Program-made: the position numbers and the translations under genes | Source: a virus | Taxonomy: Duplodnaviria > Caudoviricetes | Length of the DNA: 64,000 nucleotides | Strand: one strand, 5' to 3' | Virus record (IMG/VR): IMGVR_UViG_3300034374_009547 | In this document: in pieces, positions 1 to 64,000 of the stretch | Position numbering within the stretch: the stretch's first letter is position 1 | Layout of the letters: each line of letters begins with the position of its first letter | The notes under the pieces: generated by a model | What the model saw: the letters and a program-made list of their open reading frames with translations, nothing else | Databases searched by the model: none | Told to the model about the DNA's origin: nothing

Positions 1-1
1 T

Positions 2-1327
2 AATAGCGGTCTTACAGGATTAAGCAGTTTGAGTGTAGTTGGCGCATTAAGTGGTGGTACACTTGCTAGTTCAGGAGATGCAAGTGTAGGCGGTAATTTT
101 ACGGTTACTGGTACAAGCACTTTTACTGGAAGCATCACAAGCGGCGCTATTTCAAGCACTGGTTCAATTATCACTACTGGCAATATAAGCAGTGGAACCT
201 TAACCGTAAACGGCGAAACCGTAGCAGCACAAGTTCAATCAGATTGGGCTATAGCAAACCAAAACGATGTAAGATTTATAAGAAATAAACCTGATTTAAA
301 CAATATTAACGAACTAAATGATATTGGCGATGTATTTGTTTCTGATGCATTACCAGGCGAAGTTCTAACATGGGACGGATTTAGTTGGCAATCTGAGCCA
401 GCGGCTGGCGGTATAGCACTGGCAGATCTAGAAGTAATATCAAATCCGCCATCAGGATCGGGTAGTCTTACATATAACGATGCAACTGGTACATTTACTT
501 TTACTCCTGCTGATCTTCCTACTACATTACAAGAATTGTCAAATGATCCCGGAGTTGATCCTGATTCATTCTATGTGAACGTTGGTTATCTAAATACAAA
601 TGAATATTTAAAACAATCTAGTGTTCTTGTGACCGCTGGTAGAATTAGTTTAGATAAAACCGTTGACGGAGTAATTACAATTAGTTTTGATGCAAGTGGT
701 TTACTTACTGCTGAAACAGACACACTTGCAAGTGTTGCTGCACGTGGAGCCGATGCAGAAACTGCTATTGTTGCAACAGCATTTAATGTTTCAGGCACAA
801 GTGTTTTAACAAGTACATTAAAAGATGTAGTTGTTGATAGTTTAGATAATGTTGGAAATTATACAACAACAAATGGTAATATCACAACAACAAACGGAGC
901 TATCACTGCTGGCGGCACTATACAAGGTAATACACTAACTGCTACGTCCGAAGGTAATATTCCAATCATCAATGGTGTAACACGAGTGCAAAACAGCGGT
1001 GGTAATGTTTTACTTAATGGTACACGAATAGATATTGACAACGGCTTACTTACATTACGTTCTAGTGCAATTGGCGGCCCTGCTTCACCAACTATTGGCG
1101 ATATATATTCAGATGGTGTTACAATATACTTTTATGCGCAGGACAACGGTAGCGGAAGCAATGGGTGGGTACAAATGCCAGGTCAATTTGGTACACTTGG
1201 TTTAAATTTACCTGTATTTGATAATGCAACTCCAGCAGGTGCAGTTAGAGGTGCAATGATATACGACGAAAATGATTTTAAAGTAAAAGTCTTTAATGGT
1301 ACCAGTTGGGAAACCGTAGGTCCGTAA
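2..1327 (+). CDS. Tail fibre / virion structural protein, 5'-truncated by the window edge
   Basis: Frame is open from position 2 (NSGLTGLSSLSVVG...). G/T/S-rich beta-repeats, a DVxxxxxxxGEVLTWDGxxW motif and a C-terminal GAMIYD...VFNGTSW module, all typical of phage fibres. Confidence 0.7.
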   Translation, partial: NSGLTGLSSLSVVGALSGGTLASSGDASVGGNFTVTGTSTFTGSITSGAISSTGSIITTGNISSGTLTVNGETVAAQVQSDWAIANQNDVRFIRNKPDLNNINELNDIGDVFVSDALPGEVLTWDGFSWQSEPAAGGIALADLEVISNPPSGSGSLTYNDATGTFTFTPADLPTTLQELSNDPGVDPDSFYVNVGYLNTNEYLKQSSVLVTAGRISLDKTVDGVITISFDASGLLTAETDTLASVAARGADAETAIVATAFNVSGTSVLTSTLKDVVVDSLDNVGNYTTTNGNITTTNGAITAGGTIQGNTLTATSEGNIPIINGVTRVQNSGGNVLLNGTRIDIDNGLLTLRSSAIGGPASPTIGDIYSDGVTIYFYAQDNGSGSNGWVQMPGQFGTLGLNLPVFDNATPAGAVRGAMIYDENDFKVKVFNGTSWETVGP

Positions 1328-1344
1328 TCATTAATACTTTCCGT

Positions 1345-1352
1345 GATAAATA
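1345..1352 (+). promoter_or_regulatory. T4-late-like promoter GATAAATA
   Basis: Intergenic, 18 nt upstream of the ATG at 1371; the same motif recurs before many structural genes. Confidence 0.6.
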
Positions 1353-1370
1353 TATAAAACGGAGATTAAT

Positions 1371-2048
1371 ATGGCAGTCCAAACTATTAACGTAGGTGCT
1401 CTTGCTAATGACGGCACAGGCGATGACCTAAGAGAAGCATTTATAAAAGCAAATGCTAATTTTGAAAACCTTGATATACGTCTAAGTAATGCTACAGATA
1501 TTGTAGGTGCAAGTGTTGGCGAAGGTCAAGCAGTTTTCAAAGAACAAGTAGGTACAACATTAAATTTTAGAAAACTTAGTGTAGACCCACTATTTCCAGA
1601 AACAATGGCAATACGTGTAAGCGATGACGGAAATACACTTTATTTTTCAAGCACACAAGCATATTACAGATTCACAGACGGCACTTACACATTAACTTCT
1701 CCTGTAGAAAGTGTAATTAATTTAACAGGTACTCAAGGAGCACAAGTAAGTGTAGATAACTCAACAAAGACAATCACTTTTGATAGTCAAATTGTTAGAG
1801 AAACAGCACCTCAATTAAATGCAGATCTGAATGCTGATAATAACGCATTGGTTAATGTATCTAGGTTGAATGATATATTACGTGAAGAATTGGATCGTGC
1901 ATTTAGTTGGGATTTTGGAGAGCTAGGATCAAATCGCACAAGTTTAATTGACTGGTTTATTAATGAAATTGATGTTGACTTTGGAACATTTATCTTAGGT
2001 AAAGATGTAAGTGTTGATTTAGGTTTGTTACCAGCAGTTTCGCCGTAA
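1371..2048 (+). CDS. Baseplate/tail-fibre attachment protein with T4 gp9/gp10-like N-terminus
   Basis: N-terminal INVGALANDGTGDDLREAFIKANANF motif characteristic of T4-like baseplate wedge proteins; GGAG RBS. Confidence 0.7.
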   Translation: MAVQTINVGALANDGTGDDLREAFIKANANFENLDIRLSNATDIVGASVGEGQAVFKEQVGTTLNFRKLSVDPLFPETMAIRVSDDGNTLYFSSTQAYYRFTDGTYTLTSPVESVINLTGTQGAQVSVDNSTKTITFDSQIVRETAPQLNADLNADNNALVNVSRLNDILREELDRAFSWDFGELGSNRTSLIDWFINEIDVDFGTFILGKDVSVDLGLLPAVSP

Positions 2049-2058
2049 GGAGGGTTAA

Positions 2059-5000
2059 ATGGCATTACCACAATGGACGGTTGCAACAGGTGCAGAATTA
2101 GCAACTTTTCAAGAACGCACAAATGTAGATATTGCTTTACCTTTAGATAGTACTGAAGGTATTACAATAAGTCATATTGCTGGTACTATACCTCCAGGCT
2201 TGAGAATAGAAAATTATAATTTAAAAGGAGTGCCTTTTGAAGTAGGAAAAACTACAGAATTTGAGTTTGTTGTAAGAGCAAGCAATGATGAAGGTATTGC
2301 TGATAGAACTTTACGTGTAAGAATTGAAGGCGAAGATGCACCACGTTGGATTACTCCTGCAGGTGATCTAGCAATTAGCACAACTCTAAGAAACAAGTAT
2401 TGGATTGACACAGAAAATACCAATTGGGGAATATTTGCAACAGGCGACACTAGTGTTTTTACTGCACAAACAATCACAATTTACAAAGGTATTCCAAGTA
2501 GAGACACAGGAGAAAATGGAGATTTTGCTTTTGTTACCGATGTACAACAATTTTGGTATAAAACAAATGATCGTTGGTATAGAGTTAACGAAACACAAAT
2601 GAAAGGAGCTCTTGGAACTGATACCGTATTAAAAGTTGATGCTACAACTCCTAATGCAAACTTAACAGACTTTTGGTTTAATTTAAACAAAACTACAAAC
2701 GGACTTAATTTAAGATTTAGATTTTATGACGAATCTGGCAACTCGCCTGTTTGGAAAAATGTTGATTATACCGTAAGTAAAACAGCACCAATTGATCCTA
2801 TAAACGATCAACTTTGGGTGCAAGTTTTTGATAACACATTTGATTTTATAATAAAAATATATGACTCTTTAGAAAAGAACTGGGAAGTTCTTAATGTAAT
2901 ATTTGACAACACACCTCCAGACAGAGTAAACCAAGCATATTTTGTTTTAGATAGTAGTGTTGTAGATTTCCAATTGCAAGCTATAGACAGCGATTTAGCA
3001 GCAGGAGAAAAGTTAAGATTTTTCATAGGTGACGATGATGGCGAGTTGCCTCCTGGTTTGAGTCTATCAGAAGATGGTAGAATTACCGGTATTGTAGATC
3101 CTATATTAGCACTTGACATCGATGCAGAACCAGGGTATGATAGCGGAACATATGATAATAATCCATTAGACTTTGGCAATATAGCAGACGACGATGGGTT
3201 TGATAGTTATTTTTATGACACAACTTTTTATGGATTTAGTACTCCTACTAGAGCTCCAAAAAAATTAAACAGATATTATAATTTTAGAGTTACGGTGGAA
3301 GATGATGTAAGTTCAGTAAAACGTGAGTTTAGAATGTATGTTGTAGGAGATGATTTTTTAAGAGCTGATAATACTATTATGAAATCCGGTACTGGTTTGT
3401 TTACAGCAGACAGCACATACTTACGTAAACCTATTTGGTTGACACCTGGAAATCTAGGATTCAAACGTGCTGATAATTATGTTACACTATTTTTAGATGT
3501 GTTTGATCCAAATTCACTTTTAGGCACAATTAGTTATAGTATAATGCCATTTAATGATGACGGCACACCAAGTGTCATTCCTCCAGGTTTAAAATTAGAT
3601 GGACTAACAGGTGAGCTTGCAGGTATTATACCATATCAACCATCAGTTACAAAAGAATATCGTTTTACTATTGAAGCACTAAGACAAGAAAGTGATAGCA
3701 ATGATATAGTAGAAATTAACACAAGTATCATAGAAGACACATTATCTGGTAAATCAAATATTAAAATTAGGAAATTACCAACGACCAGAGATGATGGTAT
3801 AAGTGACTTAGATAGTTTATTAGGTCAGACAATTAACATTGATAATAACATGTATGATGTTGAATCTGTTAGTGATATGAACGAGGATTATGATGTCTTA
3901 GAACTATCAAGACCATTAGAACCTACATATAAAGCAAGTAAACCATTAGAAATCTATAGAGATGCAATTAATGGTGATGGATTTTTATATGTTAAAGAAT
4001 TAAGTCAAGCAGATTTAGATTTTTATAAAAACAAAACATTAAATTACTCTTCGACAGAATCGTACAAATTAGTGGATGATTATTTAACTACAACATTATG
4101 GAAAGAATATGTTGAATATGAAATACAATCGGATGATAGTAGCGGAGATTTACAATTTAACTACACTTTAGCTGGAATTGAACCAGTTCCGGGTGAAACA
4201 TTTAGAGAAGCATTTGAAAGATATTTGCTTACATTTGATGTTACAACAAGTGAATACAGAATTATCACATTTAGCGATAGATATATAAATTTTGAAATAT
4301 TAAGCACTGATAAAACAAGAACAAGAAATAAATTTGTTAGTGTAATTAGCAGTGACGATAGCAGTGTTGTAAACACCACACGTAGCGATCCTTTTTACAA
4401 AGTTCCTTTGAGTGCAAATTTAACAAGATCAATTTCAAAAAATACACAAATTACTTTTGGTGCTTTAGCTCAAACATTAATTGTACAAAGAATAAGCACA
4501 ACTAATATAGAGGTTGTATCTACACAGAAAACATTTACAATAAATGTTTTAGGAGATGTATCAAGTGAAATTAACTGGATAACTGGTAACGATTTAGGTA
4601 ATATACTTGCTAACAGAATCAGTACATTGAAAATAGAGGCAACTACAACATTGGAAGGGTCTTCATTACGATATGATTTGATTGGTGGTAAACTTCCATT
4701 TGGTTTAACATTAAAACGTGATGGTGAACTTGTTGGTAAAGCAAACCAATATAGTAATTCACAAGGGTTAGGTCTGACTACAATTGACTCACGTACTACG
4801 ACATTTGACGGTAGTACTACAACTATTGACAGGAAATATAGATTTAAGGTTTTGGCTAGAGATCGTTTTGGTTATAGTGCAAGTGTGCGTGAATTTACTC
4901 TTGTAGTCAATGATGTTGATTCTAAAGTATATTCAAATGTATTCATGCAACCATTTCCTAATATTACACAAAAAACTGCATTCGAATCATTTATAAATGA

Positions 5001-5946
5001 CTATAGAGTTTTCACTCCTGAATACATTTACAGACCATTTGATGAAAATTTTGGGGTACAAAAAAATCTTCGTACACTAGCCTATGCAGGAATAGAAGCT
5101 AAATCTATAAGTTACTTTGTAGCTGCTGCTACAAAAAATCATAAGAAAAAGCAGTTTAGATTTGGAGAATTAAAAACTGCCATAGCAAAAAAACCTGGTA
5201 CAAACGATGTTGTCTATGAAGTTGTATATGTTGAAATTGTTGATCCTATGCAACCAAATGTAGGAAACACAAATTTTACGGTAAGGTCTAAAACAGGAGA
5301 AGCATTAAAAGTCAATGATGTAAAATTAGAAACTAAAGATGATGTTACTGCTATAGATGAAGGTGCTGATGTTTATACTATTACGCCAAGAGACGGTGAA
5401 ATTATACGTATTCCAACTAGTCAAGGAACTATTTCTATTACTACAAGAGAAGGAGTAGTAGAGGTACCAGCACAAGCACAATTAGAAATTGTTGCACAAG
5501 ATGGTACAATAATTGTATTTAGATCAACAGGTACAACTGCTGCTAATGATACAGCTACAAATAGACTGAGACCAAAATATGATGTAATTACTATTGATAA
5601 TAACAGCATACTTGTAAGTCAAAATGCAAATGTACTACGTTATATTAGTAACATAGGAAATATGCGAAAACGAATAGAAGAAATAGGAGCAAATGAAAGA
5701 GAATATTTGCCTCTTTGGATGCGTAGTAGTCAAACCACTACAGGACAAGAACTTGATTATGTTACAGCAATGCCATTATGTTTCTGTAAACCAGGAACAG
5801 GTGAGTTGGTAAAAGAAAATATTATCAATAATGGATTTGAGTTTAATCAAATTAAATACGAAATTGACAGATATATTGTAAGTAATACAGCTAATAACGA
5901 AAATGAACAATTTGTTGTATTTGGAAATTATAAGTATAATGTTTAA
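2059..5946 (+). CDS. Large baseplate wedge-like structural protein with putative Ig (He_PIG-like) repeats, 1295 aa
   Basis: Repeated LPPGL-x-L-xx-xG-x-(I/L)-xG motifs (four copies) and W-x-T-xx-G-x-L motifs; lies among structural genes. Confidence 0.65.
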   Translation: MALPQWTVATGAELATFQERTNVDIALPLDSTEGITISHIAGTIPPGLRIENYNLKGVPFEVGKTTEFEFVVRASNDEGIADRTLRVRIEGEDAPRWITPAGDLAISTTLRNKYWIDTENTNWGIFATGDTSVFTAQTITIYKGIPSRDTGENGDFAFVTDVQQFWYKTNDRWYRVNETQMKGALGTDTVLKVDATTPNANLTDFWFNLNKTTNGLNLRFRFYDESGNSPVWKNVDYTVSKTAPIDPINDQLWVQVFDNTFDFIIKIYDSLEKNWEVLNVIFDNTPPDRVNQAYFVLDSSVVDFQLQAIDSDLAAGEKLRFFIGDDDGELPPGLSLSEDGRITGIVDPILALDIDAEPGYDSGTYDNNPLDFGNIADDDGFDSYFYDTTFYGFSTPTRAPKKLNRYYNFRVTVEDDVSSVKREFRMYVVGDDFLRADNTIMKSGTGLFTADSTYLRKPIWLTPGNLGFKRADNYVTLFLDVFDPNSLLGTISYSIMPFNDDGTPSVIPPGLKLDGLTGELAGIIPYQPSVTKEYRFTIEALRQESDSNDIVEINTSIIEDTLSGKSNIKIRKLPTTRDDGISDLDSLLGQTINIDNNMYDVESVSDMNEDYDVLELSRPLEPTYKASKPLEIYRDAINGDGFLYVKELSQADLDFYKNKTLNYSSTESYKLVDDYLTTTLWKEYVEYEIQSDDSSGDLQFNYTLAGIEPVPGETFREAFERYLLTFDVTTSEYRIITFSDRYINFEILSTDKTRTRNKFVSVISSDDSSVVNTTRSDPFYKVPLSANLTRSISKNTQITFGALAQTLIVQRISTTNIEVVSTQKTFTINVLGDVSSEINWITGNDLGNILANRISTLKIEATTTLEGSSLRYDLIGGKLPFGLTLKRDGELVGKANQYSNSQGLGLTTIDSRTTTFDGSTTTIDRKYRFKVLARDRFGYSASVREFTLVVNDVDSKVYSNVFMQPFPNITQKTAFESFINDYRVFTPEYIYRPFDENFGVQKNLRTLAYAGIEAKSISYFVAAATKNHKKKQFRFGELKTAIAKKPGTNDVVYEVVYVEIVDPMQPNVGNTNFTVRSKTGEALKVNDVKLETKDDVTAIDEGADVYTITPRDGEIIRIPTSQGTISITTREGVVEVPAQAQLEIVAQDGTIIVFRSTGTTAANDTATNRLRPKYDVITIDNNSILVSQNANVLRYISNIGNMRKRIEEIGANEREYLPLWMRSSQTTTGQELDYVTAMPLCFCKPGTGELVKENIINNGFEFNQIKYEIDRYIVSNTANNENEQFVVFGNYKYNV

Positions 5947-5949
5947 GGT

Positions 5950-5957
5950 GATAAATA
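5950..5957 (+). promoter_or_regulatory. T4-late-like promoter GATAAATA
   Basis: Intergenic, upstream of the GAGGA RBS and the ATG at 5980. Confidence 0.6.
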
Positions 5958-5979
5958 TATTTGTTAGAGAGGAATAATA

Positions 5980-6591
5980 ATGGCCAGTAATATTAGTGTT
6001 GAGCAAATTGATGTAAATTTTCCAATTGCAGGACAAGATAATGATTCACAAGGATTTAGAGATAATTTTAATATTATCGAAAATAATTTTGTAGAAGCAA
6101 GGGGTGAAATTAATGCTTTGCAAGCAAATACTATTTTAAAAGGTCCTTTGGCATCAGGGGATGTTATTGATAACAATTTTAATAACGAAACAATCTATAG
6201 ATATGTTGCGAAAGAGCAATCATTAACACATACTAACAGACTCTCTGGTATTTCTGCCGATGCTGAATTAAGTTTTCAGTCTGGTCACTATTTTACAATT
6301 ACCGCACAAGCCAATATTACATTAACAATAAACGGATGGCCTACTAATGACGAATATTCAGAATTGTATATTCATGTTTATGGTGACGGTGGTGCAACAA
6401 GGACGGTAACATTTGCAAGTGAGTATGGTGCAAGTCAAAGTAGTTTAATGCAAGTTGATGCATCTTTTGGTGGTAGTCCACAAATTACCACAACACTAGC
6501 AAGCAACGACAGCACTTTAATTAAAGCATTTACTTATAACAATGGTGGTAAAGTGTTTTTGCAAAACTTAGGTGCATATTCTCAAGTATGA
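5980..6591 (+). CDS. Probable virion structural protein
   Basis: 203-aa ORF with RBS and late promoter; N-terminal FPIAGQDNDSQGFRDNF motif followed by a beta-rich region. Confidence 0.5.
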   Translation: MASNISVEQIDVNFPIAGQDNDSQGFRDNFNIIENNFVEARGEINALQANTILKGPLASGDVIDNNFNNETIYRYVAKEQSLTHTNRLSGISADAELSFQSGHYFTITAQANITLTINGWPTNDEYSELYIHVYGDGGATRTVTFASEYGASQSSLMQVDASFGGSPQITTTLASNDSTLIKAFTYNNGGKVFLQNLGAYSQV

Positions 6592-6824
6592 TGCATCCTT
6601 TACAAGAAAATCTTGCAGAATATTCTGACGCAGTTTTAGAACAAAAACTTCTAAAATTAAATCATATGTATTTTGTTACGGATAATCCAGATGTAAGACA
6701 TCAAATGATATTGTTAATGGATGGATATAAATTAGAATTAGAAGCAAGAAGAACTGCTGCTAAGTTAAAACAACAACAAGAAAATGGTGATAATTCTCTT
6801 GACGATTTAATAAACGTGTCATAA
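6588..6824 (+). CDS. Hypothetical coiled-coil protein
   Basis: ATGA overlap with upstream stop; normal codon use. Confidence 0.6.
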   Translation: MMHPLQENLAEYSDAVLEQKLLKLNHMYFVTDNPDVRHQMILLMDGYKLELEARRTAAKLKQQQENGDNSLDDLINVS

Positions 6825-6827
6825 AAT
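6799..6827 (+). promoter_or_regulatory. Sigma70-like early promoter TTGACG-N17-TAAAAT
   Basis: Exact 17-nt spacing; immediately upstream of the DnaE fragment. Confidence 0.55.
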
Positions 6828-6833
6828 ACATAT

Positions 6834-7367
6834 ATGCTTATGAGAACTGATGATTTAGGTATCCCACGATTTAGTAATCGCGATTTAATCGATATGATTT
6901 ATAGTGGTCAATCGGATAAAGTTCATGTGGTATTGTGTAATCCAAGTGATGACGTAGACAAATTTAATGCGGCAATGGAAGAACAAGGGTTTAACAAACT
7001 ACAGAAGTATATTCCACTAGATGTAGATCAAAAGACTTTTGACGGTGTATGTCAAAGTGAATGGTTTATGCCTGATGAATATAAAGCGATTAGCGTATAT
7101 GAATATGTTCTAGGTAAAGCAGAAACACCTTGTCCACAACACGTACAAGATCGCATTTGGGAAGAACTAGATGCTTTTAAAGAACGTAATATGCATAACT
7201 TACTACGCTATATGATCTATCTTGTAGATTTTATGCGTGAGAACGATATTGTATGGGGTGTAGGACGTGGATCTAGTGTAGCAAGTTATGTATTGTATTT
7301 GATTGGTGTACACAGAATTGATAGCATAAAATACAATTTAGACTGGCGTGAATTTTTACGTGACTAA
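6834..7367 (+). CDS. dnaE: DNA polymerase III alpha subunit (family C) fragment, 177 aa
   Basis: VWGVGRGSSVASYVLYLIGVHRIDSIKYNL matches the DnaE GRGSxxGSLVAYxLGITxxDP signature; the protein ends before the catalytic PDxDxD motif. Confidence 0.8.
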   Translation: MLMRTDDLGIPRFSNRDLIDMIYSGQSDKVHVVLCNPSDDVDKFNAAMEEQGFNKLQKYIPLDVDQKTFDGVCQSEWFMPDEYKAISVYEYVLGKAETPCPQHVQDRIWEELDAFKERNMHNLLRYMIYLVDFMRENDIVWGVGRGSSVASYVLYLIGVHRIDSIKYNLDWREFLRD

Positions 7368-7370
7368 ATA
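7364..7370 (+). promoter_or_regulatory. Late-like promoter CTAAATA
   Basis: Directly after the dnaE stop and before the AGGAG RBS. Confidence 0.45.
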
Positions 7371-7387
7371 TGTGTATATTTTAGGAG

Positions 7388-7825
7388 ATGCCAATGGCAA
7401 TGAAACAAAAAGGTCGTAAGACATATAGGAGTATGAAAGGTAAGGTTGTTGATTTAGACTTGCTGATCAAACGCAATGAACTCACACCTGCTGTCGGTAA
7501 TGCTCGTGTAAATGCTCGTGGCGACGAATTAGGTCCTGGCGGTAAAATTATTCGTAAAAGAGAAGAAGTGATGCAGGACTACTATAAAGGATCGGCACCT
7601 GTTGTTCACGAAAGTGCAGAAGTAGATGCACCTGTTGAAACAAAATTAACATCAGCAGAAGTTCAAAAACTTGCTGAATTTGACGAAGAACCTGTTCCGC
7701 CAAAACCACAAGCACAAGCACAAGCACAACCAAAAAAAGCATCAGCAACTACAAGCAAAAATACTTCTTCTACGCCTGAATGGGTGGAAGATGAAGATGG
7801 AAATTTTGTAAAAAAAGGTGAATAA
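7388..7825 (+). CDS. Hypothetical protein with QA repeats and acidic C-terminus
   Basis: RBS AGGAG; tandem CAAGCA repeats encode QAQAQAQ. Confidence 0.65.
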   Translation: MPMAMKQKGRKTYRSMKGKVVDLDLLIKRNELTPAVGNARVNARGDELGPGGKIIRKREEVMQDYYKGSAPVVHESAEVDAPVETKLTSAEVQKLAEFDEEPVPPKPQAQAQAQPKKASATTSKNTSSTPEWVEDEDGNFVKKGE

Positions 7826-8223
7826 TGGCAATTAACACAAATATTATTAATGGTAAATTATCTCCAATTGGTAACAGAGTGATAGTAAGTAATATGTATT
7901 TTGGAGAACAAAAAACCAAAGGTGGATTAATCATTAGAGATGATGATGGTACTACAAGAGGTATTTATCCACGTTGGGGTCAAGTCCATTCTAAAGGCCC
8001 TGATAACATTGACGATTATCAAGTAGGCGATTGGGTTTTAGTTGAACACGGACGTTGGACAAGAAGTGTAAAAATCGATGAAGGCAAAGGTGAGACTGAA
8101 CTACGTATGGTAGAAGCAGAAAGTATTTTAGGATTTAGTAAAGAAAAACCAAATGATGTGCAGTTTGGTGCAGAATATTCTGACGGTCCTGCAGAAATCA
8201 AACCTGAATCATTTGTAAACTAA
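7825..8223 (+). CDS. groES: Co-chaperonin GroES-like protein
   Basis: LSPIGNRVIV...EQKTKGGLII...GQVHSKGP...VGDWVL follows the Cpn10 pattern (PLxDRVLV, TxGGI, VGD-x-V). Confidence 0.8.
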   Translation: MAINTNIINGKLSPIGNRVIVSNMYFGEQKTKGGLIIRDDDGTTRGIYPRWGQVHSKGPDNIDDYQVGDWVLVEHGRWTRSVKIDEGKGETELRMVEAESILGFSKEKPNDVQFGAEYSDGPAEIKPESFVN

Positions 8224-8232
8224 GAGGTTGTA

Positions 8233-8592
8233 ATGACAAATCCATTTGAAGATATTGAACGCTTTGGCTCAGCGTGTGATCAAGAGCCATCAGAAGCAAA
8301 CTATGATATGTATCTCAGCCTTATTGCAGAAGAATACAACGAACTTGCAGATGCTATTGCAGCAGATGATCGTGTAGAACAACTAGATGCACTAATCGAT
8401 ATTCTTGTTGTTACTATGGGTGCTATACGTGCCGGTGGCTACGATGGTGAAGGTGCTTGGCGTGAAGTAATGGATACTAACTTTGCAAAGATTGACCCAG
8501 ACACAGGTAAAGTTCGCAAACGTGAAGATGGCAAGGTACTAAAGCCAGAAGGTTGGGAACCACCACAACTTGCTAAATTTATAGGAGATTGA
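8233..8592 (+). CDS. MazG-like / phosphoribosyl-ATP pyrophosphohydrolase-like all-alpha NTP pyrophosphatase
   Basis: EEYNEL...EQLDALID metal-binding helices and an NFAK...DGKVLKPEGW tail. Confidence 0.75.
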   Translation: MTNPFEDIERFGSACDQEPSEANYDMYLSLIAEEYNELADAIAADDRVEQLDALIDILVVTMGAIRAGGYDGEGAWREVMDTNFAKIDPDTGKVRKREDGKVLKPEGWEPPQLAKFIGD

Positions 8593-8593
8593 T

Positions 8594-9277
8594 ATGAATA
8601 CTAGAACAATGACCAGTGCTTACTATGACGAAGCACTGAGAACTTTTATGCTTGCACTATATAACTACACTGCAATTGGTTTGGCAATTACAGGTTTAGT
8701 TGCATATCTAACTTATGCAAGTGGATTAATGTACGCAATGGGTCCACTAATGTGGGTAGCAGTGTTTGCTCCACTTGGTATGATCCTATACTATAGTTTT
8801 GCTGGACAAAACTGGAGTTTTGAAACTACAAGAACTTTCTACTATGTGTTTACAGCAGTAATGGGCATTAGTATGAGCACAATCTTTGCTGTATATACAG
8901 CAATCAGTATTGCTCAAGTGTTCTTTATTACAGCAGCAACATTTGCTAGTGCTAGTTTGTATGGTTATACTACCAAAAAAGACCTAAGCGGTTGGGGTAG
9001 TTTTTTACTAGTTGGATTGATTGGTATTATCATTGCAAGCATTGTTAATATCTTTTTGCAAAGCAGTGCTCTTGAATTTGCAGTAAGTGTGATTGGGGTG
9101 TTGATTTTTACAGGTCTTACAGCATACGATACACAACATGCTAAAAGTATGTTTGTAAGTGGACGTATGAACGCAAAAGAAACAGCCAAATTTGCTATTC
9201 AAATGGCACTGAGCTTGTATCTAAACTTTATCAATCTATTCCAAATGTTGCTGAGTTTACTCGGCAATAGAGAATGA
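8594..9277 (+). CDS. Bax inhibitor-1 / YccA family membrane protein
   Basis: About 7 hydrophobic segments; YGYTTKKDLSGWG, GLTAYDTQ and ALSLYLNFINLF motifs of the BI-1/YccA family. Confidence 0.85.
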   Translation: MNTRTMTSAYYDEALRTFMLALYNYTAIGLAITGLVAYLTYASGLMYAMGPLMWVAVFAPLGMILYYSFAGQNWSFETTRTFYYVFTAVMGISMSTIFAVYTAISIAQVFFITAATFASASLYGYTTKKDLSGWGSFLLVGLIGIIIASIVNIFLQSSALEFAVSVIGVLIFTGLTAYDTQHAKSMFVSGRMNAKETAKFAIQMALSLYLNFINLFQMLLSLLGNRE

Positions 9278-9888
9278 TTCTTTGTGACGTAGAATTTGAA
9301 CTACCAAAAGGCCCTGTCGGTGTGTTGTGCAGCGGCGGGGCTGATAGTTCATTAATCCTTTATTTGTTAATGAAACATAGTAATCAACCATTACATGTCC
9401 TTACAATGGCAAATAGAAAAAAACATTTTACTAATGCTATAGTTGTAAGTAAAGTAATAGATTGGTGTATGAAAAAAACAAACAATAATAATATTGTACA
9501 TACCGTAAAATACGTCGATGAGCAAACAGACGAGCAATTACAACAACTAACAATTCAACATCTAAAAGTATTCCGTACAATTTACATTGGTGATACTTGT
9601 TATCCACCAGAAGATATACATGATGAATTTGTACAAAATACAGGCGATAGTTTTAATAAACTAGAAGATAGAAAACCAAATAAAAATCGTGCAACAAAAG
9701 CAGGGCCAATATATGTTCCATTTACAAATTATAACAAAAGAAAAATAGCCGAAATATACGAACATCTTGATATTATGGAACTTGCAGATATTACTCGCAG
9801 TTGCGAAACATTTGAAGATATTGGTACAAAACATTGTGGTAACTGCTGGTGGTGCAAAGAAAGAGAATGGGCTTTTGATAAACGGTAA
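9274..9888 (+). CDS. queC: QueC-like PP-loop ATPase (7-cyano-7-deazaguanine synthase-like)
   Basis: VLCSGGADSS PP-loop and TRSCE...HCGNCWWCKER zinc motif; short and divergent. Confidence 0.6.
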   Translation: MILCDVEFELPKGPVGVLCSGGADSSLILYLLMKHSNQPLHVLTMANRKKHFTNAIVVSKVIDWCMKKTNNNNIVHTVKYVDEQTDEQLQQLTIQHLKVFRTIYIGDTCYPPEDIHDEFVQNTGDSFNKLEDRKPNKNRATKAGPIYVPFTNYNKRKIAEIYEHLDIMELADITRSCETFEDIGTKHCGNCWWCKEREWAFDKR

Positions 9889-10732
9889 AATTATTAATGA
9901 CAAAATTCTAGTGCATACAGCTCAATGGTATATTACTCATACATGTAATATATCATGTAATCATTGTTTGAGTTACAATAACTATAATATTAAAGGACAT
10001 GACAATTTTAAAGAAAATTTAATTTATGCTAAAGAATGGGCTAAAAAAATTATAATCAAAGACTTTACAATTGTAGGAGGCGAAGTTTTTACACACAATA
10101 ACCTTAATCAATGGGTTTTTGGCTTACGAGAAATTTTTCCTGACATAGAAAATTTTAAAGTTCTTACCAACGGTACCGTACTATCAAAGTATGCAGATAG
10201 CTTTGATAAATGGTTTGAAAAAAATATAATTATTGAAATTAGTTTTAAAAGAGAAGAAGATTATAATGATCTTTACGAAATTTTAAAAAGATATAAAAAT
10301 GTTGAACGTAAAATTCACTTTATGTATGATGAGGCAATCTATATAAACGGTAAACTTTGTTTCTTAGTTGAATATTGTGACTCGCATATGCAATGGGGAA
10401 TAAAAGAATACAAAGAAGGATTTTATGAATTTTATAATAGTAATAGCGAAGAAGCTCATAAATCATGCTGGCAAAAAGATTGTCACTATTTTTACAAAGG
10501 CAATTTATACAAATGCGGAACTATTGTTGGTGCTCAAGAATTTGTAAAAAACTTTCCTGTAAAAGAGCATATTAAAAGTAGAATAAATGGATATGCACCT
10601 TTGAAATATGATCATCCTGAGTTACTTGAACAAATTAAATCTTTAAATAATCATATTCCACAATGCTCATTGTGTCCATCTATTGCTTTAGATGATAAAT
10701 TAGTTGTTGACAATAAGAAAATATTGCCGTAA
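9875..10732 (+). CDS. Radical SAM protein with C-terminal Cys-rich (twitch/SPASM-like) region
   Basis: CNISCNHC (CxxxCxxC), GGE motif, later C-x4-C...KC...CxxC. Start uncertain (track gives 9767; TTG at 9875 removes most of the overlap). Confidence 0.75.
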   Translation: MINGKIINDKILVHTAQWYITHTCNISCNHCLSYNNYNIKGHDNFKENLIYAKEWAKKIIIKDFTIVGGEVFTHNNLNQWVFGLREIFPDIENFKVLTNGTVLSKYADSFDKWFEKNIIIEISFKREEDYNDLYEILKRYKNVERKIHFMYDEAIYINGKLCFLVEYCDSHMQWGIKEYKEGFYEFYNSNSEEAHKSCWQKDCHYFYKGNLYKCGTIVGAQEFVKNFPVKEHIKSRINGYAPLKYDHPELLEQIKSLNNHIPQCSLCPSIALDDKLVVDNKKILP

Positions 10733-10735
10733 TAT
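10707..10735 (+). promoter_or_regulatory. Sigma70-like promoter TTGACA-N17-TAATAT
   Basis: Exact spacing; upstream of GGAG RBS and ATG 10761. Confidence 0.65.
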
Positions 10736-10760
10736 GTATTAGTAAAAATACGGAGTATAT

Positions 10761-11300
10761 ATGTCTATTCATGCAATGATTGATCTAGAAACACTAGATG
10801 TTACGCCAAGTGCAGCAGTTCTTACCGTTGGTGGAGTTAAGTTTGATCCTAATAGTGATGCAGAACCACACAGCGAATTTTACTTCAAGTTAGATTTAGA
10901 TGCACAAAGTAGTCGCAAGGTCAATGATAGTACTATTGCGTGGTGGGGACAACAAGATTCTAAGGTGCAGGAAGAAGCGTTCAGCGAAGATGGTAGAACA
11001 CATCCACAAGTGTTTCTAGATCATTTGCCTAAATGGATGGTAGGAGTAGATGTATTATGGGGACATGGCTACGGTTTTGACATTACAATTATCGAAGACA
11101 TGCTAAGACAACTTGGTAAACCTATTCCTTGGCAATTTTGGCAAGTGCGTGATAGCCGTACATTGTTTGCTTGTTGTAAAACGGATCCACGTAAATCCAT
11201 GCAAAGCGACTTGCATAATGCACTAGCAGACGCATACTTTCAAGCAAAAGGTGTTCAAATGGCATACAAGGAACTAGGGTTATGCGAATCGAAGGTCTAA
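10761..11300 (+). CDS. DEDDh 3'-5' exonuclease / exoribonuclease (Rv2179c-like)
   Basis: IDLET, GFDITII and HNALADA motifs. Confidence 0.8.
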   Translation: MSIHAMIDLETLDVTPSAAVLTVGGVKFDPNSDAEPHSEFYFKLDLDAQSSRKVNDSTIAWWGQQDSKVQEEAFSEDGRTHPQVFLDHLPKWMVGVDVLWGHGYGFDITIIEDMLRQLGKPIPWQFWQVRDSRTLFACCKTDPRKSMQSDLHNALADAYFQAKGVQMAYKELGLCESKV

Positions 11301-11509
11301 CACAAGCACAATGCGACATGCTAGATGCAATGTGGGCATTAGATACTGCTGAAGAATTGTATAATTACTTTCAAACTTTAAGTAATGAAGAATATCAAAT
11401 AGCTATTACATTACAAGAAATACTTATTCAAGAATGCGAAGAAGATGAAGTAAAAAATACTAATATGGCAAAACAAATGCTACAAAGCATTGGAGTAAAA
11501 CTTGCTTAG
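11282..11509 (+). CDS. Hypothetical protein
   Basis: Short acidic ORF in a tightly packed operon. Confidence 0.55.
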   Translation: MRIEGLTQAQCDMLDAMWALDTAEELYNYFQTLSNEEYQIAITLQEILIQECEEDEVKNTNMAKQMLQSIGVKLA

Positions 11510-11678
11510 ATGGTATGATTATCCTATAGCATTTTTAGCAGCAGATTTTATATGGGCTAGTGTTCAACTTGCTCTATTTCATGGCATGTGGTTGGGTGGC
11601 ATTGGTGCATATGCTGTTTATAAATATGGCTGGGATTTTTATTGTAACTGGAGGTATGAACAAGAATATGGAGAATAG
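11502..11678 (+). CDS. Small membrane protein (58 aa, below the ORF-track cut-off)
   Basis: GGAG RBS, TTG start; MLRWYDYPIAFLAADFIWASVQLALFHGMWLGGIGAYAVYKYGW...; fills the gap between its neighbours. Confidence 0.55.
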   Translation: MLRWYDYPIAFLAADFIWASVQLALFHGMWLGGIGAYAVYKYGWDFYCNWRYEQEYGE

Positions 11679-11946
11679 TCCTATAAACACACTACAGCAG
11701 TTGATGACAATCACAATGGAAGAGTGTGGTGAACTCGTACAACGTTGTAGTAAAATAATGCGCAAGTATGAAACTTTAGACTTGATTGAAGAAGAACAAC
11801 GTGTTAAACTAGTGGAAGAACTAGGGGATGTATTTTGTATGATGGAACTAATGGTTGGACACGGTATTACAGATTGGCGTGAATTGCATGATCGTGCAGA
11901 TGTAAAGAAAAACAAACTTAAAAAGTGGAGCACACTGATTAAATGA
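11668..11946 (+). CDS. MazG-like nucleotide pyrophosphohydrolase
   Basis: MEECGELVQ...EELGDV motif; start at 11656 or 11668 after GGAGG rather than 11560. Confidence 0.7.
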   Translation: MENSPINTLQQLMTITMEECGELVQRCSKIMRKYETLDLIEEEQRVKLVEELGDVFCMMELMVGHGITDWRELHDRADVKKNKLKKWSTLIK

Positions 11947-12413
11947 AAGTGTATATAGGATCATATCCTAATCATAGGTTTTATCACAACTGGTTATACA
12001 ACTGGTTTGGGTATTCACCTAAGCAACGAACAAGTATAAAGATCCACAAATACGATACGTGGAGTATGGATCATACTCTTGCTCCTATTATCCTGCCTAT
12101 GCTTGTACAGCTAAGAGCTACAAAGCACGGCGCTCCTATGGTAGACATGAAAGATGTTCCAAAAGAACTACGTGCTACCAAGAAGCAACTGGACGCATAC
12201 GGCAAGAACGGTGATGTTGATCCAAAGCACTTTGATCGTTGGGACTGGATCATGGATGAAATGATCTGGGCGTTCGAACAAAAGTGTCGTGACGATTGGA
12301 TGGAAGATTACTACTACAACAAGTGGGATCAAGAAGGTGTGAAAGCACATCAAGATCGTATGTCGAATGGTTTTAGACTTTTTGGCAAATATTATGAAAA
12401 TTTGTGGGATTAA
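11943..12413 (+). CDS. Conserved phage hypothetical protein
   Basis: ATGA overlap; DTWSMDHTLA...WDWIMDEMIWAF...GFRLFGKYYENLWD pattern. Confidence 0.65.
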   Translation: MKVYIGSYPNHRFYHNWLYNWFGYSPKQRTSIKIHKYDTWSMDHTLAPIILPMLVQLRATKHGAPMVDMKDVPKELRATKKQLDAYGKNGDVDPKHFDRWDWIMDEMIWAFEQKCRDDWMEDYYYNKWDQEGVKAHQDRMSNGFRLFGKYYENLWD

Positions 12414-12416
12414 AAA

Positions 12417-12593
12417 ATGACTAGACTTCGTAAGAAAAGGCTGCTATTGTTAGCAAGAGATGGTGGAGATCACAAACGCTGGTATAGTCAATACTGCAAA
12501 CTAATGAAAGAAGGCTTGATTACTTGGCAAATTGGCATTGCCTTTTTAACAGATGAAGGCGCTATAGAATTGTATGAAATGGAAAACAGATGA
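12417..12593 (+). CDS. Small hypothetical protein (58 aa, not in track)
   Basis: Open frame filling the gap; its stop overlaps the next ATG (ATGA). Confidence 0.5.
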   Translation: MTRLRKKRLLLLARDGGDHKRWYSQYCKLMKEGLITWQIGIAFLTDEGAIELYEMENR

Positions 12594-12775
12594 AAGTAAC
12601 AATGTGTGATCCGCCCAGCGGTTGGCGATATGGCTTTCCTAAACCGTTGCCAGCAGACTTAGGTGAAGATGAGAGTATTATTCCTTGGCTGTTGAGTGAG
12701 GGGTATCCGCAGAAAGAGATTGACAACTGCGGCAAACACTTTTATTGTAGATATTGGGAACAGGAAGAAGAATGA
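12590..12775 (+). CDS. Hypothetical protein
   Basis: ATGA overlaps at both ends; DPPSGWRYGFPK motif. Confidence 0.6.
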   Translation: MKVTMCDPPSGWRYGFPKPLPADLGEDESIIPWLLSEGYPQKEIDNCGKHFYCRYWEQEEE

Positions 12776-13686
12776 AAGAACTATGGGTAGAGAAGTATCG
12801 TCCAAAAACGGTGGACGGTTATGTATTTAGAGATGACGCACAAAGAAAACAAGTTAAGACATGGATCAAAGATAAAACTATTCCGCATTTGCTTTTTAGT
12901 GGCAATGCTGGGATTGGTAAAACTACTCTTGCTAAGTTACTTTTTAACGAGCTCGACATAAATCCATTAGACATATTAGAGATTAACGCAAGTCGCACAA
13001 ACTCAGTAGATGATGTGCGAGACAAGATTGTTGCGTTTGTGCAAATGATTCCATTTGGTGACTTTAAAGTTGTGTTGCTAGATGAGGCTGATTACTTGTC
13101 GCCAAACGCACAGGCAGCATTGCGTGGTGTTATGGAAGAATATCACAATACAGCAAGATTTATTTTAACGTGTAACTATCCAAACAGAATTATTCCAGCG
13201 ATCCACAGCAGATGCCAAGGCTTCCACATTGCTAAAATTGATCAAACAGAGTTTACTGCTAGAGTAGCAGAGATTCTTATCACAGAAGGTATTACTCCAG
13301 ATTTAGATACGCTTGATACATATGTAAAAGCAACTTATCCAGACTTGCGCAAGTGTATCAATATGGTACAAATGAATTCAGTTGACGGTAAACTTGTAAG
13401 CCCACAAGAAGGCGATAGTGGCGAAGCAGACTGGAAACTGGACATGGTTGAGCTGTTTAAAGCAGGTAAGATTCATGATGCAAGAAAGTTGTTGTGTGGT
13501 ACGGTACGTGCTGAAGAAATGGAAGAAATTTATCGTTGGTTGTATGACAATATTGAATTGTTTGGAACAGACGAACAACAAGACCAGGCCGTGCTAATTA
13601 TTAAGCAAGGATTGGTAGATCACACATTGGTTGTAGATCCAGAGATTAACTTAGCAGCTACATTAATTCGTTTAGGAGCATTATGA
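12772..13686 (+). CDS. Clamp loader small subunit (T4 gp44 / RFC-like AAA+)
   Basis: LWVEKYRP, GNAGIGKTT Walker A, LDEAD Walker B, SRC motif. Confidence 0.92.
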   Translation: MKELWVEKYRPKTVDGYVFRDDAQRKQVKTWIKDKTIPHLLFSGNAGIGKTTLAKLLFNELDINPLDILEINASRTNSVDDVRDKIVAFVQMIPFGDFKVVLLDEADYLSPNAQAALRGVMEEYHNTARFILTCNYPNRIIPAIHSRCQGFHIAKIDQTEFTARVAEILITEGITPDLDTLDTYVKATYPDLRKCINMVQMNSVDGKLVSPQEGDSGEADWKLDMVELFKAGKIHDARKLLCGTVRAEEMEEIYRWLYDNIELFGTDEQQDQAVLIIKQGLVDHTLVVDPEINLAATLIRLGAL

Positions 13687-14111
13687 AAATTCTAATATTT
13701 GGTTTGCCCGGATCGGGTAAAACCACATTGGCAAAACCTTTTGCTGAACTTATAGGCGGTGTGCATATTAATGCAGACAATGTGCGTAGTCATTATGCTG
13801 ATTGGGATTTTACACCAGAAGGACGTATGCGTCAAGCGGCACGTATGCGTTATCTAGCAGACGGTGTTGTAATGGCAGGCAAAGTAGCAGTTGCAGATTT
13901 TGTTGCGCCTACTGATCAAGCACGTATGGAGTTTAATCCAGATTTTACGGTATGGATGGATACTATTAAAGAAGGTAGATTTGCAGACACAAATAAAATG
14001 TTTGTGCCTCCTGCCCATTTTGATTATCATGTAAGTAAATGGTTTACGGATACACATGAACAACTTATGAAAATTGTTGCAACTTTTATGGATAGAAATA
14101 AAAATGTTTGA
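13683..14111 (+). CDS. Adenylylsulfate kinase-like P-loop kinase
   Basis: GLPGSGKTT, ADNVR, DFTPEGRMRQ and ADFVAP motifs resemble CysC. Confidence 0.7.
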   Translation: MKILIFGLPGSGKTTLAKPFAELIGGVHINADNVRSHYADWDFTPEGRMRQAARMRYLADGVVMAGKVAVADFVAPTDQARMEFNPDFTVWMDTIKEGRFADTNKMFVPPAHFDYHVSKWFTDTHEQLMKIVATFMDRNKNV

Positions 14112-14493
14112 TTGGAAAAAACCAACAGCACAAATGCTTGGGCGGTGGCAACCTTGGCATGATGGGCATACAGAATTATTCAAAAAAGCCTTGACAAATA
14201 CTGGTCAAGTTTGTATAATGATAAGAGATGTTTGCGGTGTTGATGCAGGCATGGGGAACAATGATAATCCTTTTAACTATAGAGTAGCAAGGAAAAATAT
14301 CATAGACGGGCTTGCTAAACACGGTTACACTTGCGGTGAAGAATATGAAATAATAAGTGTTCCTAATATTGTTGATATTAGTTACGGAAGAAGTGTTGGA
14401 TATACTTTTACACAACACAACTTAGGGGAAGAAATACACAATATTAGTGCCACAAAGATTAGAGCAAAAATGAGAGAGAAAGGCGAACTATGA
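14104..14493 (+). CDS. HxGH-class nucleotidyltransferase (cytidylyltransferase/NMNAT-like)
   Basis: [10 protein letters not shown] and ISATKIR motifs. Confidence 0.8.
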
Positions 14494-14831
14494 CATATAT
14501 TGTAAATGATCAATGCATTAAATGTAAACACATGGATTGTGTTGAAGTTTGTCCAGTAGATTGTTTCTACGAAGGTGAAAACATGTTGGTGATAAATCCG
14601 CAAGAATGTATTGATTGCGGAGTCTGTGAGCCAGAATGCCCTGCTGACGCCATTTGGCCTGATACAAAAGAAGGAGCAGACAAATGGGTAGAATTTAATC
14701 AAAAATATGCAGACTTATGGCCAGTTATTACTGAAATGCGTCCAGAGGATGTGCCAGAGGATGCAGATAAATGGCACGGGATGGAAGGCAAAATGGAATA
14801 CTTCAGTGAGGCACCAGGACGTGGCGACTGA
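14490..14831 (+). CDS. fdxA: 7Fe (3Fe-4S/4Fe-4S) ferredoxin, FdxA-type
   Basis: [47 protein letters not shown] closely follows alphaproteobacterial FdxA. Confidence 0.92.
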
Positions 14832-15006
14832 TAACAAAAGTTTGATAAATGATATTGTAAGAGTAAGTGTATTAGAAGAAGAAATAGAATATTACAAAAC
14901 ACTTTTACAGCCTAGTGACACTGGACATATCCACACAACAATAAATTTTTTAAGTCAAAGACTATCTAACATCAAAGGAGAATTAGCGGGATGGCCGTTC
15001 GATTAG
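14821..15006 (+). CDS. Hypothetical protein
   Basis: GTG start overlapping the fdxA stop; DTGHIHT motif. Confidence 0.55.
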
Positions 15007-15683
15007 TAAGTTACACAAAAGCAACAGAAGAATTTGTAAAAGAAGGCATCAACAACGATGATTTGTTGGATTTGGTTGCATTTTGTGCTAGGGTAAGTAA
15101 TCCTGCCAATCAAATGAATAGTGAAACAAGTGAAAAACTTGTAAAGTATTTGATCAAACACGCACACTGGTCACCACTGGAAATGGTAAACGTGTGTATG
15201 GAGATTGACACTACACGTGATATTGCACATCAGATTGTGCGTCACCGTAGTTTTGCTTTCCAAGAGTTTAGTCAGCGTTATGCAGAGCCTGGCGATATGG
15301 GCGAAGTATTTGTAACAAGTGAAGCAAGACTACAAGATACTAAAAATAGACAGAACAGCATTGAACTAGACTTAGGCGCAGAAGGCAATGCCGAACTTGT
15401 TTCACGTTGGGAGGAGCTTCAGCAAGATGTTTGCTTTACAGCAGGCAAAGCATATGACTGGGCAATCAATAACGGTATTGCTAAAGAAGTTGCACGTAAA
15501 GTACTGCCAGAAGGACTTACAAAAACAAGATTGTATATGAATGGTACACTGCGTAGTTGGGTGCATTATATTGAGTTGCGAGGTGCTAATGGAACACAAA
15601 AAGAACACATGGAGATCGCTTGGGAGTGTGCTAAGGTCATCGCAGAGATATTTCCTCTTGCAGCAGAACTCAATGCCTCCTAG
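14991..15683 (+). CDS. thyX: FAD-dependent thymidylate synthase
   Basis: HWSPLE and RHRSFAFQEFSQRY ThyX motifs. Confidence 0.95.
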   Translation: MAVRLVSYTKATEEFVKEGINNDDLLDLVAFCARVSNPANQMNSETSEKLVKYLIKHAHWSPLEMVNVCMEIDTTRDIAHQIVRHRSFAFQEFSQRYAEPGDMGEVFVTSEARLQDTKNRQNSIELDLGAEGNAELVSRWEELQQDVCFTAGKAYDWAINNGIAKEVARKVLPEGLTKTRLYMNGTLRSWVHYIELRGANGTQKEHMEIAWECAKVIAEIFPLAAELNAS

Positions 15684-15933
15684 TATTGAAATAGATGTAG
15701 AATGGAAAGAACACTATGCATGGTGGCCTGTGCGTAGTAGTTGGAGTAAAAAACTAATATGGTTTAAAAAATATTGGAAAGGAGAAATCTTCTATGATGC
15801 TATGGGAAGACCACCAATAAAGGAAAGTAGTTGGAAACTCGTCTACACGGAAAACGAGTATTTGCTGTATCTTTTAAAACAGGATGAAAAATACAATCAT
15901 CCTTTAGCATTCAAGAGTGTAAGGGCTATCTAG
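15673..15933 (+). CDS. Hypothetical protein
   Basis: ATG at 15673 overlapping the thyX end; FAWWP-like motif. Confidence 0.55.
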   Translation: MPPSIEIDVEWKEHYAWWPVRSSWSKKLIWFKKYWKGEIFYDAMGRPPIKESSWKLVYTENEYLLYLLKQDEKYNHPLAFKSVRAI

Positions 15934-15940
15934 CCCTTAC
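15919..15940. terminator. Perfect 10-bp inverted repeat at a convergent gene junction
   Basis: GTAAGGGCTA-TC-TAGCCCTTAC between converging stops; candidate bidirectional terminator. Confidence 0.55.
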
Positions 15941-15941
15941 T

Positions 15942-16673
15942 TTATGCGTCTCCGTAAATTTCTAAGACTTCTTTAACAGCTTCATGTCTTTCAATATCTC
16001 CTTTGTGGAAGTTTACCACACTAATTGTTTTAGTTTCTGTATTATTTAATTGATTAGTAAAATGTATTAGTCCATTATCTTTGAGCCTATCAGCTTGTGC
16101 TAGGTCTCCTGTAACAACCATTTTACTACCTTTCCCAATACGTGTAAGCAACATTTTCATTTGATTTGGTGTTGCATTTTGCATTTCGTCAGCAACTATA
16201 AAACTATTTTTAAATGTCCGTCCACGCATGTATGCTAGTGGTGATATTTCAATTACACCTTCTTGAATCATGGATTCAATTTCATTAGCATAAAAATATT
16301 CGCGAAATACATCAAAAATAGGTCTTGTCCATGGAGCCATTTTTTCTTCTAATGTACCAGGCAAGAATCCTAGATCTTCGTCTGCACTTACAGCCGGTCT
16401 AGTGACAACAATTTTTTCTACATCTGTATCTATAAATGCCTTCACTGCTGCCTGACAGGCTAGTAATGTTTTACCTGTACCTGCTGGACCAATTCCAAAT
16501 ACAATATTTTTCGATTCGTCTAAAAGTTCAATTACATAATCTTCTTGACTTCTATTTCTTGGAAGTAAAGATACTGATTGACTTTTTTTTGGAAGGAAAT
16601 TATTTAATCTAACAACATTATTACTATTGTTTGCTTTTACAAATGCTTGCCGTCTAGCTTGCTTTTTACCCAT
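15942..16673 (-). CDS. phoH: PhoH-family ATPase
   Basis: GPAGTGKT, LGFLPG, LAYMRGRTF, DEMQN and GDLAQ motifs; GGAGG RBS. Confidence 0.95.
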   Translation of the reverse strand: MGKKQARRQAFVKANNSNNVVRLNNFLPKKSQSVSLLPRNRSQEDYVIELLDESKNIVFGIGPAGTGKTLLACQAAVKAFIDTDVEKIVVTRPAVSADEDLGFLPGTLEEKMAPWTRPIFDVFREYFYANEIESMIQEGVIEISPLAYMRGRTFKNSFIVADEMQNATPNQMKMLLTRIGKGSKMVVTGDLAQADRLKDNGLIHFTNQLNNTETKTISVVNFHKGDIERHEAVKEVLEIYGDA

Positions 16674-16689
16674 TTACACCTCCTATGAG

Positions 16690-16731
16690 TTAGGCAGGGT
16701 CTTCCATTTGCAGGAAGTGGCTCCCTGCTAA
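16690..16731 (-). promoter_or_regulatory. Structured 5' leader of phoH (nested hairpin)
   Basis: Outer stem UUAGCAGGG/CCCUG(C)CUAA and inner stem CUUCC/GGAAG, between the late promoter and the SD. Confidence 0.55.
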
Positions 16732-16732
16732 T

Positions 16733-16740
16733 GTATTTAC
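16733..16740 (-). promoter_or_regulatory. Late-like promoter GTAAATAC for phoH
   Basis: Reverse complement of GTATTTAC; same TAAATA core as other late promoters. Confidence 0.5.
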
Positions 16741-16797
16741 ATTTGATTTGCTATCATAAAGTGCGTACTGAATTTAAACCTATATAGATCTTAAAGT

Positions 16798-16805
16798 GAT
16801 AAATA
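16798..16805 (+). promoter_or_regulatory. T4-late-like promoter GATAAATA
   Basis: Divergent from phoH, upstream of ATG 16827. Confidence 0.6.
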
Positions 16806-16826
16806 TTAAAAAGAGAAAGATTTATC

Positions 16827-17390
16827 ATGCCTAAAATACTTGACACACTTGACGTTATTAAAAACTTATCATCTATTTTCGAAAATGATAAGGCCTTTGG
16901 TATATTAAAGGATTTTGAACGTGTACTAGACGAACTAGGAATTTATGTTTACAAAAATTGGGACGAAGGTGAACTTGTTGAGGGTCCTGTAATTGACAGA
17001 CATTGGGTTAAATGTGTGTTTATGTGGCCTGAAAAAGAAATGCCAGATCCTGCTGGCGGTAAACGTTTAATTGATTATGATTGTAAAATTGGTTATGAAA
17101 AATCTACAATTATAAAACCACGTCAAATTAAAAAACCAGATGATATTCGTCCAGGTACAAAAAAAGGCAAACTTGATAAAATTCCTGTATGGTTAGTGCA
17201 TATTCAAATGCCAAAAAAATTAATTATTGATATTTACGGTGGGTCTATAGAAGATATTGATTTACCAGAAGTTCAAGGACAGCAACAACCTCCAGCACCA
17301 GCAGCAGGAGCAATGCCTCCGCCAATGCCAGGTGGCGACTTAGGTGGAGCACCAGCAGGTGAGGCACCAGTAGATACAGGAGCAGTGTAA
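16827..17390 (+). CDS. Conserved phage hypothetical protein with Pro/Ala-rich tail
   Basis: Late promoter; full-length ORF. Confidence 0.65.
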   Translation: MPKILDTLDVIKNLSSIFENDKAFGILKDFERVLDELGIYVYKNWDEGELVEGPVIDRHWVKCVFMWPEKEMPDPAGGKRLIDYDCKIGYEKSTIIKPRQIKKPDDIRPGTKKGKLDKIPVWLVHIQMPKKLIIDIYGGSIEDIDLPEVQGQQQPPAPAAGAMPPPMPGGDLGGAPAGEAPVDTGAV

Positions 17391-18100
17391 TGACTCTTAG
17401 AGCTAAAGATTTACATGACATGGTCAAACCTGTATTTGAAATTGACAACTTTCAAAGTAAAATGGGCGAAGATGAAAATATTGTAGTCGTAAGTTTTAAT
17501 GTAAACGAACAACAGGCAGCGAAAGATCTTGTAGATTTTATTGAAAAAGGTTATGGCTTTGTTTTAGACGCTGATGCAACTCCTGGCGAAATTGATAATA
17601 ACATGTATAAAGTCTTTGTTGAAATGGAGCGTAACGGAAAAGTTGGTCAAAACATTACAGAATTATTAGACGGGGTAGGCAAATTAGCAGACATAGATAC
17701 TTTTAGATTTAGATATCACAAAAGTTTTAGAAGTCGAATAGCAGATACAGCAACACTAGAAGAAATCGTACCGTTTTCTGCAGATGCTTATGCTGAAACT
17801 ATGTTAGAAATATCAGAAAATTATGATAGATTTTTTGAAAAAACAGCGGTTGAAAAAATAGAAATATTTGAAGATAATATATTAATTAAAAAAGCATTTG
17901 CTGATCCTATTGGATTTAAAATAAAAAACTATGGTCCAACATTAACAATGCTTGAAAATTTAGAAAAAATTAATGTGCAGGATTATCCAGAATTGCTATT
18001 TTTAACTAAATACCTTGGAGACTATAATGTTACCAAATACGGTGACAAAACGTTAACACTGGAAAACAATGGATACACACTCGTGGTCGAAAGACTATAA
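17390..18100 (+). CDS. Hypothetical protein
   Basis: TAATG coupling; acidic 236-aa ORF. Confidence 0.65.
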   Translation: MTLRAKDLHDMVKPVFEIDNFQSKMGEDENIVVVSFNVNEQQAAKDLVDFIEKGYGFVLDADATPGEIDNNMYKVFVEMERNGKVGQNITELLDGVGKLADIDTFRFRYHKSFRSRIADTATLEEIVPFSADAYAETMLEISENYDRFFEKTAVEKIEIFEDNILIKKAFADPIGFKIKNYGPTLTMLENLEKINVQDYPELLFLTKYLGDYNVTKYGDKTLTLENNGYTLVVERL

Positions 18101-18227
18101 CGGAACATATTGTAAAAACTGCGGGCACCCCGGACATTGTGGTGTACCTCTCTATAACTCACCAAATATAATAAAAATGTGTGATACTTGCAGATGTGAG
18201 TTCTGCGCCAAGGACAAAAAGGAATAA
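18069..18227 (+). CDS. Small Cys/His-rich putative metal-binding protein (52 aa, not in track)
   Basis: MDTHSWSKDYNGTYCKNCGHPGHCGVPLYNSPNIIKMCDTCRCEFCAKDKKE; ends 2 nt before the endolysin ATG. Confidence 0.5.
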   Translation: MDTHSWSKDYNGTYCKNCGHPGHCGVPLYNSPNIIKMCDTCRCEFCAKDKKE

Positions 18228-18229
18228 CT

Positions 18230-19093
18230 ATGGCCAAAGAAGATTTTGAATTTGATTTTGAACCGTGGATGGCAGAAGAATTAATCCACAGAGATGATTG
18301 GGAAGAATGGTATGAAGCAATGTGCGAGATTCTGCCATTATGGGATATTAACACTATTCCAAGAGTAGCAGGGTTTATTGCACAATGCGGACACGAAAGC
18401 GGCGGCTTTAGAGTCCTTACAGAAAACCTAAACTATAGTGCAAAAGCACTAAACACTATATTTCCAAAATATTTTAAACGTGCAGGGAGAGATGCAAATG
18501 AATATCATAGACAACCTGAAAAGATTGCTAACGTCATTTATGCAAACCGTATGGACAACGGAGACACAGAGAGCGGTGATGGGTGGCGTTTCCGCGGAGG
18601 CGGCCTTATTCAGCTTACTGGACGTTACAACTACACTGAATTCGCCGAAGACGTAGATATGTCAGTAGAAGAAGCAGTAGACTATGTGCGTACCAAAAAA
18701 GGTGCGTTGGATAGTGCTTGCTGGTTCTGGGATGAAAACAATCTAAATAAACTATGTGATGCACTTGACATCGTTAGAATGACAAAGCGTATTAACGGTG
18801 GTACTATTGGACTAGAAGATCGCAAAAAGCATTGGGAACATGCTATGGATGTACTAGGCGGCGATATGGAAATAGAACCAGAAGAAGAAAAAGAACTTAA
18901 CTTGAATCAAACAATCAAGCAAGGTTCTAGAGGTCCATTGGTCAAAGAAGTACAAGAGCATTTGGGCATTGAACCAGCAGATGGTATTTTTGGCCCAGGT
19001 ACTGCACGCCAAGTGAAAGAATGGCAAGCCGCAAACGGCCTAGTTGCAGATGGTATTGTTGGACCAAATACACTGGGAAAGTTATTAGGGTAG
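18230..19093 (+). CDS. Endolysin: glycoside hydrolase family 19 plus C-terminal peptidoglycan-binding domain
   Basis: FIAQCGHESGGF...ENLNYS, RGGGLIQLTGRYNY, TKRINGG; C-terminal DGIFGPGT...DGIVGPNT. Confidence 0.92.
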   Translation: MAKEDFEFDFEPWMAEELIHRDDWEEWYEAMCEILPLWDINTIPRVAGFIAQCGHESGGFRVLTENLNYSAKALNTIFPKYFKRAGRDANEYHRQPEKIANVIYANRMDNGDTESGDGWRFRGGGLIQLTGRYNYTEFAEDVDMSVEEAVDYVRTKKGALDSACWFWDENNLNKLCDALDIVRMTKRINGGTIGLEDRKKHWEHAMDVLGGDMEIEPEEEKELNLNQTIKQGSRGPLVKEVQEHLGIEPADGIFGPGTARQVKEWQAANGLVADGIVGPNTLGKLLG

Positions 19094-19104
19094 GTGGTTT
19101 AGGT

Positions 19105-19593
19105 ATGGGCATGAAACTTGCAGGAGTAATGTTTTTAATAATGTGTGCTATGGGCGGCATAGGTTATTGGTATTACAATGACACACAAGAACGCATGGCC
19201 ATACTACAAGAAAACAATGCTAAATTAGAAATAGCAGTAGCAACAAACGAACAAGCACTAGAAAGTTTGCAAGCAGATTATGCAAGTGCGCAAAATGAAA
19301 TAGCTAGTTTAAATGATGCATATACTGCTATTCGTAGACAAAATCAACAACTTGCAGACAAACTACAAGAAATAGATTTAACAGCAGCAGCAATAGCAAA
19401 CGCAGAAGGTATCGAACGTGCAGTAAATCGTGGTACAGAAAATGCTGGTAGATGTTTTGAACTTCTATCGGGGGCAGAACTAACTGAAAAAGAAAGGACA
19501 GCACAAAATGACATCGCTTTTAACAAAGAGTGTCCTTGGTTGTATGATGATTATAAGTCTCGCGGCCTGCTCGACGAAACCCCAGCAAATTGA
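19105..19593 (+). CDS. Inner-membrane spanin (Rz-like)
   Basis: N-terminal TM helix, long coiled coil and C-terminal Cys residues; follows the endolysin. Confidence 0.7.
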   Translation: MGMKLAGVMFLIMCAMGGIGYWYYNDTQERMAILQENNAKLEIAVATNEQALESLQADYASAQNEIASLNDAYTAIRRQNQQLADKLQEIDLTAAAIANAEGIERAVNRGTENAGRCFELLSGAELTEKERTAQNDIAFNKECPWLYDDYKSRGLLDETPAN

Positions 19594-19897
19594 AATCAGC
19601 GCTAAACCAATAGAAAAACCAACATTAACACTTCCACCTGTTGACGAACTCAACATGCGCAAAGTAGAGTGGATTGTTATCAACGAAGCAAATGTTGATG
19701 CTGTAATAGCAAGGCTTGCAGCAAGTGGAAAGCCGTTTGCTATATACGCATTAACCGGAGACGGTTATGGAAACTTAGGACTAAATTTTTCAGATATTAG
19801 AGCATTAGTTCAACAACAACAAGCAATCATAGCAGCTTATGAAGGATATTATCAAAAAGCCGAAGAGGCAATGGATAATGCTGTGACAAACGAATAA
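19508..19897 (+). CDS. Outer-membrane lipoprotein spanin (Rz1-like)
   Basis: Signal peptide with LAAC lipobox, Pro-rich linker; overlaps the i-spanin 3' end in another frame. Confidence 0.75.
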   Translation: MTSLLTKSVLGCMMIISLAACSTKPQQIEISAKPIEKPTLTLPPVDELNMRKVEWIVINEANVDAVIARLAASGKPFAIYALTGDGYGNLGLNFSDIRALVQQQQAIIAAYEGYYQKAEEAMDNAVTNE

Positions 19898-19900
19898 ATA
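19893..19900 (+). promoter_or_regulatory. Late-like promoter AATAAATA
   Basis: Upstream of GGAGG RBS and ATG 19924. Confidence 0.5.
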
Positions 19901-19923
19901 CACATATAACTAGGAGGGCTAAT

Positions 19924-20220
19924 ATGTGGGATATGATACAAAACATGGCGAGTGATCGCACATGGATTTACACAAGCATAGCAGGCAGTATTGCCGGTGC
20001 TATGGTATTAGCATATTTAAGCACAACAAGATTAGGATTATGGGGCTACGCTAAGTTTGACTTGGCTGTAGACTATCTTGTTGAGCGTTGGGGCCTAACA
20101 TGGCTCGAACAACCCGAGGATGCTTGGAGAAAGAAGTATCCTAAAATCACAGCGAAAATAGACGCTATTGAGGCACGTTTAGACAAATTGGAGGGTAACA
20201 ATGCCAAGAAAAAGTCCTGA
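19924..20220 (+). CDS. Single-pass membrane protein with C-terminal coiled coil (holin/antiholin candidate)
   Basis: One hydrophobic helix; adjacent to spanins. Confidence 0.5.
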   Translation: MWDMIQNMASDRTWIYTSIAGSIAGAMVLAYLSTTRLGLWGYAKFDLAVDYLVERWGLTWLEQPEDAWRKKYPKITAKIDAIEARLDKLEGNNAKKKS

Positions 20221-20659
20221 TCAACTAAAAAGTGGAGGGGGCGCACCGGAACCTAAGCCAGCAGCAACACCTGCACCAACACCGACACCAGCACCTGCTC
20301 CTGCGCCAGTTGCAGCAGCACCGGCACCGCAACCTGTAAGTGGATATCATCCTGCAGACCTAAACGGTGACGGACATGTAGATGCTGAAGAAAAAGCAAT
20401 GGAACTAGAGTTTCGTCGCAAGATGCTAGAAGACCAAGATGCAATGCGTGATGCACAGCGTAAAATGGCTTGGTTTGCACTAGGCGGAATGCTATTATAT
20501 CCATTTGCAGTTGTACTAGCAGTGTTCCTTGCATTAGATCAAGCAGCAGATGTACTTGGATCAATGGCTGCTACATATTTTGTGTCGGTGGCTGCTATTG
20601 TTGCTGCATTCTTTGGTGGACAAGCATACACTCAATCAAGTTCAGCTAAAAAACGGTAA
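20201..20659 (+). CDS. Two-TM membrane protein with Pro/Ala linker and EF-hand-like loop (holin candidate)
   Basis: DLNGDGHVDAEE loop followed by two hydrophobic helices. Confidence 0.55.
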   Translation: MPRKSPDQLKSGGGAPEPKPAATPAPTPTPAPAPAPVAAAPAPQPVSGYHPADLNGDGHVDAEEKAMELEFRRKMLEDQDAMRDAQRKMAWFALGGMLLYPFAVVLAVFLALDQAADVLGSMAATYFVSVAAIVAAFFGGQAYTQSSSAKKR

Positions 20660-20678
20660 CCACTAACTAAGTAATAGT

Positions 20679-21482
20679 ATGAACTATTACAGCAAGTTGG
20701 GCGTGGACAAATCAGCATCGCCAGAGGAAATAAAAAGAGCATACAAAAAACTGGCGATGCAACATCATCCAGACCGTGGTGGTGATCAAAAAACTTTCCA
20801 AGAAATAAATGAAGCATATGACACGCTGAAAGATCCTGCTAAAAGACAGCAGTATGACAATCCACAACCACGTGCGGATTTTAATATGAATTCGCAAAAT
20901 ATGAACGATATGTTCAATCAATTTTTTGGCAGAAGACAACCAAAAAATCAAAATTTGTTTATAACTATTAAAATGAGTTTGGAAGAAGTAGTAAGTGGAA
21001 AAGATGTTATTGGAAGGTATACATTAAGTAATGGAGAACCTCAAGTAGCAAACATAAGAATACCAGCCGGTGTTGAAAATAATCAGCAATTTAGGTTTAG
21101 AGATTTAGGTGATAATTCAATAAAAGGATTGCCTAGAGGAGATTTAATTGTCCAAGTTTTAATAAAAAATCATAAAACTTTTGTCAGAGACAGGTTGCAT
21201 TTAAGAACAAAATGTAGTATAAATGTATTACAACTAATTTTAGGCACAGATATTGTAATAGAAAAACTTGGCGGTGGTCCATTAATTGTTAAAATCCCGG
21301 CAGGAACTGATCCAGGCACAATTTTAAGTATTCCAGGTTATGGTTTGCCTGATTTAAACACAGGTAGGACAGGTAATTTATATTTAGAAATTAAAGGTAA
21401 AACTCCTAAGATAAATGATAACAACGTATTAGCAGAGGTAAAAAAATTAAATGATGGAATTAGTGTTAGCACCAGACGGTAG
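20679..21482 (+). CDS. dnaJ: DnaJ-family co-chaperone lacking the zinc finger
   Basis: J domain with HPD motif; C-terminal GDL and IPAG domains; no CxxCxGxG repeats. Confidence 0.9.
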   Translation: MNYYSKLGVDKSASPEEIKRAYKKLAMQHHPDRGGDQKTFQEINEAYDTLKDPAKRQQYDNPQPRADFNMNSQNMNDMFNQFFGRRQPKNQNLFITIKMSLEEVVSGKDVIGRYTLSNGEPQVANIRIPAGVENNQQFRFRDLGDNSIKGLPRGDLIVQVLIKNHKTFVRDRLHLRTKCSINVLQLILGTDIVIEKLGGGPLIVKIPAGTDPGTILSIPGYGLPDLNTGRTGNLYLEIKGKTPKINDNNVLAEVKKLNDGISVSTRR

Positions 21483-21978
21483 ATTAGAAACACAATTAGA
21501 AAAGTTTGATGTTGGAGCAATGCATCCTGCTCCGGTTGCATTAGATATGATAGACTTGATGAACAAACACAACGGACTAGGATTAAGTGCAAACCAAGTA
21601 GGATTTCCTTGGCAAATTTTTGTGATGAAAGCTGTAATTAACAAACAATTTGGTTCTCCTCTTGTTGTTATAAATCCAGTAATAAAAGGTTTAAGTCAAG
21701 AAATTGAGCCAGGTATCGAAGGTTGTTTAAGTCATCCTGATTTATTTTTAAAAGTTCGTAGACCAATTAGTTGTATGGCGGAATTTGATACATTGACAAG
21801 TGACTTTAAAAATGTTATACATGTAGAAGCTAAATTTGACGATATTGATGCTCGCATATTTTTGCATGAATATGATCATCTTTATGGTATTCAATATATT
21901 GATAGAGTTAGTAAATTAAAATTAGAAATGGCAGAAAAAAAACGTCAGAAAAAACAAAAAAGGAAAGTATATGGTTGA
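21451..21978 (+). CDS. def: Peptide deformylase
   Basis: GLGLSANQVG, EGCLS and HEYDH, the three PDF motifs. Confidence 0.93.
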   Translation: MMELVLAPDGRLETQLEKFDVGAMHPAPVALDMIDLMNKHNGLGLSANQVGFPWQIFVMKAVINKQFGSPLVVINPVIKGLSQEIEPGIEGCLSHPDLFLKVRRPISCMAEFDTLTSDFKNVIHVEAKFDDIDARIFLHEYDHLYGIQYIDRVSKLKLEMAEKKRQKKQKRKVYG

Positions 21979-24217
21979 ACCCAGCAAAGAACTACAGGCA
22001 GTTTTTGAAAAGGCTTTGAAAGACGCCATTAAGTTACAACACGAATATGTAACCTTAGAGCATTTGTTGTATGCAATGTTATGTGAAAAAACATTTGCAA
22101 CTCTTGTATCGGGCTATGGTTCTGATATCGACATGATGAAAAAAGAGCTTGAGAACTTTTTAAAAACAAAATTAGAAGATACTAAAATTGAAGAAAAGAA
22201 ATACAAGCCAAAGAAAACTACAACCGTAGAACGTGTTCTTAATCGTGCTTTTACTCAGGTGTTGTTTAATGGACGTAACGATATTGAAATACCAGATATT
22301 TTTGTAAGTATTTTACATGAAAAGAAAAGTTGGGCATTTTATATCACACAAAAAGCTGGTATTGAAAAAGATAAGTTTACAGATTATTTGGCTACAGAAA
22401 ATACATTCTTTGAAGAAGAGGAAGAAGTAGCAAATAAGGGTATTGCGCAAAAAGCTCTAAGAGATTTTGCAACAGACTTAAACCAACAAGTTAAATTAGA
22501 AAAAATTGACCCTGTTATTGGACGAAGTGAAGAAATTGAACAAGTAGCACTAGCTCTTGGACGCAGAAGTAAAAGTAATGTACTTATGGTAGGTGATCCA
22601 GGTGTTGGTAAAACTGCTATTGCTGAAGGTCTTGCATTTAAAATTGTTAATAATGATGTTCCTGAATTTTTAAAAGAATATAGTGTTTTTGCATTAGATA
22701 TAGGAAGTATGCTTGCAGGATCAAAGTATCGTGGAGACTTTGAAGAACGTTTTAAATTAGTATTGCAAGGACTTAAATCCAAAGGTAAAACTATTTTGTT
22801 CATAGACGAAGCACACATGATTTCAGGCGCAGGAGCAGGTGGAAGTAATAGTGCAAACGATTTAGCAAATATGTTAAAACCTGCACTAGCAAAAGGCAAT
22901 ATCAAAGTTGTTGCATCAACTACTTGGGAAGAATACAGAAAGTATTTTGAAAAAGACAGAGCATTGATGCGCCGTTTTCAACGTGTTACAATTGATGAAC
23001 CTAATAGAGAAAACACAATTAAAATTTTACAAGGTGTTAAAAAATATTACGAAGATTATCATTCAACACAAATTACTGAAGACGCAATAACATCAGCTGT
23101 TGATCTAAGCATCAAATATCAAACTGATAAAAAATTACCTGATAAAGCTATTGATTTAATTGACGTTGCATGTTCTAGATTCAAGGTAAACAATCAAACT
23201 GAAAATAAAGTTGTAAATCAAGAAAAAATTCAATTCGAACTTGCAAAAATGATTAAATTGCCTGAAGAACAAGTTAAAGAACGTGAAAGCGAAAACTTAG
23301 CAAATCTTGAAGCTAATTTGAAAAAAGTTGTGTACGGACAAGATAGTGCAATTGAAGAAATTGTAGATAAGATTCTTGTAGCACAGGCGGGACTAAAAAG
23401 TGAAAATAAACCAATTGGCTCGTTTGTGTTTATGGGTCCAACAGGTGTAGGTAAAACTGAACTTGCTAAACAACTTGCAAGTAACTTAGGTGTTCAATTG
23501 GTACGTTTTGATATGAGTGAATATCAAGAAAAGCATAGTGTAAGCAAACTTATTGGTTCACCTCCAGGCTATGTAGGATATGAAGATAATGCAGGCGGTA
23601 TCTTAATTGACAAAATACAAGAAAATCCTAATTGTGTTTTGCTTCTTGACGAGATTGAAAAAGCACACCCTGATGTAAGTAGTATCCTACTTCAAATTAT
23701 GGATAACGGAACAATTACCGGATCAAATGGCAAGGAAGCAGACGTAAGAAATTGTACACTTATTTTAACAACTAACTTGGGTGCTAAAGAAGCTGAAAAA
23801 AATACTATTGGCTTTGGAGACACAATGCAAAAAGATTATGAAGATAAAGAATTGAAGAAATTTTTTGCTCCAGAGTTTAGAAACAGACTAGATGGCGTGA
23901 TTACATTTGGAAAACTAAGCAAAGAAGTTATGTTGAAAATTGTTGGTAAGTTTTTATTAGAATTAAAAAAACAAGTGCAAGAAAAAGATATTGCAATTAC
24001 AATTACTGACGATGCATTAGACTACCTTGTTGATGAAGGATTTGATCCTAAGATGGGTGCAAGACCATTGCAACGTGTAATTGACAAAGATATCAAAAGA
24101 CCTCTTAGTAAAGAAATGCTATTTGGTGCACTAAAAGAAGGTGGCAGTGTAATTATTGATTACAGAGATAATGAAATCAAAGTTGACTGCGAAATTGAAG
24201 TACATGAAGTTACATGA
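21971..24217 (+). CDS. clpA: ATP-dependent Clp protease ATP-binding subunit ClpA
   Basis: Clp N domain, two AAA+ modules (GDPGVGKT, GPTGVGKT), IGF loop (TIGFG), no ClpB middle domain. Confidence 0.92.
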   Translation: MVEPSKELQAVFEKALKDAIKLQHEYVTLEHLLYAMLCEKTFATLVSGYGSDIDMMKKELENFLKTKLEDTKIEEKKYKPKKTTTVERVLNRAFTQVLFNGRNDIEIPDIFVSILHEKKSWAFYITQKAGIEKDKFTDYLATENTFFEEEEEVANKGIAQKALRDFATDLNQQVKLEKIDPVIGRSEEIEQVALALGRRSKSNVLMVGDPGVGKTAIAEGLAFKIVNNDVPEFLKEYSVFALDIGSMLAGSKYRGDFEERFKLVLQGLKSKGKTILFIDEAHMISGAGAGGSNSANDLANMLKPALAKGNIKVVASTTWEEYRKYFEKDRALMRRFQRVTIDEPNRENTIKILQGVKKYYEDYHSTQITEDAITSAVDLSIKYQTDKKLPDKAIDLIDVACSRFKVNNQTENKVVNQEKIQFELAKMIKLPEEQVKERESENLANLEANLKKVVYGQDSAIEEIVDKILVAQAGLKSENKPIGSFVFMGPTGVGKTELAKQLASNLGVQLVRFDMSEYQEKHSVSKLIGSPPGYVGYEDNAGGILIDKIQENPNCVLLLDEIEKAHPDVSSILLQIMDNGTITGSNGKEADVRNCTLILTTNLGAKEAEKNTIGFGDTMQKDYEDKELKKFFAPEFRNRLDGVITFGKLSKEVMLKIVGKFLLELKKQVQEKDIAITITDDALDYLVDEGFDPKMGARPLQRVIDKDIKRPLSKEMLFGALKEGGSVIIDYRDNEIKVDCEIEVHEVT

Positions 24218-24893
24218 AACCAAAAAACTTCATTACAATAAGTTTTTATACAAACTAGTTATGCATAATACCTGTTCGAGTTTTTTTCGCACAGAGTTTA
24301 ACAAACAAGATCTATCTTATGCTCGGCTAAAAATAGATAGCTTACATCATGCATTTAATCCTAAAAAACAATACATAGAATTAGAAGGGTATAGAGGAAC
24401 ATGGAAAGATTTATATCCAGTTAATGATTATTATGATGCAATAACAATATACAGGCATTTACGTGATAGAGAAGTTTGTGATTATATTGTAAGATGTGAA
24501 CGGAACACATTAACAATATATTCTAACGATAGGAAATGGTTAATAAAATTAGGCAATAATTTAAAAACAAAAATTTCTGAGTTTTGGGAGCCTGATCCAG
24601 AAAATGTTTCATTATTACAAACAAATAAAAATATTATTCTAGTGAATAAAGTACCCGATTATGAATATAAAATTACACTTGGTAAAAAGAAAGGTTTACC
24701 TAGTTTAGCTAAATGGATTGATAATAATCCTAAATTAGCAAAAATGGGAGATATTGCTCGCCAAGAGTGTTACAATAGTGGCTGGGTTAAAGGTTATTAT
24801 TTTCATGTTAGAGATGAGAAAGCATTATTCATTGTACAAATGTTAGTAGGCGATAATATTCAAAGAATAGATAAATTTGTTAACAATAGGTAA
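24204..24893 (+). CDS. Hypothetical protein
   Basis: ATG 24204 overlapping the clpA end; AT-rich. Confidence 0.6.
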   Translation: MKLHETKKLHYNKFLYKLVMHNTCSSFFRTEFNKQDLSYARLKIDSLHHAFNPKKQYIELEGYRGTWKDLYPVNDYYDAITIYRHLRDREVCDYIVRCERNTLTIYSNDRKWLIKLGNNLKTKISEFWEPDPENVSLLQTNKNIILVNKVPDYEYKITLGKKKGLPSLAKWIDNNPKLAKMGDIARQECYNSGWVKGYYFHVRDEKALFIVQMLVGDNIQRIDKFVNNR

Positions 24894-24896
24894 TTA

Positions 24897-24904
24897 GATA
24901 AATA
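24897..24904 (+). promoter_or_regulatory. T4-late-like promoter GATAAATA
   Basis: Upstream of GGAG RBS and ATG 24926. Confidence 0.6.
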
Positions 24905-24925
24905 CGTAATAACGGAGAGCCTGCC

Positions 24926-27214
24926 ATGCATTTTATCAGTGTAATTTTTAACGAAGATATTACAGAAAGCAAACATAGTATTATAGATTCAGTCATTAAT
25001 TCAGCAAATGTTGGATTACTTGAATCTGAATTTGAATATGAATTATTTGAAACTGCTAATAACCAACGTGGTATTGAAATTCCTTTAAACAAAAATTTAA
25101 ATGAACAAGAACAAGAACTATTTGCATATAGATTAGCAAAAAGACTATTTGCAAAAGGATATAATAACTTTGATATAGATATCAGTTTAACTGAAGATGA
25201 AACAATTGCACGTACATTGAGACGTGGTATGCGTGGTGACGATGTAAAACGCATCCAAAGAGAAATTGGTATGCCAGCAGCAGACCAAGATGGTATTTTT
25301 GGTCCAAAAACAGAACGTGCTGTAAGAGCATTCCAACAAAAAGCAGGTATCCAAGTTGACGGTATTGTTGGACAACAAACACAGAGTGCAATCTTAAAAA
25401 CAAGAATGCCAAATTCAAACATTGCAATCCAACAACCAGGTGCTGCATATATTGATGCACCATATCCACAACAAGATAACCCTGCGGATAAACGTATACC
25501 TGATGATGAGTTTGATGATGTAAGACTGCCACCTGGCACAGGTGGATTACCAAGAGGAGGTAATCTGCCTCGTTATGGAGCAGGCCCGGGTGATATAGAA
25601 GATCCACAAAAAAGCAAAGAATTGCCATCGGGTGTAGGAGGAGATCAAGCGTTACCTAAAACAGGTCAAACTCCGTCAGCCGGTACAAGTATGTTTGCAA
25701 CAGATGTAGAAGATAAAACAGCTGAAGGTGTTTGGAGAGTTGCAGATAACGGTGACGGAACATTCTCGTTAGTAGGCCCAGACGGTGTAGTTGATCGCTC
25801 TAAAGGTTCAGGCGGCAGATTCAGCGCACAGAAAAGAGATGATTGGGAAGATTATGCAGCGCAGCTAAACCGAGAGCAAGGATTACCTAACGATAACGCA
25901 CCAGTTGAAAAACCAGCAATAGATACAAATTTACAACCAAAAAGTGTTGATGATGTTGCAGCATTTGACAAAGAGTTAGATCAATATCAAGGATTAGGTA
26001 AAGGTGAACTTCAACAAGTAATTAGAGATTTTGTTGAAGATGACAACCCTATTTACGCAAAAATGGTGCTAGATAAATACAGCAAACTAGCACAAGTTCC
26101 AGAAGGCGAAGCACTTGATATTTGGAGATATGCATACAGACGAGGACAAGAAATTGGTTTGACTAGCATGCCTGTGCCACCTGGATTAGACGATTTAGAA
26201 AGTGGATCGGATAATAACCCAGAAATAGATACATCAGACCTACCGCAACCTGAAATAGGAGGAGGACAGGAATTAGGAACACCTGATGGAGAAAATTATT
26301 CCGAGTTACCTGTATCACAAACAGATACCACACAACCAACTGGAACAGCACCAAGTTTTACTGCTCCAACAATAGACGAACCGTTATCATCCATAGATGA
26401 TGTAAACGATAGAACACAAAGACAAATGACCGCTCAAAGGCAATGGGAACAAAAATACGGTAATGTTAAAGATGTAAGTGCCGGATTACCTGCTGAATTT
26501 ACAACACAATATTTAAATCCAGCACTGGAAGATTTAACAAGAGATGCAGCAGAAGCTCTTGCTAAAGAACTAAATGGAGCACCAGTTCCAGTTGCAGTGC
26601 TTACTATGGAAAGAATGCGTCAAATGCTAGGTGTAGAAAACGGTGCAGAAATACTTGACATGGCAAGAGAAGTTGAACAAGAAGAACCTGATCAAGCAAG
26701 TGCGCTATCTACACTAGCAAACATTTATAATAAATTAGAGGATACAGCCATGCCAAAAGAGGAAAGCGTAGCACCACGTCCAAAAGGTGCATTTATGTTC
26801 CGTGAGCGTAACGAATGGGATTCTCTATATGGTAGAACACACAATAGAGACGGTTCAAAGAAACAATTAAGTGTATTATCTGAAAATAAAAATTTAAGTG
26901 AAGTTACATATGATTGTGATGATAAGTTCTTTGAAGATTACGGAGTCATGTGGTTTAACACAGATTATATAGACGAAGCAGAATATCAAGGACGTAAAGT
27001 TCCGCTAGGCAAGCCTATGAAAGGCGATGTTAAGAAATTTAAAGTTTATGTAAAAAATCCAAAAGGCAATGTTGTAAAAGTAAACTTTGGACAAAAAGGC
27101 GTAAAGATTAAAAAGTCTAATCCTGCAAGACGCAGAAGTTTCCGTGCAAGACACAACTGCGACAACCCGGGTCCAAGACATAAGGCAAGATATTGGAGTT
27201 GTAGAAAATGGTAA
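24926..27214 (+). CDS. Mosaic 762-aa probable virion protein: peptidoglycan-binding domain, long acidic linker, basic C-terminal module
   Basis: LRRGMRGDDVKRIQ...DGIFGPKTERAV...FQ...DGIVG (PG_binding_1); C-terminal EAEYQGRKV...RARHNC...ARYWSC. Confidence 0.7.
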   Translation: MHFISVIFNEDITESKHSIIDSVINSANVGLLESEFEYELFETANNQRGIEIPLNKNLNEQEQELFAYRLAKRLFAKGYNNFDIDISLTEDETIARTLRRGMRGDDVKRIQREIGMPAADQDGIFGPKTERAVRAFQQKAGIQVDGIVGQQTQSAILKTRMPNSNIAIQQPGAAYIDAPYPQQDNPADKRIPDDEFDDVRLPPGTGGLPRGGNLPRYGAGPGDIEDPQKSKELPSGVGGDQALPKTGQTPSAGTSMFATDVEDKTAEGVWRVADNGDGTFSLVGPDGVVDRSKGSGGRFSAQKRDDWEDYAAQLNREQGLPNDNAPVEKPAIDTNLQPKSVDDVAAFDKELDQYQGLGKGELQQVIRDFVEDDNPIYAKMVLDKYSKLAQVPEGEALDIWRYAYRRGQEIGLTSMPVPPGLDDLESGSDNNPEIDTSDLPQPEIGGGQELGTPDGENYSELPVSQTDTTQPTGTAPSFTAPTIDEPLSSIDDVNDRTQRQMTAQRQWEQKYGNVKDVSAGLPAEFTTQYLNPALEDLTRDAAEALAKELNGAPVPVAVLTMERMRQMLGVENGAEILDMAREVEQEEPDQASALSTLANIYNKLEDTAMPKEESVAPRPKGAFMFRERNEWDSLYGRTHNRDGSKKQLSVLSENKNLSEVTYDCDDKFFEDYGVMWFNTDYIDEAEYQGRKVPLGKPMKGDVKKFKVYVKNPKGNVVKVNFGQKGVKIKKSNPARRRSFRARHNCDNPGPRHKARYWSCRKW

Positions 27215-27534
27215 AAATAAACGAATTCCACGATATGGATATTCCAAATGAAATAATCCCTAAACCTGATTTTGATGTACCTAGCGACTTGTTGATTTTT
27301 ATGCGTAACGATCCAATGTTTTATCGCAAGAACTTTTTTCCAGCTGTTGAAGAATACAAAGAAACAGAAGATACTACTCCATTAGAAAATATGGTTAAAC
27401 GTGGATTAGGCAGTTATTGTCAAAAATTTAAAATTCAAAATCCAACCGAAGATTTAATGAACGACGGTGATGTTATTGATTTAGTAAAACAAATAATTGC
27501 CGATGAAATGGAAGACCAAGAGCGTGGATATTAA
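27208..27534 (+). CDS. Hypothetical (probable head-associated) protein
   Basis: Coupled ORF; MVKINEF leader. Confidence 0.6.
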   Translation: MVKINEFHDMDIPNEIIPKPDFDVPSDLLIFMRNDPMFYRKNFFPAVEEYKETEDTTPLENMVKRGLGSYCQKFKIQNPTEDLMNDGDVIDLVKQIIADEMEDQERGY

Positions 27535-27730
27535 AGAACTACAACACCTTGCAGGTATTCGTAACAAGTTTACAGGGTATACACCTTATGTGCCAGAAAA
27601 CATGAGTATAACTGGTACAGAAAAAGCCCGTATACAACGTAAAAAGAAAATACAACCAGGTACTGAGGAATGGTTTAAACTATGGTTTAGTCAACCGCAC
27701 TTAACAGGAGAAAAACCAGTTGAGGATTGA
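27524..27730 (+). CDS. Hypothetical protein
   Basis: GTG start; ELQHLAGI and QPGTEEWFKLWF motifs. Confidence 0.6.
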   Translation: MDIKELQHLAGIRNKFTGYTPYVPENMSITGTEKARIQRKKKIQPGTEEWFKLWFSQPHLTGEKPVED

Positions 27731-28733
27731 ACACTTAGATGAAGGCGTAGGACGTATTGTAAAAGGTGTAAACACAACGCCAGATGTCGGAGTGGATCAA
27801 ACACGTATTGAAGCAGCAAAGTTCGGCAACAAAGTAGACAAAGACGGACGTCCGCCTACACTAAGCAGCAAAGTAAAAGGAAAGAGCACAAATGTTCTTT
27901 TTAATCTAGGCCTTACAGAAGGTATTAAATTGCGCCTAGAGCGTGATAAACATATGGATGTATTACACATACAGGATACAAAAGAAAAACATCGTGTAGA
28001 GGTGCGTGGTAAAAAAGACTACGAAAGCGGCGGCTACGATCCAAAGGATAAACTTCATCAAGTTTTAGATCGTGTGGGCAAAGCAGCAAACATCAGTGAT
28101 TTAATGAACGGAGAAGTTGTTCATATTAATCCTGGTCATCCGCAAGGTAGTAGAGCAATACGTACTGCTAGAGATGTGCTAAAAACAGAAGGTGCTCCAC
28201 GTTATACAGCAGCGGAATGGGCTATTATAGAAGGTGGACATAGTTTAGAAGATGTTAAACCGCAACCTAAAAAACCAGGTAGAATATTTTCGGCGCTTGT
28301 AGAAGACGTAGAAATAGATAACAAAGATGGTTGGGGTGCTGTACCTTGGAACCAAGAAATAGACTACAGAGGTTTGCGTGTTAAAATGAAGCCAAGTGTA
28401 TTCATTAATCTAGCAGCAAGTCGCAACGGTGAACCACCTGTGCCTAAAGTAGTAGATTATGTAAAAGGCGGCGGGGCTATAGGTGCTCCATTCTTACAAA
28501 TATTTGTAGACGAAGATGACAGCCAAATACCAGAAGTGCGTGGACACGAAGGACGCAGTAGAATGGCTGCTATATTAGAAGTACACGGCGATGTACCAGT
28601 AGAAACACATTTGTTCTTCCAAGGCAAAGTAAATCGCAACAGACACATCACACCAGAGTTTGTAGAAAAGATTCAAAGATACTTAATCAGCGAAAATGAC
28701 AAAATGGTAAGGGGGCCTTTGTTTGAGATTTAG
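27720..28733 (+). CDS. Multi-module probable internal head protein with a ParB/Srx-like C-terminal module
   Basis: Modules separated by L-x-E sites; C-terminal PFL...VRGHEGRSR motif. Confidence 0.5.
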   Translation: MRIEHLDEGVGRIVKGVNTTPDVGVDQTRIEAAKFGNKVDKDGRPPTLSSKVKGKSTNVLFNLGLTEGIKLRLERDKHMDVLHIQDTKEKHRVEVRGKKDYESGGYDPKDKLHQVLDRVGKAANISDLMNGEVVHINPGHPQGSRAIRTARDVLKTEGAPRYTAAEWAIIEGGHSLEDVKPQPKKPGRIFSALVEDVEIDNKDGWGAVPWNQEIDYRGLRVKMKPSVFINLAASRNGEPPVPKVVDYVKGGGAIGAPFLQIFVDEDDSQIPEVRGHEGRSRMAAILEVHGDVPVETHLFFQGKVNRNRHITPEFVEKIQRYLISENDKMVRGPLFEI

Positions 28734-28926
28734 AGAGATAATAGAAAACTTTGCTGACGGTAAAAAAAAAGGTAAAAGCAGACCAGGGCGTGTAAAACGC
28801 TCAGGTGCTAGTTGCAAAGGATCAGTAACTGATTTGCGCAAACGTGCAAAGAAGTATTCAGGTGAACGTGGGAGGATGTATCATTGGTGCGCAAACATGA
28901 AGGGCGGAAAGAAGAAGAAAAAATAG
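28723..28926 (+). CDS. Small basic probable internal head protein
   Basis: MRFREIIE leader followed by a K/R-rich body. Confidence 0.6.
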   Translation: MRFREIIENFADGKKKGKSRPGRVKRSGASCKGSVTDLRKRAKKYSGERGRMYHWCANMKGGKKKKK

Positions 28927-29102
28927 TAGAACTATATCCAGATGGTTATAGTACGGAGTGGAGAAAACACGAAGATATGAGTATTGACGACATAGAATGG
29001 TCACACTATATTGCTAAATACAAAGAACACGAAGCTAATAGAACAAGCACCAACGATAGAAACAAGTATTGGCAGGATTGGGCAAAAAGGAACAACATAT
29101 GA
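28884..29102 (+). CDS. Hypothetical protein
   Basis: GGAGG plus TTG start; stop overlaps the next ATG. Confidence 0.45.
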   Translation: MVRKHEGRKEEEKIVELYPDGYSTEWRKHEDMSIDDIEWSHYIAKYKEHEANRTSTNDRNKYWQDWAKRNNI

Positions 29103-29596
29103 AAATATCAGATATACTAAAAGAAGGCGATAACTTCGACTTATCGCCACAACAAAGAAAAATAGCAAATCTAGGTCGTGTTCTAATGGACCAAGCAACT
29201 ACAACTAAAAACGACGAACTATCAAATGTAATGGCAAAAGTTGGAAACGAACTTACCAACTTTGGTGCTAACTTTGGTCCAAAAAATCTTAAAGATTTAG
29301 TTTCAAAAACAGATGTTCCTGCACCAGTTATTCAAAAACTATTAGCATATGCTGACAAGATTCTTACTGCACAAACCAACTTACAAAAAGATCAAAAAGA
29401 TGGTGGATTAAATGACTCAATGTATGAAACTACAACTGCTGGTGCAGTAGCAAGTGTAGCAACTCCAGTAGGCGGCCTTGTCAGTAGACAAATGAAAAAC
29501 CCAGATGGCACTGCTAAAAACGGTTTGGATAGCGATAATGTCCTAAGTAACAGCAAGCCTAAGAAGAAGAACACTAAACGCTCTAAAGATAAATAG
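29099..29596 (+). CDS. Probable internal head protein
   Basis: MKISDILKE leader; ETTTAGAVA module; basic tail. Confidence 0.6.
   Translation: MKISDILKEGDNFDLSPQQRKIANLGRVLMDQATTTKNDELSNVMAKVGNELTNFGANFGPKNLKDLVSKTDVPAPVIQKLLAYADKILTAQTNLQKDQKDGGLNDSMYETTTAGAVASVATPVGGLVSRQMKNPDGTAKNGLDSDNVLSNSKPKKKNTKRSKDK
29588..29595 (+). promoter_or_regulatory. T4-late-like promoter GATAAATA
   Basis: Upstream of GGAG RBS and ATG 29625. Confidence 0.6.
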
Positions 29597-29624
29597 TATA
29601 GTAATTACTATTTGGAGCATTTAA

Positions 29625-30134
29625 ATGACAAAACAAATCAAAGAAGGTTTAGCAGATCTCGCCGACCGTGCTGAACGTGATCACGAAGTGCAAATGGCAC
29701 GTAGCGATCTTTACAAAATAGCCAAATATGCAATCAAACTACATGAGATGATGAAGGGTATTAGTGAAGCAGAAGGTATCGAAGGTTGGCAACAGGCAAA
29801 AATCACAAAAGCAGCAGATTATTTAGGTTCAGTATATCATGCACTGGATTATGACACAAAGTTTGAAAGTGTAGAGATTCCGACTAAATCTGTGAGTACT
29901 AAAGCATACAAACCTAAACTTACTGATAGCGAAGTAAAATCATACAAAGGTAGTTTAGCAAGTAAACTAGCAGAAGCAAAAGGTGTTTGCCCAGACTGCG
30001 GCAAGACTAGTTACACAACCTTACCAGAAGAAAAGCAAAAAGGCGTAGACGGCAAAGTATGCTGGAAAGGCTACAAGCGTATGGGCACCAAAATGAAAGG
30101 TGGCAAACGTGTGGATAACTGCGTAAAAACGTAA
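29625..30134 (+). CDS. Probable head-associated protein with DHEVQMARS and CWKGY modules
   Basis: Modules seen in T4-like phage late regions; CPDC and CWKGYKR...NCV. Confidence 0.6.
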   Translation: MTKQIKEGLADLADRAERDHEVQMARSDLYKIAKYAIKLHEMMKGISEAEGIEGWQQAKITKAADYLGSVYHALDYDTKFESVEIPTKSVSTKAYKPKLTDSEVKSYKGSLASKLAEAKGVCPDCGKTSYTTLPEEKQKGVDGKVCWKGYKRMGTKMKGGKRVDNCVKT

Positions 30135-30144
30135 GGAGAAAATC

Positions 30145-30210
30145 ATGGCGTGTAATAAACCAAATTGTAAATGTGAAAACTGCAACTGCGGTAGCGACTG
30201 CAACTGCTAA
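30145..30210 (+). CDS. Metallothionein-like 21-aa peptide (not in track)
   Basis: AAGGAG RBS; MACNKPNCKCENCNCGSDCNC has 7 Cys including three CxC pairs; TAATG-coupled to the next ORF. Confidence 0.6.
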   Translation: MACNKPNCKCENCNCGSDCNC

Positions 30211-30335
30211 TGAAAATTAGAGAAATCATATCGGAAAAATGGAGTGAAAAATACAAAAAAAGTATTAATTGCTCTAATCCAAAAGGCTTCTCACAAAAGG
30301 CACATTGCGCAGGTAGGAAAAAAAGGAAAAAGTAA
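30210..30335 (+). CDS. Small basic protein (41 aa, not in track)
   Basis: MKIREIISE leader plus KWSEKYKKSINCSNPKGFSQKAHCAGRKK; TAATG coupling on both sides. Confidence 0.7.
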   Translation: MKIREIISEKWSEKYKKSINCSNPKGFSQKAHCAGRKKRKK

Positions 30336-31024
30336 TGGACTTTCATGCACTACAACAAAAATTGTTTGAACTGGATCCAACAGATCCAAGAGAAGATTTA
30401 GCAAAACTCCAAGCACAAGCAGGTGGCAACGCTCCAGCACCTGCACCACAAGTAGACTATATTGCAGAAAGTGCAAGTGTGCCAGAAGGTTCATTAAAAA
30501 TGGATAGAAATTATAGTGTAAGCGACTTTGCTGCACTTGCTGGTGTACGTTTAGATGAAAAACAGAAAATGGGTAGTGCAGGACAAGCAAAAGGCAAAGA
30601 TCCAATGCCTAAAGCACAACCAGGACGTACTAAGCATCCTTTAAAAGATAAACTTGTAGGTGAAGCAACCCCAGACGAAGAAGATAAATTTCACACAGAC
30701 TTGGATGATCTAGTACATAAGACATTTGGTCACAGCAGTGATGAAGAAAAATCAGACAAAGATCGTATTGCCGAATTAGAAAAGCGTGTCGAAGCGTTAG
30801 AAGCACAATTAAGTGAACGCACTCTTACCAAAGGTGAAGAAAAAGAAAAAGAACGTATTGTTAAAGGTATGAAGAAAAACAAGAGCGATTTTAAAGATCG
30901 TTATGGCGACGATGCAGAAGCAGTTATGTATGCTACTGCTACAAAACGTGCAAAAAATGAATCAAGTGTTGACAGCATAAAAGATACATTGTATGCTGCA
31001 CTTAACAAAAAAATGGGATTATAA
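30335..31024 (+). CDS. Multi-module probable head/scaffold-like protein
   Basis: Several I/L-x-E sites; KERIVKGMKK...YATATK module. Confidence 0.55.
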   Translation: MDFHALQQKLFELDPTDPREDLAKLQAQAGGNAPAPAPQVDYIAESASVPEGSLKMDRNYSVSDFAALAGVRLDEKQKMGSAGQAKGKDPMPKAQPGRTKHPLKDKLVGEATPDEEDKFHTDLDDLVHKTFGHSSDEEKSDKDRIAELEKRVEALEAQLSERTLTKGEEKEKERIVKGMKKNKSDFKDRYGDDAEAVMYATATKRAKNESSVDSIKDTLYAALNKKMGL

Positions 31025-33637
31025 ATGAAACTCACAGAGCTGTTAACAGAAGGTCCTTTAGATGCATTTCTTGGTAATAGAGCTGCTCCAAGGCTAAATG
31101 CACAAAGTGGCACTGAAGCACAAATTATTGCATTAAAAGATGCATTACGTAAACATACAATTGTGACAGGTCAACTAGCAAACGGACAATTCCAAACAGC
31201 AGGCCCTGCTTGGGCAGGAGATAGCACAGGTGAATGGAGTCAAGCACTAGGTGACGCAATAATTGCATGGAAACGTAGTATAAATTTACAACTTGGCGAG
31301 AACCGTTTAGATAATACAGGCGAAGTTGGTCATCAAGATTTACAAATATTAGTGTATAGCAAATTGTATGACACTGGTAGTAAACGTGGTTTACTTAGAT
31401 TAGGTAGAGACAGAGAAGAAGAACAGCAAGGTGAGCGTGGATTACCTTGGTCAGGTGAAAGATTTAGTTATGATGCAATACCTGATACTCCTGTTACAGA
31501 AATTACAGATACTAAATCTTTTGTAAATGCTATAGGATTTAGTGGTTGGGTTGCAATTGTTACAGAATTAGCAAGAGTACGCAATCTAGAAGGCACAACT
31601 ATGGCAGATTTTATCAGTAGATCATTGCGTTACATTAATAGTGCATTTCAAGAATATCCTGATCGTTGGTTAACACAATATAGAACACTTGTTGTTACAC
31701 AAGCATTTGCAAACGAGTCGGCTACATTAGACAATGGTAAAACTATGAAATTTCTTCCTAATGTAGGAGGTGTAAATAGTGCTAATGGTGCAAAAGAATT
31801 ATATAGATATTTCAGAGATATGGCAGCAGGTCTTTTACGTAAAGGTCGTGCGGAAGAAGATGAAAAAGCTAGAGCAAATCCAGGGTCTGATGATCAAGTA
31901 AACACTGCGATTACATTATCTGAAGATAGTATCACACGTTGGGTTGTGCGTATGCATAACGCACTTGAATTTGACTTTATTGCATTTTTGCCGTTTGGGA
32001 GAGCACCAGACGATGATGTAGAAGCAATTAGTAGTCTTATGGGTCAAATCAATAGTGCAGGTGATTGGGATAGAGTTGTTGCTAAGTTTAATGACGAGTA
32101 CCAACAAAATTTAAATTTTAGACTTGCTGATGAATTAAACGATGAAGACTATGATAGATTTGTACGTAGAAACCTATTTAGAATTCGCAGAATTATGCCA
32201 ACTATTTTACATTCAGCAATAAATTGGGGTAATGACCAAGAAAGTTTAGATGTATCCGTAGATAGTGAAACATATCAAGTTAAGAAAAAATTAGAATCTG
32301 GTAAGGTAGTAGTTGTCGGTGGACGTAATAGAAACGTAAAAGATGCAATATTAGAAGATACTATTTTAAAAACAGCAATTACACAAACAGGCGGCAACAT
32401 TCCAGACATGAATGTAGAAGTCACAAGTGAAAATTTACGTGATGCTGGATTTGTTGTTATAGCCGGTATAGAACAAGCAGCACCAGAAATGGTCGCATGG
32501 TACACAGCACAAAATCCTTTTGACGAATCAAGAGCAGCACAATTAGGACCAAGACGACTTGCAGGCATTAGAGAAGAAATGGCTAGATTGCTTGCTAACG
32601 GTATGTCAAATACATCAGCTATGTCATGGGTAGCAAACGAAGTTAACAGAGATAGAGAATGGTTAATTGGTGATGGCACTGATGAAAATCCAGGTGCAGC
32701 AAATGTTCATTTTGATAGACGCTATTTAGAAGAAGGAGATCCAACTAGAAATGGTGAGTTTGGATCTAATGACGCAGATGAACATGAAATTACAGATGAA
32801 GAACAAGAGCTAATTGATCGTTTAACTGGCACTGAAGAAGAACAGCAAGGTGTTATTGCAGAAATTGCAAATGAACCTAATCATATAGAAGTATGGTCAA
32901 GTACATATAGAGGCTTTGAAAAAAGTGAACGTGAAACTTGGGATACTACAATCGGCGATGTTGATGAGTTTATAAAAATTGCAAAAGAAGGTGCAGATAG
33001 AAACGGATCCTTGCTTGAACAAGCAATTGGTAATTTTGGTTTGGTGTATGGTGCGCCAAATCTTATGGCACAAGCATTTGAAAAAAGTATGGAAAATAGC
33101 ATTCTTGCACTTATTCCTGGCGGTAGAGGACCAGGAGGTGATAACGAAACATTAGATATACTTGTGGCTGCTATTGATAACAAAACAGAATATGATTTAG
33201 TAAACGAATACTTCCGTCAAATTAGTGGTGTAACAGATGATTTGATTGATGAACTAGCAGGCGAAGAATTATTTAATTCAATGTATAATAACTTGGCAGA
33301 AAAAATTGGTGGAGAAAGTGCGGTTGACTTACGAACATCTGGTTTAACATCTAGTGTTGTACGAAGATTAGAACGTGCAGCAGAAGATCCATCACCAGAA
33401 AACTTAAATGCAATTTTGAGAGCTTTAAGCAGTAAAGAAATTTTAGATAAGGAAAGTATTACAGCAATTGTTGATGCATTAGATAACATTGTACAAGAAT
33501 TTGGTGCAACTTTTGATGATGAACAACGTGAAGAAATTGCATCAATTCAAGAACGCTTAGAAGAAATCAAAGATATAATTGATGACGAAGGCTGGTGGGA
33601 TTATATTTGGCGTAAAGCAGGAGGTTGGTTTGATTAA
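31025..33637 (+). CDS. Large acidic 870-aa probable virion (ejected/internal) protein
   Basis: MKLTELLTE leader; helical and acidic; no catalytic motif recognised. Confidence 0.55.
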   Translation: MKLTELLTEGPLDAFLGNRAAPRLNAQSGTEAQIIALKDALRKHTIVTGQLANGQFQTAGPAWAGDSTGEWSQALGDAIIAWKRSINLQLGENRLDNTGEVGHQDLQILVYSKLYDTGSKRGLLRLGRDREEEQQGERGLPWSGERFSYDAIPDTPVTEITDTKSFVNAIGFSGWVAIVTELARVRNLEGTTMADFISRSLRYINSAFQEYPDRWLTQYRTLVVTQAFANESATLDNGKTMKFLPNVGGVNSANGAKELYRYFRDMAAGLLRKGRAEEDEKARANPGSDDQVNTAITLSEDSITRWVVRMHNALEFDFIAFLPFGRAPDDDVEAISSLMGQINSAGDWDRVVAKFNDEYQQNLNFRLADELNDEDYDRFVRRNLFRIRRIMPTILHSAINWGNDQESLDVSVDSETYQVKKKLESGKVVVVGGRNRNVKDAILEDTILKTAITQTGGNIPDMNVEVTSENLRDAGFVVIAGIEQAAPEMVAWYTAQNPFDESRAAQLGPRRLAGIREEMARLLANGMSNTSAMSWVANEVNRDREWLIGDGTDENPGAANVHFDRRYLEEGDPTRNGEFGSNDADEHEITDEEQELIDRLTGTEEEQQGVIAEIANEPNHIEVWSSTYRGFEKSERETWDTTIGDVDEFIKIAKEGADRNGSLLEQAIGNFGLVYGAPNLMAQAFEKSMENSILALIPGGRGPGGDNETLDILVAAIDNKTEYDLVNEYFRQISGVTDDLIDELAGEELFNSMYNNLAEKIGGESAVDLRTSGLTSSVVRRLERAAEDPSPENLNAILRALSSKEILDKESITAIVDALDNIVQEFGATFDDEQREEIASIQERLEEIKDIIDDEGWWDYIWRKAGGWFD

Positions 33638-34281
33638 TGGCTTTTTTAGTCCATCCATTACCACCTATTTCAGTTTATGTACGAAAAGAATACTTGTATG
33701 ATTTAGAGAAGGGGCACGGTGAATATACTCCAGGAATCTGGATTAGTGTTAAAAGCACACAATACAAAGCATTGTATTTTGAAACACTATTAACAGACTA
33801 CGGAGCATTATATGACAAACTTCCTATATCGGCATTTGTTTGGAAAATACCGCACGGCGAGATTCTTCCGCTTGATGTGCTACAGCTTTGGGATTGTTTT
33901 GATTACGACATTACCGTTGTCCAAAAACCCATCTTGTCTAGATGTGAATTTTTTGGAAAGGACAAACGTATGCATGCCGGTGAGTATGAGTTCACCATCG
34001 ATAATTGTCACCGCGATCATTCCGTCCTTGACACCAACTTCTCAGAACACGATCCTGAGCACAAATCATTTAATGTTATTAGACTTGACAACGGTCAATT
34101 CGCTGCTCAGCCTAATAACAGGGTTATCTGGAGAGATAGCTCCTTAACACCTGAGAAACTATTAACACCAGATTTTAAAGTGTGTACACAAAACTATGCT
34201 GTAGAAACAGAACCAAAATGGAGTGTTGGTCATACTGACGAATGGCAGTATAAAACACTTGACGAAGAATCGAAAACATAG
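33637..34281 (+). CDS. Conserved hypothetical protein
   Basis: TAATG coupling; VRKEYLYD...AAQPNNR motifs. Confidence 0.7.
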   Translation: MAFLVHPLPPISVYVRKEYLYDLEKGHGEYTPGIWISVKSTQYKALYFETLLTDYGALYDKLPISAFVWKIPHGEILPLDVLQLWDCFDYDITVVQKPILSRCEFFGKDKRMHAGEYEFTIDNCHRDHSVLDTNFSEHDPEHKSFNVIRLDNGQFAAQPNNRVIWRDSSLTPEKLLTPDFKVCTQNYAVETEPKWSVGHTDEWQYKTLDEESKT

Positions 34282-34287
34282 TATATT
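34259..34287 (+). promoter_or_regulatory. Sigma70-like promoter TTGACG-N17-TATATT
   Basis: Exact spacing; upstream of the replication genes. Confidence 0.6.
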
Positions 34288-34311
34288 AAAACAATAACCA
34301 AGGAGTATTAT

Positions 34312-34578
34312 ATGAGCGATCGTGTCTATGGCCCTGAAGAAAAGGCCAAACTAGAACGTTTAGTCAAAGAAGGCGTAACCGTTTTACAAGAAATTGAAGA
34401 TTTGCAAGGCGGATTAAAAGAAACAATTAAAGCAGTAGCAGAAGAATTAAATGTAAAACCAAGTTTAATTAACAAAGCAATAAAAGTTGCACAGAAACGT
34501 GATTGGTCACGTGTACAAGACGAGTTTGAAGACTTAGAAACTATCGTAGCTACAACTGGTTACGATAAAGATGCATAA
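34312..34578 (+). CDS. Small dsDNA-binding protein (T4 DsbA / GapR-like)
   Basis: 88-aa helical protein, LKETIKAVAEELNVKPSLINKAIK pattern; AAGGAG RBS. Confidence 0.6.
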   Translation: MSDRVYGPEEKAKLERLVKEGVTVLQEIEDLQGGLKETIKAVAEELNVKPSLINKAIKVAQKRDWSRVQDEFEDLETIVATTGYDKDA

Positions 34579-34587
34579 GGACTATAT

Positions 34588-37251
34588 ATGCCATACGTAG
34601 ACGCATTTTTTGACAGAGACGCAGACATTATTCGTGCAGTAGAACGCAAAGATGGTAAACGTCACTATCAAGAATATCAAGCAAAGTACACATTTTACTA
34701 TGAAGATCCAAGAGGCAAATACAAAAGTATTTTTGGTGATCAATTGCAACGAGTAGTATGCAAAAACACAAAAGATTTTAGAAAAGAACTTGCTATAAAC
34801 AAAGGCAAGAAAATGTTTGAGTCGGATGTAAACCCAATCTTTCAGTGTTTGAGTGAAAACTATCTTAACCAAGATGCACCTAAACTGAATGTTGCGTTTT
34901 TCGATATTGAGACAGACTTTGATCCAGAACGTGGCTTTGCGGATCCTAGTGATCCATTTATGCCAATTACTGCAATCACGGTACACTTACAATGGCTTGA
35001 TGCACTTGTAACTTTTGCACTTCCACCAAAGACACTTACTATAGAACAAGCACAGGCAGAAGTTGCAGATTTTGATAATACTTATTTGTATGCTAACGAA
35101 GGAGACATGCTAGAAGCATTTCTCGATGTTATTGAAGATGCAGATATTTTGTCTGGTTGGAACTCAGAAGGTTATGATATTCCTTATACGGTAAATCGTG
35201 TTAGTCGTATACTAAGTAAAGATGATACAAGACGCTTTTGTTTGTGGCAGCAATTGCCTAAACGTAGAGAATTTGAAAAGTTTGGTAAGACTGCTGAAAC
35301 ATTTGATACCATCGGAAGAGTCCACATGGATTATCTCGAATTGTATCGCAAGTATACATATGAAGAACGTCATACATATAGACTAGATGCTATCGGTGAG
35401 ATGGAAGTTGGTGAAAATAAAACGGTATATGAAGGCACACTTGATCAACTTTATAACAACGACTTCCGCAAGTTTATTGAATACAACAGGCAAGACGTTG
35501 CACTACTAGATAAAATTGACAAAAAACTACGTTTTATTGATCTTGCTAACGAAATTGCACACGATAATACGGTGCTTCTACAAACTACTATGGGTGCTGT
35601 GGCTGTAACAGAACAGGCTATTATTAACGAAGCACATAATAGAGGTATGCAAGTCCCTAATAGACGTGAACACGAAGGCAACACAGCAGCAGCAGGTGCA
35701 TATGTTGCATTTCCAAAAAAAGGTGTGCATGAGTGGATTGGTTCAATGGATTTGAATTCACTTTATCCAAGTATTATTCGTGCTATGAATATGGCTCCAG
35801 AAACTATTATTGGTCAAATACGTTTAGATTTAACAGATGAATTTTTACACAATGCAACAACACTAGAAAAGAAAAGTTTTGCAGGTGCTTGGGAAGGCAA
35901 GTTTGCTGTATTAGAATATGATGCAGTAATGGAACAGCGTAAAGATGTTGCACTTACACTAGATTTAGAAGACGGTACTAGTCATGTACTAAGTGGTGCA
36001 GAAATATATAAATTAATTTTTGATAGTCAACAGCCGTGGATGTTGAGTGCAAATGGTACTATATTTACTTGGGAAATCGAAGGTGTTGTTCCAGGTTTAT
36101 TAAAACGTTGGTATGCTGAACGTAAAGAACTACAAGCAAAAATGCGCAAAGCAATTGCAGCAGGAAATGATACAGAAATTGCGTTTTGGGATAAAAGACA
36201 GCTGGTTAAAAAGATTAACTTGAATAGTTTGTATGGTGCTATTCTTAATCCAGGTTGTAGATTTTTTGATAAACGTATCGGACAATCAACTACACTTACC
36301 GGCAGACAAATTGCAAAACACATGGCTAGTGAAGTCAATAAAATTATCACAGGCGAATATGATCATGTAGGCAAAGCAATTATATATGGTGATACAGACT
36401 CAGTTTACTTCAGTGCATATCCTGTACTCAAAGATGAAATTGCAGCAGGAGATATTCCTTGGGGCAAAGATAATGTTATTACATTGTATGATCAACTATG
36501 TGAACAAGCAAACACAACATTTCCAGACTTTATGCGTACAGCATTTCATTGTCCACGTCCACGCAGTGAAGTTATTGCAGCAGGTCGTGAAGTTGTTGCA
36601 GACACAGGGTTGTTTATTACTAAAAAACGCTATGCAGTGCGTGTGTATGACTTGGAAGGTAACCGCACTGATAAAGACGGCAAACTAGGTAAAGTTAAAG
36701 CAATGGGTTTAGACTTGAAACGTAGTGATACGCCAGTGTTTATGCAAGACTATTTAAAAACATTGCTAGACATGGTGTTGGATCTAAAGGATGAAAAAGA
36801 TCTACTAGATAGTATTACTGAATTTAGACGTGAATTTAAAGAACGCCCAGGATTTGAAAAAGGTTCGCCTAAACGTGCTAACAAGATTGGACACTATCAA
36901 CGACTTGAAGAAAAGCAAGGCAAAGCAAACATGCCTGGACACGTTAGAGCAAGTATCAACTGGAACACACTCAAGCGTATGAATGGTGACAAGTATTCGC
37001 AAGAGATTGTAGATGGTATGAAAGTTATTGTTTGCAAATTAAAGCAAAATCCGTTACAATATACTAGTGTTGCATATCCAACAGATGAATTGCGTTTGCC
37101 TGATTGGTTTAAAGAACTGCCGTTCGATGGGGATGCTATGGAAGAAGTTATTATTGACAACAAACTTGATAACTTGATTGGTGTACTCAACTACGATTTA
37201 GAAAGTACAAAACAAAATAATACATTTAATAGTTTATTTGAGTGGGGTTGA
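34588..37251 (+). CDS. Family B DNA polymerase with 3'-5' exonuclease
   Basis: FDIETD, SGWNSEGYD, DLNSLYPS, KINLNSLYG and YGDTDS motifs; uninterrupted, no intein or intron seen. Confidence 0.97.
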   Translation: MPYVDAFFDRDADIIRAVERKDGKRHYQEYQAKYTFYYEDPRGKYKSIFGDQLQRVVCKNTKDFRKELAINKGKKMFESDVNPIFQCLSENYLNQDAPKLNVAFFDIETDFDPERGFADPSDPFMPITAITVHLQWLDALVTFALPPKTLTIEQAQAEVADFDNTYLYANEGDMLEAFLDVIEDADILSGWNSEGYDIPYTVNRVSRILSKDDTRRFCLWQQLPKRREFEKFGKTAETFDTIGRVHMDYLELYRKYTYEERHTYRLDAIGEMEVGENKTVYEGTLDQLYNNDFRKFIEYNRQDVALLDKIDKKLRFIDLANEIAHDNTVLLQTTMGAVAVTEQAIINEAHNRGMQVPNRREHEGNTAAAGAYVAFPKKGVHEWIGSMDLNSLYPSIIRAMNMAPETIIGQIRLDLTDEFLHNATTLEKKSFAGAWEGKFAVLEYDAVMEQRKDVALTLDLEDGTSHVLSGAEIYKLIFDSQQPWMLSANGTIFTWEIEGVVPGLLKRWYAERKELQAKMRKAIAAGNDTEIAFWDKRQLVKKINLNSLYGAILNPGCRFFDKRIGQSTTLTGRQIAKHMASEVNKIITGEYDHVGKAIIYGDTDSVYFSAYPVLKDEIAAGDIPWGKDNVITLYDQLCEQANTTFPDFMRTAFHCPRPRSEVIAAGREVVADTGLFITKKRYAVRVYDLEGNRTDKDGKLGKVKAMGLDLKRSDTPVFMQDYLKTLLDMVLDLKDEKDLLDSITEFRREFKERPGFEKGSPKRANKIGHYQRLEEKQGKANMPGHVRASINWNTLKRMNGDKYSQEIVDGMKVIVCKLKQNPLQYTSVAYPTDELRLPDWFKELPFDGDAMEEVIIDNKLDNLIGVLNYDLESTKQNNTFNSLFEWG

Positions 37252-37781
37252 TGTTTGAATTATTTAAAACAGAACACAAAGGTTTAGGAAGTGTTGTTGA
37301 AGTAAGTATTGATTATTCTGCACAACAAATTAAAAGGCAGTACAAAGAAAACGGAATAACTTGTAACGGAAATGAAACACAGGTAAAAAAACAAGATATA
37401 GATAATTTTTTTCAAAATGAAGTATATTGGCTTAATAAACTTCAAGGGGAATGGATACCAAAAACTCTAAATATAGATATGCATACACAAACAATAATAC
37501 AAGAATATACAGGACCAAACTTATTATACCAAAAAAACAACTTGCCTGAAAATATTGTTGAGCAAGTTATAGAAATGTATAAATTTTTTAAAGATAAAAA
37601 TGTTTTTAAAAGAAATGGAAGCATGAGTAATTTAACTTTAAAAGGAAATAAACTAATTGCTTTTGATTTTAAATGGGCAAAAAAAAGACCTGAAGGATTA
37701 GATATGGAAATTAAAAGTTATAATGATTGGCTTAGTAAAATAGACAAAAATTTAACAAACACTCTTAAGGAAATGTTATGA
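37242..37781 (+). CDS. Kinase-like fold protein (RIO/Kdo/APH-like)
   Basis: NEVYWL (helix C Glu), IQEYTG hinge, NGSMSN catalytic-loop-like, AFDF (DFG-like); very AT-rich. Confidence 0.5.
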   Translation: MGLMFELFKTEHKGLGSVVEVSIDYSAQQIKRQYKENGITCNGNETQVKKQDIDNFFQNEVYWLNKLQGEWIPKTLNIDMHTQTIIQEYTGPNLLYQKNNLPENIVEQVIEMYKFFKDKNVFKRNGSMSNLTLKGNKLIAFDFKWAKKRPEGLDMEIKSYNDWLSKIDKNLTNTLKEML

Positions 37782-38215
37782 AAGTAGGATTTACATGTAG
37801 TACATTTGATTTACTACACGCAGGACATATACAAATGTTACGTGAAGCAAAAGAACAATGTGATTATTTGTTAGTAGGATTACAAATTGACCCAAGTGTA
37901 GATAGAGCTGAAAAAAATGCACCAATACAAAGTATTGTAGAACGTTATACTCAACTAAAAGCAGTATCGTATGTAGACGAAATAGTTCCATATGCTACCG
38001 AAACTGACCTAAATGATATCTTGACAATGTATCATATAGATGTTAGAATATTAGGAGAAGAGTATCGTGAAAAGGATTTTACGGGCAAGGATATTTGCAA
38101 GAAGCGGGGTATCCAGCTATATTTCAACAAAAGAGATCACCGCTTCTCATCAAGCGATTTAAGAAAACGAGTATGCGAAAGGGAAAACAATGTGGACACT
38201 TTGGATCATAAGTAG
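37778..38215 (+). CDS. tagD: Glycerol-3-phosphate cytidylyltransferase-like (TagD)
   Basis: STFDLLHAGH, VGLQIDP, ER...V.YVDE and FSSSDLR motifs. Confidence 0.85.
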   Translation: MKVGFTCSTFDLLHAGHIQMLREAKEQCDYLLVGLQIDPSVDRAEKNAPIQSIVERYTQLKAVSYVDEIVPYATETDLNDILTMYHIDVRILGEEYREKDFTGKDICKKRGIQLYFNKRDHRFSSSDLRKRVCERENNVDTLDHK

Positions 38216-38354
38216 CGTGATTGACAGCGCAGAACCTAAACTCACTCAATATGAAACTTTTGAAACTGCTATGAGTTGTCATATTGAACAGGCTGTACTC
38301 GAAGCAGACTTTACACAAGAAGAAATAGCGTTCTGCGAGGACCCGAATGAATAA
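38190..38354 (+). CDS. Small hypothetical protein (54 aa, not in track)
   Basis: MWTLWIISSVIDSAEPK...SCH...FCE; fills the gap between neighbours. Confidence 0.5.
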   Translation: MWTLWIISSVIDSAEPKLTQYETFETAMSCHIEQAVLEADFTQEEIAFCEDPNE

Positions 38355-39060
38355 ATTTATTTTTGATGTGGACGGAACACTAACTCCGAGTAGACAAACT
38401 ATTGATCCAGAGTTTAAAGAGTTTTTCAAACACTTTATCCAAGATAACAAGGTTTGGCTTGTAACTGGTAGTGATTATGCTAAAACCGTAGAACAACTTG
38501 GAGAGGATATTTGTGAAAGTGTTGTAACCGTGTATAATTGTTCAGGAAACGATACATGGTTCAAAGGCAAACGTGTAAACAGCAAACCATTTGAAGCACC
38601 TAAAGAACTATATGATCTAATGAATGGCTGGTTGCAAGGTAGTCCATTTTCACTACGTACGGGTAATCATATTGAAGAACGCACAGGAACAATCAACTTT
38701 TCAATTGTAGGACGTAATTGTACGTTAGGAGAACGTAAATTATATATTAAGCATGATCTTGAAAATAGAGAACGTGAAAGTATTGCTTTTCAAATTAATA
38801 GTGAGTTTCCTAATATTACAGCAGCAGTTGGTGGCGAAACAGGTATTGACATATATCGCAAAGGTGGCGACAAAAGTCAAATACTAGAAGACTTTAATAA
38901 AAATGATAAGATTTATTTCTTTGGCGATCGTATGGAGCCAGGTGGCAATGATTGGCCATTAGCAGCAAAACTAAACAAACAAAGATGTTACAATGTAAAA
39001 GATTGGCGTGATACTATGGAACGGTTACAATACTTTCAAGAGGCGAAAATAGCAGCATGA
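38347..39060 (+). CDS. HAD-IIB phosphomannomutase-like (PMM2-type) enzyme
   Basis: FDVDGTL, TGSD, IEERTG.INFSIVGRN, GG...ID, FFGD...GGND. Confidence 0.85.
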   Translation: MNKFIFDVDGTLTPSRQTIDPEFKEFFKHFIQDNKVWLVTGSDYAKTVEQLGEDICESVVTVYNCSGNDTWFKGKRVNSKPFEAPKELYDLMNGWLQGSPFSLRTGNHIEERTGTINFSIVGRNCTLGERKLYIKHDLENRERESIAFQINSEFPNITAAVGGETGIDIYRKGGDKSQILEDFNKNDKIYFFGDRMEPGGNDWPLAAKLNKQRCYNVKDWRDTMERLQYFQEAKIAA

Positions 39061-39803
39061 TTATAGCAGGTCACGGATTTGTAGGTAAAGCATATGAATG
39101 GTTGTTTGCTAACTATAGAAGAAAAATAGAAATACATGATCCTGCAAAAGGGTTTACAGCTGACTTTGATAATACAAGTGCAGTAATTATTTGTGTACCA
39201 ACACCGCAAGCAGATGACGGCTCTTGTGATATGAGTGCAGTTTATGATGTAGTAGGCAAGTGTAGACCAGATACACCAATAATGATCAAAAGTACAATTA
39301 GTTTGCAAGGATGGTATGAACTTAAAGACCGCTTTCCAAATCATAAATTTTGTTTTAGCCCAGAGTTTTTAAGAGCAGCAAATCACATGATTGATATTAA
39401 AAATATGGATACCTTTATTATTAGTGGTGATACAGAATACTGGCGTGATCAAATTAGTTACAACTGGCCACATATGCGTATACGCACCGTAAAACCTGAA
39501 GAAGCTATAGCAATAAAATATTTTAGAAATGCTTTTTTAGCAACTAAAGTTAGTTTTTTCAATGAAATATATGACTTTTGTTCAGCATACGATATCAGCT
39601 TTGATCAAGTTCAAGGCGGTATTATAGCAGATAAAAGAATAGGAGAAAGTCATAGTTACGTATGGCCAGATGAAGGGGTAAGAGGTTGGGGAGGATATTG
39701 TTTTCCAAAAGACACCAGTGCTCTATTAAAAATGGCAGCAGAAAAAAATATTAATCTAAATACACTAGAAGCAGCAGTTGAATACAATAAAAAAATACGT
39801 TGA
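39057..39803 (+). CDS. UDP-glucose/GDP-mannose 6-dehydrogenase-like protein lacking the C-terminal domain
   Basis: GHGFVG, CVPTP, IKST, SPEFLR, K...NAFLA.KVSF.NE and GGYCFPKD motifs. Confidence 0.85.
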   Translation: MIIAGHGFVGKAYEWLFANYRRKIEIHDPAKGFTADFDNTSAVIICVPTPQADDGSCDMSAVYDVVGKCRPDTPIMIKSTISLQGWYELKDRFPNHKFCFSPEFLRAANHMIDIKNMDTFIISGDTEYWRDQISYNWPHMRIRTVKPEEAIAIKYFRNAFLATKVSFFNEIYDFCSAYDISFDQVQGGIIADKRIGESHSYVWPDEGVRGWGGYCFPKDTSALLKMAAEKNINLNTLEAAVEYNKKIR

Positions 39804-39828
39804 CAATCAACAACTTAGGCAGTATAAT
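39800..39828 (+). promoter_or_regulatory. Consensus sigma70 promoter TTGACA-N17-TATAAT
   Basis: Perfect consensus; heads the clamp-dpdA block. Confidence 0.8.
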
Positions 39829-39848
39829 AAGAAACATAGGAGAAACAT

Positions 39849-40580
39849 ATGAAAGACATTCTACAAGACATTGTAAGCCATACACATTCGTTAGGCATTA
39901 TTTCAACACTTAAAATTACAACAGAAAATGATATCACAACTATTGAAAGTATGGCAGACGATAGAAGTGTTATTATGACAGCAACAACACATTCACCAGT
40001 AGGCGAATTTGTAGGTACATTTGGTATGCCTGATTTAGGTAAACTAGCTTATCATTTAAAAAATCCAATGTACAGAGAAAATGCTAAAATTGAAGTAATA
40101 AGTGCAGAACGCAACGGTGAAGTTGTTCCAACACATATTCACTTTGAAAACGATACAGGTGACTTTAAAAACGATTATCGTTTTATGATTAAAGAAATTA
40201 TCGAAGAAAAAATTAAAAAGTTTAGTTTTAAAGTTAATACATATGATGTAGAAATCCAGCCAAGAATTGGTAAAATTGAACAAATGAAATACATGCAAGG
40301 CGGACACACAGAAGAAACGGTGTTCCAAGTTAAAACTGAAAATGATAACTTGGTATTTTATTTTGGTGATGATGTAACACACGCAGGTAACTTTGTATTT
40401 GAGCAAGGTATTACTGGAAAACTAACACATACATGGGCATGGCCTGTTTCACAAACTATTGCTATTTTGAACTTGGATGGTGATAAAACTATGAGCATCA
40501 CAGACCAAGGTGCTATGAAGATTAGTGTAGACAGCGGCATGGCAAAATACGATTACATTCTACCGGCTCAACAAAAATAA
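39849..40580 (+). CDS. Putative sliding clamp (gp45/PCNA-like)
   Basis: 243 aa, alternating beta/alpha, C-terminal YDYILPA resembling the PCNA terminus; PolB and clamp loader are in the window. Confidence 0.55.
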   Translation: MKDILQDIVSHTHSLGIISTLKITTENDITTIESMADDRSVIMTATTHSPVGEFVGTFGMPDLGKLAYHLKNPMYRENAKIEVISAERNGEVVPTHIHFENDTGDFKNDYRFMIKEIIEEKIKKFSFKVNTYDVEIQPRIGKIEQMKYMQGGHTEETVFQVKTENDNLVFYFGDDVTHAGNFVFEQGITGKLTHTWAWPVSQTIAILNLDGDKTMSITDQGAMKISVDSGMAKYDYILPAQQK

Positions 40581-42136
40581 TGAAAACAAACCTAACTGAA
40601 ACACAAAAAGATTATGCAGTATTTTTACCTAGTATTAGCGGCTTTTATGGCACGTTTGTAGGTAAACAAAGATATGAAGATTATGTTGATCCTTCTCGTG
40701 TTCCAGCAGGTTTAGGCAATGTAGAAAGTCTTAATTTTTTAAATCCTAAAGACGGAGCATTCCATTACAAGTGGGCGCTCTATTCTGCTGGTCACGCAGA
40801 TTTAGATACGACTAAATTTGTTGATAAAGAAGATATGGTGCGTAACCGTGATAGAGATAATTCATGGTTGCTAGGCGACTCAGGTGGTTTCCAAATTGCT
40901 AAAGGGTTGTGGCCCGGTGACTGGACTAGCGAAACTTGTCCACATGCAAATAAAAAACGTGAGCTTGTTGTAAACTGGATGGAAGAATACATGGACTACG
41001 GAATGATGCTTGATATTCCTACATGGACCTTCCAAAGTGCAAAAGCAAGTAAAGCAACTAACATAAAAAGTTATGATGATGCTGTAAAAGCTACTCATAT
41101 TAATGCACGTTATTACATGAAACATAGACGTGGTAACTTTAAGGTATTAAACGTACTACAAGGCAGTAATCATACTAATGCCGATAGTTGGTATGAAGAA
41201 TTCAAAGGTTATTGTGATCCAAAACAATATCCAGATACACACTTTAATGGCTGGGCAATGGGTGGTCAAAACATGTGTGATGTTCATTTGATTTTACGCA
41301 GACTTGTACACATGATACACGATGGATTACTTGAACAAGGGCTGCATGATGTAATGCACTTCTTGGGCACAAGTAAACTAGAATGGGCTGTGTTACTTAC
41401 TGACATACAACGAGCTGTTCGCAAATATCATAATCCTAACTTTATGATTACATATGATTGTGCATCTCCTTTTCTTGCAACAGCAAACGGTCAAATTTAT
41501 CATAACATTAGATTAGATCACAAAGGCAAATGGAGTTATATTATGAGTCCAGGTGCTGACGCTTTGAAATATGCTAGTGATACTAGAAGTTTTATAGACG
41601 CAGTACTACAAGATGGCTTATTACCTACATTTGAAGAATCTCCTGTTAGTCAACACTGCAAAATGAATGATATTTGCATTTATGCTCCAGGCGATAAAAA
41701 CAAAGTTGGTACTATTAAAGTTGAAAAAGGTAAGCCAGAACTTGATAAACAAGGTAATCCTTTACTAGACGATAACGGAAATCCAATTATTATGCGTAAA
41801 GATAGCACAAGTTGGGATTCATTTAGTTATGCGCTACAAATGGGTCATAATGTTTGGATGCATATTGAAAGTACACAACGTGCAAACGAGCGTTATGATG
41901 CAGGAGAATATCCTTACATGATGGTATACGAACCAAGTATTAGACATGTGTTTAGAGATATTGTCAATGAAATCTTTGCACAAAAAGATCGTGAAAAAAG
42001 TCTTGCAGTTATTAACAAATATGGTGACGATAAATCGCTAAGTATTTGGACACACATTATTGGTACTAGATTGAAAGTTGGTAAGAAAACAATAACACCG
42101 GAAGCAAAAGCAGACGAATTATTTGATTGGGGTTGA
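40580..42136 (+). CDS. dpdA: TGT-fold guanine transglycosylase (DpdA-like, DNA 7-deazaguanine insertion)
   Basis: LGDSGGFQ, MMLDIP, VLQG, GWAMGG, MHFLG and YDCASP motifs of the TGT superfamily; linked to folE/queE/queD-like genes. Confidence 0.75.
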   Translation: MKTNLTETQKDYAVFLPSISGFYGTFVGKQRYEDYVDPSRVPAGLGNVESLNFLNPKDGAFHYKWALYSAGHADLDTTKFVDKEDMVRNRDRDNSWLLGDSGGFQIAKGLWPGDWTSETCPHANKKRELVVNWMEEYMDYGMMLDIPTWTFQSAKASKATNIKSYDDAVKATHINARYYMKHRRGNFKVLNVLQGSNHTNADSWYEEFKGYCDPKQYPDTHFNGWAMGGQNMCDVHLILRRLVHMIHDGLLEQGLHDVMHFLGTSKLEWAVLLTDIQRAVRKYHNPNFMITYDCASPFLATANGQIYHNIRLDHKGKWSYIMSPGADALKYASDTRSFIDAVLQDGLLPTFEESPVSQHCKMNDICIYAPGDKNKVGTIKVEKGKPELDKQGNPLLDDNGNPIIMRKDSTSWDSFSYALQMGHNVWMHIESTQRANERYDAGEYPYMMVYEPSIRHVFRDIVNEIFAQKDREKSLAVINKYGDDKSLSIWTHIIGTRLKVGKKTITPEAKADELFDWG

Positions 42137-42137
42137 T

Positions 42138-42359
42138 ATGAGTAACTTTACAGATGAAAAAGATAAACTAAAAAGCTACTTAGAAGAATTAAAACGAAAA
42201 CACAAAAAATTACATGAACAAATTGATCAATATCACGGTATTGAAGTCACTCCAGAAATAAGAAAACTTAAAACACATAAACTTTTTATAAAAGATGAAA
42301 TGCATAGAATTCAAACAAAACTTGAAAACTTAGGACATTACAAAAATGGACGAGCATGA
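42138..42359 (+). CDS. Small coiled-coil protein (DUF465/YdcH-like)
   Basis: LKRKHKKLHEQID...LKTHKL.IKDE. Confidence 0.55.
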   Translation: MSNFTDEKDKLKSYLEELKRKHKKLHEQIDQYHGIEVTPEIRKLKTHKLFIKDEMHRIQTKLENLGHYKNGRA

Positions 42360-42516
42360 AAAGAAAGTTAGATTAGAACATATTGATATGGCTTTAGAAG
42401 AACTTGATAAAATCATTGACACAATGAATAAAAAAGGCTATAGTAATGAAAAAATAAACGAGTTTAACAAACAACGTTGGAATCTTTGGAATGAAAGGTA
42501 TAGGCTTAAACAATGA
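42346..42516 (+). CDS. Small hypothetical protein (56 aa, not in track)
   Basis: Open frame; ATGA overlap with the next gene. Confidence 0.5.
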   Translation: MDEHEKKVRLEHIDMALEELDKIIDTMNKKGYSNEKINEFNKQRWNLWNERYRLKQ

Positions 42517-43019
42517 AACGAGATTATGATAGTGGTGTAACATCAGAAGGTGTAAACTTTTTTGTTGGTACTGAAGTAGAACACACACCGCAGTTTGGTA
42601 AGAAAACACTTTTTGTTGTAGGTGTACAAAACTTTGAAGAAATTGTAGAACACGCAGATAAAGCGGGTGTAGATCATATTTACTTGGGTGCTAATATGAG
42701 TTGGAGCAAGGACGAGTCTTGGGACGAAATGGTATTTCCATTGTTGAAAGACGGTTACTGGGTAACACTAGATTTTCCTGTGCAAGACATTGAATGGGTG
42801 CTAGAGTGCGGCTATACAGAATACAATCGCTTTATTCCAATGATTAGCGTAAAAATGCCTTACATTGATCTACTAGGTTACAATGCTTGTTTAAAAGTAG
42901 ATGACAAGGATTTTGATGCTACTAATCCAGGTGTATGGGTACATCGTGTACATGATTTAAAAGATAAATCAAAGTTTACAGATTGGTCTAAATACACCAC
43001 AGATGAAATTATCGCTTGA
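42513..43019 (+). CDS. Conserved hypothetical protein in the dpdA locus
   Basis: G.EVEHTP.FG..TLFV and NPGVWVH motifs. Confidence 0.65.
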   Translation: MKRDYDSGVTSEGVNFFVGTEVEHTPQFGKKTLFVVGVQNFEEIVEHADKAGVDHIYLGANMSWSKDESWDEMVFPLLKDGYWVTLDFPVQDIEWVLECGYTEYNRFIPMISVKMPYIDLLGYNACLKVDDKDFDATNPGVWVHRVHDLKDKSKFTDWSKYTTDEIIA

Positions 43020-43044
43020 CAATATGCAACAAGAACGTTATTAT
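43016..43044 (+). promoter_or_regulatory. Sigma70-like promoter TTGACA-N17-TATTAT
   Basis: Exact spacing; overlaps the annotated start of the QueD-like ORF, so the true start may lie downstream. Confidence 0.55.
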
Positions 43045-43473
43045 GAATATATGAAACGGCGCAACAGAGAAGAGGACGCTAAATTGAACGCATTAGAAAA
43101 TGCAAAACGCAGTATTTGGGTAACTTTTACAAAAGAAGGTATCCACAAGTATCCAGCAGCACTGGAAGATCCAGCACTGGCAACAGGTGATGAATATGAT
43201 GTAAGTTTCTTAGGTTATCCACATCGTCATATGTTCCATTTTAAAGTGCAAATTCAAGTTACACACAATGACCGTGACATTGAATTTATCCAGTTCAAAC
43301 GATGGCTGGAATCATTGTATGCAGGAGACATCTTGCAACTAGATTACAAGAGCTGTGAAATGATTGCAGACGACTTGTACACACAAATTAACAGCAAATA
43401 TCCCGGCCGGTTTGTTGTTATTGATGTCGCCGAAGATGGCGAAAACGGCTGTCAAATTGTATACCCAGCATAA
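43024..43473 (+). CDS. queD: QueD/PTPS-like T-fold protein (putative 6-carboxytetrahydropterin synthase)
   Basis: H...HRHMFHFKV zinc-His pattern and SCE(M) motif; location in the folE/queE/dpdA locus; divergent. Confidence 0.55.
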   Translation: MQQERYYEYMKRRNREEDAKLNALENAKRSIWVTFTKEGIHKYPAALEDPALATGDEYDVSFLGYPHRHMFHFKVQIQVTHNDRDIEFIQFKRWLESLYAGDILQLDYKSCEMIADDLYTQINSKYPGRFVVIDVAEDGENGCQIVYPA

Positions 43474-43487
43474 AGGAAAAAGGTATA

Positions 43488-43676
43488 ATGACTATCTCTA
43501 ATCCGGTAGTAAATAAAATTTTTAACGATCTTGAGGAACTGCACGACTTCTGCAGAACTGAAGGTTATCCATTTAACCAAGCAGATTTGTATAAGAAAGA
43601 TGCTCGTGTATGGCAGGCATTTCAAAAATACAAAAATTGGGTCCGTGCTAGAAATCGCACCAAAGGACGCAAATAA
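43488..43676 (+). CDS. Hypothetical protein
   Basis: AAGGA RBS; TAATG coupling. Confidence 0.6.
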   Translation: MTISNPVVNKIFNDLEELHDFCRTEGYPFNQADLYKKDARVWQAFQKYKNWVRARNRTKGRK

Positions 43677-44851
43677 TGCGTAAGCTGTTTTACATGGGCT
43701 TAGAGCCCTATGAAGGCAGGTACACATTACAACTTGAAGAATGGAGTAGGCGTGCGTTTCAACGCCGCTCCATTGATTGGGTTAATGTACCTGGTACAAC
43801 TATTGACAATACAAAAGCAATTCAAGTAGGCCAAGTGTTAGATGCACATGGCCGTTCCTACTTTGCAATGTCGCAAATGATGAACTTGGTGCAAATGATG
43901 CGTAACGGTGAAGTTACAGGCGAAGATGTAGTTTTCTTTGAAGATATGTTCCAGCCTGGTATGGAATCGCTTCCGTATATTATGGATCAGATTCCCACTG
44001 AGCAACGTCCACAGGTTTGGATTCGTTGTTTAGCACAAGCAGTTGATCCAGATGACTTTGTGCATGTTTGGGGCATGGGCAAGTGGATGAGTTTGTATGA
44101 AGAAATGTGCAACGAGTTTGTTACTGGCGTACTAGCAAGTAATGAAGAAATGGTTGCACACATGAAGATTGCAAACTGGAAGGCTCCTATCTACAATGTT
44201 TCAGGTCTTGCATTTGATAAAACAGAAGTTGCTCTACGTGTTGGCGAGATCAACACTTGGGAAAAGCGTGACAATCGTGTGGTATTTGCAGCACGTTTTG
44301 ATCAAGAAAAACAACCAGACTTTTATATGGATTTGATTGAAGAATGGTATGGTACACCAGGTACAGCAGACGTGGAGTTTTGCATTGTGCAAGGTGGCCC
44401 GCTACGCAGTAACAATCAAAAGTATATTGATCGTGCCCGCAAAATGGAAGAGCGTGGACAACTGGTAATTTATGAAAACTTGAAAAAGAATCATTACTAT
44501 GATATTGTAAATCGTAGTAAAGTTTTGTTCAATTGTGCTTTGCAGGATTGGACAAGCAATACGGTAAGCGAAGCAGATGCATTAGGATGCAATGTGTTGT
44601 TTCCAGCGTATCGCAGTTTTCCAGAAATCTTTGCTAATGATCATACACGCATGTATGTGCCTTGGAGTGTTGAAGATGCAATGAACAAGTTAACGCCATT
44701 ACTAAAAAGCGCACATAAAGACTTAGGTAAGATAAGCGATTGGACTAGTGCAACTATTGATCGTTATATTGATATTATGCAAGGTAACGGTGAACAATGG
44801 CGTAGAGATAGCAATCGTTATCGTGATTATGTTGCGGAGACAAAATATTGA
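43676..44851 (+). CDS. GT-B fold glycosyltransferase
   Basis: FAARFDQEKQP, NCALQDWTSNTVSEADALGCNVLFP (E-x7-E-like region replaced by D-x7-E). Confidence 0.75.
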   Translation: MRKLFYMGLEPYEGRYTLQLEEWSRRAFQRRSIDWVNVPGTTIDNTKAIQVGQVLDAHGRSYFAMSQMMNLVQMMRNGEVTGEDVVFFEDMFQPGMESLPYIMDQIPTEQRPQVWIRCLAQAVDPDDFVHVWGMGKWMSLYEEMCNEFVTGVLASNEEMVAHMKIANWKAPIYNVSGLAFDKTEVALRVGEINTWEKRDNRVVFAARFDQEKQPDFYMDLIEEWYGTPGTADVEFCIVQGGPLRSNNQKYIDRARKMEERGQLVIYENLKKNHYYDIVNRSKVLFNCALQDWTSNTVSEADALGCNVLFPAYRSFPEIFANDHTRMYVPWSVEDAMNKLTPLLKSAHKDLGKISDWTSATIDRYIDIMQGNGEQWRRDSNRYRDYVAETKY

Positions 44852-45714
44852 GAGTATTGGTCACAGGTGCTACAGGTTATATTGGCAGTCATGTTTGTAA
44901 ACTACTAAAAGAGCATGGACATCACGTTACTGCTTGGGATATAAATATTCATGGTGAATACAATGACATCATGGCATATTGTGACCATTATTCTTCTTAT
45001 GATATAACTAAGTTTGTACATGGTGGCTTTGACGCCGTTGTACACTTAGCAGGACGCAGTGTAGTACCTGATAGTTTACGTGAACCTACAGAATATTATC
45101 GTGTAAACGTGATGGGTACTGCAAACTTGTTAGATCGTGTCGAAACACCACACATACTATTTGCAAGCACTAGTAGTGCTTGGGAAATGGCATCACCATA
45201 TGCACGTAGCAAAGTGGCAGCAGAAGATGTAATTAAGGAGAAAGCCAATGGATACACTATCTTTAGATTTTTTAACGTATCTGGTACTGACGGGCATAAT
45301 CGTCAACTGGGCGTTCCTACCCATCTTATTCGTGTTGCTGCTATGGTGGCTGCTGAAAAACTACCCAACATTAAGATCTTTGGTACGGACTATGATACTA
45401 GGGATGGTACTTGTATTCGTGATTATATTCATGTTGTTGATTTGGCTCGTGCCATTGTCAACGGAGTGGAACGAGGTCCAGCCAATACGGACTATGAGTG
45501 CCTTGGTAGCAACGTAGGTTATAGTGTACGAGAAGTAATCAGTACTATGGAGCAAGTTACTGGTAAAAAGTTAAATATCATTGAAGCAGAACGCAGAGAA
45601 GGCGATGCTGTTGCCAGTGTTGTAGACAACCTAAGTGATCTAGTTACACTGGAAAAAAGCATCGAAGATATGTGTTTGGATCAATACAAATTGGAAGTTG
45701 GTAAAAATGGATGA
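44848..45714 (+). CDS. galE: UDP-glucose 4-epimerase (extended SDR)
   Basis: TGATGYIG, YARSK, FRFFNV, GTCIRDYIHVVDLA. Confidence 0.9.
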   Translation: MRVLVTGATGYIGSHVCKLLKEHGHHVTAWDINIHGEYNDIMAYCDHYSSYDITKFVHGGFDAVVHLAGRSVVPDSLREPTEYYRVNVMGTANLLDRVETPHILFASTSSAWEMASPYARSKVAAEDVIKEKANGYTIFRFFNVSGTDGHNRQLGVPTHLIRVAAMVAAEKLPNIKIFGTDYDTRDGTCIRDYIHVVDLARAIVNGVERGPANTDYECLGSNVGYSVREVISTMEQVTGKKLNIIEAERREGDAVASVVDNLSDLVTLEKSIEDMCLDQYKLEVGKNG

Positions 45715-45937
45715 ATTAGTAGCACAAAGTAAAGTTATTATTGAACATTTAGATAATGGCGACTTGATGAGTTGTTATAGTGTTTTTGAAGCTAATATTA
45801 GAAATATTCTAGATGACTTAGATCAAGATACAAAACTGGTACAACTTTGGCAAACTCAAAGAGGATATGTCGATGATGAAGACTGGGCCTCAGTTATGGA
45901 AAATATTGAAAACATTCGAGCAGTTGTAAATGCGTGA
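45707..45937 (+). CDS. Hypothetical protein
   Basis: Coupled acidic ORF. Confidence 0.55.
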   Translation: MDELVAQSKVIIEHLDNGDLMSCYSVFEANIRNILDDLDQDTKLVQLWQTQRGYVDDEDWASVMENIENIRAVVNA

Positions 45938-46277
45938 TCACAACAACGATACTATTACAATTACAACTGATGATTTGGATAAATCAGGCGTAACAATTCA
46001 AGGTCATTATTATGGAAATACTATTGATATAGGCACTATATCAACAAGCACACTTGAATACAATGGAATTGATGATTTAGTTTCGCTTGATGATTTTTCG
46101 ATTACACTAAATGATCCTGTTGAGTTTGAAGATCGTATGCCCGATGTTGCCAAGATAGAAGACATGTGCAATGATTATCCAGCACTAGCAAAAGCATATG
46201 AAAATTTTAAAACTATGTATGCTATGGTGCATCAAGACTGGAAAGGTCGACAAGAGGATGACCCACTTCCATTTTAA
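45930..46277 (+). CDS. Hypothetical protein
   Basis: GTG start; YPAL.KAYE.FK..Y motif. Confidence 0.6.
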   Translation: MRDHNNDTITITTDDLDKSGVTIQGHYYGNTIDIGTISTSTLEYNGIDDLVSLDDFSITLNDPVEFEDRMPDVAKIEDMCNDYPALAKAYENFKTMYAMVHQDWKGRQEDDPLPF

Positions 46278-46758
46278 CATAGAACCTGTATGGAATATGG
46301 AACGCTATCGTGCGTTAGACTATAAACTAGACCATCATAAAGATACAAATTTAATACAAAAATATTTAGATGCAGGGCATAGTGCAGAGGCTATGACCCT
46401 GTATAACTATTTTGAACCAAATCCTATGCCACCAAGTATAGAATATATTTGCAGTTATTTTCCTACACTTAAAAACATTTCAATTGCAGTCAACCTATTT
46501 AAGCCAGGACAATATTTGCCTGTACATACAGATCTATATGGTGCATATAAAAAATATCATGGTTTGACAAACGAAACAATTTATAGATATATTGTTATGC
46601 TAGAAGATGGTGTAGAAGGACAAATGTCTGTAATTGGAAACAGAGTTTACACCATGTGGAAAGCAGGACAAATATACGGCTGGCAAGATGATGAAAAACA
46701 CACATTTTATAACTTGAGTACAAAGGATAGATATGCAGTCCAAATTACAGGCACATAA
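46258..46758 (+). CDS. 2OG-Fe(II) oxygenase / cupin-like protein
   Basis: PGQYLPVHTD (HxD), R.IVML, G...W...H distal His; GAGG RBS before ATG 46258. Confidence 0.65.
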   Translation: MTHFHFNIEPVWNMERYRALDYKLDHHKDTNLIQKYLDAGHSAEAMTLYNYFEPNPMPPSIEYICSYFPTLKNISIAVNLFKPGQYLPVHTDLYGAYKKYHGLTNETIYRYIVMLEDGVEGQMSVIGNRVYTMWKAGQIYGWQDDEKHTFYNLSTKDRYAVQITGT

Positions 46759-48022
46759 CCGATACGACCAAGTTTTAGAAAAACTTTTCATTATATCAAT
46801 TAACAACAATACCAAGTTTGTAGATAAAGAATACAACTTATTACAAAGTATTGACCATGCTGTAGGTATACATCAAGTTTATACTCACGGATATTTAAAA
46901 ACTTTTAAAAAAAATTATATTGTAATACACGATATGGGAACTATAGACTATATTGAAAATTATTTTTTGAATAGTTATGAACGCAAATCATGTAACAATA
47001 AAGGTTTGTACATTTTTTTAACGGAACAAATATTACACACACATATTCCAGAACAAAAAATAATGTTAGATGGTGATAGCAATTTACCTAATATTTCTAT
47101 AGATTGGCAACAATCACAACACGATAAAATTTGGTCTCCTGAATTATCAAGTATTAATGAATTTGTAAAAAATAATCAATTAACAAATGTTTTTGTTTGT
47201 ATTAGTGCAGAAGATAAACATGGAATTTATGCGGGCAAATATAATTTTAACATACTTCGTAATGACGCTTATGTAAACGCAATAGCAACTTTTTTAGACA
47301 AAAATAAATCTCCAACCCAATTTTTTTCTAGTGATAAAATAGATACACATTTTTGGTGTGGTAATTGGGGATATAGACCGCACAGACACATTGTTACTGC
47401 TTTTGCTAGTAGCTTAGACACCTTGTATAGTTGGGGATATACAGATAGTAAACTTAATTTAGCAAATCATCTATGGTTTGATCCTAAAAAATTTAAGTAC
47501 AAAAAAGAATTACTACAATCGCTAAAACAATTACAACCAAACTCAATTGACATAGATACAGGGCAAACTGAAATCACAGGCACATTATTTGATGTAATGC
47601 TTAGACCCGAGTCTGAATACGAAGGTCCTGATTTAAAAAATTATTCAAGTAAAGAATTATTTTCAAATACATTTTGCAGTATTATTAACAGCAGTACATT
47701 TGGTGAACCATTTGCAGTATATGACGAAAAACCTTTAAATGCTATTATAAATTTTAGACCATTTATACTAGTTGGTCCAGCAGGCAGTTTAGAATTAATG
47801 AAAAAGGACGGTTTTAAAACATTTAGTGATTTTTGGAACGAAAGTTACGACAACGAATATAACCATCAAACAAGATTAGAAAAAATATTTGATTTGCTAT
47901 TAGAAATTGACTCTTGGAGTATTGAAAAATGTAAGCAAATGCACAAAGATATGTATAATATATTAATTCATAATTACAACAGAATAGGTAAAGATTTACA
48001 TGAAATGCGCAGCACTTTATAA
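46733..48022 (+). CDS. Glycosyltransferase-like protein (GT-B, GT10/exostosin-like C-terminal motif)
   Basis: DEKP..AI...RPFILVG...L..DGFKTF..FW.ESYD...R motif; very AT-rich. Confidence 0.5.
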   Translation: MQSKLQAHNRYDQVLEKLFIISINNNTKFVDKEYNLLQSIDHAVGIHQVYTHGYLKTFKKNYIVIHDMGTIDYIENYFLNSYERKSCNNKGLYIFLTEQILHTHIPEQKIMLDGDSNLPNISIDWQQSQHDKIWSPELSSINEFVKNNQLTNVFVCISAEDKHGIYAGKYNFNILRNDAYVNAIATFLDKNKSPTQFFSSDKIDTHFWCGNWGYRPHRHIVTAFASSLDTLYSWGYTDSKLNLANHLWFDPKKFKYKKELLQSLKQLQPNSIDIDTGQTEITGTLFDVMLRPESEYEGPDLKNYSSKELFSNTFCSIINSSTFGEPFAVYDEKPLNAIINFRPFILVGPAGSLELMKKDGFKTFSDFWNESYDNEYNHQTRLEKIFDLLLEIDSWSIEKCKQMHKDMYNILIHNYNRIGKDLHEMRSTL

Positions 48023-48926
48023 TCATACAAATATACGTGGTGGTAATCGTGTGTATCCTTGTTGTCGTTACAAGGAAAGTGTAATGCACTTTGATGGCAA
48101 TGTTGGTAAAATTATGCATAGTTATATGTATAATAAATTACGTGCAGATATGGAAGATGATTGGTTGCCGGGCTGTGGTAAATGCAAACACGAAGAAGAA
48201 CTAGGGGTAGAAAGTTTAAGACAACGGTTTAATTCTCGTTATCAAATGAGCAAACCTACACTGGATTATTTGGAAGTAGGGTTTGATAACATATGTGATT
48301 TAACTTGTGATGGTTGCTGGGAGGAATGGAGCAGCAGCTGGTGGGCTAAAAAGAATCCCGACCTGCCACACAAACAGGGAATTACCAGCACAGAAGAATT
48401 TACACATATACCCAACACTATAAATCGTGTGGTGTTTTTAGGTGGCGAACCACTTATGACAAATAGACACAGACGTTTTTTACAAACATTTGACAATTTA
48501 GAAAATCTATCTGTGGAATATTTTACAAATGGTATGCACAAATTACAAGAAGAAGATTACCAAGTTTTAAGCAAATGCAAACATGTACACTTTACAATCA
48601 GCATAGACGGTATAGGTGTTTTGAATGAACAGGTGCGTAGCGGTAGTGTTTGGAGCAGAGTGGTCAAAACATTAGATGAAATAGCAGATGTATTTGATTA
48701 TACAATACACAGCGTAGTGCATAAAAATAATTGGCACGGTTTACCAGAACTTGCAGAGTTTGCAAAAAAATATAAAAAATGGACAACAAATGTCTTGACA
48801 TTTCCTAAAGAACTGGATATAATAACACTAGAGCAGTGTGACAAAGCAAAACTAGAAAAAATATTGGATACATATGATATACCAAACAGGCAATATATTA
48901 AGGCACACTTACAAGGAGAAGCATGA
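48000..48926 (+). CDS. Radical SAM protein with N-terminal twitch/SPASM-like Cys cluster
   Basis: C...PCC...CGKC N-terminus; NICDLTCDGC; GGEPL; TNG; SIDG. Confidence 0.85.
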   Translation: MKCAALYNHTNIRGGNRVYPCCRYKESVMHFDGNVGKIMHSYMYNKLRADMEDDWLPGCGKCKHEEELGVESLRQRFNSRYQMSKPTLDYLEVGFDNICDLTCDGCWEEWSSSWWAKKNPDLPHKQGITSTEEFTHIPNTINRVVFLGGEPLMTNRHRRFLQTFDNLENLSVEYFTNGMHKLQEEDYQVLSKCKHVHFTISIDGIGVLNEQVRSGSVWSRVVKTLDEIADVFDYTIHSVVHKNNWHGLPELAEFAKKYKKWTTNVLTFPKELDIITLEQCDKAKLEKILDTYDIPNRQYIKAHLQGEA

Positions 48927-49537
48927 TGGACATGCGCAGTTATGAAAATTGGAGAGAACACGGTGCTGATGAAAGTAGTGTAGAAGAAGTAACTTGGAAT
49001 AATAACGATTTGCTTACACTACCTTGGGAAGCAACATATATGACAGACGAGATTCCAGAAGATAGTTCATGGGATACGTTTGCTACAAAAAATAAAAAAG
49101 CACTAGAAGCCATGTACAAACAATGGGGAGTACCTAAAGAAGGTAGTCTACATTATATGAGTATACGTCCAGAACTAACAAAAGGACTTGCTACACTTAT
49201 TGCTCCGTATGCACATATGAAGTTCAATTACAACTTCCTAAAACTAACACCAGGGTGTAGTTTAATGTGGCACTTTGATACATATGCTACATTTGTAAAG
49301 TTCAATAATATCGATGAAGCAGATGCACATCATGTTTGTAGGACCGTTGTGATGATGGATGACTGGGATAGAGGTCAAGTACTACAAGTAGGTGACGAAG
49401 TTTACACAGGCTGGAGTGCAGGAGATACATATACTTGGAAGGGTGATACTTGGCACGGTATGGCTAATTTTGGTCCTACTAATATTGTTATTGCTCAAAT
49501 AACATTCCTGGATGAAGATGACAAATATTCCCAATGA
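48923..49537 (+). CDS. 2OG-Fe(II) oxygenase / cupin-like protein
   Basis: PGCSLMWHFD (HxD), GQV...W..G..Y.W....WHG distal His. Confidence 0.65.
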   Translation: MMDMRSYENWREHGADESSVEEVTWNNNDLLTLPWEATYMTDEIPEDSSWDTFATKNKKALEAMYKQWGVPKEGSLHYMSIRPELTKGLATLIAPYAHMKFNYNFLKLTPGCSLMWHFDTYATFVKFNNIDEADAHHVCRTVVMMDDWDRGQVLQVGDEVYTGWSAGDTYTWKGDTWHGMANFGPTNIVIAQITFLDEDDKYSQ

Positions 49538-50420
49538 TAAGCGTGATATGGATTTTGGCAGTGCTTTTGCTATACAAGATCCAGAAACAATGCGTTTATT
49601 AAGAAAACATTATAACTTTATTGATCTCAATAATGACAGCATTATTGATGAATTTCTGCATGAATACGATACTTGGATTAAATCAGGTACACTAAATGTG
49701 TTTACTGGATTAGAAGATTTTGGTTACAAATGTTATAGTAATGGTACTACAGAAGCATTTGATAAATTTTATATGCGCAATGCTAAACGTAGATTCCGAT
49801 GCTATAAAGGCGAATATATGTATCATAGATTAGCGTGGAGAGACAAGTTTGTTTGGGCATATATTGAAGACGAACCGCTTCACAATGCAGATGCAGTAGT
49901 TATTAGTTTACCATTTGCGGATACAGGTGACAAACACGACAAGTATCACGATCTAATGCGTGAATGTAGTGAACTAGGAATACCAGTATTAGTAGATTGT
50001 GCATATTACGGTGCTTGTAGGCATATACACATAGACTTAGCGTATCCTTGTATTACAGACGTTACGTTTAGTTTGAGCAAAACATTTCCAGTTGCTTACG
50101 CCCGTATAGGTATGCGATATACTAAAGTAGATGACGACGATACAATGTTTGTGTATCACAAAATAAACTACAATAACAAAATAGGTGCATTACTTGGTTT
50201 AGAATATTTTGACAACTTTTCACCCGATTACATACCAAACAAATATATTGACAAACAAGCAGATTTCTGTAATACTATAGGAGTTAGTATTAGTAAAACC
50301 GTGCTATTTGGTATTGATTACAATAATAAGTTTCCGCAATACAACAGAGGCGGACGTACAAATAGACTGAGTTTTCATAAACAATATATTAAAGGATTAG
50401 ATATTGCCGGTACAAAGTAA
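49512..50420 (+). CDS. PLP-dependent fold-type-I enzyme (aminotransferase class I/II-like)
   Basis: NGTTEAF, VLVDCAY (Asp contacting PLP), FSLSKTF (Schiff-base Lys), RIG. Confidence 0.75.
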   Translation: MKMTNIPNDKRDMDFGSAFAIQDPETMRLLRKHYNFIDLNNDSIIDEFLHEYDTWIKSGTLNVFTGLEDFGYKCYSNGTTEAFDKFYMRNAKRRFRCYKGEYMYHRLAWRDKFVWAYIEDEPLHNADAVVISLPFADTGDKHDKYHDLMRECSELGIPVLVDCAYYGACRHIHIDLAYPCITDVTFSLSKTFPVAYARIGMRYTKVDDDDTMFVYHKINYNNKIGALLGLEYFDNFSPDYIPNKYIDKQADFCNTIGVSISKTVLFGIDYNNKFPQYNRGGRTNRLSFHKQYIKGLDIAGTK

Positions 50421-51462
50421 TAACGATTGGGATCCATTAGAAGAGATTATTATCGGCACAGCAGACAATTGTGTGCATCCTACTATGAATATTAGTACAC
50501 ATAGTTTTATATATGGTGGTGAACAATATGAAGATATCAAACACTTTAACGGGCAACCTATTGAACAATGGATTGTCGATGAAGCAAACGAAGATTTAGA
50601 TGGGTTAGAAAAGTGCTTAAAAGATTTAGGTGTTAAAACTAGACGTCCAAAAAGCATCGATCATAACCAAAAGTTTAGCACACCAGAATGGACTACTACA
50701 GGATGGTATACTTTCTGTCCAAGAGATTTGTTGTTGCCTTTAGACAATATGATTGTAGAATGTCCTAGCCCAATGCGAGCAAGATATTTTGAAACTAGAG
50801 CATACTATGACCATTTATATGAATGGATGAAAGAAGGTACACAATGGATTTGTGCGCCTAAACCTATTTTAACTGATGATAACTATCAATTGGAGGACCG
50901 TAGTGAAGCAACCCTTGTTAACAAAGAAATTATTTTTGATGCTCCTAATATCGTTCGTCTTGGTAGGGATCTTCTCTGCCAAGTTAGCAATAGTGGCAAC
51001 CAACTTGGTTTTGAATGGTTACGTACTATTTTAGAGCCAAAAGGCTATCGTATCCACGTAGCAGAAAAATATTATAGTTTTGCACACTTTGATAGCACCG
51101 TATTGCCACTGCGGCCTGGACTAGTGTTGTTTAATGCAGGACGCCTAAGCGAGGATTGGTATCCACCTATTTTTAAAGACTGGGACAAGATTTGGGTAGG
51201 TGAAGAAGATCTACACGTTCCGCCAGCAAACACAGGTGTTGCTCCTTGCTCACCTTATATTGGATTAAACTTTTTGAGTGTTAATCCAGAACTTGTTATT
51301 GTTGATGAAAAGCAAGAAGCACTTAGACGTATACTAGGCAAACATGGTATTGATACAATAGGCCTTCCAATGCGTCAAGCACGTAGCATGAGCGGAGGGT
51401 TTCATTGTGCTACACTAGACACTAAGCGCAAAGGCAGTTTGGAGGATTATTTTGCAACATAG
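50404..51462 (+). CDS. L-arginine:amine amidinotransferase (AGAT / StrB1-like)
   Basis: NDWDPLEEIIIG, CPRD, R.FE, FDA, HFDST, N.LS and GGFHCAT with catalytic Cys. Confidence 0.9.
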   Translation: MPVQSNNDWDPLEEIIIGTADNCVHPTMNISTHSFIYGGEQYEDIKHFNGQPIEQWIVDEANEDLDGLEKCLKDLGVKTRRPKSIDHNQKFSTPEWTTTGWYTFCPRDLLLPLDNMIVECPSPMRARYFETRAYYDHLYEWMKEGTQWICAPKPILTDDNYQLEDRSEATLVNKEIIFDAPNIVRLGRDLLCQVSNSGNQLGFEWLRTILEPKGYRIHVAEKYYSFAHFDSTVLPLRPGLVLFNAGRLSEDWYPPIFKDWDKIWVGEEDLHVPPANTGVAPCSPYIGLNFLSVNPELVIVDEKQEALRRILGKHGIDTIGLPMRQARSMSGGFHCATLDTKRKGSLEDYFAT

Positions 51463-51673
51463 TATAGAACAATGGATTGAACGTATAAATGCAATGAAAG
51501 ATATGTGTATTCAAGCACATAGATTGCGTAATCAATACAGCGAACAAGTTGAAGAAACATACAACTATGCACAAGTAAAAGATATACTAGAGCAAGTGCA
51601 ATCAATGGCCGCCGGTATTGCAAATGAAAAAATAACCGAAATTAAAACAGAAATGGATGAATGGAAAAAATGA
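51452..51673 (+). CDS. Hypothetical protein
   Basis: GGAGG RBS plus TTG start. Confidence 0.55.
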   Translation: MQHSIEQWIERINAMKDMCIQAHRLRNQYSEQVEETYNYAQVKDILEQVQSMAAGIANEKITEIKTEMDEWKK

Positions 51674-52224
51674 AACGCAAACATTATACTTGGGACGATG
51701 TACATAAATGTGCTCACAAACTAGCACTGGAAATGTACAAAACTGGATTCAAACCAGATTATATTGTAGGACTCAACAGAGGCGGTCTGCCTATCAGTGT
51801 TGTGTTAAGCCATTTATTAGACTGCGACCATTATGCGCTAGATGTACGGTTACGTGATAACAAAGGAGAAACTGGACCTGAATCTAACTGCTGGATGGCA
51901 GAAGATGCGTTTGGGTATGTATCTCAAATTGATAGAGATGATGTTTGGAGTAAATCTACTAGCGATACTGCTAAGAAAAAGAAAATTTTAATTGTAGATG
52001 ATATCAACGATACTGGTGCTACATTTAAATGGATTAAAGAAGATTGGCAAGCAGGTTGTTTACCAGATAGTCCAAACTGGGATACCATTTGGAATCAAAA
52101 TGTTCGCTTTGCTGTAATGTGTGAAAAAACACATACCGAGTTTGATGGGGTTGACTATGTATGGCAAACCATAGATACAGGTGAAGAAGATACATGGATT
52201 GTGTTTCCATGGGAATATGATTAA
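51661..52224 (+). CDS. Type I phosphoribosyltransferase (xanthine/guanine PRT-like)
   Basis: VGLNRGG, ILIVDDINDTGAT PRPP-binding loop, WIVFPWE. Confidence 0.88.
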   Translation: MEKMKRKHYTWDDVHKCAHKLALEMYKTGFKPDYIVGLNRGGLPISVVLSHLLDCDHYALDVRLRDNKGETGPESNCWMAEDAFGYVSQIDRDDVWSKSTSDTAKKKKILIVDDINDTGATFKWIKEDWQAGCLPDSPNWDTIWNQNVRFAVMCEKTHTEFDGVDYVWQTIDTGEEDTWIVFPWEYD

Positions 52225-52233
52225 GGAGATAAC

Positions 52234-52362
52234 ATGAGTTGTACATGTGGAAGATCGCCAACAGGACGTTGTGTAGGTTGGCATAGTTTAACAGAGGAGC
52301 AATACCTTGAGAAAAAAGCCGAATATGAAAAAAGACAAGCACTAAAGGAGAAAAAGGAATGA
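52234..52362 (+). CDS. Small CDGSH-like Fe-S/Zn-binding protein (42 aa, not in track)
   Basis: AAGGAG RBS; MSCTCGRSPTGRCVGWH (3Cys-1His) followed by a charged helix; ATGA overlap with next gene. Confidence 0.6.
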   Translation: MSCTCGRSPTGRCVGWHSLTEEQYLEKKAEYEKRQALKEKKE

Positions 52363-52562
52363 AAGAACAACTAGTAAAAGCAGCACGTATGCACGCCGAA
52401 GGTGAGCTCGAAAGAGCAAAAACAAATATTATGGTTTACATGAACCAAAGTGTAGGTATTGGCGAACACAGCGATATCGTCGAAGCAATTCAAGAAGAAC
52501 TTGATAAAATGGCAGCGGCAGAAGATCGTATCGAAATGCTGAGAAAATATTTTGAGGGTTAA
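52359..52562 (+). CDS. Conserved phage hypothetical protein
   Basis: VGIGEHSD motif; AAGGAG RBS. Confidence 0.65.
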   Translation: MKEQLVKAARMHAEGELERAKTNIMVYMNQSVGIGEHSDIVEAIQEELDKMAAAEDRIEMLRKYFEG

Positions 52563-52579
52563 AAACCATAGTTAACCTA

Positions 52580-52608
52580 TTGACAAATAATCTAAATAAT
52601 GTTACTAT
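52580..52608 (+). promoter_or_regulatory. Sigma70-like promoter TTGACA-N17-TACTAT
   Basis: Exact spacing; upstream of folE. Confidence 0.7.
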
Positions 52609-52613
52609 AAACA

Positions 52614-52640
52614 ATAGACATCCTCGTCTATAACTCGGAG
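52614..52640 (+). promoter_or_regulatory. folE leader hairpin adjacent to the SD
   Basis: ATAGAC-ATCCTC-GTCTAT starts at about the predicted +1, followed by AACTCGGAG. Confidence 0.5.
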
Positions 52641-52646
52641 AATAAA

Positions 52647-53378
52647 ATGACAGAAGAAGTAAAAGGACTTAATACTGACAATGTTGAGCCTGTAAAGATT
52701 AGTCAAGTAGTACGTGAAAGACTACAAAAAAACGGTGTTCGTTTTTATGCAAATGACAATATTAGTGAACATATTAGTGAATTTGAATTACAAGAGATTC
52801 AAAACGAATTAAAATACAAGTTCCAAGATGTACTAGATACACTTATTATTGATACAGAAAACGATCCAAACAGCATGGATACTGCAAATCGTTTGGCGAA
52901 GATGTATATTCATGAATTGATGCGTGGAAGGTATTATCCGCAGCCTAATGCAACTGCATTTCCTAATCATACAGATGATGCGTATGATGGTATGCTTGTT
53001 GTGCGTAGCGAACTTAAAAGTGTTTGTTCGCATCACCATCAACCAGTTACAGGTGTAGCATATATTGGTATTCTTGCTGCTGATAAACTTATTGGATTAA
53101 GCAAGTATACACGTATTGCACAATGGTGTGCTAGACGTGGCACACTACAAGAAGAACTTGCAATGGATATCTGTAAAGAAATAATGAAAGTTACAGGTGC
53201 TAAAGATTGTGGTGTTTATATTCAAGCAACACACGGTTGCTGTGAAAATAGAGGCATTATGGCACATAGTAGTTTAACACAAACAAGTGTACTAAAAGGT
53301 GCGTTTAAAACTGATCCTGGTACAAAGAAAGAATTTTTTGATAACATTAAATTACAACAGGAGTTTGCACCGCGATGA
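52647..53378 (+). CDS. folE: GTP cyclohydrolase I
   Basis: SVCSHHHQP, IGLSKY.R, QEEL, ATHGCCENRG. Confidence 0.95.
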   Translation: MTEEVKGLNTDNVEPVKISQVVRERLQKNGVRFYANDNISEHISEFELQEIQNELKYKFQDVLDTLIIDTENDPNSMDTANRLAKMYIHELMRGRYYPQPNATAFPNHTDDAYDGMLVVRSELKSVCSHHHQPVTGVAYIGILAADKLIGLSKYTRIAQWCARRGTLQEELAMDICKEIMKVTGAKDCGVYIQATHGCCENRGIMAHSSLTQTSVLKGAFKTDPGTKKEFFDNIKLQQEFAPR

Positions 53379-54271
53379 AACTAAGATATAGTGAAGCATT
53401 TTATAGTGTGCAAGGCGAAGGCAAATTTGTAGGAGTACCTAGTGTATTCCTACGCACCTTTGGTTGTAACTTTCGTTGTATGAATTTTGGTGTGGATAAA
53501 AGTGTTGGCAGTCGTTGGGAGCAACACGCAAAAGGTCAACGCTACAACGCAGAAGTAAAACAACTGCTAGATGACGGTGTTCATGAAACTACAAAAGAGT
53601 TTAATGATTTGCCTATTGTGCATACAGGCTGCGATACATATGCAAGTATCTATCCAGAATTTAAACACTTCAATATGCTTAAAAGCGTAGATGAAGTTGT
53701 AGAACACTTGTTGAGTTTGTTGCCGGAAGGCAAATGGACTATGGATAATGGACAAGATGTTCATCTTATCCTTACAGGCGGCGAGCCATTACTTGCTTGG
53801 CAACGGTTGTATGTCGAGCTGTTTGAACACCCAGGTATGCAGGATCTAAAAAATGTCACAATCGAAACCAACACTACACAGCATCTACACGATGACTTCT
53901 ACAACTATCTCAATGGTCACGAAAGAATTCAGCTCACTTTTAGCTGTTCTCCCAAACTATCCGTATCGGGCGAGTCTTGGGATGATGCTATTAAGCCTGA
54001 TGTTGCTCGTGAGTATTCCCTTGTTGATGGCAGCAATATGTATTTTAAGTTTGTTGTTGCTGATCAGAGTGATGTTGACGAAGTTGGTAGAGCAGTTGAT
54101 ACCTATCGTAAAGCGGGCGTGGATGTTCCTGTATATCTCATGCCGCTTGGGGGTAGGTCGGAAGAATACACTCTCAACGTACAAGAGGTGGCGAACCTCT
54201 GTATGGAACGAGGGTGGAGGTTCTCGCCAAGACTCCACATTAGCCTATTCGGAAATGCCTGGGGCACTTAA
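53375..54271 (+). CDS. queE: 7-carboxy-7-deazaguanine synthase (radical SAM)
   Basis: EAFYSVQGEG...VFLRTFGCNFRC...CDT, LTGGEP, IETN, SPK, PRLH. Confidence 0.92.
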   Translation: MKLRYSEAFYSVQGEGKFVGVPSVFLRTFGCNFRCMNFGVDKSVGSRWEQHAKGQRYNAEVKQLLDDGVHETTKEFNDLPIVHTGCDTYASIYPEFKHFNMLKSVDEVVEHLLSLLPEGKWTMDNGQDVHLILTGGEPLLAWQRLYVELFEHPGMQDLKNVTIETNTTQHLHDDFYNYLNGHERIQLTFSCSPKLSVSGESWDDAIKPDVAREYSLVDGSNMYFKFVVADQSDVDEVGRAVDTYRKAGVDVPVYLMPLGGRSEEYTLNVQEVANLCMERGWRFSPRLHISLFGNAWGT

Positions 54272-54340
54272 AGAAAACCTAGATAGTATTCCAAAAGGCA
54301 TAAAAAGCGAAGAAGAATACGAACGCATAAGGAAACAACT

Positions 54341-54934
54341 TTGAGATTAATTACATTTGGTTGCAGTCTTACTTTAGGAAGCGGTTTAGAGGATGTAGGC
54401 ATTCGACCTGAGCATCCTAGTAAATTTGCGTGGCCAAATGTACTTTCTACTTTATTAGGATGCACTTTAGAAAATAAAGCTGCTGCTGGTGCTAGTAACA
54501 AACAAATACAAAAGTTAGTTCAAGAATACAATTTTGTAAGTAACGATGTAGTGGTAATTTTATGGAGTCATAAAGACAGATGGTGTGTTTTTGACGGTGA
54601 TTTTACAAATCAAATTAATGCATGGGATAGTGACATAAAAAGTAAAATGTTTTTTAAATTTTTGCACAATGACACAGATATGTCTATGGATCTACATAAC
54701 AGAATACATTATGTAAATATGTATCTAAACAATAAAAAAATTAAAAACTTTCATTTATATGCAGATATTATGTATAAAAATACATATAAATGGTTTGATG
54801 TTGATATGCTCCATACAAACATGGCAGAACTAAGACATGCAAATCCACCAGCAAAATATGACCATCATCCGGGTATTGAAGCACATAGTATATTTGCTAA
54901 TCAAGTGTATAAAGAAATAAAGGAAAAAATATGA
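54341..54934 (+). CDS. SGNH/GDSL-like hydrolase or acyltransferase
   Basis: FGCSLT.G, N.A..GASN, DHHPG..AH; AT-rich. Confidence 0.6.
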   Translation: MRLITFGCSLTLGSGLEDVGIRPEHPSKFAWPNVLSTLLGCTLENKAAAGASNKQIQKLVQEYNFVSNDVVVILWSHKDRWCVFDGDFTNQINAWDSDIKSKMFFKFLHNDTDMSMDLHNRIHYVNMYLNNKKIKNFHLYADIMYKNTYKWFDVDMLHTNMAELRHANPPAKYDHHPGIEAHSIFANQVYKEIKEKI

Positions 54935-55314
54935 AACAATGGTTAAAACGTGTAACTGGCATTGAAGCACGAGAAAAAGAACTAGAAGCCAAAGAACTAG
55001 CAGTACTAGATAAAACTGATCCTAAGGCTGCTGCTACAAAACGCAAAGAGCCTTGGGTAAATGTGCTAGACATGCAAGTAAATGAAGAAAATATTCGCAA
55101 CGGTTTTTTTGAGTTAGATTGGAACAAATACTTTATCCAAGAACTACTAGCAGCAGGATATGGTAGTGAAGGTGACGAAGAAGAACAAATTGTCGACCGT
55201 TGGTTCAAAGATATTATTTTTAACATGTTGCAAGAAGAAGGACTTGACACAAGTCGCGGAGCCGGTTATATTAATGTAGTACCAATAGACAAAGGCAAAA
55301 GCGAGGTATCATGA
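54931..55314 (+). CDS. Conserved phage hypothetical protein
   Basis: G.FELDWN.YF...L...GY motif. Confidence 0.65.
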   Translation: MKQWLKRVTGIEAREKELEAKELAVLDKTDPKAAATKRKEPWVNVLDMQVNEENIRNGFFELDWNKYFIQELLAAGYGSEGDEEEQIVDRWFKDIIFNMLQEEGLDTSRGAGYINVVPIDKGKSEVS

Positions 55315-55505
55315 AAGTTGCAAAAAATATGATTCTGATAAAGGGCAATCATAGTATGGCGTTTAGTGTAAGACGCCGCAAGGAGTTGGTTGAAATTGAC
55401 TTTTACAAAGACACTTACAAATATCTTACACAAAAATTATCTCTTGACGAAGGCTCTGTTGTATACTATAATGCTATTGAACTAGGCTACAAAGAGGCAT
55501 TCTAA
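55311..55505 (+). CDS. Hypothetical protein
   Basis: Coupled at both ends. Confidence 0.5.
   Translation: MKVAKNMILIKGNHSMAFSVRRRKELVEIDFYKDTYKYLTQKLSLDEGSVVYYNAIELGYKEAF
55444..55472 (+). promoter_or_regulatory. Sigma70-like promoter TTGACG-N17-TATAAT
   Basis: Exact spacing; upstream of RNase H. Confidence 0.65.
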
Positions 55506-56482
55506 TGACATACATTCTTATTGACACTGCTAACACATTTTTCCGTGCTCGACACGTTGTACGTGGAGACATTGATACTAAAGTTGGCATGGCAATGCAC
55601 ATCACCCTTAACAGCATTAAGAAAGCATGGCAGGACTTCAACGGTTCGCACGTTGTTTTCTGCTTAGAAGGACGCAGTTGGCGTAAGGACTTTTATGAGC
55701 CTTACAAGCGCAATCGCAAAGAAGCACGTGATGCACTTACTCCACGTGAAGCAGAAGAAGATAAAGTGTTTTGGGAAATCTTTGATGAGTTTAAAGAGTT
55801 TGTTACAGACAAGACTAACTGCACCGTTTTGCATAATCCTGTACTAGAAGCAGATGATTTGATTGCAGGTTGGATACAAAATCATCCTAACGATGACCAT
55901 GTTATTATTAGTACAGATGGCGACTTTGCACAATTAATTGCACCCAATGTACGTCAATACAACGGTGTTAGTAATACTACTATTACACATGAAGGTTACT
56001 TTGATGACAAAGGTTCACCTGTATTAGATAAGAAAACTAAAGAACCTAAAGAAGCACCTAATCCAGCATTTATGTTGTTTGAGAAGTGTATGCGTGGTGA
56101 CACTAGTGACAATGTGTTTAGTGCATATCCTGGTGTTCGTAAAAAAGGCACAAAGAACAAAGTAGGATTGCAAGAAGCATTTGCAGATAAACAAACAAAA
56201 GGTTATAACTGGAACAATATGATGCTACAGCGTTGGGTAGATCACAAAGGTGTAGAACATCGTGTGCTGGATGATTATACACGCAATGTTACCTTGTGTG
56301 ACTTGACTGCACAGCCCGAACACATTAGACAAGAAATAAATAACACTATCCAATCAGCAGATAGCAAGAATGTATCACAAGTTGGTATGAGACTAATGAA
56401 GTTTTGTGCCCGTTGGGATCTTCAGCGTATTGCAGATAATGCTGCACAATATGCAGAACCATTACAAGCGAGGTATGAATGA
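55505..56482 (+). CDS. rnh: T4-type RNase H / 5'-3' flap exonuclease
   Basis: LIDTAN, WRKDFY..YK.NR, EADD, STDGD, GDTSDNV. Confidence 0.9.
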   Translation: MTYILIDTANTFFRARHVVRGDIDTKVGMAMHITLNSIKKAWQDFNGSHVVFCLEGRSWRKDFYEPYKRNRKEARDALTPREAEEDKVFWEIFDEFKEFVTDKTNCTVLHNPVLEADDLIAGWIQNHPNDDHVIISTDGDFAQLIAPNVRQYNGVSNTTITHEGYFDDKGSPVLDKKTKEPKEAPNPAFMLFEKCMRGDTSDNVFSAYPGVRKKGTKNKVGLQEAFADKQTKGYNWNNMMLQRWVDHKGVEHRVLDDYTRNVTLCDLTAQPEHIRQEINNTIQSADSKNVSQVGMRLMKFCARWDLQRIADNAAQYAEPLQARYE

Positions 56483-56952
56483 CAATAAAAGCAAAACCAG
56501 TTTTAGCAAATAAATTTTGGATTGTTGAAGAAGAAGGTGTGCGAATTGGTACACTTAGTAAAGAGGACGACGGCTTTGTTATTTCTAGCAAAGGTAAAGT
56601 AGATGTTTACAAATCAGAACACCAATTAAAAAAACAATTTGGTAAAAATTTCCTAATTGCTAACATTACAAATACCAACTCAAAACAAGAAAAAGAAGTT
56701 CACGGGTATCCTACTAGAAGTATTCCATATAATAGTATGTTTGACATTCAAAGAAAACTACCTCTTTTTACTAAAAGTGAAAAATCTAAGTCGGTATATT
56801 GTGCCGGTTATTATCTAGTAAAGTTTAATGTAAACTGGCTGAAAAGTTTTTGTCCTAAATTAATTACTATCGAACGTAATGACTTTATGGGTCCTTTTAA
56901 AACTGAATTAGAAATGAAAGTAGCATTAGCTAATGCCAACCGATCCAATTAA
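56479..56952 (+). CDS. Conserved phage hypothetical protein
   Basis: KS.YCAGYY...W..SFCPKLIT...GPFKT. Confidence 0.65.
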   Translation: MTIKAKPVLANKFWIVEEEGVRIGTLSKEDDGFVISSKGKVDVYKSEHQLKKQFGKNFLIANITNTNSKQEKEVHGYPTRSIPYNSMFDIQRKLPLFTKSEKSKSVYCAGYYLVKFNVNWLKSFCPKLITIERNDFMGPFKTELEMKVALANANRSN

Positions 56953-57178
56953 TACTAGCAGTATTCAGCAATTTTTTCAGCAGGTCAAGCAAGCAGAAGC
57001 AAGCAGAGCTAGAGAAGTTAAGTTAGATATTGTACAAGCTAAAAATCTTGCCTTTACTTTAGGAGAGGTAATGGCAAGATTAAATGGTGATTTAGAAAAA
57101 ATTATATCAGAACAAATAGAAAAACTTAATCAAGATCAAATAATAGAAATTAGTATGGACTCTGGGGAGTGGAAATAA
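56933..57178 (+). CDS. Hypothetical coiled-coil protein
   Basis: Short helical ORF ending DSGEWK. Confidence 0.6.
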   Translation: MPTDPINTSSIQQFFQQVKQAEASRAREVKLDIVQAKNLAFTLGEVMARLNGDLEKIISEQIEKLNQDQIIEISMDSGEWK

Positions 57179-57199
57179 ACTCCCTGTTAACTAAAAAGA

Positions 57200-57207
57200 G
57201 ATAAATA
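57200..57207 (+). promoter_or_regulatory. T4-late-like promoter GATAAATA
   Basis: Upstream of AAGGA RBS and ATG 57238. Confidence 0.55.
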
Positions 57208-57237
57208 TATGCGTAGTTTATATTAAAGGATACGCAT

Positions 57238-57519
57238 ATGAGCAGACCAAAGCCTACTATTAAATTAGAATATACTAACCCTGCAACTTACAAATGTGAG
57301 CAAGTTTTAGATGCTGAAGCAATTTGGGCAGTTTTCTACCAAGATAAACCTTTTAATCTAAAAAGCTCAAATTCTTTAACAAACTATCCTGGTCCTAAGT
57401 ATAAGAAAACAAGTTTTTCTAATCCTGGACATGCACATAATCTTGCAAAAAAACTTAATAGCATGTTTAAAACAGAAGATTTTAGTGTTTATAAACTAAC
57501 TTCTGGTGAAAAAATCTAA
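57238..57519 (+). CDS. Conserved phage hypothetical protein
   Basis: MSRPKP...YKKTSFSNPGHA.NLAKKLN. Confidence 0.65.
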   Translation: MSRPKPTIKLEYTNPATYKCEQVLDAEAIWAVFYQDKPFNLKSSNSLTNYPGPKYKKTSFSNPGHAHNLAKKLNSMFKTEDFSVYKLTSGEKI

Positions 57520-57905
57520 TGTCAAACAAACTAGTTTTTACAAAGTTGTTTTTACGTGAATTAGGACAAAGCACTAACGAACAAAATGTAAAAGCAATGA
57601 TGCCTTTATGGTGGTATAATACTAGAGACAAAAAAGTGGGTGGACTTAGACTTACACAAGAAGGCTTTGATGTAGTGCAAAAAATAGGATTAGCAACTTA
57701 TGATATACCATATCCTAGAGAAATGCCATTAACTACACAAGTAATTATTTTTTTAGATCAATTTATTGATTGTCCATATTACCTAACAAATAGAAGTATT
57801 ACGGTTACAAACGAACGTAAAGCAGTTGAACTTGGTTTGTTTAGTGGAGATTTGCGCAAATATGGATTAACAAAAGCAATGTCAAGATCAAAGGTTGACA
57901 AATAA
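57519..57905 (+). CDS. Conserved phage hypothetical protein
   Basis: TAATG coupling; GGLRLT.EG motif. Confidence 0.65.
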   Translation: MSNKLVFTKLFLRELGQSTNEQNVKAMMPLWWYNTRDKKVGGLRLTQEGFDVVQKIGLATYDIPYPREMPLTTQVIIFLDQFIDCPYYLTNRSITVTNERKAVELGLFSGDLRKYGLTKAMSRSKVDK

Positions 57906-57923
57906 ATTATTTCACGTTAATAT
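57895..57923 (+). promoter_or_regulatory. Sigma70-like promoter TTGACA-N17-TAATAT
   Basis: Exact spacing; -35 preceded by AAGG. Confidence 0.7.
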
Positions 57924-57954
57924 AATTTTATAGGGTAACAAAAAGGGCATCACT

Positions 57955-58488
57955 ATGCAAATCGATTATATAACTACAATGACTAAAGTAGGTCAACTTG
58001 TACGTAGAGAAGGGCATGATAAAAAACTTGCTTTAATTCCTGATGCAAACATTTCAAAAGAACTTCTTAAAGACAATCGAGGCAGAGTATACGCTATTGT
58101 AGTTGATGGGGAAATACACAAGCTAGGTGGATCACAAGCAAAAGGTGGTATTAAATCAACGTTTGATGCCTATTGTGGTGGTTATGCATTTGGTATGAGT
58201 GCAAGAACATATGCTGTATGGAATTATCTCACACAAAAAATAAATCAAGGTAAGTGTGTTGAAATTTATTGTGTATGGGCAGACGTTGTTACGGTTCCAG
58301 TACCCACAATGACAGGTACAGAAATGCAAACTATTCCTGTTGATTTTCATGCAATTGAGAAAAACTTTGTTGATGAGTATGTCGCAAAAGAAGGAAAGTA
58401 CCCTGAATTAAATATGCAAGAATCTGGTCGTAAATGGGAAGATACAGGCTTATTAGAAGGCTGGCCCGGTATGGGAAAAAAGTTTTAA
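57955..58488 (+). CDS. GIY-YIG-like endonuclease resembling T4 endonuclease II (DenA)
   Basis: RVYAIVVDGEIHKLG, G..VEIY, IEKNF...YPELNMQE parallel the EndoII motifs VIYAI..NDELVYIG, GSKVEFY, EE..F...PPWNIQH. Confidence 0.55.
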   Translation: MQIDYITTMTKVGQLVRREGHDKKLALIPDANISKELLKDNRGRVYAIVVDGEIHKLGGSQAKGGIKSTFDAYCGGYAFGMSARTYAVWNYLTQKINQGKCVEIYCVWADVVTVPVPTMTGTEMQTIPVDFHAIEKNFVDEYVAKEGKYPELNMQESGRKWEDTGLLEGWPGMGKKF

Positions 58489-58495
58489 AAAAAGG

Positions 58496-58524
58496 TTGAC
58501 AATCGATAAAACATATATTATATT
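58496..58524 (+). promoter_or_regulatory. Sigma70-like promoter TTGACA-N17-TATATT
   Basis: Exact spacing; preceded by an A-tract and AAGG. Confidence 0.7.
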
Positions 58525-58560
58525 ATATATATAGGGCAACAAGACAAAGAGGGTTACAAA

Positions 58561-58947
58561 ATGTCTTACACTTATGAAGATAACATTATTTCAGATCTAC
58601 ACAAAGATGCATATGGGTTCCGTCCTACACAGCGTTTCTTTGACGACTGGGCAGAGTACACACCTGCTGAGAAGCAAGAGTGCTGGGACATGCTTTGCGA
58701 GGAGATGGATCGCTCTATGAAAGAGCAAGCGGCTGCTGAAGCTGCTGCACTGGTAGAGTTCCGCAAGCAAGTTGCAGCAACTATGAAGTTCTGCGATTGT
58801 AACTGGAAAAAGGCAGTAGAGTTTCTTGCAGACGCAGAAGACGACGATATTGATTGTGATCAGTATTTTGACTACTTTCTTTGGAAACAAGGCATCGGTT
58901 ACAGCGACCGTGCTAAAATCCGTAAACTTTATAAAGAGGTTGACTAA
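58561..58947 (+). CDS. Conserved phage early hypothetical protein
   Basis: ISDLHKDAYGFRP motif; own promoter; visibly higher GC than neighbours. Confidence 0.65.
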   Translation: MSYTYEDNIISDLHKDAYGFRPTQRFFDDWAEYTPAEKQECWDMLCEEMDRSMKEQAAAEAAALVEFRKQVAATMKFCDCNWKKAVEFLADAEDDDIDCDQYFDYFLWKQGIGYSDRAKIRKLYKEVD

Positions 58948-58968
58948 CTTACAAATTGTTGCTAATAT
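58940..58968 (+). promoter_or_regulatory. Sigma70-like promoter TTGACT-N17-TAATAT
   Basis: Exact spacing; upstream of the AAA ATPase. Confidence 0.6.
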
Positions 58969-59002
58969 AAGATATAGCACTGATTAGAAAAGGAATACAA
59001 AA

Positions 59003-60085
59003 ATGGAAGTAACACGTACTCTAAGTCCAAACAAAGCGAAAATTGCAATTAAACATGCAATGAGTAAAAAACGTCCAATCTTTTTATGGGGTCCTCCTGG
59101 TATTGGTAAGTCTGATATTATTGCTCAAATTACAGATAGTTTGCCTAACTCACATTTGATCGATATTCGACTATCTCTTTGGGAGCCAACTGATATTAAA
59201 GGCATTCCATATTTTGATGCTAACCTGGGTAAAATGGTTTGGGGGTCTCCTAGTGAACTGCCAGACGAAGAATTTGCTGCACAATACGACAATATTGTTG
59301 TTTTCTTTGACGAAATGAACTCAGCTGCTCCTGCTGTACAAGCGGCAGCATATCAGTTAATTTTGAATCGTCGTGTAGGACAATATAAACTGCCAGACAA
59401 TGTTATCATTGTTGCTGCGGGTAACCGCGAATCAGACAAAGGCGTTACATATCGTATGCCTGCTCCGTTAGCAAACCGTTTTGTACACATTGAAATGGAA
59501 GTTAGCTTCGATGATTGGTTCCAATGGGCTGTTGATAACAATCAGCATAAAGACGTTGTTGGCTACATTACTTTTGCTAAAAAAGACTTGTATGATTTTG
59601 ATCCTCGTTCTCCAAGCCGTTCATTTGCAACTCCACGTAGTTGGGCATTTGTAAGTGAATTGCTAGATGATGAATTAGACGAATCAACTACAACAGATCT
59701 TGTTTCAGGTTCAGTTGGCGAAGGTACAGGTGTCAAGTTTATGGCTCACCGTAAAATTGCATCTAGCATGCCTAACCCAACAGATATTCTATCTGGTAAA
59801 GTAAAAGAGTTGAAAACTAAAGAAATCAGTGCTATGTATTCCTTAACCGTTTCACTCTGCTACGAACTTAAAGAATCATCAGATAGAAATGATTCCAAAT
59901 TTGACAAAAAAGTAAATAATTTCCTTCGTTTTGCGATGGATAATTTTGACACTGAACTTGTTGTAATGGGAATCAAACTTGCACTAACACAATATGCATT
60001 ACCTATTGATCCAGACGAAGTAGAATGCTTCGACGAATTCCATGATAGATATGGAAAGTATATCAAGGCTGCACAGGCTGCATAA
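59003..60085 (+). CDS. MoxR-like AAA+ ATPase
   Basis: GPPGIGKS, FFDEMN, AAGNR, PLANRF, TPRSW. Confidence 0.9.
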   Translation: MEVTRTLSPNKAKIAIKHAMSKKRPIFLWGPPGIGKSDIIAQITDSLPNSHLIDIRLSLWEPTDIKGIPYFDANLGKMVWGSPSELPDEEFAAQYDNIVVFFDEMNSAAPAVQAAAYQLILNRRVGQYKLPDNVIIVAAGNRESDKGVTYRMPAPLANRFVHIEMEVSFDDWFQWAVDNNQHKDVVGYITFAKKDLYDFDPRSPSRSFATPRSWAFVSELLDDELDESTTTDLVSGSVGEGTGVKFMAHRKIASSMPNPTDILSGKVKELKTKEISAMYSLTVSLCYELKESSDRNDSKFDKKVNNFLRFAMDNFDTELVVMGIKLALTQYALPIDPDEVECFDEFHDRYGKYIKAAQAA

Positions 60086-60092
60086 GGTGCAT

Positions 60093-60123
60093 AATGGGCA
60101 GTTTCGACTGCCCATTTTTTTTT
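60093..60123 (+). terminator. Rho-independent terminator with UUCG tetraloop
   Basis: AATGGGCAGT-TTCG-ACTGCCCATT followed by a T tract. Confidence 0.9.
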
Positions 60124-60130
60124 GAAAAGG

Positions 60131-60159
60131 TTGACATATTGTTTAAATATGTTATATTA
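60131..60159 (+). promoter_or_regulatory. Sigma70-like promoter TTGACA-N17-TATATT
   Basis: Exact spacing; preceded by AAAGG. Confidence 0.7.
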
Positions 60160-60185
60160 ATACTGAAACAACAAATGAGGATAAC

Positions 60186-61448
60186 ATGTCTGTAAAACAA
60201 ACGTCTAGTAAGCCAAAGAAAAATTGGCAACCTAATCCAGATATTACAGAAAATGAACTTGCTACAATGCGTGAAGAAGTACTTGATCGTATTATCATTG
60301 CACGAGTAGGTTTGTTACTTCGTCATCCGTTTTTTGGTAATATGGCAACTCGTTTGCGTATTATTGCAGCAGATGAATGGTGTCCTACTGCCGCAGTAGA
60401 CGGACGCAATCTTTATTTTAACACTCAGTTCTTTAATGCAATGGACAATAAAGAAATTGAGTTTGTTATTGCACATGAAATTCTGCATTGTGTTTACGGA
60501 CACTTAGACCGTCGTGAAGACAGAGATCCGCATTTGTATAATATTTCAGCTGATTATAAAGTCAACAATCTGCTAGTACGTGATCGCATTGGAACAAAAC
60601 CCAAACTTGTTGATTGTTTTCAAGACTTTCAATATGATGCAGATACATCAGAAGAAATTTATGATAAATTGTACGAGAAATATGACGAACAACAGCTAGA
60701 AGCACTAGGCGAATTGTTGGATGAACATATTGATTGGGAAGATAAAGGAGAGGACGACGGAAAAGGTCCTTCTAAATATAGTAAAGACGAACTTCGTAAA
60801 ATTAGAGACGAAATAAAAGATAGTATGCTTCAAGCAGCTCAATCTGCAGGTGCTGGCAATGTTCCAGGCGAAATTCAGCGCATGATTAAAGAGCTAACAG
60901 AACCTAAAATGAATTGGCGTGAGCTTATACGTTCACAAATTCAAAGCACTATCCGTAACGATTTTACATTCCAACGTCCTAACCGCAAAAGCTGGCATAC
61001 TGGTGCTATTCTGCCAGGTATGAACTTTCAAGAAACTATTGATATTTGTATTAGTTTAGATATGAGTGGTTCAATTGGCGATCCACAAGCACAAGACTTT
61101 TTAGGAGAAGTCAAAGGTATTATGGACGAGTTCAAAGACTACAAAATTAAAATCTGGTGTTTTGATACTAAAGTTTACAATGAACAAGACTTTAGTGCAG
61201 ATGGTGGTGATGAACTAACAGATTATGAAATTTTAGGCGGCGGTGGTACCGACTTTATGGTTAATTGGGAATATATGAAAGAAAATGACATCCAGCCTAA
61301 AAAGTTCATTATGTTTACAGACGGCTATGCTTGGGATAGTTGGGGTGACCCAGATTATTGCGATACTATTTTTATTATTCATAGTAACCACAATAAAAAT
61401 TTAGAAGGACCTTTTGGTATCACTGCACATTATGAGGAAGCTGCGTGA
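60186..61448 (+). CDS. DUF2201-type protein: HExxH metallopeptidase-like domain plus VWA domain
   Basis: TAAVDG, AHEILH, DMSGS (MIDAS), FDT, GGGGTDF. Confidence 0.85.
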   Translation: MSVKQTSSKPKKNWQPNPDITENELATMREEVLDRIIIARVGLLLRHPFFGNMATRLRIIAADEWCPTAAVDGRNLYFNTQFFNAMDNKEIEFVIAHEILHCVYGHLDRREDRDPHLYNISADYKVNNLLVRDRIGTKPKLVDCFQDFQYDADTSEEIYDKLYEKYDEQQLEALGELLDEHIDWEDKGEDDGKGPSKYSKDELRKIRDEIKDSMLQAAQSAGAGNVPGEIQRMIKELTEPKMNWRELIRSQIQSTIRNDFTFQRPNRKSWHTGAILPGMNFQETIDICISLDMSGSIGDPQAQDFLGEVKGIMDEFKDYKIKIWCFDTKVYNEQDFSADGGDELTDYEILGGGGTDFMVNWEYMKENDIQPKKFIMFTDGYAWDSWGDPDYCDTIFIIHSNHNKNLEGPFGITAHYEEAA

Positions 61449-61714
61449 AACTAAATGTTCTAGACATACTTGAAAAAAGGCGGGTAGATTTTTGTCCGCC
61501 TCATTTTTCAACTCATAGTATTAAAAGAGTTTACAACTTAGAAAAAGTTATTTGTCAGTGGATTAATGACCATTTAAGTGGTAGATACTACTTAGGCAAA
61601 AATATAAAACTAGATGGTAACAATGGAATTGAAGGCATCTACACAATAGGATTTGAGAATCCTAAAGAATTAAGTTTCTTTATGTTGGCTTGTCCACATT
61701 TGAAATATAATTAA
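61445..61714 (+). CDS. Hypothetical protein
   Basis: GTGA overlap; IGFE.PKELSFF.L motif. Confidence 0.6.
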   Translation: MKLNVLDILEKRRVDFCPPHFSTHSIKRVYNLEKVICQWINDHLSGRYYLGKNIKLDGNNGIEGIYTIGFENPKELSFFMLACPHLKYN

Positions 61715-61753
61715 AAAAATCAGTATATATATAATATAGGAGTTAATTAAAAT

Positions 61754-62017
61754 ATGGCTGAACAAACACAATCTAATCCAAACGAACTAAACATTCAAGA
61801 TTTGGTTTTGGCAAGAGCAGTAATTGAGCTTGCTACTGAACGCGGCACATTTAAAGCAAATGAACTTGCAAGTGTTGGAGCATTATATAATAAACTTGAT
61901 GCTTTCTTAAAAGAAGTTGAAGCACAAGCAAAAGCAGCACAAGAAGGTGCAGCAGCAGCGGCGGCACAACCGCCAGAAACCCCAGAGCCAGCTACAGAGG
62001 CTGCAGAAGGAGCATAA
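61754..62017 (+). CDS. Hypothetical protein
   Basis: AGGAG RBS; RGTFKANE...VG.LYNKL motif. Confidence 0.65.
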   Translation: MAEQTQSNPNELNIQDLVLARAVIELATERGTFKANELASVGALYNKLDAFLKEVEAQAKAAQEGAAAAAAQPPETPEPATEAAEGA

Positions 62018-62018
62018 A

Positions 62019-62648
62019 ATGGCATTAAAACATGTAGGTAGGGTAAAAAATAACCGCCGAAAAGTTGTAGTAGCATATAGAGTAGTTCCAGGTGATCCTG
62101 ATCACTGCCTAGTTGTACAAACTGAAAATTTATCTGCAGACGAGCACGATGCTCTTATTCGTGTAGTGGAATCAGCAGCAGGACAAGAGGCATATGAATT
62201 TGGCGAAGCAATGTCAAGATCATACTTGCCTGATGGCCGCAATATGTTAGCAGGATTTCATACAACTGGTAAATTAAACAAATTACCAACAAACGTTATC
62301 GAAATGGTACCTAATAATAATACTATTATTAGTCTTGACGAACTTAACAAGACTATTGCAGAACAAAAAGGTGTAACCGTTGCCGATTTAGCACTTAAAG
62401 GACCAACAGGAGAAACTACTCAACCTCCTGAAAATGTTACCGAAGCACCTGTTAATCCGCAAGAACTTTATACTGAACCAACTTCCACAACAGATGGAGT
62501 TTTGACAAATGAAGAACTAGCAGCACAATACAGATCGCAAGCAGATGCTTTATTTAAAGAAGCAAAAGCGTTGAGAGAACAAGCTGAATCTCTTGTTCCC
62601 ACAAAAAAGAAGGTAACAAAAAAGAGTGTCGAATCAGCTGAAACCTGA
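62019..62648 (+). CDS. Conserved phage hypothetical protein
   Basis: AAGGAG RBS; MALKHVGR start at 62019. Confidence 0.65.
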   Translation: MALKHVGRVKNNRRKVVVAYRVVPGDPDHCLVVQTENLSADEHDALIRVVESAAGQEAYEFGEAMSRSYLPDGRNMLAGFHTTGKLNKLPTNVIEMVPNNNTIISLDELNKTIAEQKGVTVADLALKGPTGETTQPPENVTEAPVNPQELYTEPTSTTDGVLTNEELAAQYRSQADALFKEAKALREQAESLVPTKKKVTKKSVESAET

Positions 62649-62931
62649 ACAAACCGACGAATATTGGGAGGAAATATTTAACTCCGTAACTATGGATTAC
62701 CTCCCTTTAGAATATATTAAATGTATTATTGTTAAATTTGAAGATGGCAAGATTTGGGAAATTGATATTAAGCAATCTAAAAAAGAGTCGGTAGATATTG
62801 AAAAGACATTGGACGATTTTTTTCAAGAATTTGAACAAAAAATAACCGATGTAGATTTTAGACTTAACACTGAAGCACTAAAAAAAGACATTGGTCGTCG
62901 AACAAAACGTTTTTTAAAATTAAATAAATGA
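62626..62931 (+). CDS. Hypothetical protein
   Basis: GTG start; acidic. Confidence 0.6.
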   Translation: MSNQLKPEQTDEYWEEIFNSVTMDYLPLEYIKCIIVKFEDGKIWEIDIKQSKKESVDIEKTLDDFFQEFEQKITDVDFRLNTEALKKDIGRRTKRFLKLNK

Positions 62932-63497
62932 TGTTAAAAACTTTAGATATAGATATTGATTACGGCTTAATTACCCAAGAATACAAAAAGCTAGAAGTTG
63001 ATAGACTTCTAAATGAAGCTAATCATTTAAAACAAATAGCAATACAATGTAGAAAAGAAACTTCCGCAACAGATCAATTGTATGAAAGTTGCGGAAGTTT
63101 ATTTTTTGATTGGACCAAATACGATGGCAACGGTGAAGTACCGTTAAGAGAAGACAGAATCGACGAAACGGATATTACTGAAACTTGTGACTATTTTGTT
63201 GGTTCATACTTTGAAGATATAATTGAAAAAATAAAATTAAAATACGGTTATCAATTATATAGAGGACGTTTTTTAAAAAGTTTACATAAAACTTGTCTAA
63301 CATATCACACAGATCCAAGTCCAAGATTACATATTCCAATATACACCAATGAAAATTGCATGATGATTGTTAATGACAATGTAATAAGACTACCTTTTGG
63401 AAATACTTATGTAGTAGATACAACACTTCCACATACAGCATTAAACGCTAGTAAATATACTCGTGTACACTTGGTATTCTGTCTCGACAAGTTTTAA
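62928..63497 (+). CDS. Aspartyl/asparaginyl beta-hydroxylase-like 2OG-Fe(II) oxygenase
   Basis: CLTYHTD...RLHIPI.TN...DT..PHTA.N....R.HLV. Confidence 0.75.
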   Translation: MMLKTLDIDIDYGLITQEYKKLEVDRLLNEANHLKQIAIQCRKETSATDQLYESCGSLFFDWTKYDGNGEVPLREDRIDETDITETCDYFVGSYFEDIIEKIKLKYGYQLYRGRFLKSLHKTCLTYHTDPSPRLHIPIYTNENCMMIVNDNVIRLPFGNTYVVDTTLPHTALNASKYTRVHLVFCLDKF

Positions 63498-63513
63498 TGT
63501 TTTATCATAAAGT

Positions 63514-63521
63514 GATAAATA
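63514..63521 (+). promoter_or_regulatory. T4-late-like promoter GATAAATA
   Basis: Upstream of AGGAG RBS and ATG 63549. Confidence 0.6.
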
Positions 63522-63548
63522 TATAAAACATTACCTAGGAGAGAATAA

Positions 63549-64000
63549 ATGGCATTGCGATTAAGACGCGGAACCAATTTACAAAGACTTGATTTCACCC
63601 CAGAGCAAGGTGAACTTATTTACGTTACAGATTATGATACAGCAAGCGTTTCACCCTTATGGATTGGTGACGGTACTACCGTAGGTGGTGTTGAAGTATC
63701 ATCAAGCGGGGGCGGTGGAATAACAGATGTTTCAAGCGACACAACTCCAGAACTAGGTGGTAATTTATCTTTAGCAGGCTTTGAAATTAATGGTACAGGT
63801 GATATTGATATTACAGGTGATATCACAGCAGTAGGTAATGTTTATGCTAATAACATAGTCGGCGACTTAACAGGCGCTGTAACAGGCAATGTGTCAGGTA
63901 ATGTAACAGGTAACTTAACAGGTAATGCAGCAGGTAACCATACTGGTTTTTTCACAGGTGAAATAAATGCCACAGGTGCTTTTGATGGAGATATAACAGG
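63549..64000 (+). CDS. Tail fibre protein, 3'-truncated (not in track)
   Basis: MALRLRRGT...TPEQGELIYVTD...LWIGDG.T.GG N-terminus, DTTPELGGNL motif, then G(N/D)(L/V)TG repeats; no stop before the window end. Confidence 0.75.
   Translation, partial: MALRLRRGTNLQRLDFTPEQGELIYVTDYDTASVSPLWIGDGTTVGGVEVSSSGGGGITDVSSDTTPELGGNLSLAGFEINGTGDIDITGDITAVGNVYANNIVGDLTGAVTGNVSGNVTGNLTGNAAGNHTGFFTGEINATGAFDGDIT

Follow-up and report, generated by a model that had tools for sequence, protein, structure and literature searches.

Two overlapping plus-strand genes from an uncultured aquatic giant phage encode a predicted PLP enzyme (A) and a predicted L-arginine-type amidinotransferase (B). They make up the 3′ half of a cassette of four enzymes whose product is probably a guanidino compound. 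This pairing of a PLP enzyme with a StrB1-like enzyme, translationally coupled, was not seen beside the nearest bacterial homologs of B. The reading we favor, to which we give about an even chance, is that a radical SAM enzyme, a 2OG-oxygenase-fold protein, A and B make up a phage-specific mobile cassette that adds a guanidino group to a small sugar-, sugar-phosphate- or cyclitol-like scaffold. To our knowledge, guanidino groups are rare outside arginine, few enzyme families make them, and phages are not known to do so. The cassette is abundant in aquatic phage metagenomes. Its product, once identified, would be a phage-made cationic metabolite or surface decoration and would help explain the large radical SAM/oxygenase islands that marine myophages carry in their host-recognition regions.

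Gene order and promoter of the cassette

The window is the whole stretch of DNA that was analyzed (64,000 nt). Two ORFs, A and B, exactly fill positions 49512-51462, and the features of the locus are as follows.

46198-46758, + strand: second HxD...H cupin/oxygenase paralog, 186 aa; variable accessory gene
46733-48022, + strand: phage-only protein, 429 aa, no family assigned; variable accessory gene
48000..48926, + strand: N-twitch radical SAM enzyme, 308 aa; first gene of the core cassette
48294-48317, + strand: CxxxCxxC motif of the radical SAM enzyme (aa 99-106)
48795..48823, + strand: predicted sigma70-type promoter, TTGACA-17-TATAAT, in the 3′-terminal part of the radical SAM gene
48923..49537, + strand: predicted 2OG-Fe(II)-oxygenase-fold protein, 204 aa, double-stranded beta-helix, HxD...H triad H117/D119/H178
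49512-50420, + strand: A, 302 aa, ATG start; predicted fold-type I PLP enzyme with conserved arginines R198, R279 and R285
49995-50006, + strand: DCAY in A (DxAY, D162; aa 162-165), PLP contact motif
50070-50081, + strand: SLSK in A (aa 187-190), with K190 the predicted Schiff-base lysine
50404-51462, + strand: B, 352 aa, TTG start with AAAGGA 7 nt 5′; predicted L-arginine-type amidinotransferase
50716-50727, + strand: CPRD motif in B (aa 105-108)
50935-50949, + strand: FDAPN motif in B (D179)
51085-51099, + strand: HFDST motif in B (aa 228-232)
51394-51408, + strand: GGFHC motif in B (aa 331-335), with C335 the predicted nucleophile, 17 residues before the C-terminus

The start of the oxygenase-fold gene overlaps the stop of the radical SAM gene (ATGA), A overlaps the oxygenase-fold gene by 26 nt, and A and B overlap by 17 nt. 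An overlap of 4-23 nt between the A stop and the B start is found in 50/57 loci, and A lies directly 5′ of B in all 55 of 55 related phage loci, which bears out the first-pass annotation, where the amidinotransferase had been described as paired with a PLP enzyme.

The predicted promoter lies ~100 nt 5′ of the oxygenase gene and matches the sigma70 consensus at 12/12 positions. TTGACAT and GATATAATAA are unchanged across 12 diverged copies, one of them non-jumbo, and the adjacent codons differ. Only three perfect sigma70-type sites occur on the plus strand of the window, versus ~0.06 expected from a base-composition estimate. This conserved promoter probably drives the oxygenase-A-B trio separately, and the trio is then likely to be transcribed by the polymerase of the host at an early stage of infection. 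The T4 late-promoter motif TATAAATA is rarer than expected (two found versus 9.3), and a motif search found none 5′ of the cassette, so no late, virion-type expression signal was demonstrated. A megablast search of 12 kb against cultured phages gave no match.

The amidinotransferase

By its sequence, B is predicted to be a full-length amidinotransferase of the AGAT/StrB1 family with all catalytic residues kept. When searched against PDB sequences with phmmer, B matched StrB1 (1bwd; E 1.5e-86, residues 4-349), HsvA (5wpi; E 2.6e-64), SxtG (6u1r; E 2.1e-59) and human AGAT (1jdw; E 1.5e-55, i.e., about 1e-55), with all four matches spanning residues 2-350. B and StrB1 are collinear over ~346 residues, with four indels of 1-3 residues. 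Similarity of this degree is well outside what chance would produce. The CPRD, HFDST and GGFHC motifs, previously read as an intact catalytic set, are all present at the coordinates listed above, and the match to StrB1 together with the kept arginine-binding and catalytic residues upholds the assignment to the arginine type.

Among 36 aligned relatives, which took in paralogs only 25-30% identical, D108, R127, H228, D230, H334 and C335 are invariant. At position 179, 29 sequences have D, six have E and one (the paralog B2) has H, and R237 is R in 33/36. C335, H228 and D179 presumably correspond to the AGAT catalytic triad C407/H303/D254, and we take the Asp of CPRD, the Asp of HxD and the Arg of RPG to bind the guanidino and carboxylate groups of the arginine donor. 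Since B, like StrB1 and AGAT, keeps the Cys-His-Asp triad and the arginine-binding Asp and Arg residues, it most likely follows a ping-pong mechanism with an S-amidino-cysteine intermediate.

Neither Pfam nor NCBIfam gave a match to B at E 0.01, and a PHROGs search returned only an unnamed PHROG. The PF02274 model appears insensitive for this branch, as the homolog from phage CP220 also matches it only marginally (0.0045). In the B tree, B falls within a phage-specific clade (SH-aLRT 95). A total of 2,385 relatives of B were found; a search for longer fused forms gave only three distant proteins outside the phage clade, two of which are joined to a class II aminoacyl-tRNA-synthetase core.

The PLP enzyme

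Searches with Pfam, NCBIfam, PHROGs and phmmer against the PDB did not detect A, making fold prediction and family profiles necessary. The AF2 model of A (pLDDT 95.1, pTM 0.93) matched HisC, CobD and AspAT/class I aminotransferases with a Foldseek probability of 1.0, and class I/II fold-type I PLP enzymes with Z scores of 20-22 over 272-296 aligned residues (VIA). The VIA ranking is flat across reaction types, with RohP, MppP, MppQ, Plu4 and GntC among the tied top matches.

Fold-type I enzymes hold PLP through an Asp to the pyridine nitrogen, an Arg to the PLP phosphate eight residues past the Lys, and the Gly of an NPTG-type loop. Across 83 relatives of A, K190 is invariant and D162, S187, S189, R198 and G139 are at least 90% conserved; we take the PLP-contact residues to be equivalent to residues 197/222/258/266 of AspAT. 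The Asn of the NPTG loop is substituted in A (PFADTG). The motifs line up with those of aminotransferase 3if2 (profile E 5.7e-4), and 38/83 relatives match Pfam Aminotran_1_2 (best E 1.8e-09), with no match for the A of the window itself. The fold and the conserved PLP contacts thus support a genuine PLP partner despite the null sequence searches, and the model places A, a compact protein, among the fold-type I PLP enzymes of the class I/II aminotransferase kind. The conservation of R279 and R285 suggests a carboxylate- or phosphate-bearing ligand.

Relatives of A number >1,200 at 90% clustering. Natural fusions join A-type domains to cassette-type radical SAM domains, with either partner first (P0189, P0214, P0212), and to a PhyH dioxygenase (P0187), tying A to an oxidative partner.

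Oxidative enzymes and accessory genes

The N-twitch radical SAM enzyme scored 172.5 bits against NCBIfam NF033640 (N_Twi_rSAM; cut-off 170) and 2e-09 against Pfam Radical_SAM, and it is weakly similar to peptide-maturase radical SAM enzymes. Most related loci have a homolog of it no more than 5 kb from B. The 204-aa protein is predicted to adopt a 2OG-oxygenase fold (AF2, pLDDT 87), and H117, D119, H178, K107, R140, N182 and Q192 are invariant in 26 sequences. Its top VIA matches were proline 3-hydroxylase (Z 11.0), P4H (10.7), AspH (10.2), PasI (9.8) and HygX/AviO1 (8.7), and part of its Atlas neighbors carry PF05118. A cupin-type sugar isomerase or ketoisomerase, as given by the first Foldseek matches, was rejected on the basis of the HxD...H triad and an exhaustive structural ranking.

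The two accessory genes are missing from many jumbo-lineage loci. The 186-aa paralog is 25% identical to the oxygenase family, with the triad kept, and 44% identical to ORF308 of phage S-SCSM2R, which sits directly 5′ of the amidinotransferase of that phage. The 429-aa protein had no match in Pfam, PHROGs or NCBIfam; a glycosyltransferase-like label for it is unproven, as the Atlas GT10 lead (0.79) was sub-threshold and no family matched.

Spread and genomic context

Among the nearest bacterial amidinotransferase homologs, A is missing beside 79/80, bacterial A having been checked only beside B homologs. We then considered the 46 loci with at least 5 kb of downstream sequence. FolE/QueE lie within 10 kb in 25 of these, all belonging to one jumbo-phage lineage, which keeps the cassette beside PRTase-FolE-QueE down to 60% B identity. 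The remaining 21 have none, and there the cassette sits amid radical SAM, hydroxylase, sugar-nucleotide and tail-fiber genes. Co-occurrence with FolE/QueE is peculiar to one lineage and is not a conserved link. In the B tree, the que-adjacent copies fall into two subclades interleaved with copies from other contexts; as they are not monophyletic, the cassette is likely to be mobile. The A-B pair appears to be a mobile unit, and the cassette appears to move between unrelated T4-like and jumbo phages.

When the Pfam families of 139 ORFs from seven non-que contexts were tallied, the counts were 15 for Radical_SAM, 7 for Asp_Arg_Hydrox, 4 for Mtd_N, 3 each for Epimerase and UDPG_MGDP_dh and 1 for DegT, with que families absent from the top 25. 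Sugar and tail-fiber genes lie within 10 kb of A/B homologs in unrelated phages, and one such homolog locus (L013) stands between gp38 and gp15/gp13. The neighborhood in S-SCSM2R holds four glycosyltransferases, that in CP220 holds radical SAM enzymes and nucleotide-sugar transferases, and in the window PMM, UGDH, GT1 and an epimerase lie just 5′. The conserved neighbors of related loci show no kinase, inositol or transferase gene in the core cassette.

Proposed pathway

In the pathway that we propose, the oxidative enzymes would form a carbonyl on the scaffold. From its fold and residues, A would convert this carbonyl to a primary amine by PLP transamination via K190, using an amino acid donor held by the conserved C-terminal arginines, and could in this way supply the primary amine for B. 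Following the mechanism of its family, and with the residues in place, B would transfer the amidino group of L-arginine to Cys335 with the assistance of His228 and Asp179, release ornithine, and hand the amidino group to the new amine. The guanidino scaffold would then feed variable glycan-building sets (UDP-sugar dehydrogenase, epimerase/dehydratase and glycosyltransferases), which flank the cassette in most phages. We favor a sugar-like scaffold because these glycan-building genes and tail-fiber genes recur as neighbors. The same neighbors fit an amino sugar, a possible acceptor that the first-pass annotation had offered as an alternative.

Several observations weaken the sugar reading. NDP-sugar aminotransferases typically belong to the DegT/DnrJ/EryC1 kind, whereas the class I/II kind, to which A is assigned, usually acts on amino/keto acids or HisC-type phospho-ketones. 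In fold, the oxygenase comes nearest to hydroxylases of proteins and amino acids, the core cassette includes neither a kinase nor an inositol gene, and the 429-aa neighbor is unproven as a glycosyltransferase. Since the flat ranking of A includes the arginine-processing RohP, MppP, Plu4 and GntC, it is also possible that A acts after B.

An amino-acid scaffold is therefore a serious rival to the sugar or cyclitol scaffold, although we consider it unlikely. In such a route, B would make an arginine analogue, much as AmtA produces homoarginine, the oxygenase would hydroxylate it, and A would oxidize, eliminate or cyclize in a PLP-dependent step of the kind found in capreomycidine (VioC/VioD) or enduracididine (MppP/Q/R, GntC) synthesis; alternatively, the enzymes would act on residues of virion or tail-fiber proteins. 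This would be consistent with the class I/II kind of A and the arginine enzymes among its tied matches, with the prolyl and aspartyl hydroxylases that best match the oxygenase, with neighborhoods rich in Asp_Arg_Hydrox and tail-fiber genes, and with the weak likeness of the radical SAM enzyme to peptide maturases. However, the arginine-enzyme matches are not set apart from ordinary aminotransferases in the flat ranking, the closest match of B is StrB1, whose acceptor is bulky and not an amino acid, rather than AGAT or AmtA, and conservation with the cassette among related loci extends to no precursor peptide, NRPS or ligase. The amidinotransferases known so far use small molecules in free form. 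In favor of the route, purified virions of S-SCSM2R were found to contain a second amidinotransferase and a prolyl dihydroxylase (PMC12801897).

It is rather improbable that the product is a free guanidino metabolite, such as a streptidine-like aminocyclitol, an amidinated polyamine (HsvA-like) or another small polycation, used in the infected cell or capsid for charge neutralization, host or competitor inhibition, or osmotic balance and not built into a glycan. StrB1 (acting on an aminocyclitol phosphate) and HsvA are the best solved relatives of B, and the core cassette lacks a transferase of its own, moves as a self-contained unit and has an early-type promoter, all of which would suit such a product, as would the reading of homologous genes as 'antibiotic synthesis genes' by the S-SCSM2R authors (PMC12801897). 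Against it, no inositol-phosphate synthase, kinase or polyamine gene was found traveling with the cassette in the related loci or the Pfam tally, and the neighbors are glycan-building and tail-fiber genes.

Relation to the 7-deazaguanine genes

The proposal that a DNA base, for example an aminomethyl-deazaguanine, is the acceptor is not supported. In the lineage of the window, PRTase, FolE and QueE lie directly 3′ of the cassette, in a replication/nucleotide module, and a QueC-like gene (9274-9888) and QueD lie elsewhere on the contig. A 518-aa protein (40580-42136) has a weak tblastn link to a TGT-domain protein (E 2e-4) and no PDB sequence match; no DpdA was found on the contig with the Pfam TGT model. 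The FolE/QueE order is kept in the 25 jumbo-lineage loci, and the early-type promoter of the trio resembles that of nucleotide-metabolism genes. As the cassette is kept beside PRTase-FolE-QueE over this range of B identity, a lineage-specific functional tie remains conceivable. These observations would fit a guanidino group that ends up on phage DNA, by preQ1 amidination or through a base that carries an amine or amino sugar. If true, this would be a natural DNA modification without precedent, bearing a guanidinium group and produced by arginine-dependent amidino transfer.

However, the 21 loci without FolE/QueE, the polyphyly of the que-adjacent copies and the absence of que families from the top of the tally stand against this destination. 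QueF was not found above the cut-off in the contig (G000, 32% complete), a 170-kb relative (G002, 48%) or a 340-kb phage with a more distant, unpaired amidinotransferase (G001, 91%), the records of the window's own lineage being fragmentary, and thus no source of a preQ1 amine was seen. Phage 7-deazaguanine DNA modification has been surveyed (Hutinet 2019; Cui 2023, PMC10516641); the surveys give no guanidino derivative, 'amidinotransferase' denotes only ArcS, and CP220 DNA carries ADG and not a guanidino base (PMC10516641). Judged from gene content and the tree, the cassette does not appear to be part of the downstream 7-deazaguanine pathway. We regard amidination of phage DNA as highly improbable, and equally so for the jumbo lineage, where the product would be carried on the genome as a guanidino sugar or guanidino-alkyl group of a modified base, or on an amine-bearing deazaguanine.

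Comparison with known systems

The archaeosine (dG+) enzymes ArcS and Gat-QueC resemble B in that both would place an amidine-type positive charge on a molecule. Their fold is unrelated to that of B, and they add ammonia to the preQ0 nitrile whereas B would transfer the amidino group of arginine to an amine, in agreement with the earlier remark that the chemistries are distinct. In the VioC/VioD capreomycidine pathway and the MppP/MppQ/MppR and GntC enduracididine pathways, an oxygenase works together with a PLP enzyme of the class I/II fold that acts on a guanidino substrate. In contrast to the cassette, which has an amidinotransferase, these pathways start from L-arginine and need none. VioC belongs to a different oxygenase subfamily from the cassette protein, and neither phmmer against the PDB nor a profile search with A revealed sequence-level similarity between their PLP enzymes and A.

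The clusters of the Campylobacter phages CP220/CPt10, in which a radical SAM enzyme and a 'glycine amidinotransferase' form an interchangeable module (Timms et al. 2010, PMC2853527; the comparable cluster of CP220 is gp080-089), and of S-SCSM2R (ORF305-309; PMC12801897) are already recognized as exchangeable modules. Like the cassette, they have radical SAM enzymes, small oxygenase-like proteins and sugar transferases around an amidinotransferase, which is 30% (CP220/CPt10) or 36% (S-SCSM2R) identical to B. Unlike the cassette, they contain no A-type PLP enzyme detectable by tblastn, S-SCSM2R having a truncated DegT-type enzyme instead, and their amidinotransferases fall outside the A-linked B clade.

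B is homologous over its full length to StrB1, the L-arginine:inosamine-phosphate amidinotransferase of Streptomyces griseus, and shares ~40% identity with StrB1-type genes of Streptomyces (42% for L092), values that refer to Streptomyces loci and not to StrB1 itself. It differs from StrB1 and AGAT in its phage-only clade and in its A partner. In the streptidine branch of streptomycin synthesis, alcohol oxidation is followed by StsC transamination, phosphorylation and StrB1 amidination. That branch uses an NAD dehydrogenase and a PLP enzyme of the DegT/StsC type, whereas the cassette would use a radical SAM enzyme, a 2OG-oxygenase-fold protein and, in A, a shrunken class I/II type; with no StsC/DegT-type A and no kinase or inositol gene among the conserved neighbors, the cassette is not of the streptidine type. 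The two would nevertheless share a common logic, in which oxidation leads to PLP-dependent transamination and then to transfer of the amidino group from arginine.

An amidinotransferase and a compact PLP enzyme in a phage cassette

The window belongs to an IMG/VR contig of 113.7 kb (estimated completeness 32%). Its source is a T4-like jumbo phage, whose DNA polymerase shares 47–51% identity with the polymerases of Agrobacterium phage Atu_ph07 and Sinorhizobium phage Phosso; megablast with a 12-kb query found no close relative at the DNA level among cultured phages. The interval that the first-pass annotation had assigned to an arginine-type amidinotransferase and a PLP enzyme contains two plus-strand ORFs, A and B, overlapping by 17 nt, and its minus strand carries short ORFs only (≤86 aa).

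Features of the cassette region
46198-48022, + strand: second cupin and 429-aa protein, optional among the loci compared
48000-48926, + strand: N-twitch radical SAM gene (NF033640, 172.5 bits), radical SAM cluster motif present
48795-48823, + strand: sigma70 promoter, perfect consensus TTGACA-17-TATAAT, inside the radical SAM gene
48923-49537, + strand: 204-aa 2OG-oxygenase-fold protein, HxD...H triad kept in the family
49512-50420, + strand: A, PLP enzyme, 302 aa
50404-51462, + strand: B, amidinotransferase, 352 aa, TTG start, AAAGGA upstream at 7-nt spacing

Searched against PDB sequences with phmmer, B matched StrB1 (1bwd, E 1.5e-86), HsvA (2.6e-64), SxtG (2.1e-59), and human AGAT (~1e-55), in each case end to end. 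Because its alignment to StrB1 is collinear, with just four indels of 1–3 residues, we assign B a StrB1-type architecture. The three catalytic motifs previously noticed were located at aa 105–108, 228–232, and 331–335. D108, R127, H228, D230, H334, and C335 are invariant across 36 aligned relatives, which take in the 25–30% identical paralog B2 and proteins of phages CP220 and S-SCSM2R; the triad aspartate, at position 179, is conserved as D or E in all but one of the 36. The active site is intact. Judged by its sequence, B is a real amidinotransferase, and the lack of a match in Pfam or NCBIfam probably reflects model sensitivity rather than decay. The paralog B2 lies outside the window (G000:C1:14635-16336, minus strand; L002:795-2496) and encodes 332 aa with 25% identity to B. 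CPRD, H-x-D, and GGLHC are all retained in B2, but the triad Asp is replaced by His. The gene after it encodes a 239-aa HxD...H oxygenase-like protein, and few relatives of B2 occur in cultured phages.

Sequence libraries (Pfam, NCBIfam, PHROGs, and phmmer against PDB) returned nothing for A. An exhaustive search gave 483 cluster representatives of ~290–310 aa, and in an 83-sequence alignment K190, in an SLSK motif, is invariant, while D162 (DCAY), S187, S189, R198, G139, R279, and R285 are conserved or invariant. We take the conserved residues to correspond to Gly197, Asp222, Ser255, Lys258, and Arg266 of aspartate aminotransferase; the C-terminal arginines are candidates for a substrate carboxylate or phosphate site. 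Pfam Aminotran_1_2 was reached by 38 of the 83 relatives, and the family profile matches aminotransferase 3if2 across the same motifs. With a pLDDT of 95.1 the AF2 model is of high confidence; its Foldseek matches are HisC, CobD, and class I aminotransferases (probability 1.0), and VIA aligns it with class I/II PLP enzymes (Z 20–22 over ~285–295 residues). The VIA ranking is flat, including aminotransferases, C-S lyases, a decarboxylase, and O2-dependent arginine oxidases, so it settles the fold and leaves the reaction type undistinguished. On this predicted structure A is a PLP enzyme, an assignment first made structurally here; the fold and conserved PLP contacts bear out the earlier reading, and the PLP site is intact.

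The AF2 model of the 204-aa protein (pLDDT 87) is closest to 2OG oxygenases, led in VIA by proline 3-hydroxylase (Z 11.0), then prolyl 4-hydroxylases, AspH, PasI, and HygX; its metal triad is intact.

Coupling, mobility, and promoter of the cassette

Each of the four cassette genes (radical SAM, oxygenase, A, and B) overlaps or abuts the next. We compared 60 IMG/VR loci and several metagenome contigs, all with a B relative. A lies directly upstream of B in 55/55 informative loci, the A stop and B start overlap by 4–23 nt in 50 of 57, and in most the pair comes with radical SAM and oxygenase genes. In proteins known from metagenomic gene calls alone, an A-type domain is fused before or after a radical SAM domain of the cassette type (P0189, P0214, P0212), and others are fused to a PhyH-type dioxygenase (P0187) or a methyltransferase (P0179). 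These fusions would link A to an oxidative partner on the same substrate, consistent with oxidation followed by transamination.

A maximum-likelihood tree groups all A-linked B sequences in a single clade (SH-aLRT 95), separate from 79 homologs of bacteria. At loci L027-L032, B is 87–89% identical to that of the window while the upstream A is 34% identical, which shows recombination within the cassette; the radical SAM gene there is downstream, not upstream, and these loci are a recombinant form. The cassette shows tight genetic coupling, domain fusions, and mobility.

The closest bacterial B homologs (38–45% identical) have no A-type neighbor, except on one 3.7-kb contig, so the A-B coupling looks like a phage arrangement. 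That contig (L078, NZ_PXVC01000123.1), in the assembly of the freshwater picocyanobacterium Synechococcus lacustris str. Tous, carries a phage-like array of A (30% identical), B (55%), cupins, and an epimerase; it either hints at the host or is phage DNA that was binned with that genome. Two metagenomic proteins of 713–720 aa (P0392, P0393) join an amidinotransferase domain, 37–40% identical to B and outside the phage clade, to a class II aminoacyl-tRNA-synthetase core (PF00152).

Across 12 diverged copies neither hexamer of the promoter at 48795-48823 changes, although the codons beside them do; this argues for transcription of oxygenase, A, and B as a unit of their own, probably early. Before the cassette there is no T4 late motif TATAAATA, a motif depleted in the window (2 observed, 9.3 expected). 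Perfect TTGACA-17-TATAAT sites occur at three places on the plus strand of the window (14191-14219, 39800-39828, and 48795-48823), compared to ~0.06 expected by our own estimate from base composition. The phage appears to use strong host-type promoters in this region.

Proposed route and acceptor

We propose that the oxidative enzymes would generate a carbonyl on a scaffold, that A would convert it to an amine, and that B would transfer the amidino group of arginine via Cys335 to that amine. We favor a sugar-, sugar-phosphate-, or cyclitol-like scaffold, since StrB1 is closest to B and sugar-nucleotide and transferase genes recur nearby. An amino-acid or protein-residue scaffold is a serious rival, as A is of the class I/II kind and the oxygenase is hydroxylase-like. 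A free metabolite is a possible product.

The suggestion that the guanidino group ends up on phage DNA fared poorly. Genes for a PRTase, FolE, and QueE lie downstream of B in the window, and other parts of the contig encode a QueC-like protein and QueD. Among the 46 loci with 5 kb or more of downstream sequence, FolE/QueE are present in 25 and absent from 21, and all 25 bear markers of one jumbo lineage; the link to 7-deazaguanine genes is lineage-specific. In the B tree, the FolE/QueE-adjacent copies are split between two subclades, among which copies from other contexts are interspersed. QueF was found in neither the contig, a 170-kb relative, nor a 91%-complete 340-kb phage, so no source of the preQ1 amine is visible. 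DNA is an unlikely final destination.

The PRTase (51661-52224, between B and FolE) is xanthine/HGPRT-like. The QueC-like PP-loop protein (9274-9888) is short, at 204 aa, and a further radical SAM gene comes after it. The 518-aa product of 40580-42136 has homologs in PA5oct-type jumbo phages and only a weak TGT-domain link. Base exchange and a nucleotide route are both candidates for this phage's deazaguanine pathway. In a 345.8-kb near-complete relative (L010, 12160-15534), B and the PRTase are separated by a SAM synthetase gene, and FolE and the QueE-like gene by a flavodoxin gene; both are support genes for radical SAM chemistry and are missing at the equivalent window position.

Comparison with known systems

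Each enzyme family of the cassette is already known, and earlier annotations of phage amidinotransferases exist (PMC2853527; PMC12801897). In the literature we found no description of a conserved radical SAM-oxygenase-compact PLP enzyme-amidinotransferase cassette, nor of its internal promoter, phage-specific clade, or domain fusions. Away from FolE/QueE, the cassette has quite different neighbors. At L013 it lies between the tail-fiber adhesin gene gp38 and gp15/gp13, surrounded by numerous radical SAM genes; 139 neighboring ORFs from seven such contexts include Radical_SAM (15), Asp_Arg_Hydrox (7), Mtd_N tail-fiber (4), epimerase/dehydratase (3), UDP-sugar dehydrogenase (3), and DegT (1). 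These surroundings match what has been described as the "host recognition cluster" of pelagimyophages and cyanomyophages (PMC7029224). More distant amidinotransferases of Synechococcus phage S-SCSM2R and Campylobacter phage CP220 likewise lie among radical SAM, oxygenase, and glycosyltransferase genes, and the Campylobacter phage cluster was already named an interchangeable module by Timms et al. (PMC2853527).

Follow-up and report, generated by a model that had tools for sequence, protein, structure and literature searches.

Comparative sequence evidence for a short, widespread cis-regulatory RNA in the folE leaders of phages

Results

The folE locus and its leader

The window, by which we mean the whole 64,000-nucleotide stretch of DNA analysed here, belongs to a 113.7-kb record of an uncultured phage that is about 32% complete. 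Its plus strand encodes folE, a GTP cyclohydrolase I gene of 243 aa (52647-53378; PF01227, 1e-38; phrog_2197), followed by a gene for a QueE-like radical SAM protein (53375-54271, plus strand; phrog_2076, 6.5e-52). The start of the QueE-like gene overlaps the folE stop, which places the two in the same operon. Upstream, an intergenic stretch (52563-52646) separates folE from a 67-aa ORF (phrog_1811). A purine-type phosphoribosyltransferase gene (51661-52224) lies upstream of the folE promoter; many relatives carry such a gene between folE and queE instead. Elsewhere in the window, a 205-aa ORF (about 9601-9882; G000:C1:56783-57064) aligns with no more of the QueC model than its C-terminal 80 positions (25 bits).

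The intergenic stretch holds a compact set of plus-strand signals. Sequence inspection and a promoter scan identified a -35 hexamer, TTGACA (52580-52585), and an extended -10 element, TG-t-TACTAT (52600-52608), separated by a 17-nt spacer and scoring 10/12 matches in addition to the upstream TG. The position of the -10 element predicts a +1 at about 52614-52616. Within the promoter spacer, a CTAAATA element (52592-52598) resembles the T4 late promoter TATAAATA. Downstream of the promoter, a hairpin is formed by the P1 5′ strand ATAGAC (52614-52619), the loop AUCCUC (ATCCTC in the DNA; 52620-52625) and the P1 3′ strand GTCTAT (52626-52631), with a conserved core of AGAC (52616-52619) and GUCU (52626-52629). 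The core is followed by a tail, L3, of sequence AUAACUC (52630-52636), and by the Shine-Dalgarno (SD) sequence GGAG (52637-52640). A sequence-only reading of this DNA had drawn attention to the promoter, the hairpin ATAGAC-AUCCUC-GUCUAU, the GGAG and the folE start, and we recovered all four at the positions it gave.

Taken as a single sequence, the hairpin does not stand out. Its minimum free energy (MFE) is -5.7 kcal/mol (z -0.60), and 49 of 200 shuffled sequences folded equally well. The significance of the hairpin depends entirely on comparison with relatives. The SD is unpaired in the MFE structure, and neither the exact palindrome nor the motif occurs a second time in the window.

Conservation and covariation among relatives

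With the FolE protein as query, a scan of viral contigs found 80 loci (67-94% identity), and 49 of them (about 60%) carry the leader element. These leaders share a layout of short stem, loop A-U-C-C-N-C, a tail ending in AACUC or AACAUC, and GGAG placed 5-10 nt ahead of the start codon. Their stems differ widely, including GAC/GUC, GUC/GAC, GGCA/UGCC, CCCA/UGGG, GCCA/UGGC and GUG/CAC among others. Across a set of 42 distinct leaders, made up of 41 FolE-anchored ones and the window's own, each of the three loop-proximal P1 pairs was paired in 42/42 and was represented by two to three pair types, and the fourth was paired in 39/42 (93%) with four types. Pairs 5 to 7 were not conserved, so the 6-bp stem of the window has a conserved core of 4 bp, and its outer two pairs are specific to its lineage. 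Reading through the loop of the same 42 leaders, we found A in all 42, U in 40, C in 41, C in 42, any base except G at the fifth position (A in 22, U in 18, C in 2) and a final C in 42. The AAC and the UC of the tail showed no variation in the FolE-anchored leaders.

We then quantified covariation in a MAFFT alignment of 135 distinct sequences. P1 cells were paired in 96% of cases and all four pairs varied on both sides, giving a covariation score of 0.503 compared to 0.101 for shuffled alignments, with none of 500 shuffles reaching 0.503. When the pairing partners were slid by 1-3 columns, the score was 0.074 or lower. RNAalifold independently predicted the same four P1 pairs, G-U pairs were rare, and the pattern was strand-specific. 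The sequence-only reading had made its proposal of a feedback element depend on the stem and loop being conserved among relatives; in the leaders compared here the stem covaries, and there is next to no variation in the loop, the tail or UCGGAG. On these comparative grounds, the folE leader is a real phage cis-regulatory RNA of about 24-26 nt (52614/52616-52639).

Two leader classes and exchange of cassettes

The leaders fall into two classes. In class A, which includes the window, the loop is closed by C-G or G-C and the tail ends in AACUC; in class B, the closing pair is A-U and the tail ends in AACAUC. Closing pair and tail form were associated in 64/64 FolE-anchored distinct leaders. The two classes are interleaved on a FolE tree of 133 rows, where well-supported branches force at least eight changes of class A and at least five of class B. 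Two loci with near-identical FolE, L336 and L339, carry entirely different promoter-plus-leader cassettes, one of class A and the other of class B. This contrast and the interleaving of the classes indicate that leaders have been exchanged as modules, and the tree pattern is that of cassette swapping by recombination. Given such swapping, linkage alone could explain the 64/64 association; the association is suggestive, and may reflect a tertiary contact between closing pair and tail or linkage alone.

The leader is tied to the Shine-Dalgarno sequence rather than the promoter

UCGGAG keeps a fixed offset in every one of the 80 distinct leader instances whose stem is 4 bp; class A leaders have GGAG 7 nt from the stem, class B leaders 8 nt. 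Three variants with longer tails (L007, L011 and L043) keep UCGGAG further downstream. Within the window, 18 of 68 ORFs have GGAG upstream and just one has UCGGAG, namely folE itself. The invariance of UCGGAG in the leaders and its rarity in the window indicate that more than ribosome binding constrains the SD sequence. The distance between the -10 element and the stem, on the other hand, ranges from 3 to 52 nt among relatives. With stem-to-SD spacing fixed and -10-to-stem spacing variable, the element is tied to the SD and not to the promoter. The earlier observation that the hairpin sits at the predicted +1 therefore stands for the window (about 52614-52616) but does not carry over to relatives, and 'the hairpin begins at +1' is a local coincidence.

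The upstream region has regularities of its own. The arrangement of TTGAC, about 6 nt and YTAAATA was found again in relatives, and 119/129 distinct relatives have YTAAATA in the 100 nt ahead of the motif, more than the 73/129 in which a -35/-10 pair was found. In the window, TTGAC-N7-CTAAATA occurs without mismatch only at the folE promoter, and two further copies of CTAAATA, at 7364 and 18006, each lie just ahead of genes. By its sequence, CTAAATA may serve as a second folE promoter, and the frequency of YTAAATA together with the other gene-proximal copies suggests dual early and late promoters. Upstream of the motif, six relatives (L001, L002, L013, L026, L333 and L338) have a terminator-like hairpin in which GGTATACT...AGTATACC precedes a U run, and in several relatives such a hairpin overlaps the -10 element, between CTAAATA and the motif; it may block read-through from the upstream operon.

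Association with folE, copy number and range

Two pattern scans of viral contigs, in which loop and tail were fixed and the stem was given as N, yielded at least 240 matches. Among the matches listed, 224 of 240 had at least three consecutive loop-proximal pairs, compared to a chance expectation of about 5%. All 216 stem-bearing matches listed with enough sequence had a folE homologue within 1.8 kb downstream, and in 213 of the 216 scorable ones FolE was encoded within 200 nt. Among the stemless scorable matches listed, folE lay downstream in 0/15, and discordant cases were absent. Of 143 loci with the motif, 95 also have a queE-like gene downstream of it, and the motif heads either folE or a folE operon, in which folE is sometimes followed by the phosphoribosyltransferase gene and then by queE. 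Four loci (L106:548-937, L110:1892-2281, and L050 and L053 at about 2490-2880) carry an ORF of about 129 aa between motif and folE that matched no Pfam or PHROG family. One phosphoribosyltransferase match at +87 from the motif was rejected; it mixed upstream and downstream gene positions and had no similarity to FolE.

The element occurs once per genome. A covariance model, R1, found one match in the window at 50.6 bits, with the runner-up at 7 bits, and one match in the 113.7-kb record. A second model, R2, built from both leader classes, was run on five phage records 159-519 kb long and found exactly one strong match per record, with all others at 15 bits or lower; two of these five records are complete, with terminal repeats.

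For cellular genomes, we scanned one genome per species from 185,579 bacterial and archaeal species with the commonest stem only. The scan gave six matches and no true leader copy: five were coincidences within coding sequence of high-GC genomes, and the sixth fell on a phage-like contig of 5.5 kb that had been assigned to a Crocinitomicaceae MAG. Among cultured GenBank phages, megablast with the region matched nothing, and blastn with the 38-nt leader returned only SD-like fragments. The pattern ATGT-ATCCNC-ACAT/ATGT recurs within coding sequence at many loci; it lacks the tail and the SD there and hence is not the motif. Judging from these scans, the leader RNA is widespread, found in phages alone among the genomes scanned, and specific to folE.

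A cultured jumbo phage, Sinorhizobium phage Phosso (L409; PV764938, 152300-152413), encodes a FolE 59% identical to that of the window. Its folE leader has CTAAATA, a UGUGG-13 nt-CCACA hairpin with a loop ending in UC, a long A-rich tail and AGGAG. The leader, which had no Rfam match, is possibly a longer form related to the motif, and the phage could give experimental access to it.

A putative pseudoknot between loop and Shine-Dalgarno sequence

The sequence-only reading had pointed out that the loop could pair with the SD over just 3 bp, and this much is borne out, as UCC at 52621-52623 is complementary to GGA at 52637-52639. These would be the 5′ and 3′ strands of a second helix, P2. If P2 forms, the order of elements is P1-L1(A)-P2-L2(N,C)-P1′-L3(7-8 nt)-P2′, which is that of an H-type pseudoknot. 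We infer that the loop UCC pairs with the GGA of the SD and closes such a pseudoknot in miniature. In the alignment of 135 sequences, P2 is 99% 'paired' with both strands invariant, which puts it beyond the reach of covariation. Rare natural loops weaken P2 (ACCCAC in L025, ACACAC in L079 and UCUCGC in L031), and the closest relative of L031 carries the canonical loop, making that case uninformative on P2 covariation. A single-nucleotide L1 spanning P2 and a ligand layer would be a tight fit. By analogy with preQ1-I riboswitches, C52625, which stands just before the P1 3′ strand, is a candidate ligand-pairing base.

No Rfam family was reported at E up to 10 in slices of 50-600 nt from the window and from a class B relative, in line with the earlier impression that the leader matches neither the preQ1-I nor the THF-II model, yet the same scan misses the E. 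coli type III element. Specifically, Rfam 15 cmscan at E up to 10 left the validated type III preQ1-I riboswitch of E. coli K-12 yhhQ unreported in a 76-nt slice (L408:5176-5212). Since this positive control was missed, Rfam negatives are weak evidence on kinship with type III and are unreliable for very small pseudoknot aptamers. The phage model R2, for its part, does not match the E. coli yhhQ leader.

Discussion

Given these features, which explanation best accounts for the folE leader? By analogy with known aptamers, we favor, with modest confidence, the reading of the leader as a miniature preQ1-I-like riboswitch. In such a riboswitch, a guanine-like ligand would pair with the invariant loop C and be stacked between P1 and P2. 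The bound ligand would stabilize the pseudoknot and so hide the SD and lower FolE translation, making the element a translational OFF switch, and repression of FolE would throttle the entry of GTP into the phage 7-deazaguanine DNA-modification pathway. Since the MFE structure leaves the SD free, the default state without ligand would be ON.

The genes of the pathway bear on the identity of the ligand. QueD was present in 5/5 phage records tested, and full QueC was not seen in the window's record or in four related phage records, which gave partial matches or none. With FolE, QueD and QueE present and a convincing QueC absent, CDG, 7-deazaguanine or a related or later pathway base is a likelier ligand than preQ1. 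We extend this, more tentatively, to a proposal that we regard as possible though still short of probable: that the leader represents a new, phage-confined riboswitch class and the smallest natural aptamer (about 24-26 nt), sensing a non-preQ1 7-deazaguanine base (CDG or 7-deazaguanine) through a pocket made of the L1 adenine, the loop C and the SD-adjacent UC, and metering GTP into DNA hypermodification during infection.

The serious rival to a riboswitch is a translational operator of the T4 gp43 kind, in which a phage protein binds the hairpin loop and the SD and represses translation. Candidates for that protein are FolE or QueE, acting autogenously, or another phage RNA-binding protein. 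A variable stem with an invariant loop and an invariant SD-overlapping flank is typical of RNA-protein operators, the motif always accompanies folE so that an autogenous regulator would always be at hand, and the putative P2 is weak. FolE, however, is a plain PF01227 protein, with the model extending over residues 61-234 and no RNA-binding domain seen. Leader cassettes also move between phages, whether their FolE proteins are nearly identical or divergent, and the RNA is unchanged across about 30% FolE divergence. The invariant C before the P1 3′ strand and the complementarity of the loop to GGA are features of the preQ1-I pocket for which a protein would have no need. On balance, we regard a protein operator as unlikely, though it is the alternative that deserves most weight.

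A lesser rival is an element that acts independently of any ligand, either a constitutive stem-loop or pseudoknot at the 5′ end, governing mRNA stability or holding folE translation at a constant low rate, or a target of a nuclease such as T4 RegB, which cuts within the SD and cleaves GGAG. In its favor, stem-loops at the 5′ end of a transcript protect mRNA and the hairpin is predicted to lie at or near that end; GGAG does not vary; and the phage has T4-like traits in its CTAAATA elements. Neither version of this rival fits well: a stabilizer or spacer could do without the six unchanging loop bases, the invariant AAC(A)UC tail and the constant spacing to the SD, and RegB-type sites occur on many early genes, whereas the motif is found once per genome and only at folE. 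We therefore hold this rival to be improbable, and more so than the operator.

We give almost no credence to a DNA-level feature, whether an inverted-repeat repressor operator at the promoter's +1 or a chance palindrome: the perfect 6-bp inverted repeat at the predicted +1 and a fold energy no better than that of shuffled sequence speak for it, but the arms vary while staying complementary around an invariant, asymmetric spacer, the opposite of a protein-bound DNA palindrome, the pattern is strand-specific with G-U pairs rare, a second copy is absent from the window, and the variable distance to the promoter (3 to 52 nt) alongside the fixed distance to the SD excludes a DNA operator at +1.

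Returning to the riboswitch, our full-text literature search found no description of this element. Riboswitches are regarded as rare in phages (PMC9004378), and the preQ1-I aptamers, at 30-34 nt, are held to be the smallest natural ones (PMC10622847). If the riboswitch interpretation is right, the lower size limit for metabolite-sensing RNA would drop to the roughly 25 nt of this widespread, phage-only element, and phages would exert feedback control over their own DNA-hypermodification pathway at its committed step, GTP cyclohydrolase I. The element would also offer a compact, portable sensor for 7-deazaguanine-type bases. Should the leader turn out to be a protein operator instead, it would still add a new means of translational control that is very widespread in phages.

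Several known systems invite comparison with the phage leader. The THF-II riboswitch, the folE motif of alphaproteobacteria, is likewise found upstream of folE; it senses folates and is a long hairpin, about 50 nt, whose internal loops are conserved, whereas the phage element, at about 25 nt, is unrelated in consensus and size and had no Rfam match at E up to 10. The gp43 translational operator of T4 and RB69, also from large phages, is a hairpin with a conserved loop and an adjacent SD-overlapping sequence, bound by its own gene product. Its hairpin-plus-SD arrangement is like that of the folE leader, and the two sequences are dissimilar.

The closest parallels lie with the preQ1-I riboswitches, in which UC or AC precedes the P1 3′ strand and that C is the ligand-pairing 'specificity' base (PMC11625349). 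The phage loop has U, A or C and then C at the same place, with the last loop C found in 42/42 leaders. A covarying P1 of about 4-6 bp, as in preQ1-I, is seen here as four pairs, and the association with queuosine or 7-deazaguanine genes is present in folE, the queE-like gene and QueD. The U or Us of L1 and the L3 adenines directly before P2, which preQ1-I also has, are not found in the phage leader, where L3 reads W-W-A-A-C-(A)-U-C. In solved structures, preQ1 is contacted by an L1 U and by an L3 A adjoining P2; the phage leader has A and UC at these places. Types I and II of preQ1-I (B. subtilis queC, T. tengcongensis and C. antarcticum) are alike in their topology, P1-L1-P2-L2-P1′-L3-P2′, place UC or AC before the P1 3′ strand and the first SD bases in P2, as in the layout proposed for phage, and control que biosynthesis operons, comparable to the folE/queE-like operon headed by the phage leader (PMC11625349). 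They differ in being bacterial, in having loops of 10-13 nt, a longer L2 and an A-rich L3, and in that some are transcriptional.

Type III preQ1-I, exemplified by the E. coli/Shigella yhhQ leader (RF00522), has a short pyrimidine-rich loop that pairs with the SD GGA as P2 (PMC11625349, PMC10622847). The E. coli leader reads UUGGG-UUCCCUCAC-CCCAA-UGGUUAAUCAAAAAGG. It and the phage leader both have a very small H-type pseudoknot layout that acts on translation, inferred on the phage side, and in both the loop is short and pyrimidine-rich (AUCC-AC in phage, UUCC-CUC-AC in E. coli). The phage P2, as proposed here, would likewise take its 3′ strand from the SD (GGA), and both leaders have a tail with UAAC/UAAUC-like bases (UUAACAUC-GGAG in phage, UUAAUC-AAAAA-GG in E. 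coli) and are associated with the 7-deazaguanine pathway. They differ in loop length (6 nt in phage, 9 in yhhQ), in L1 (a single A compared to UU(C)), in P2 (a putative UCC:GGA compared to CCU:AGG) and in what directly precedes the SD (UC in phage, an A run in yhhQ). Further, the phage P1 has four conserved pairs of free sequence, whereas in type III three G-C pairs are conserved; the gene behind the element is folE in phage and a transporter in type III; and the element described here is found only in phages. Set against this background, and by analogy of layout, the E. coli yhhQ leader appears to have a shorter relative in the phage element.
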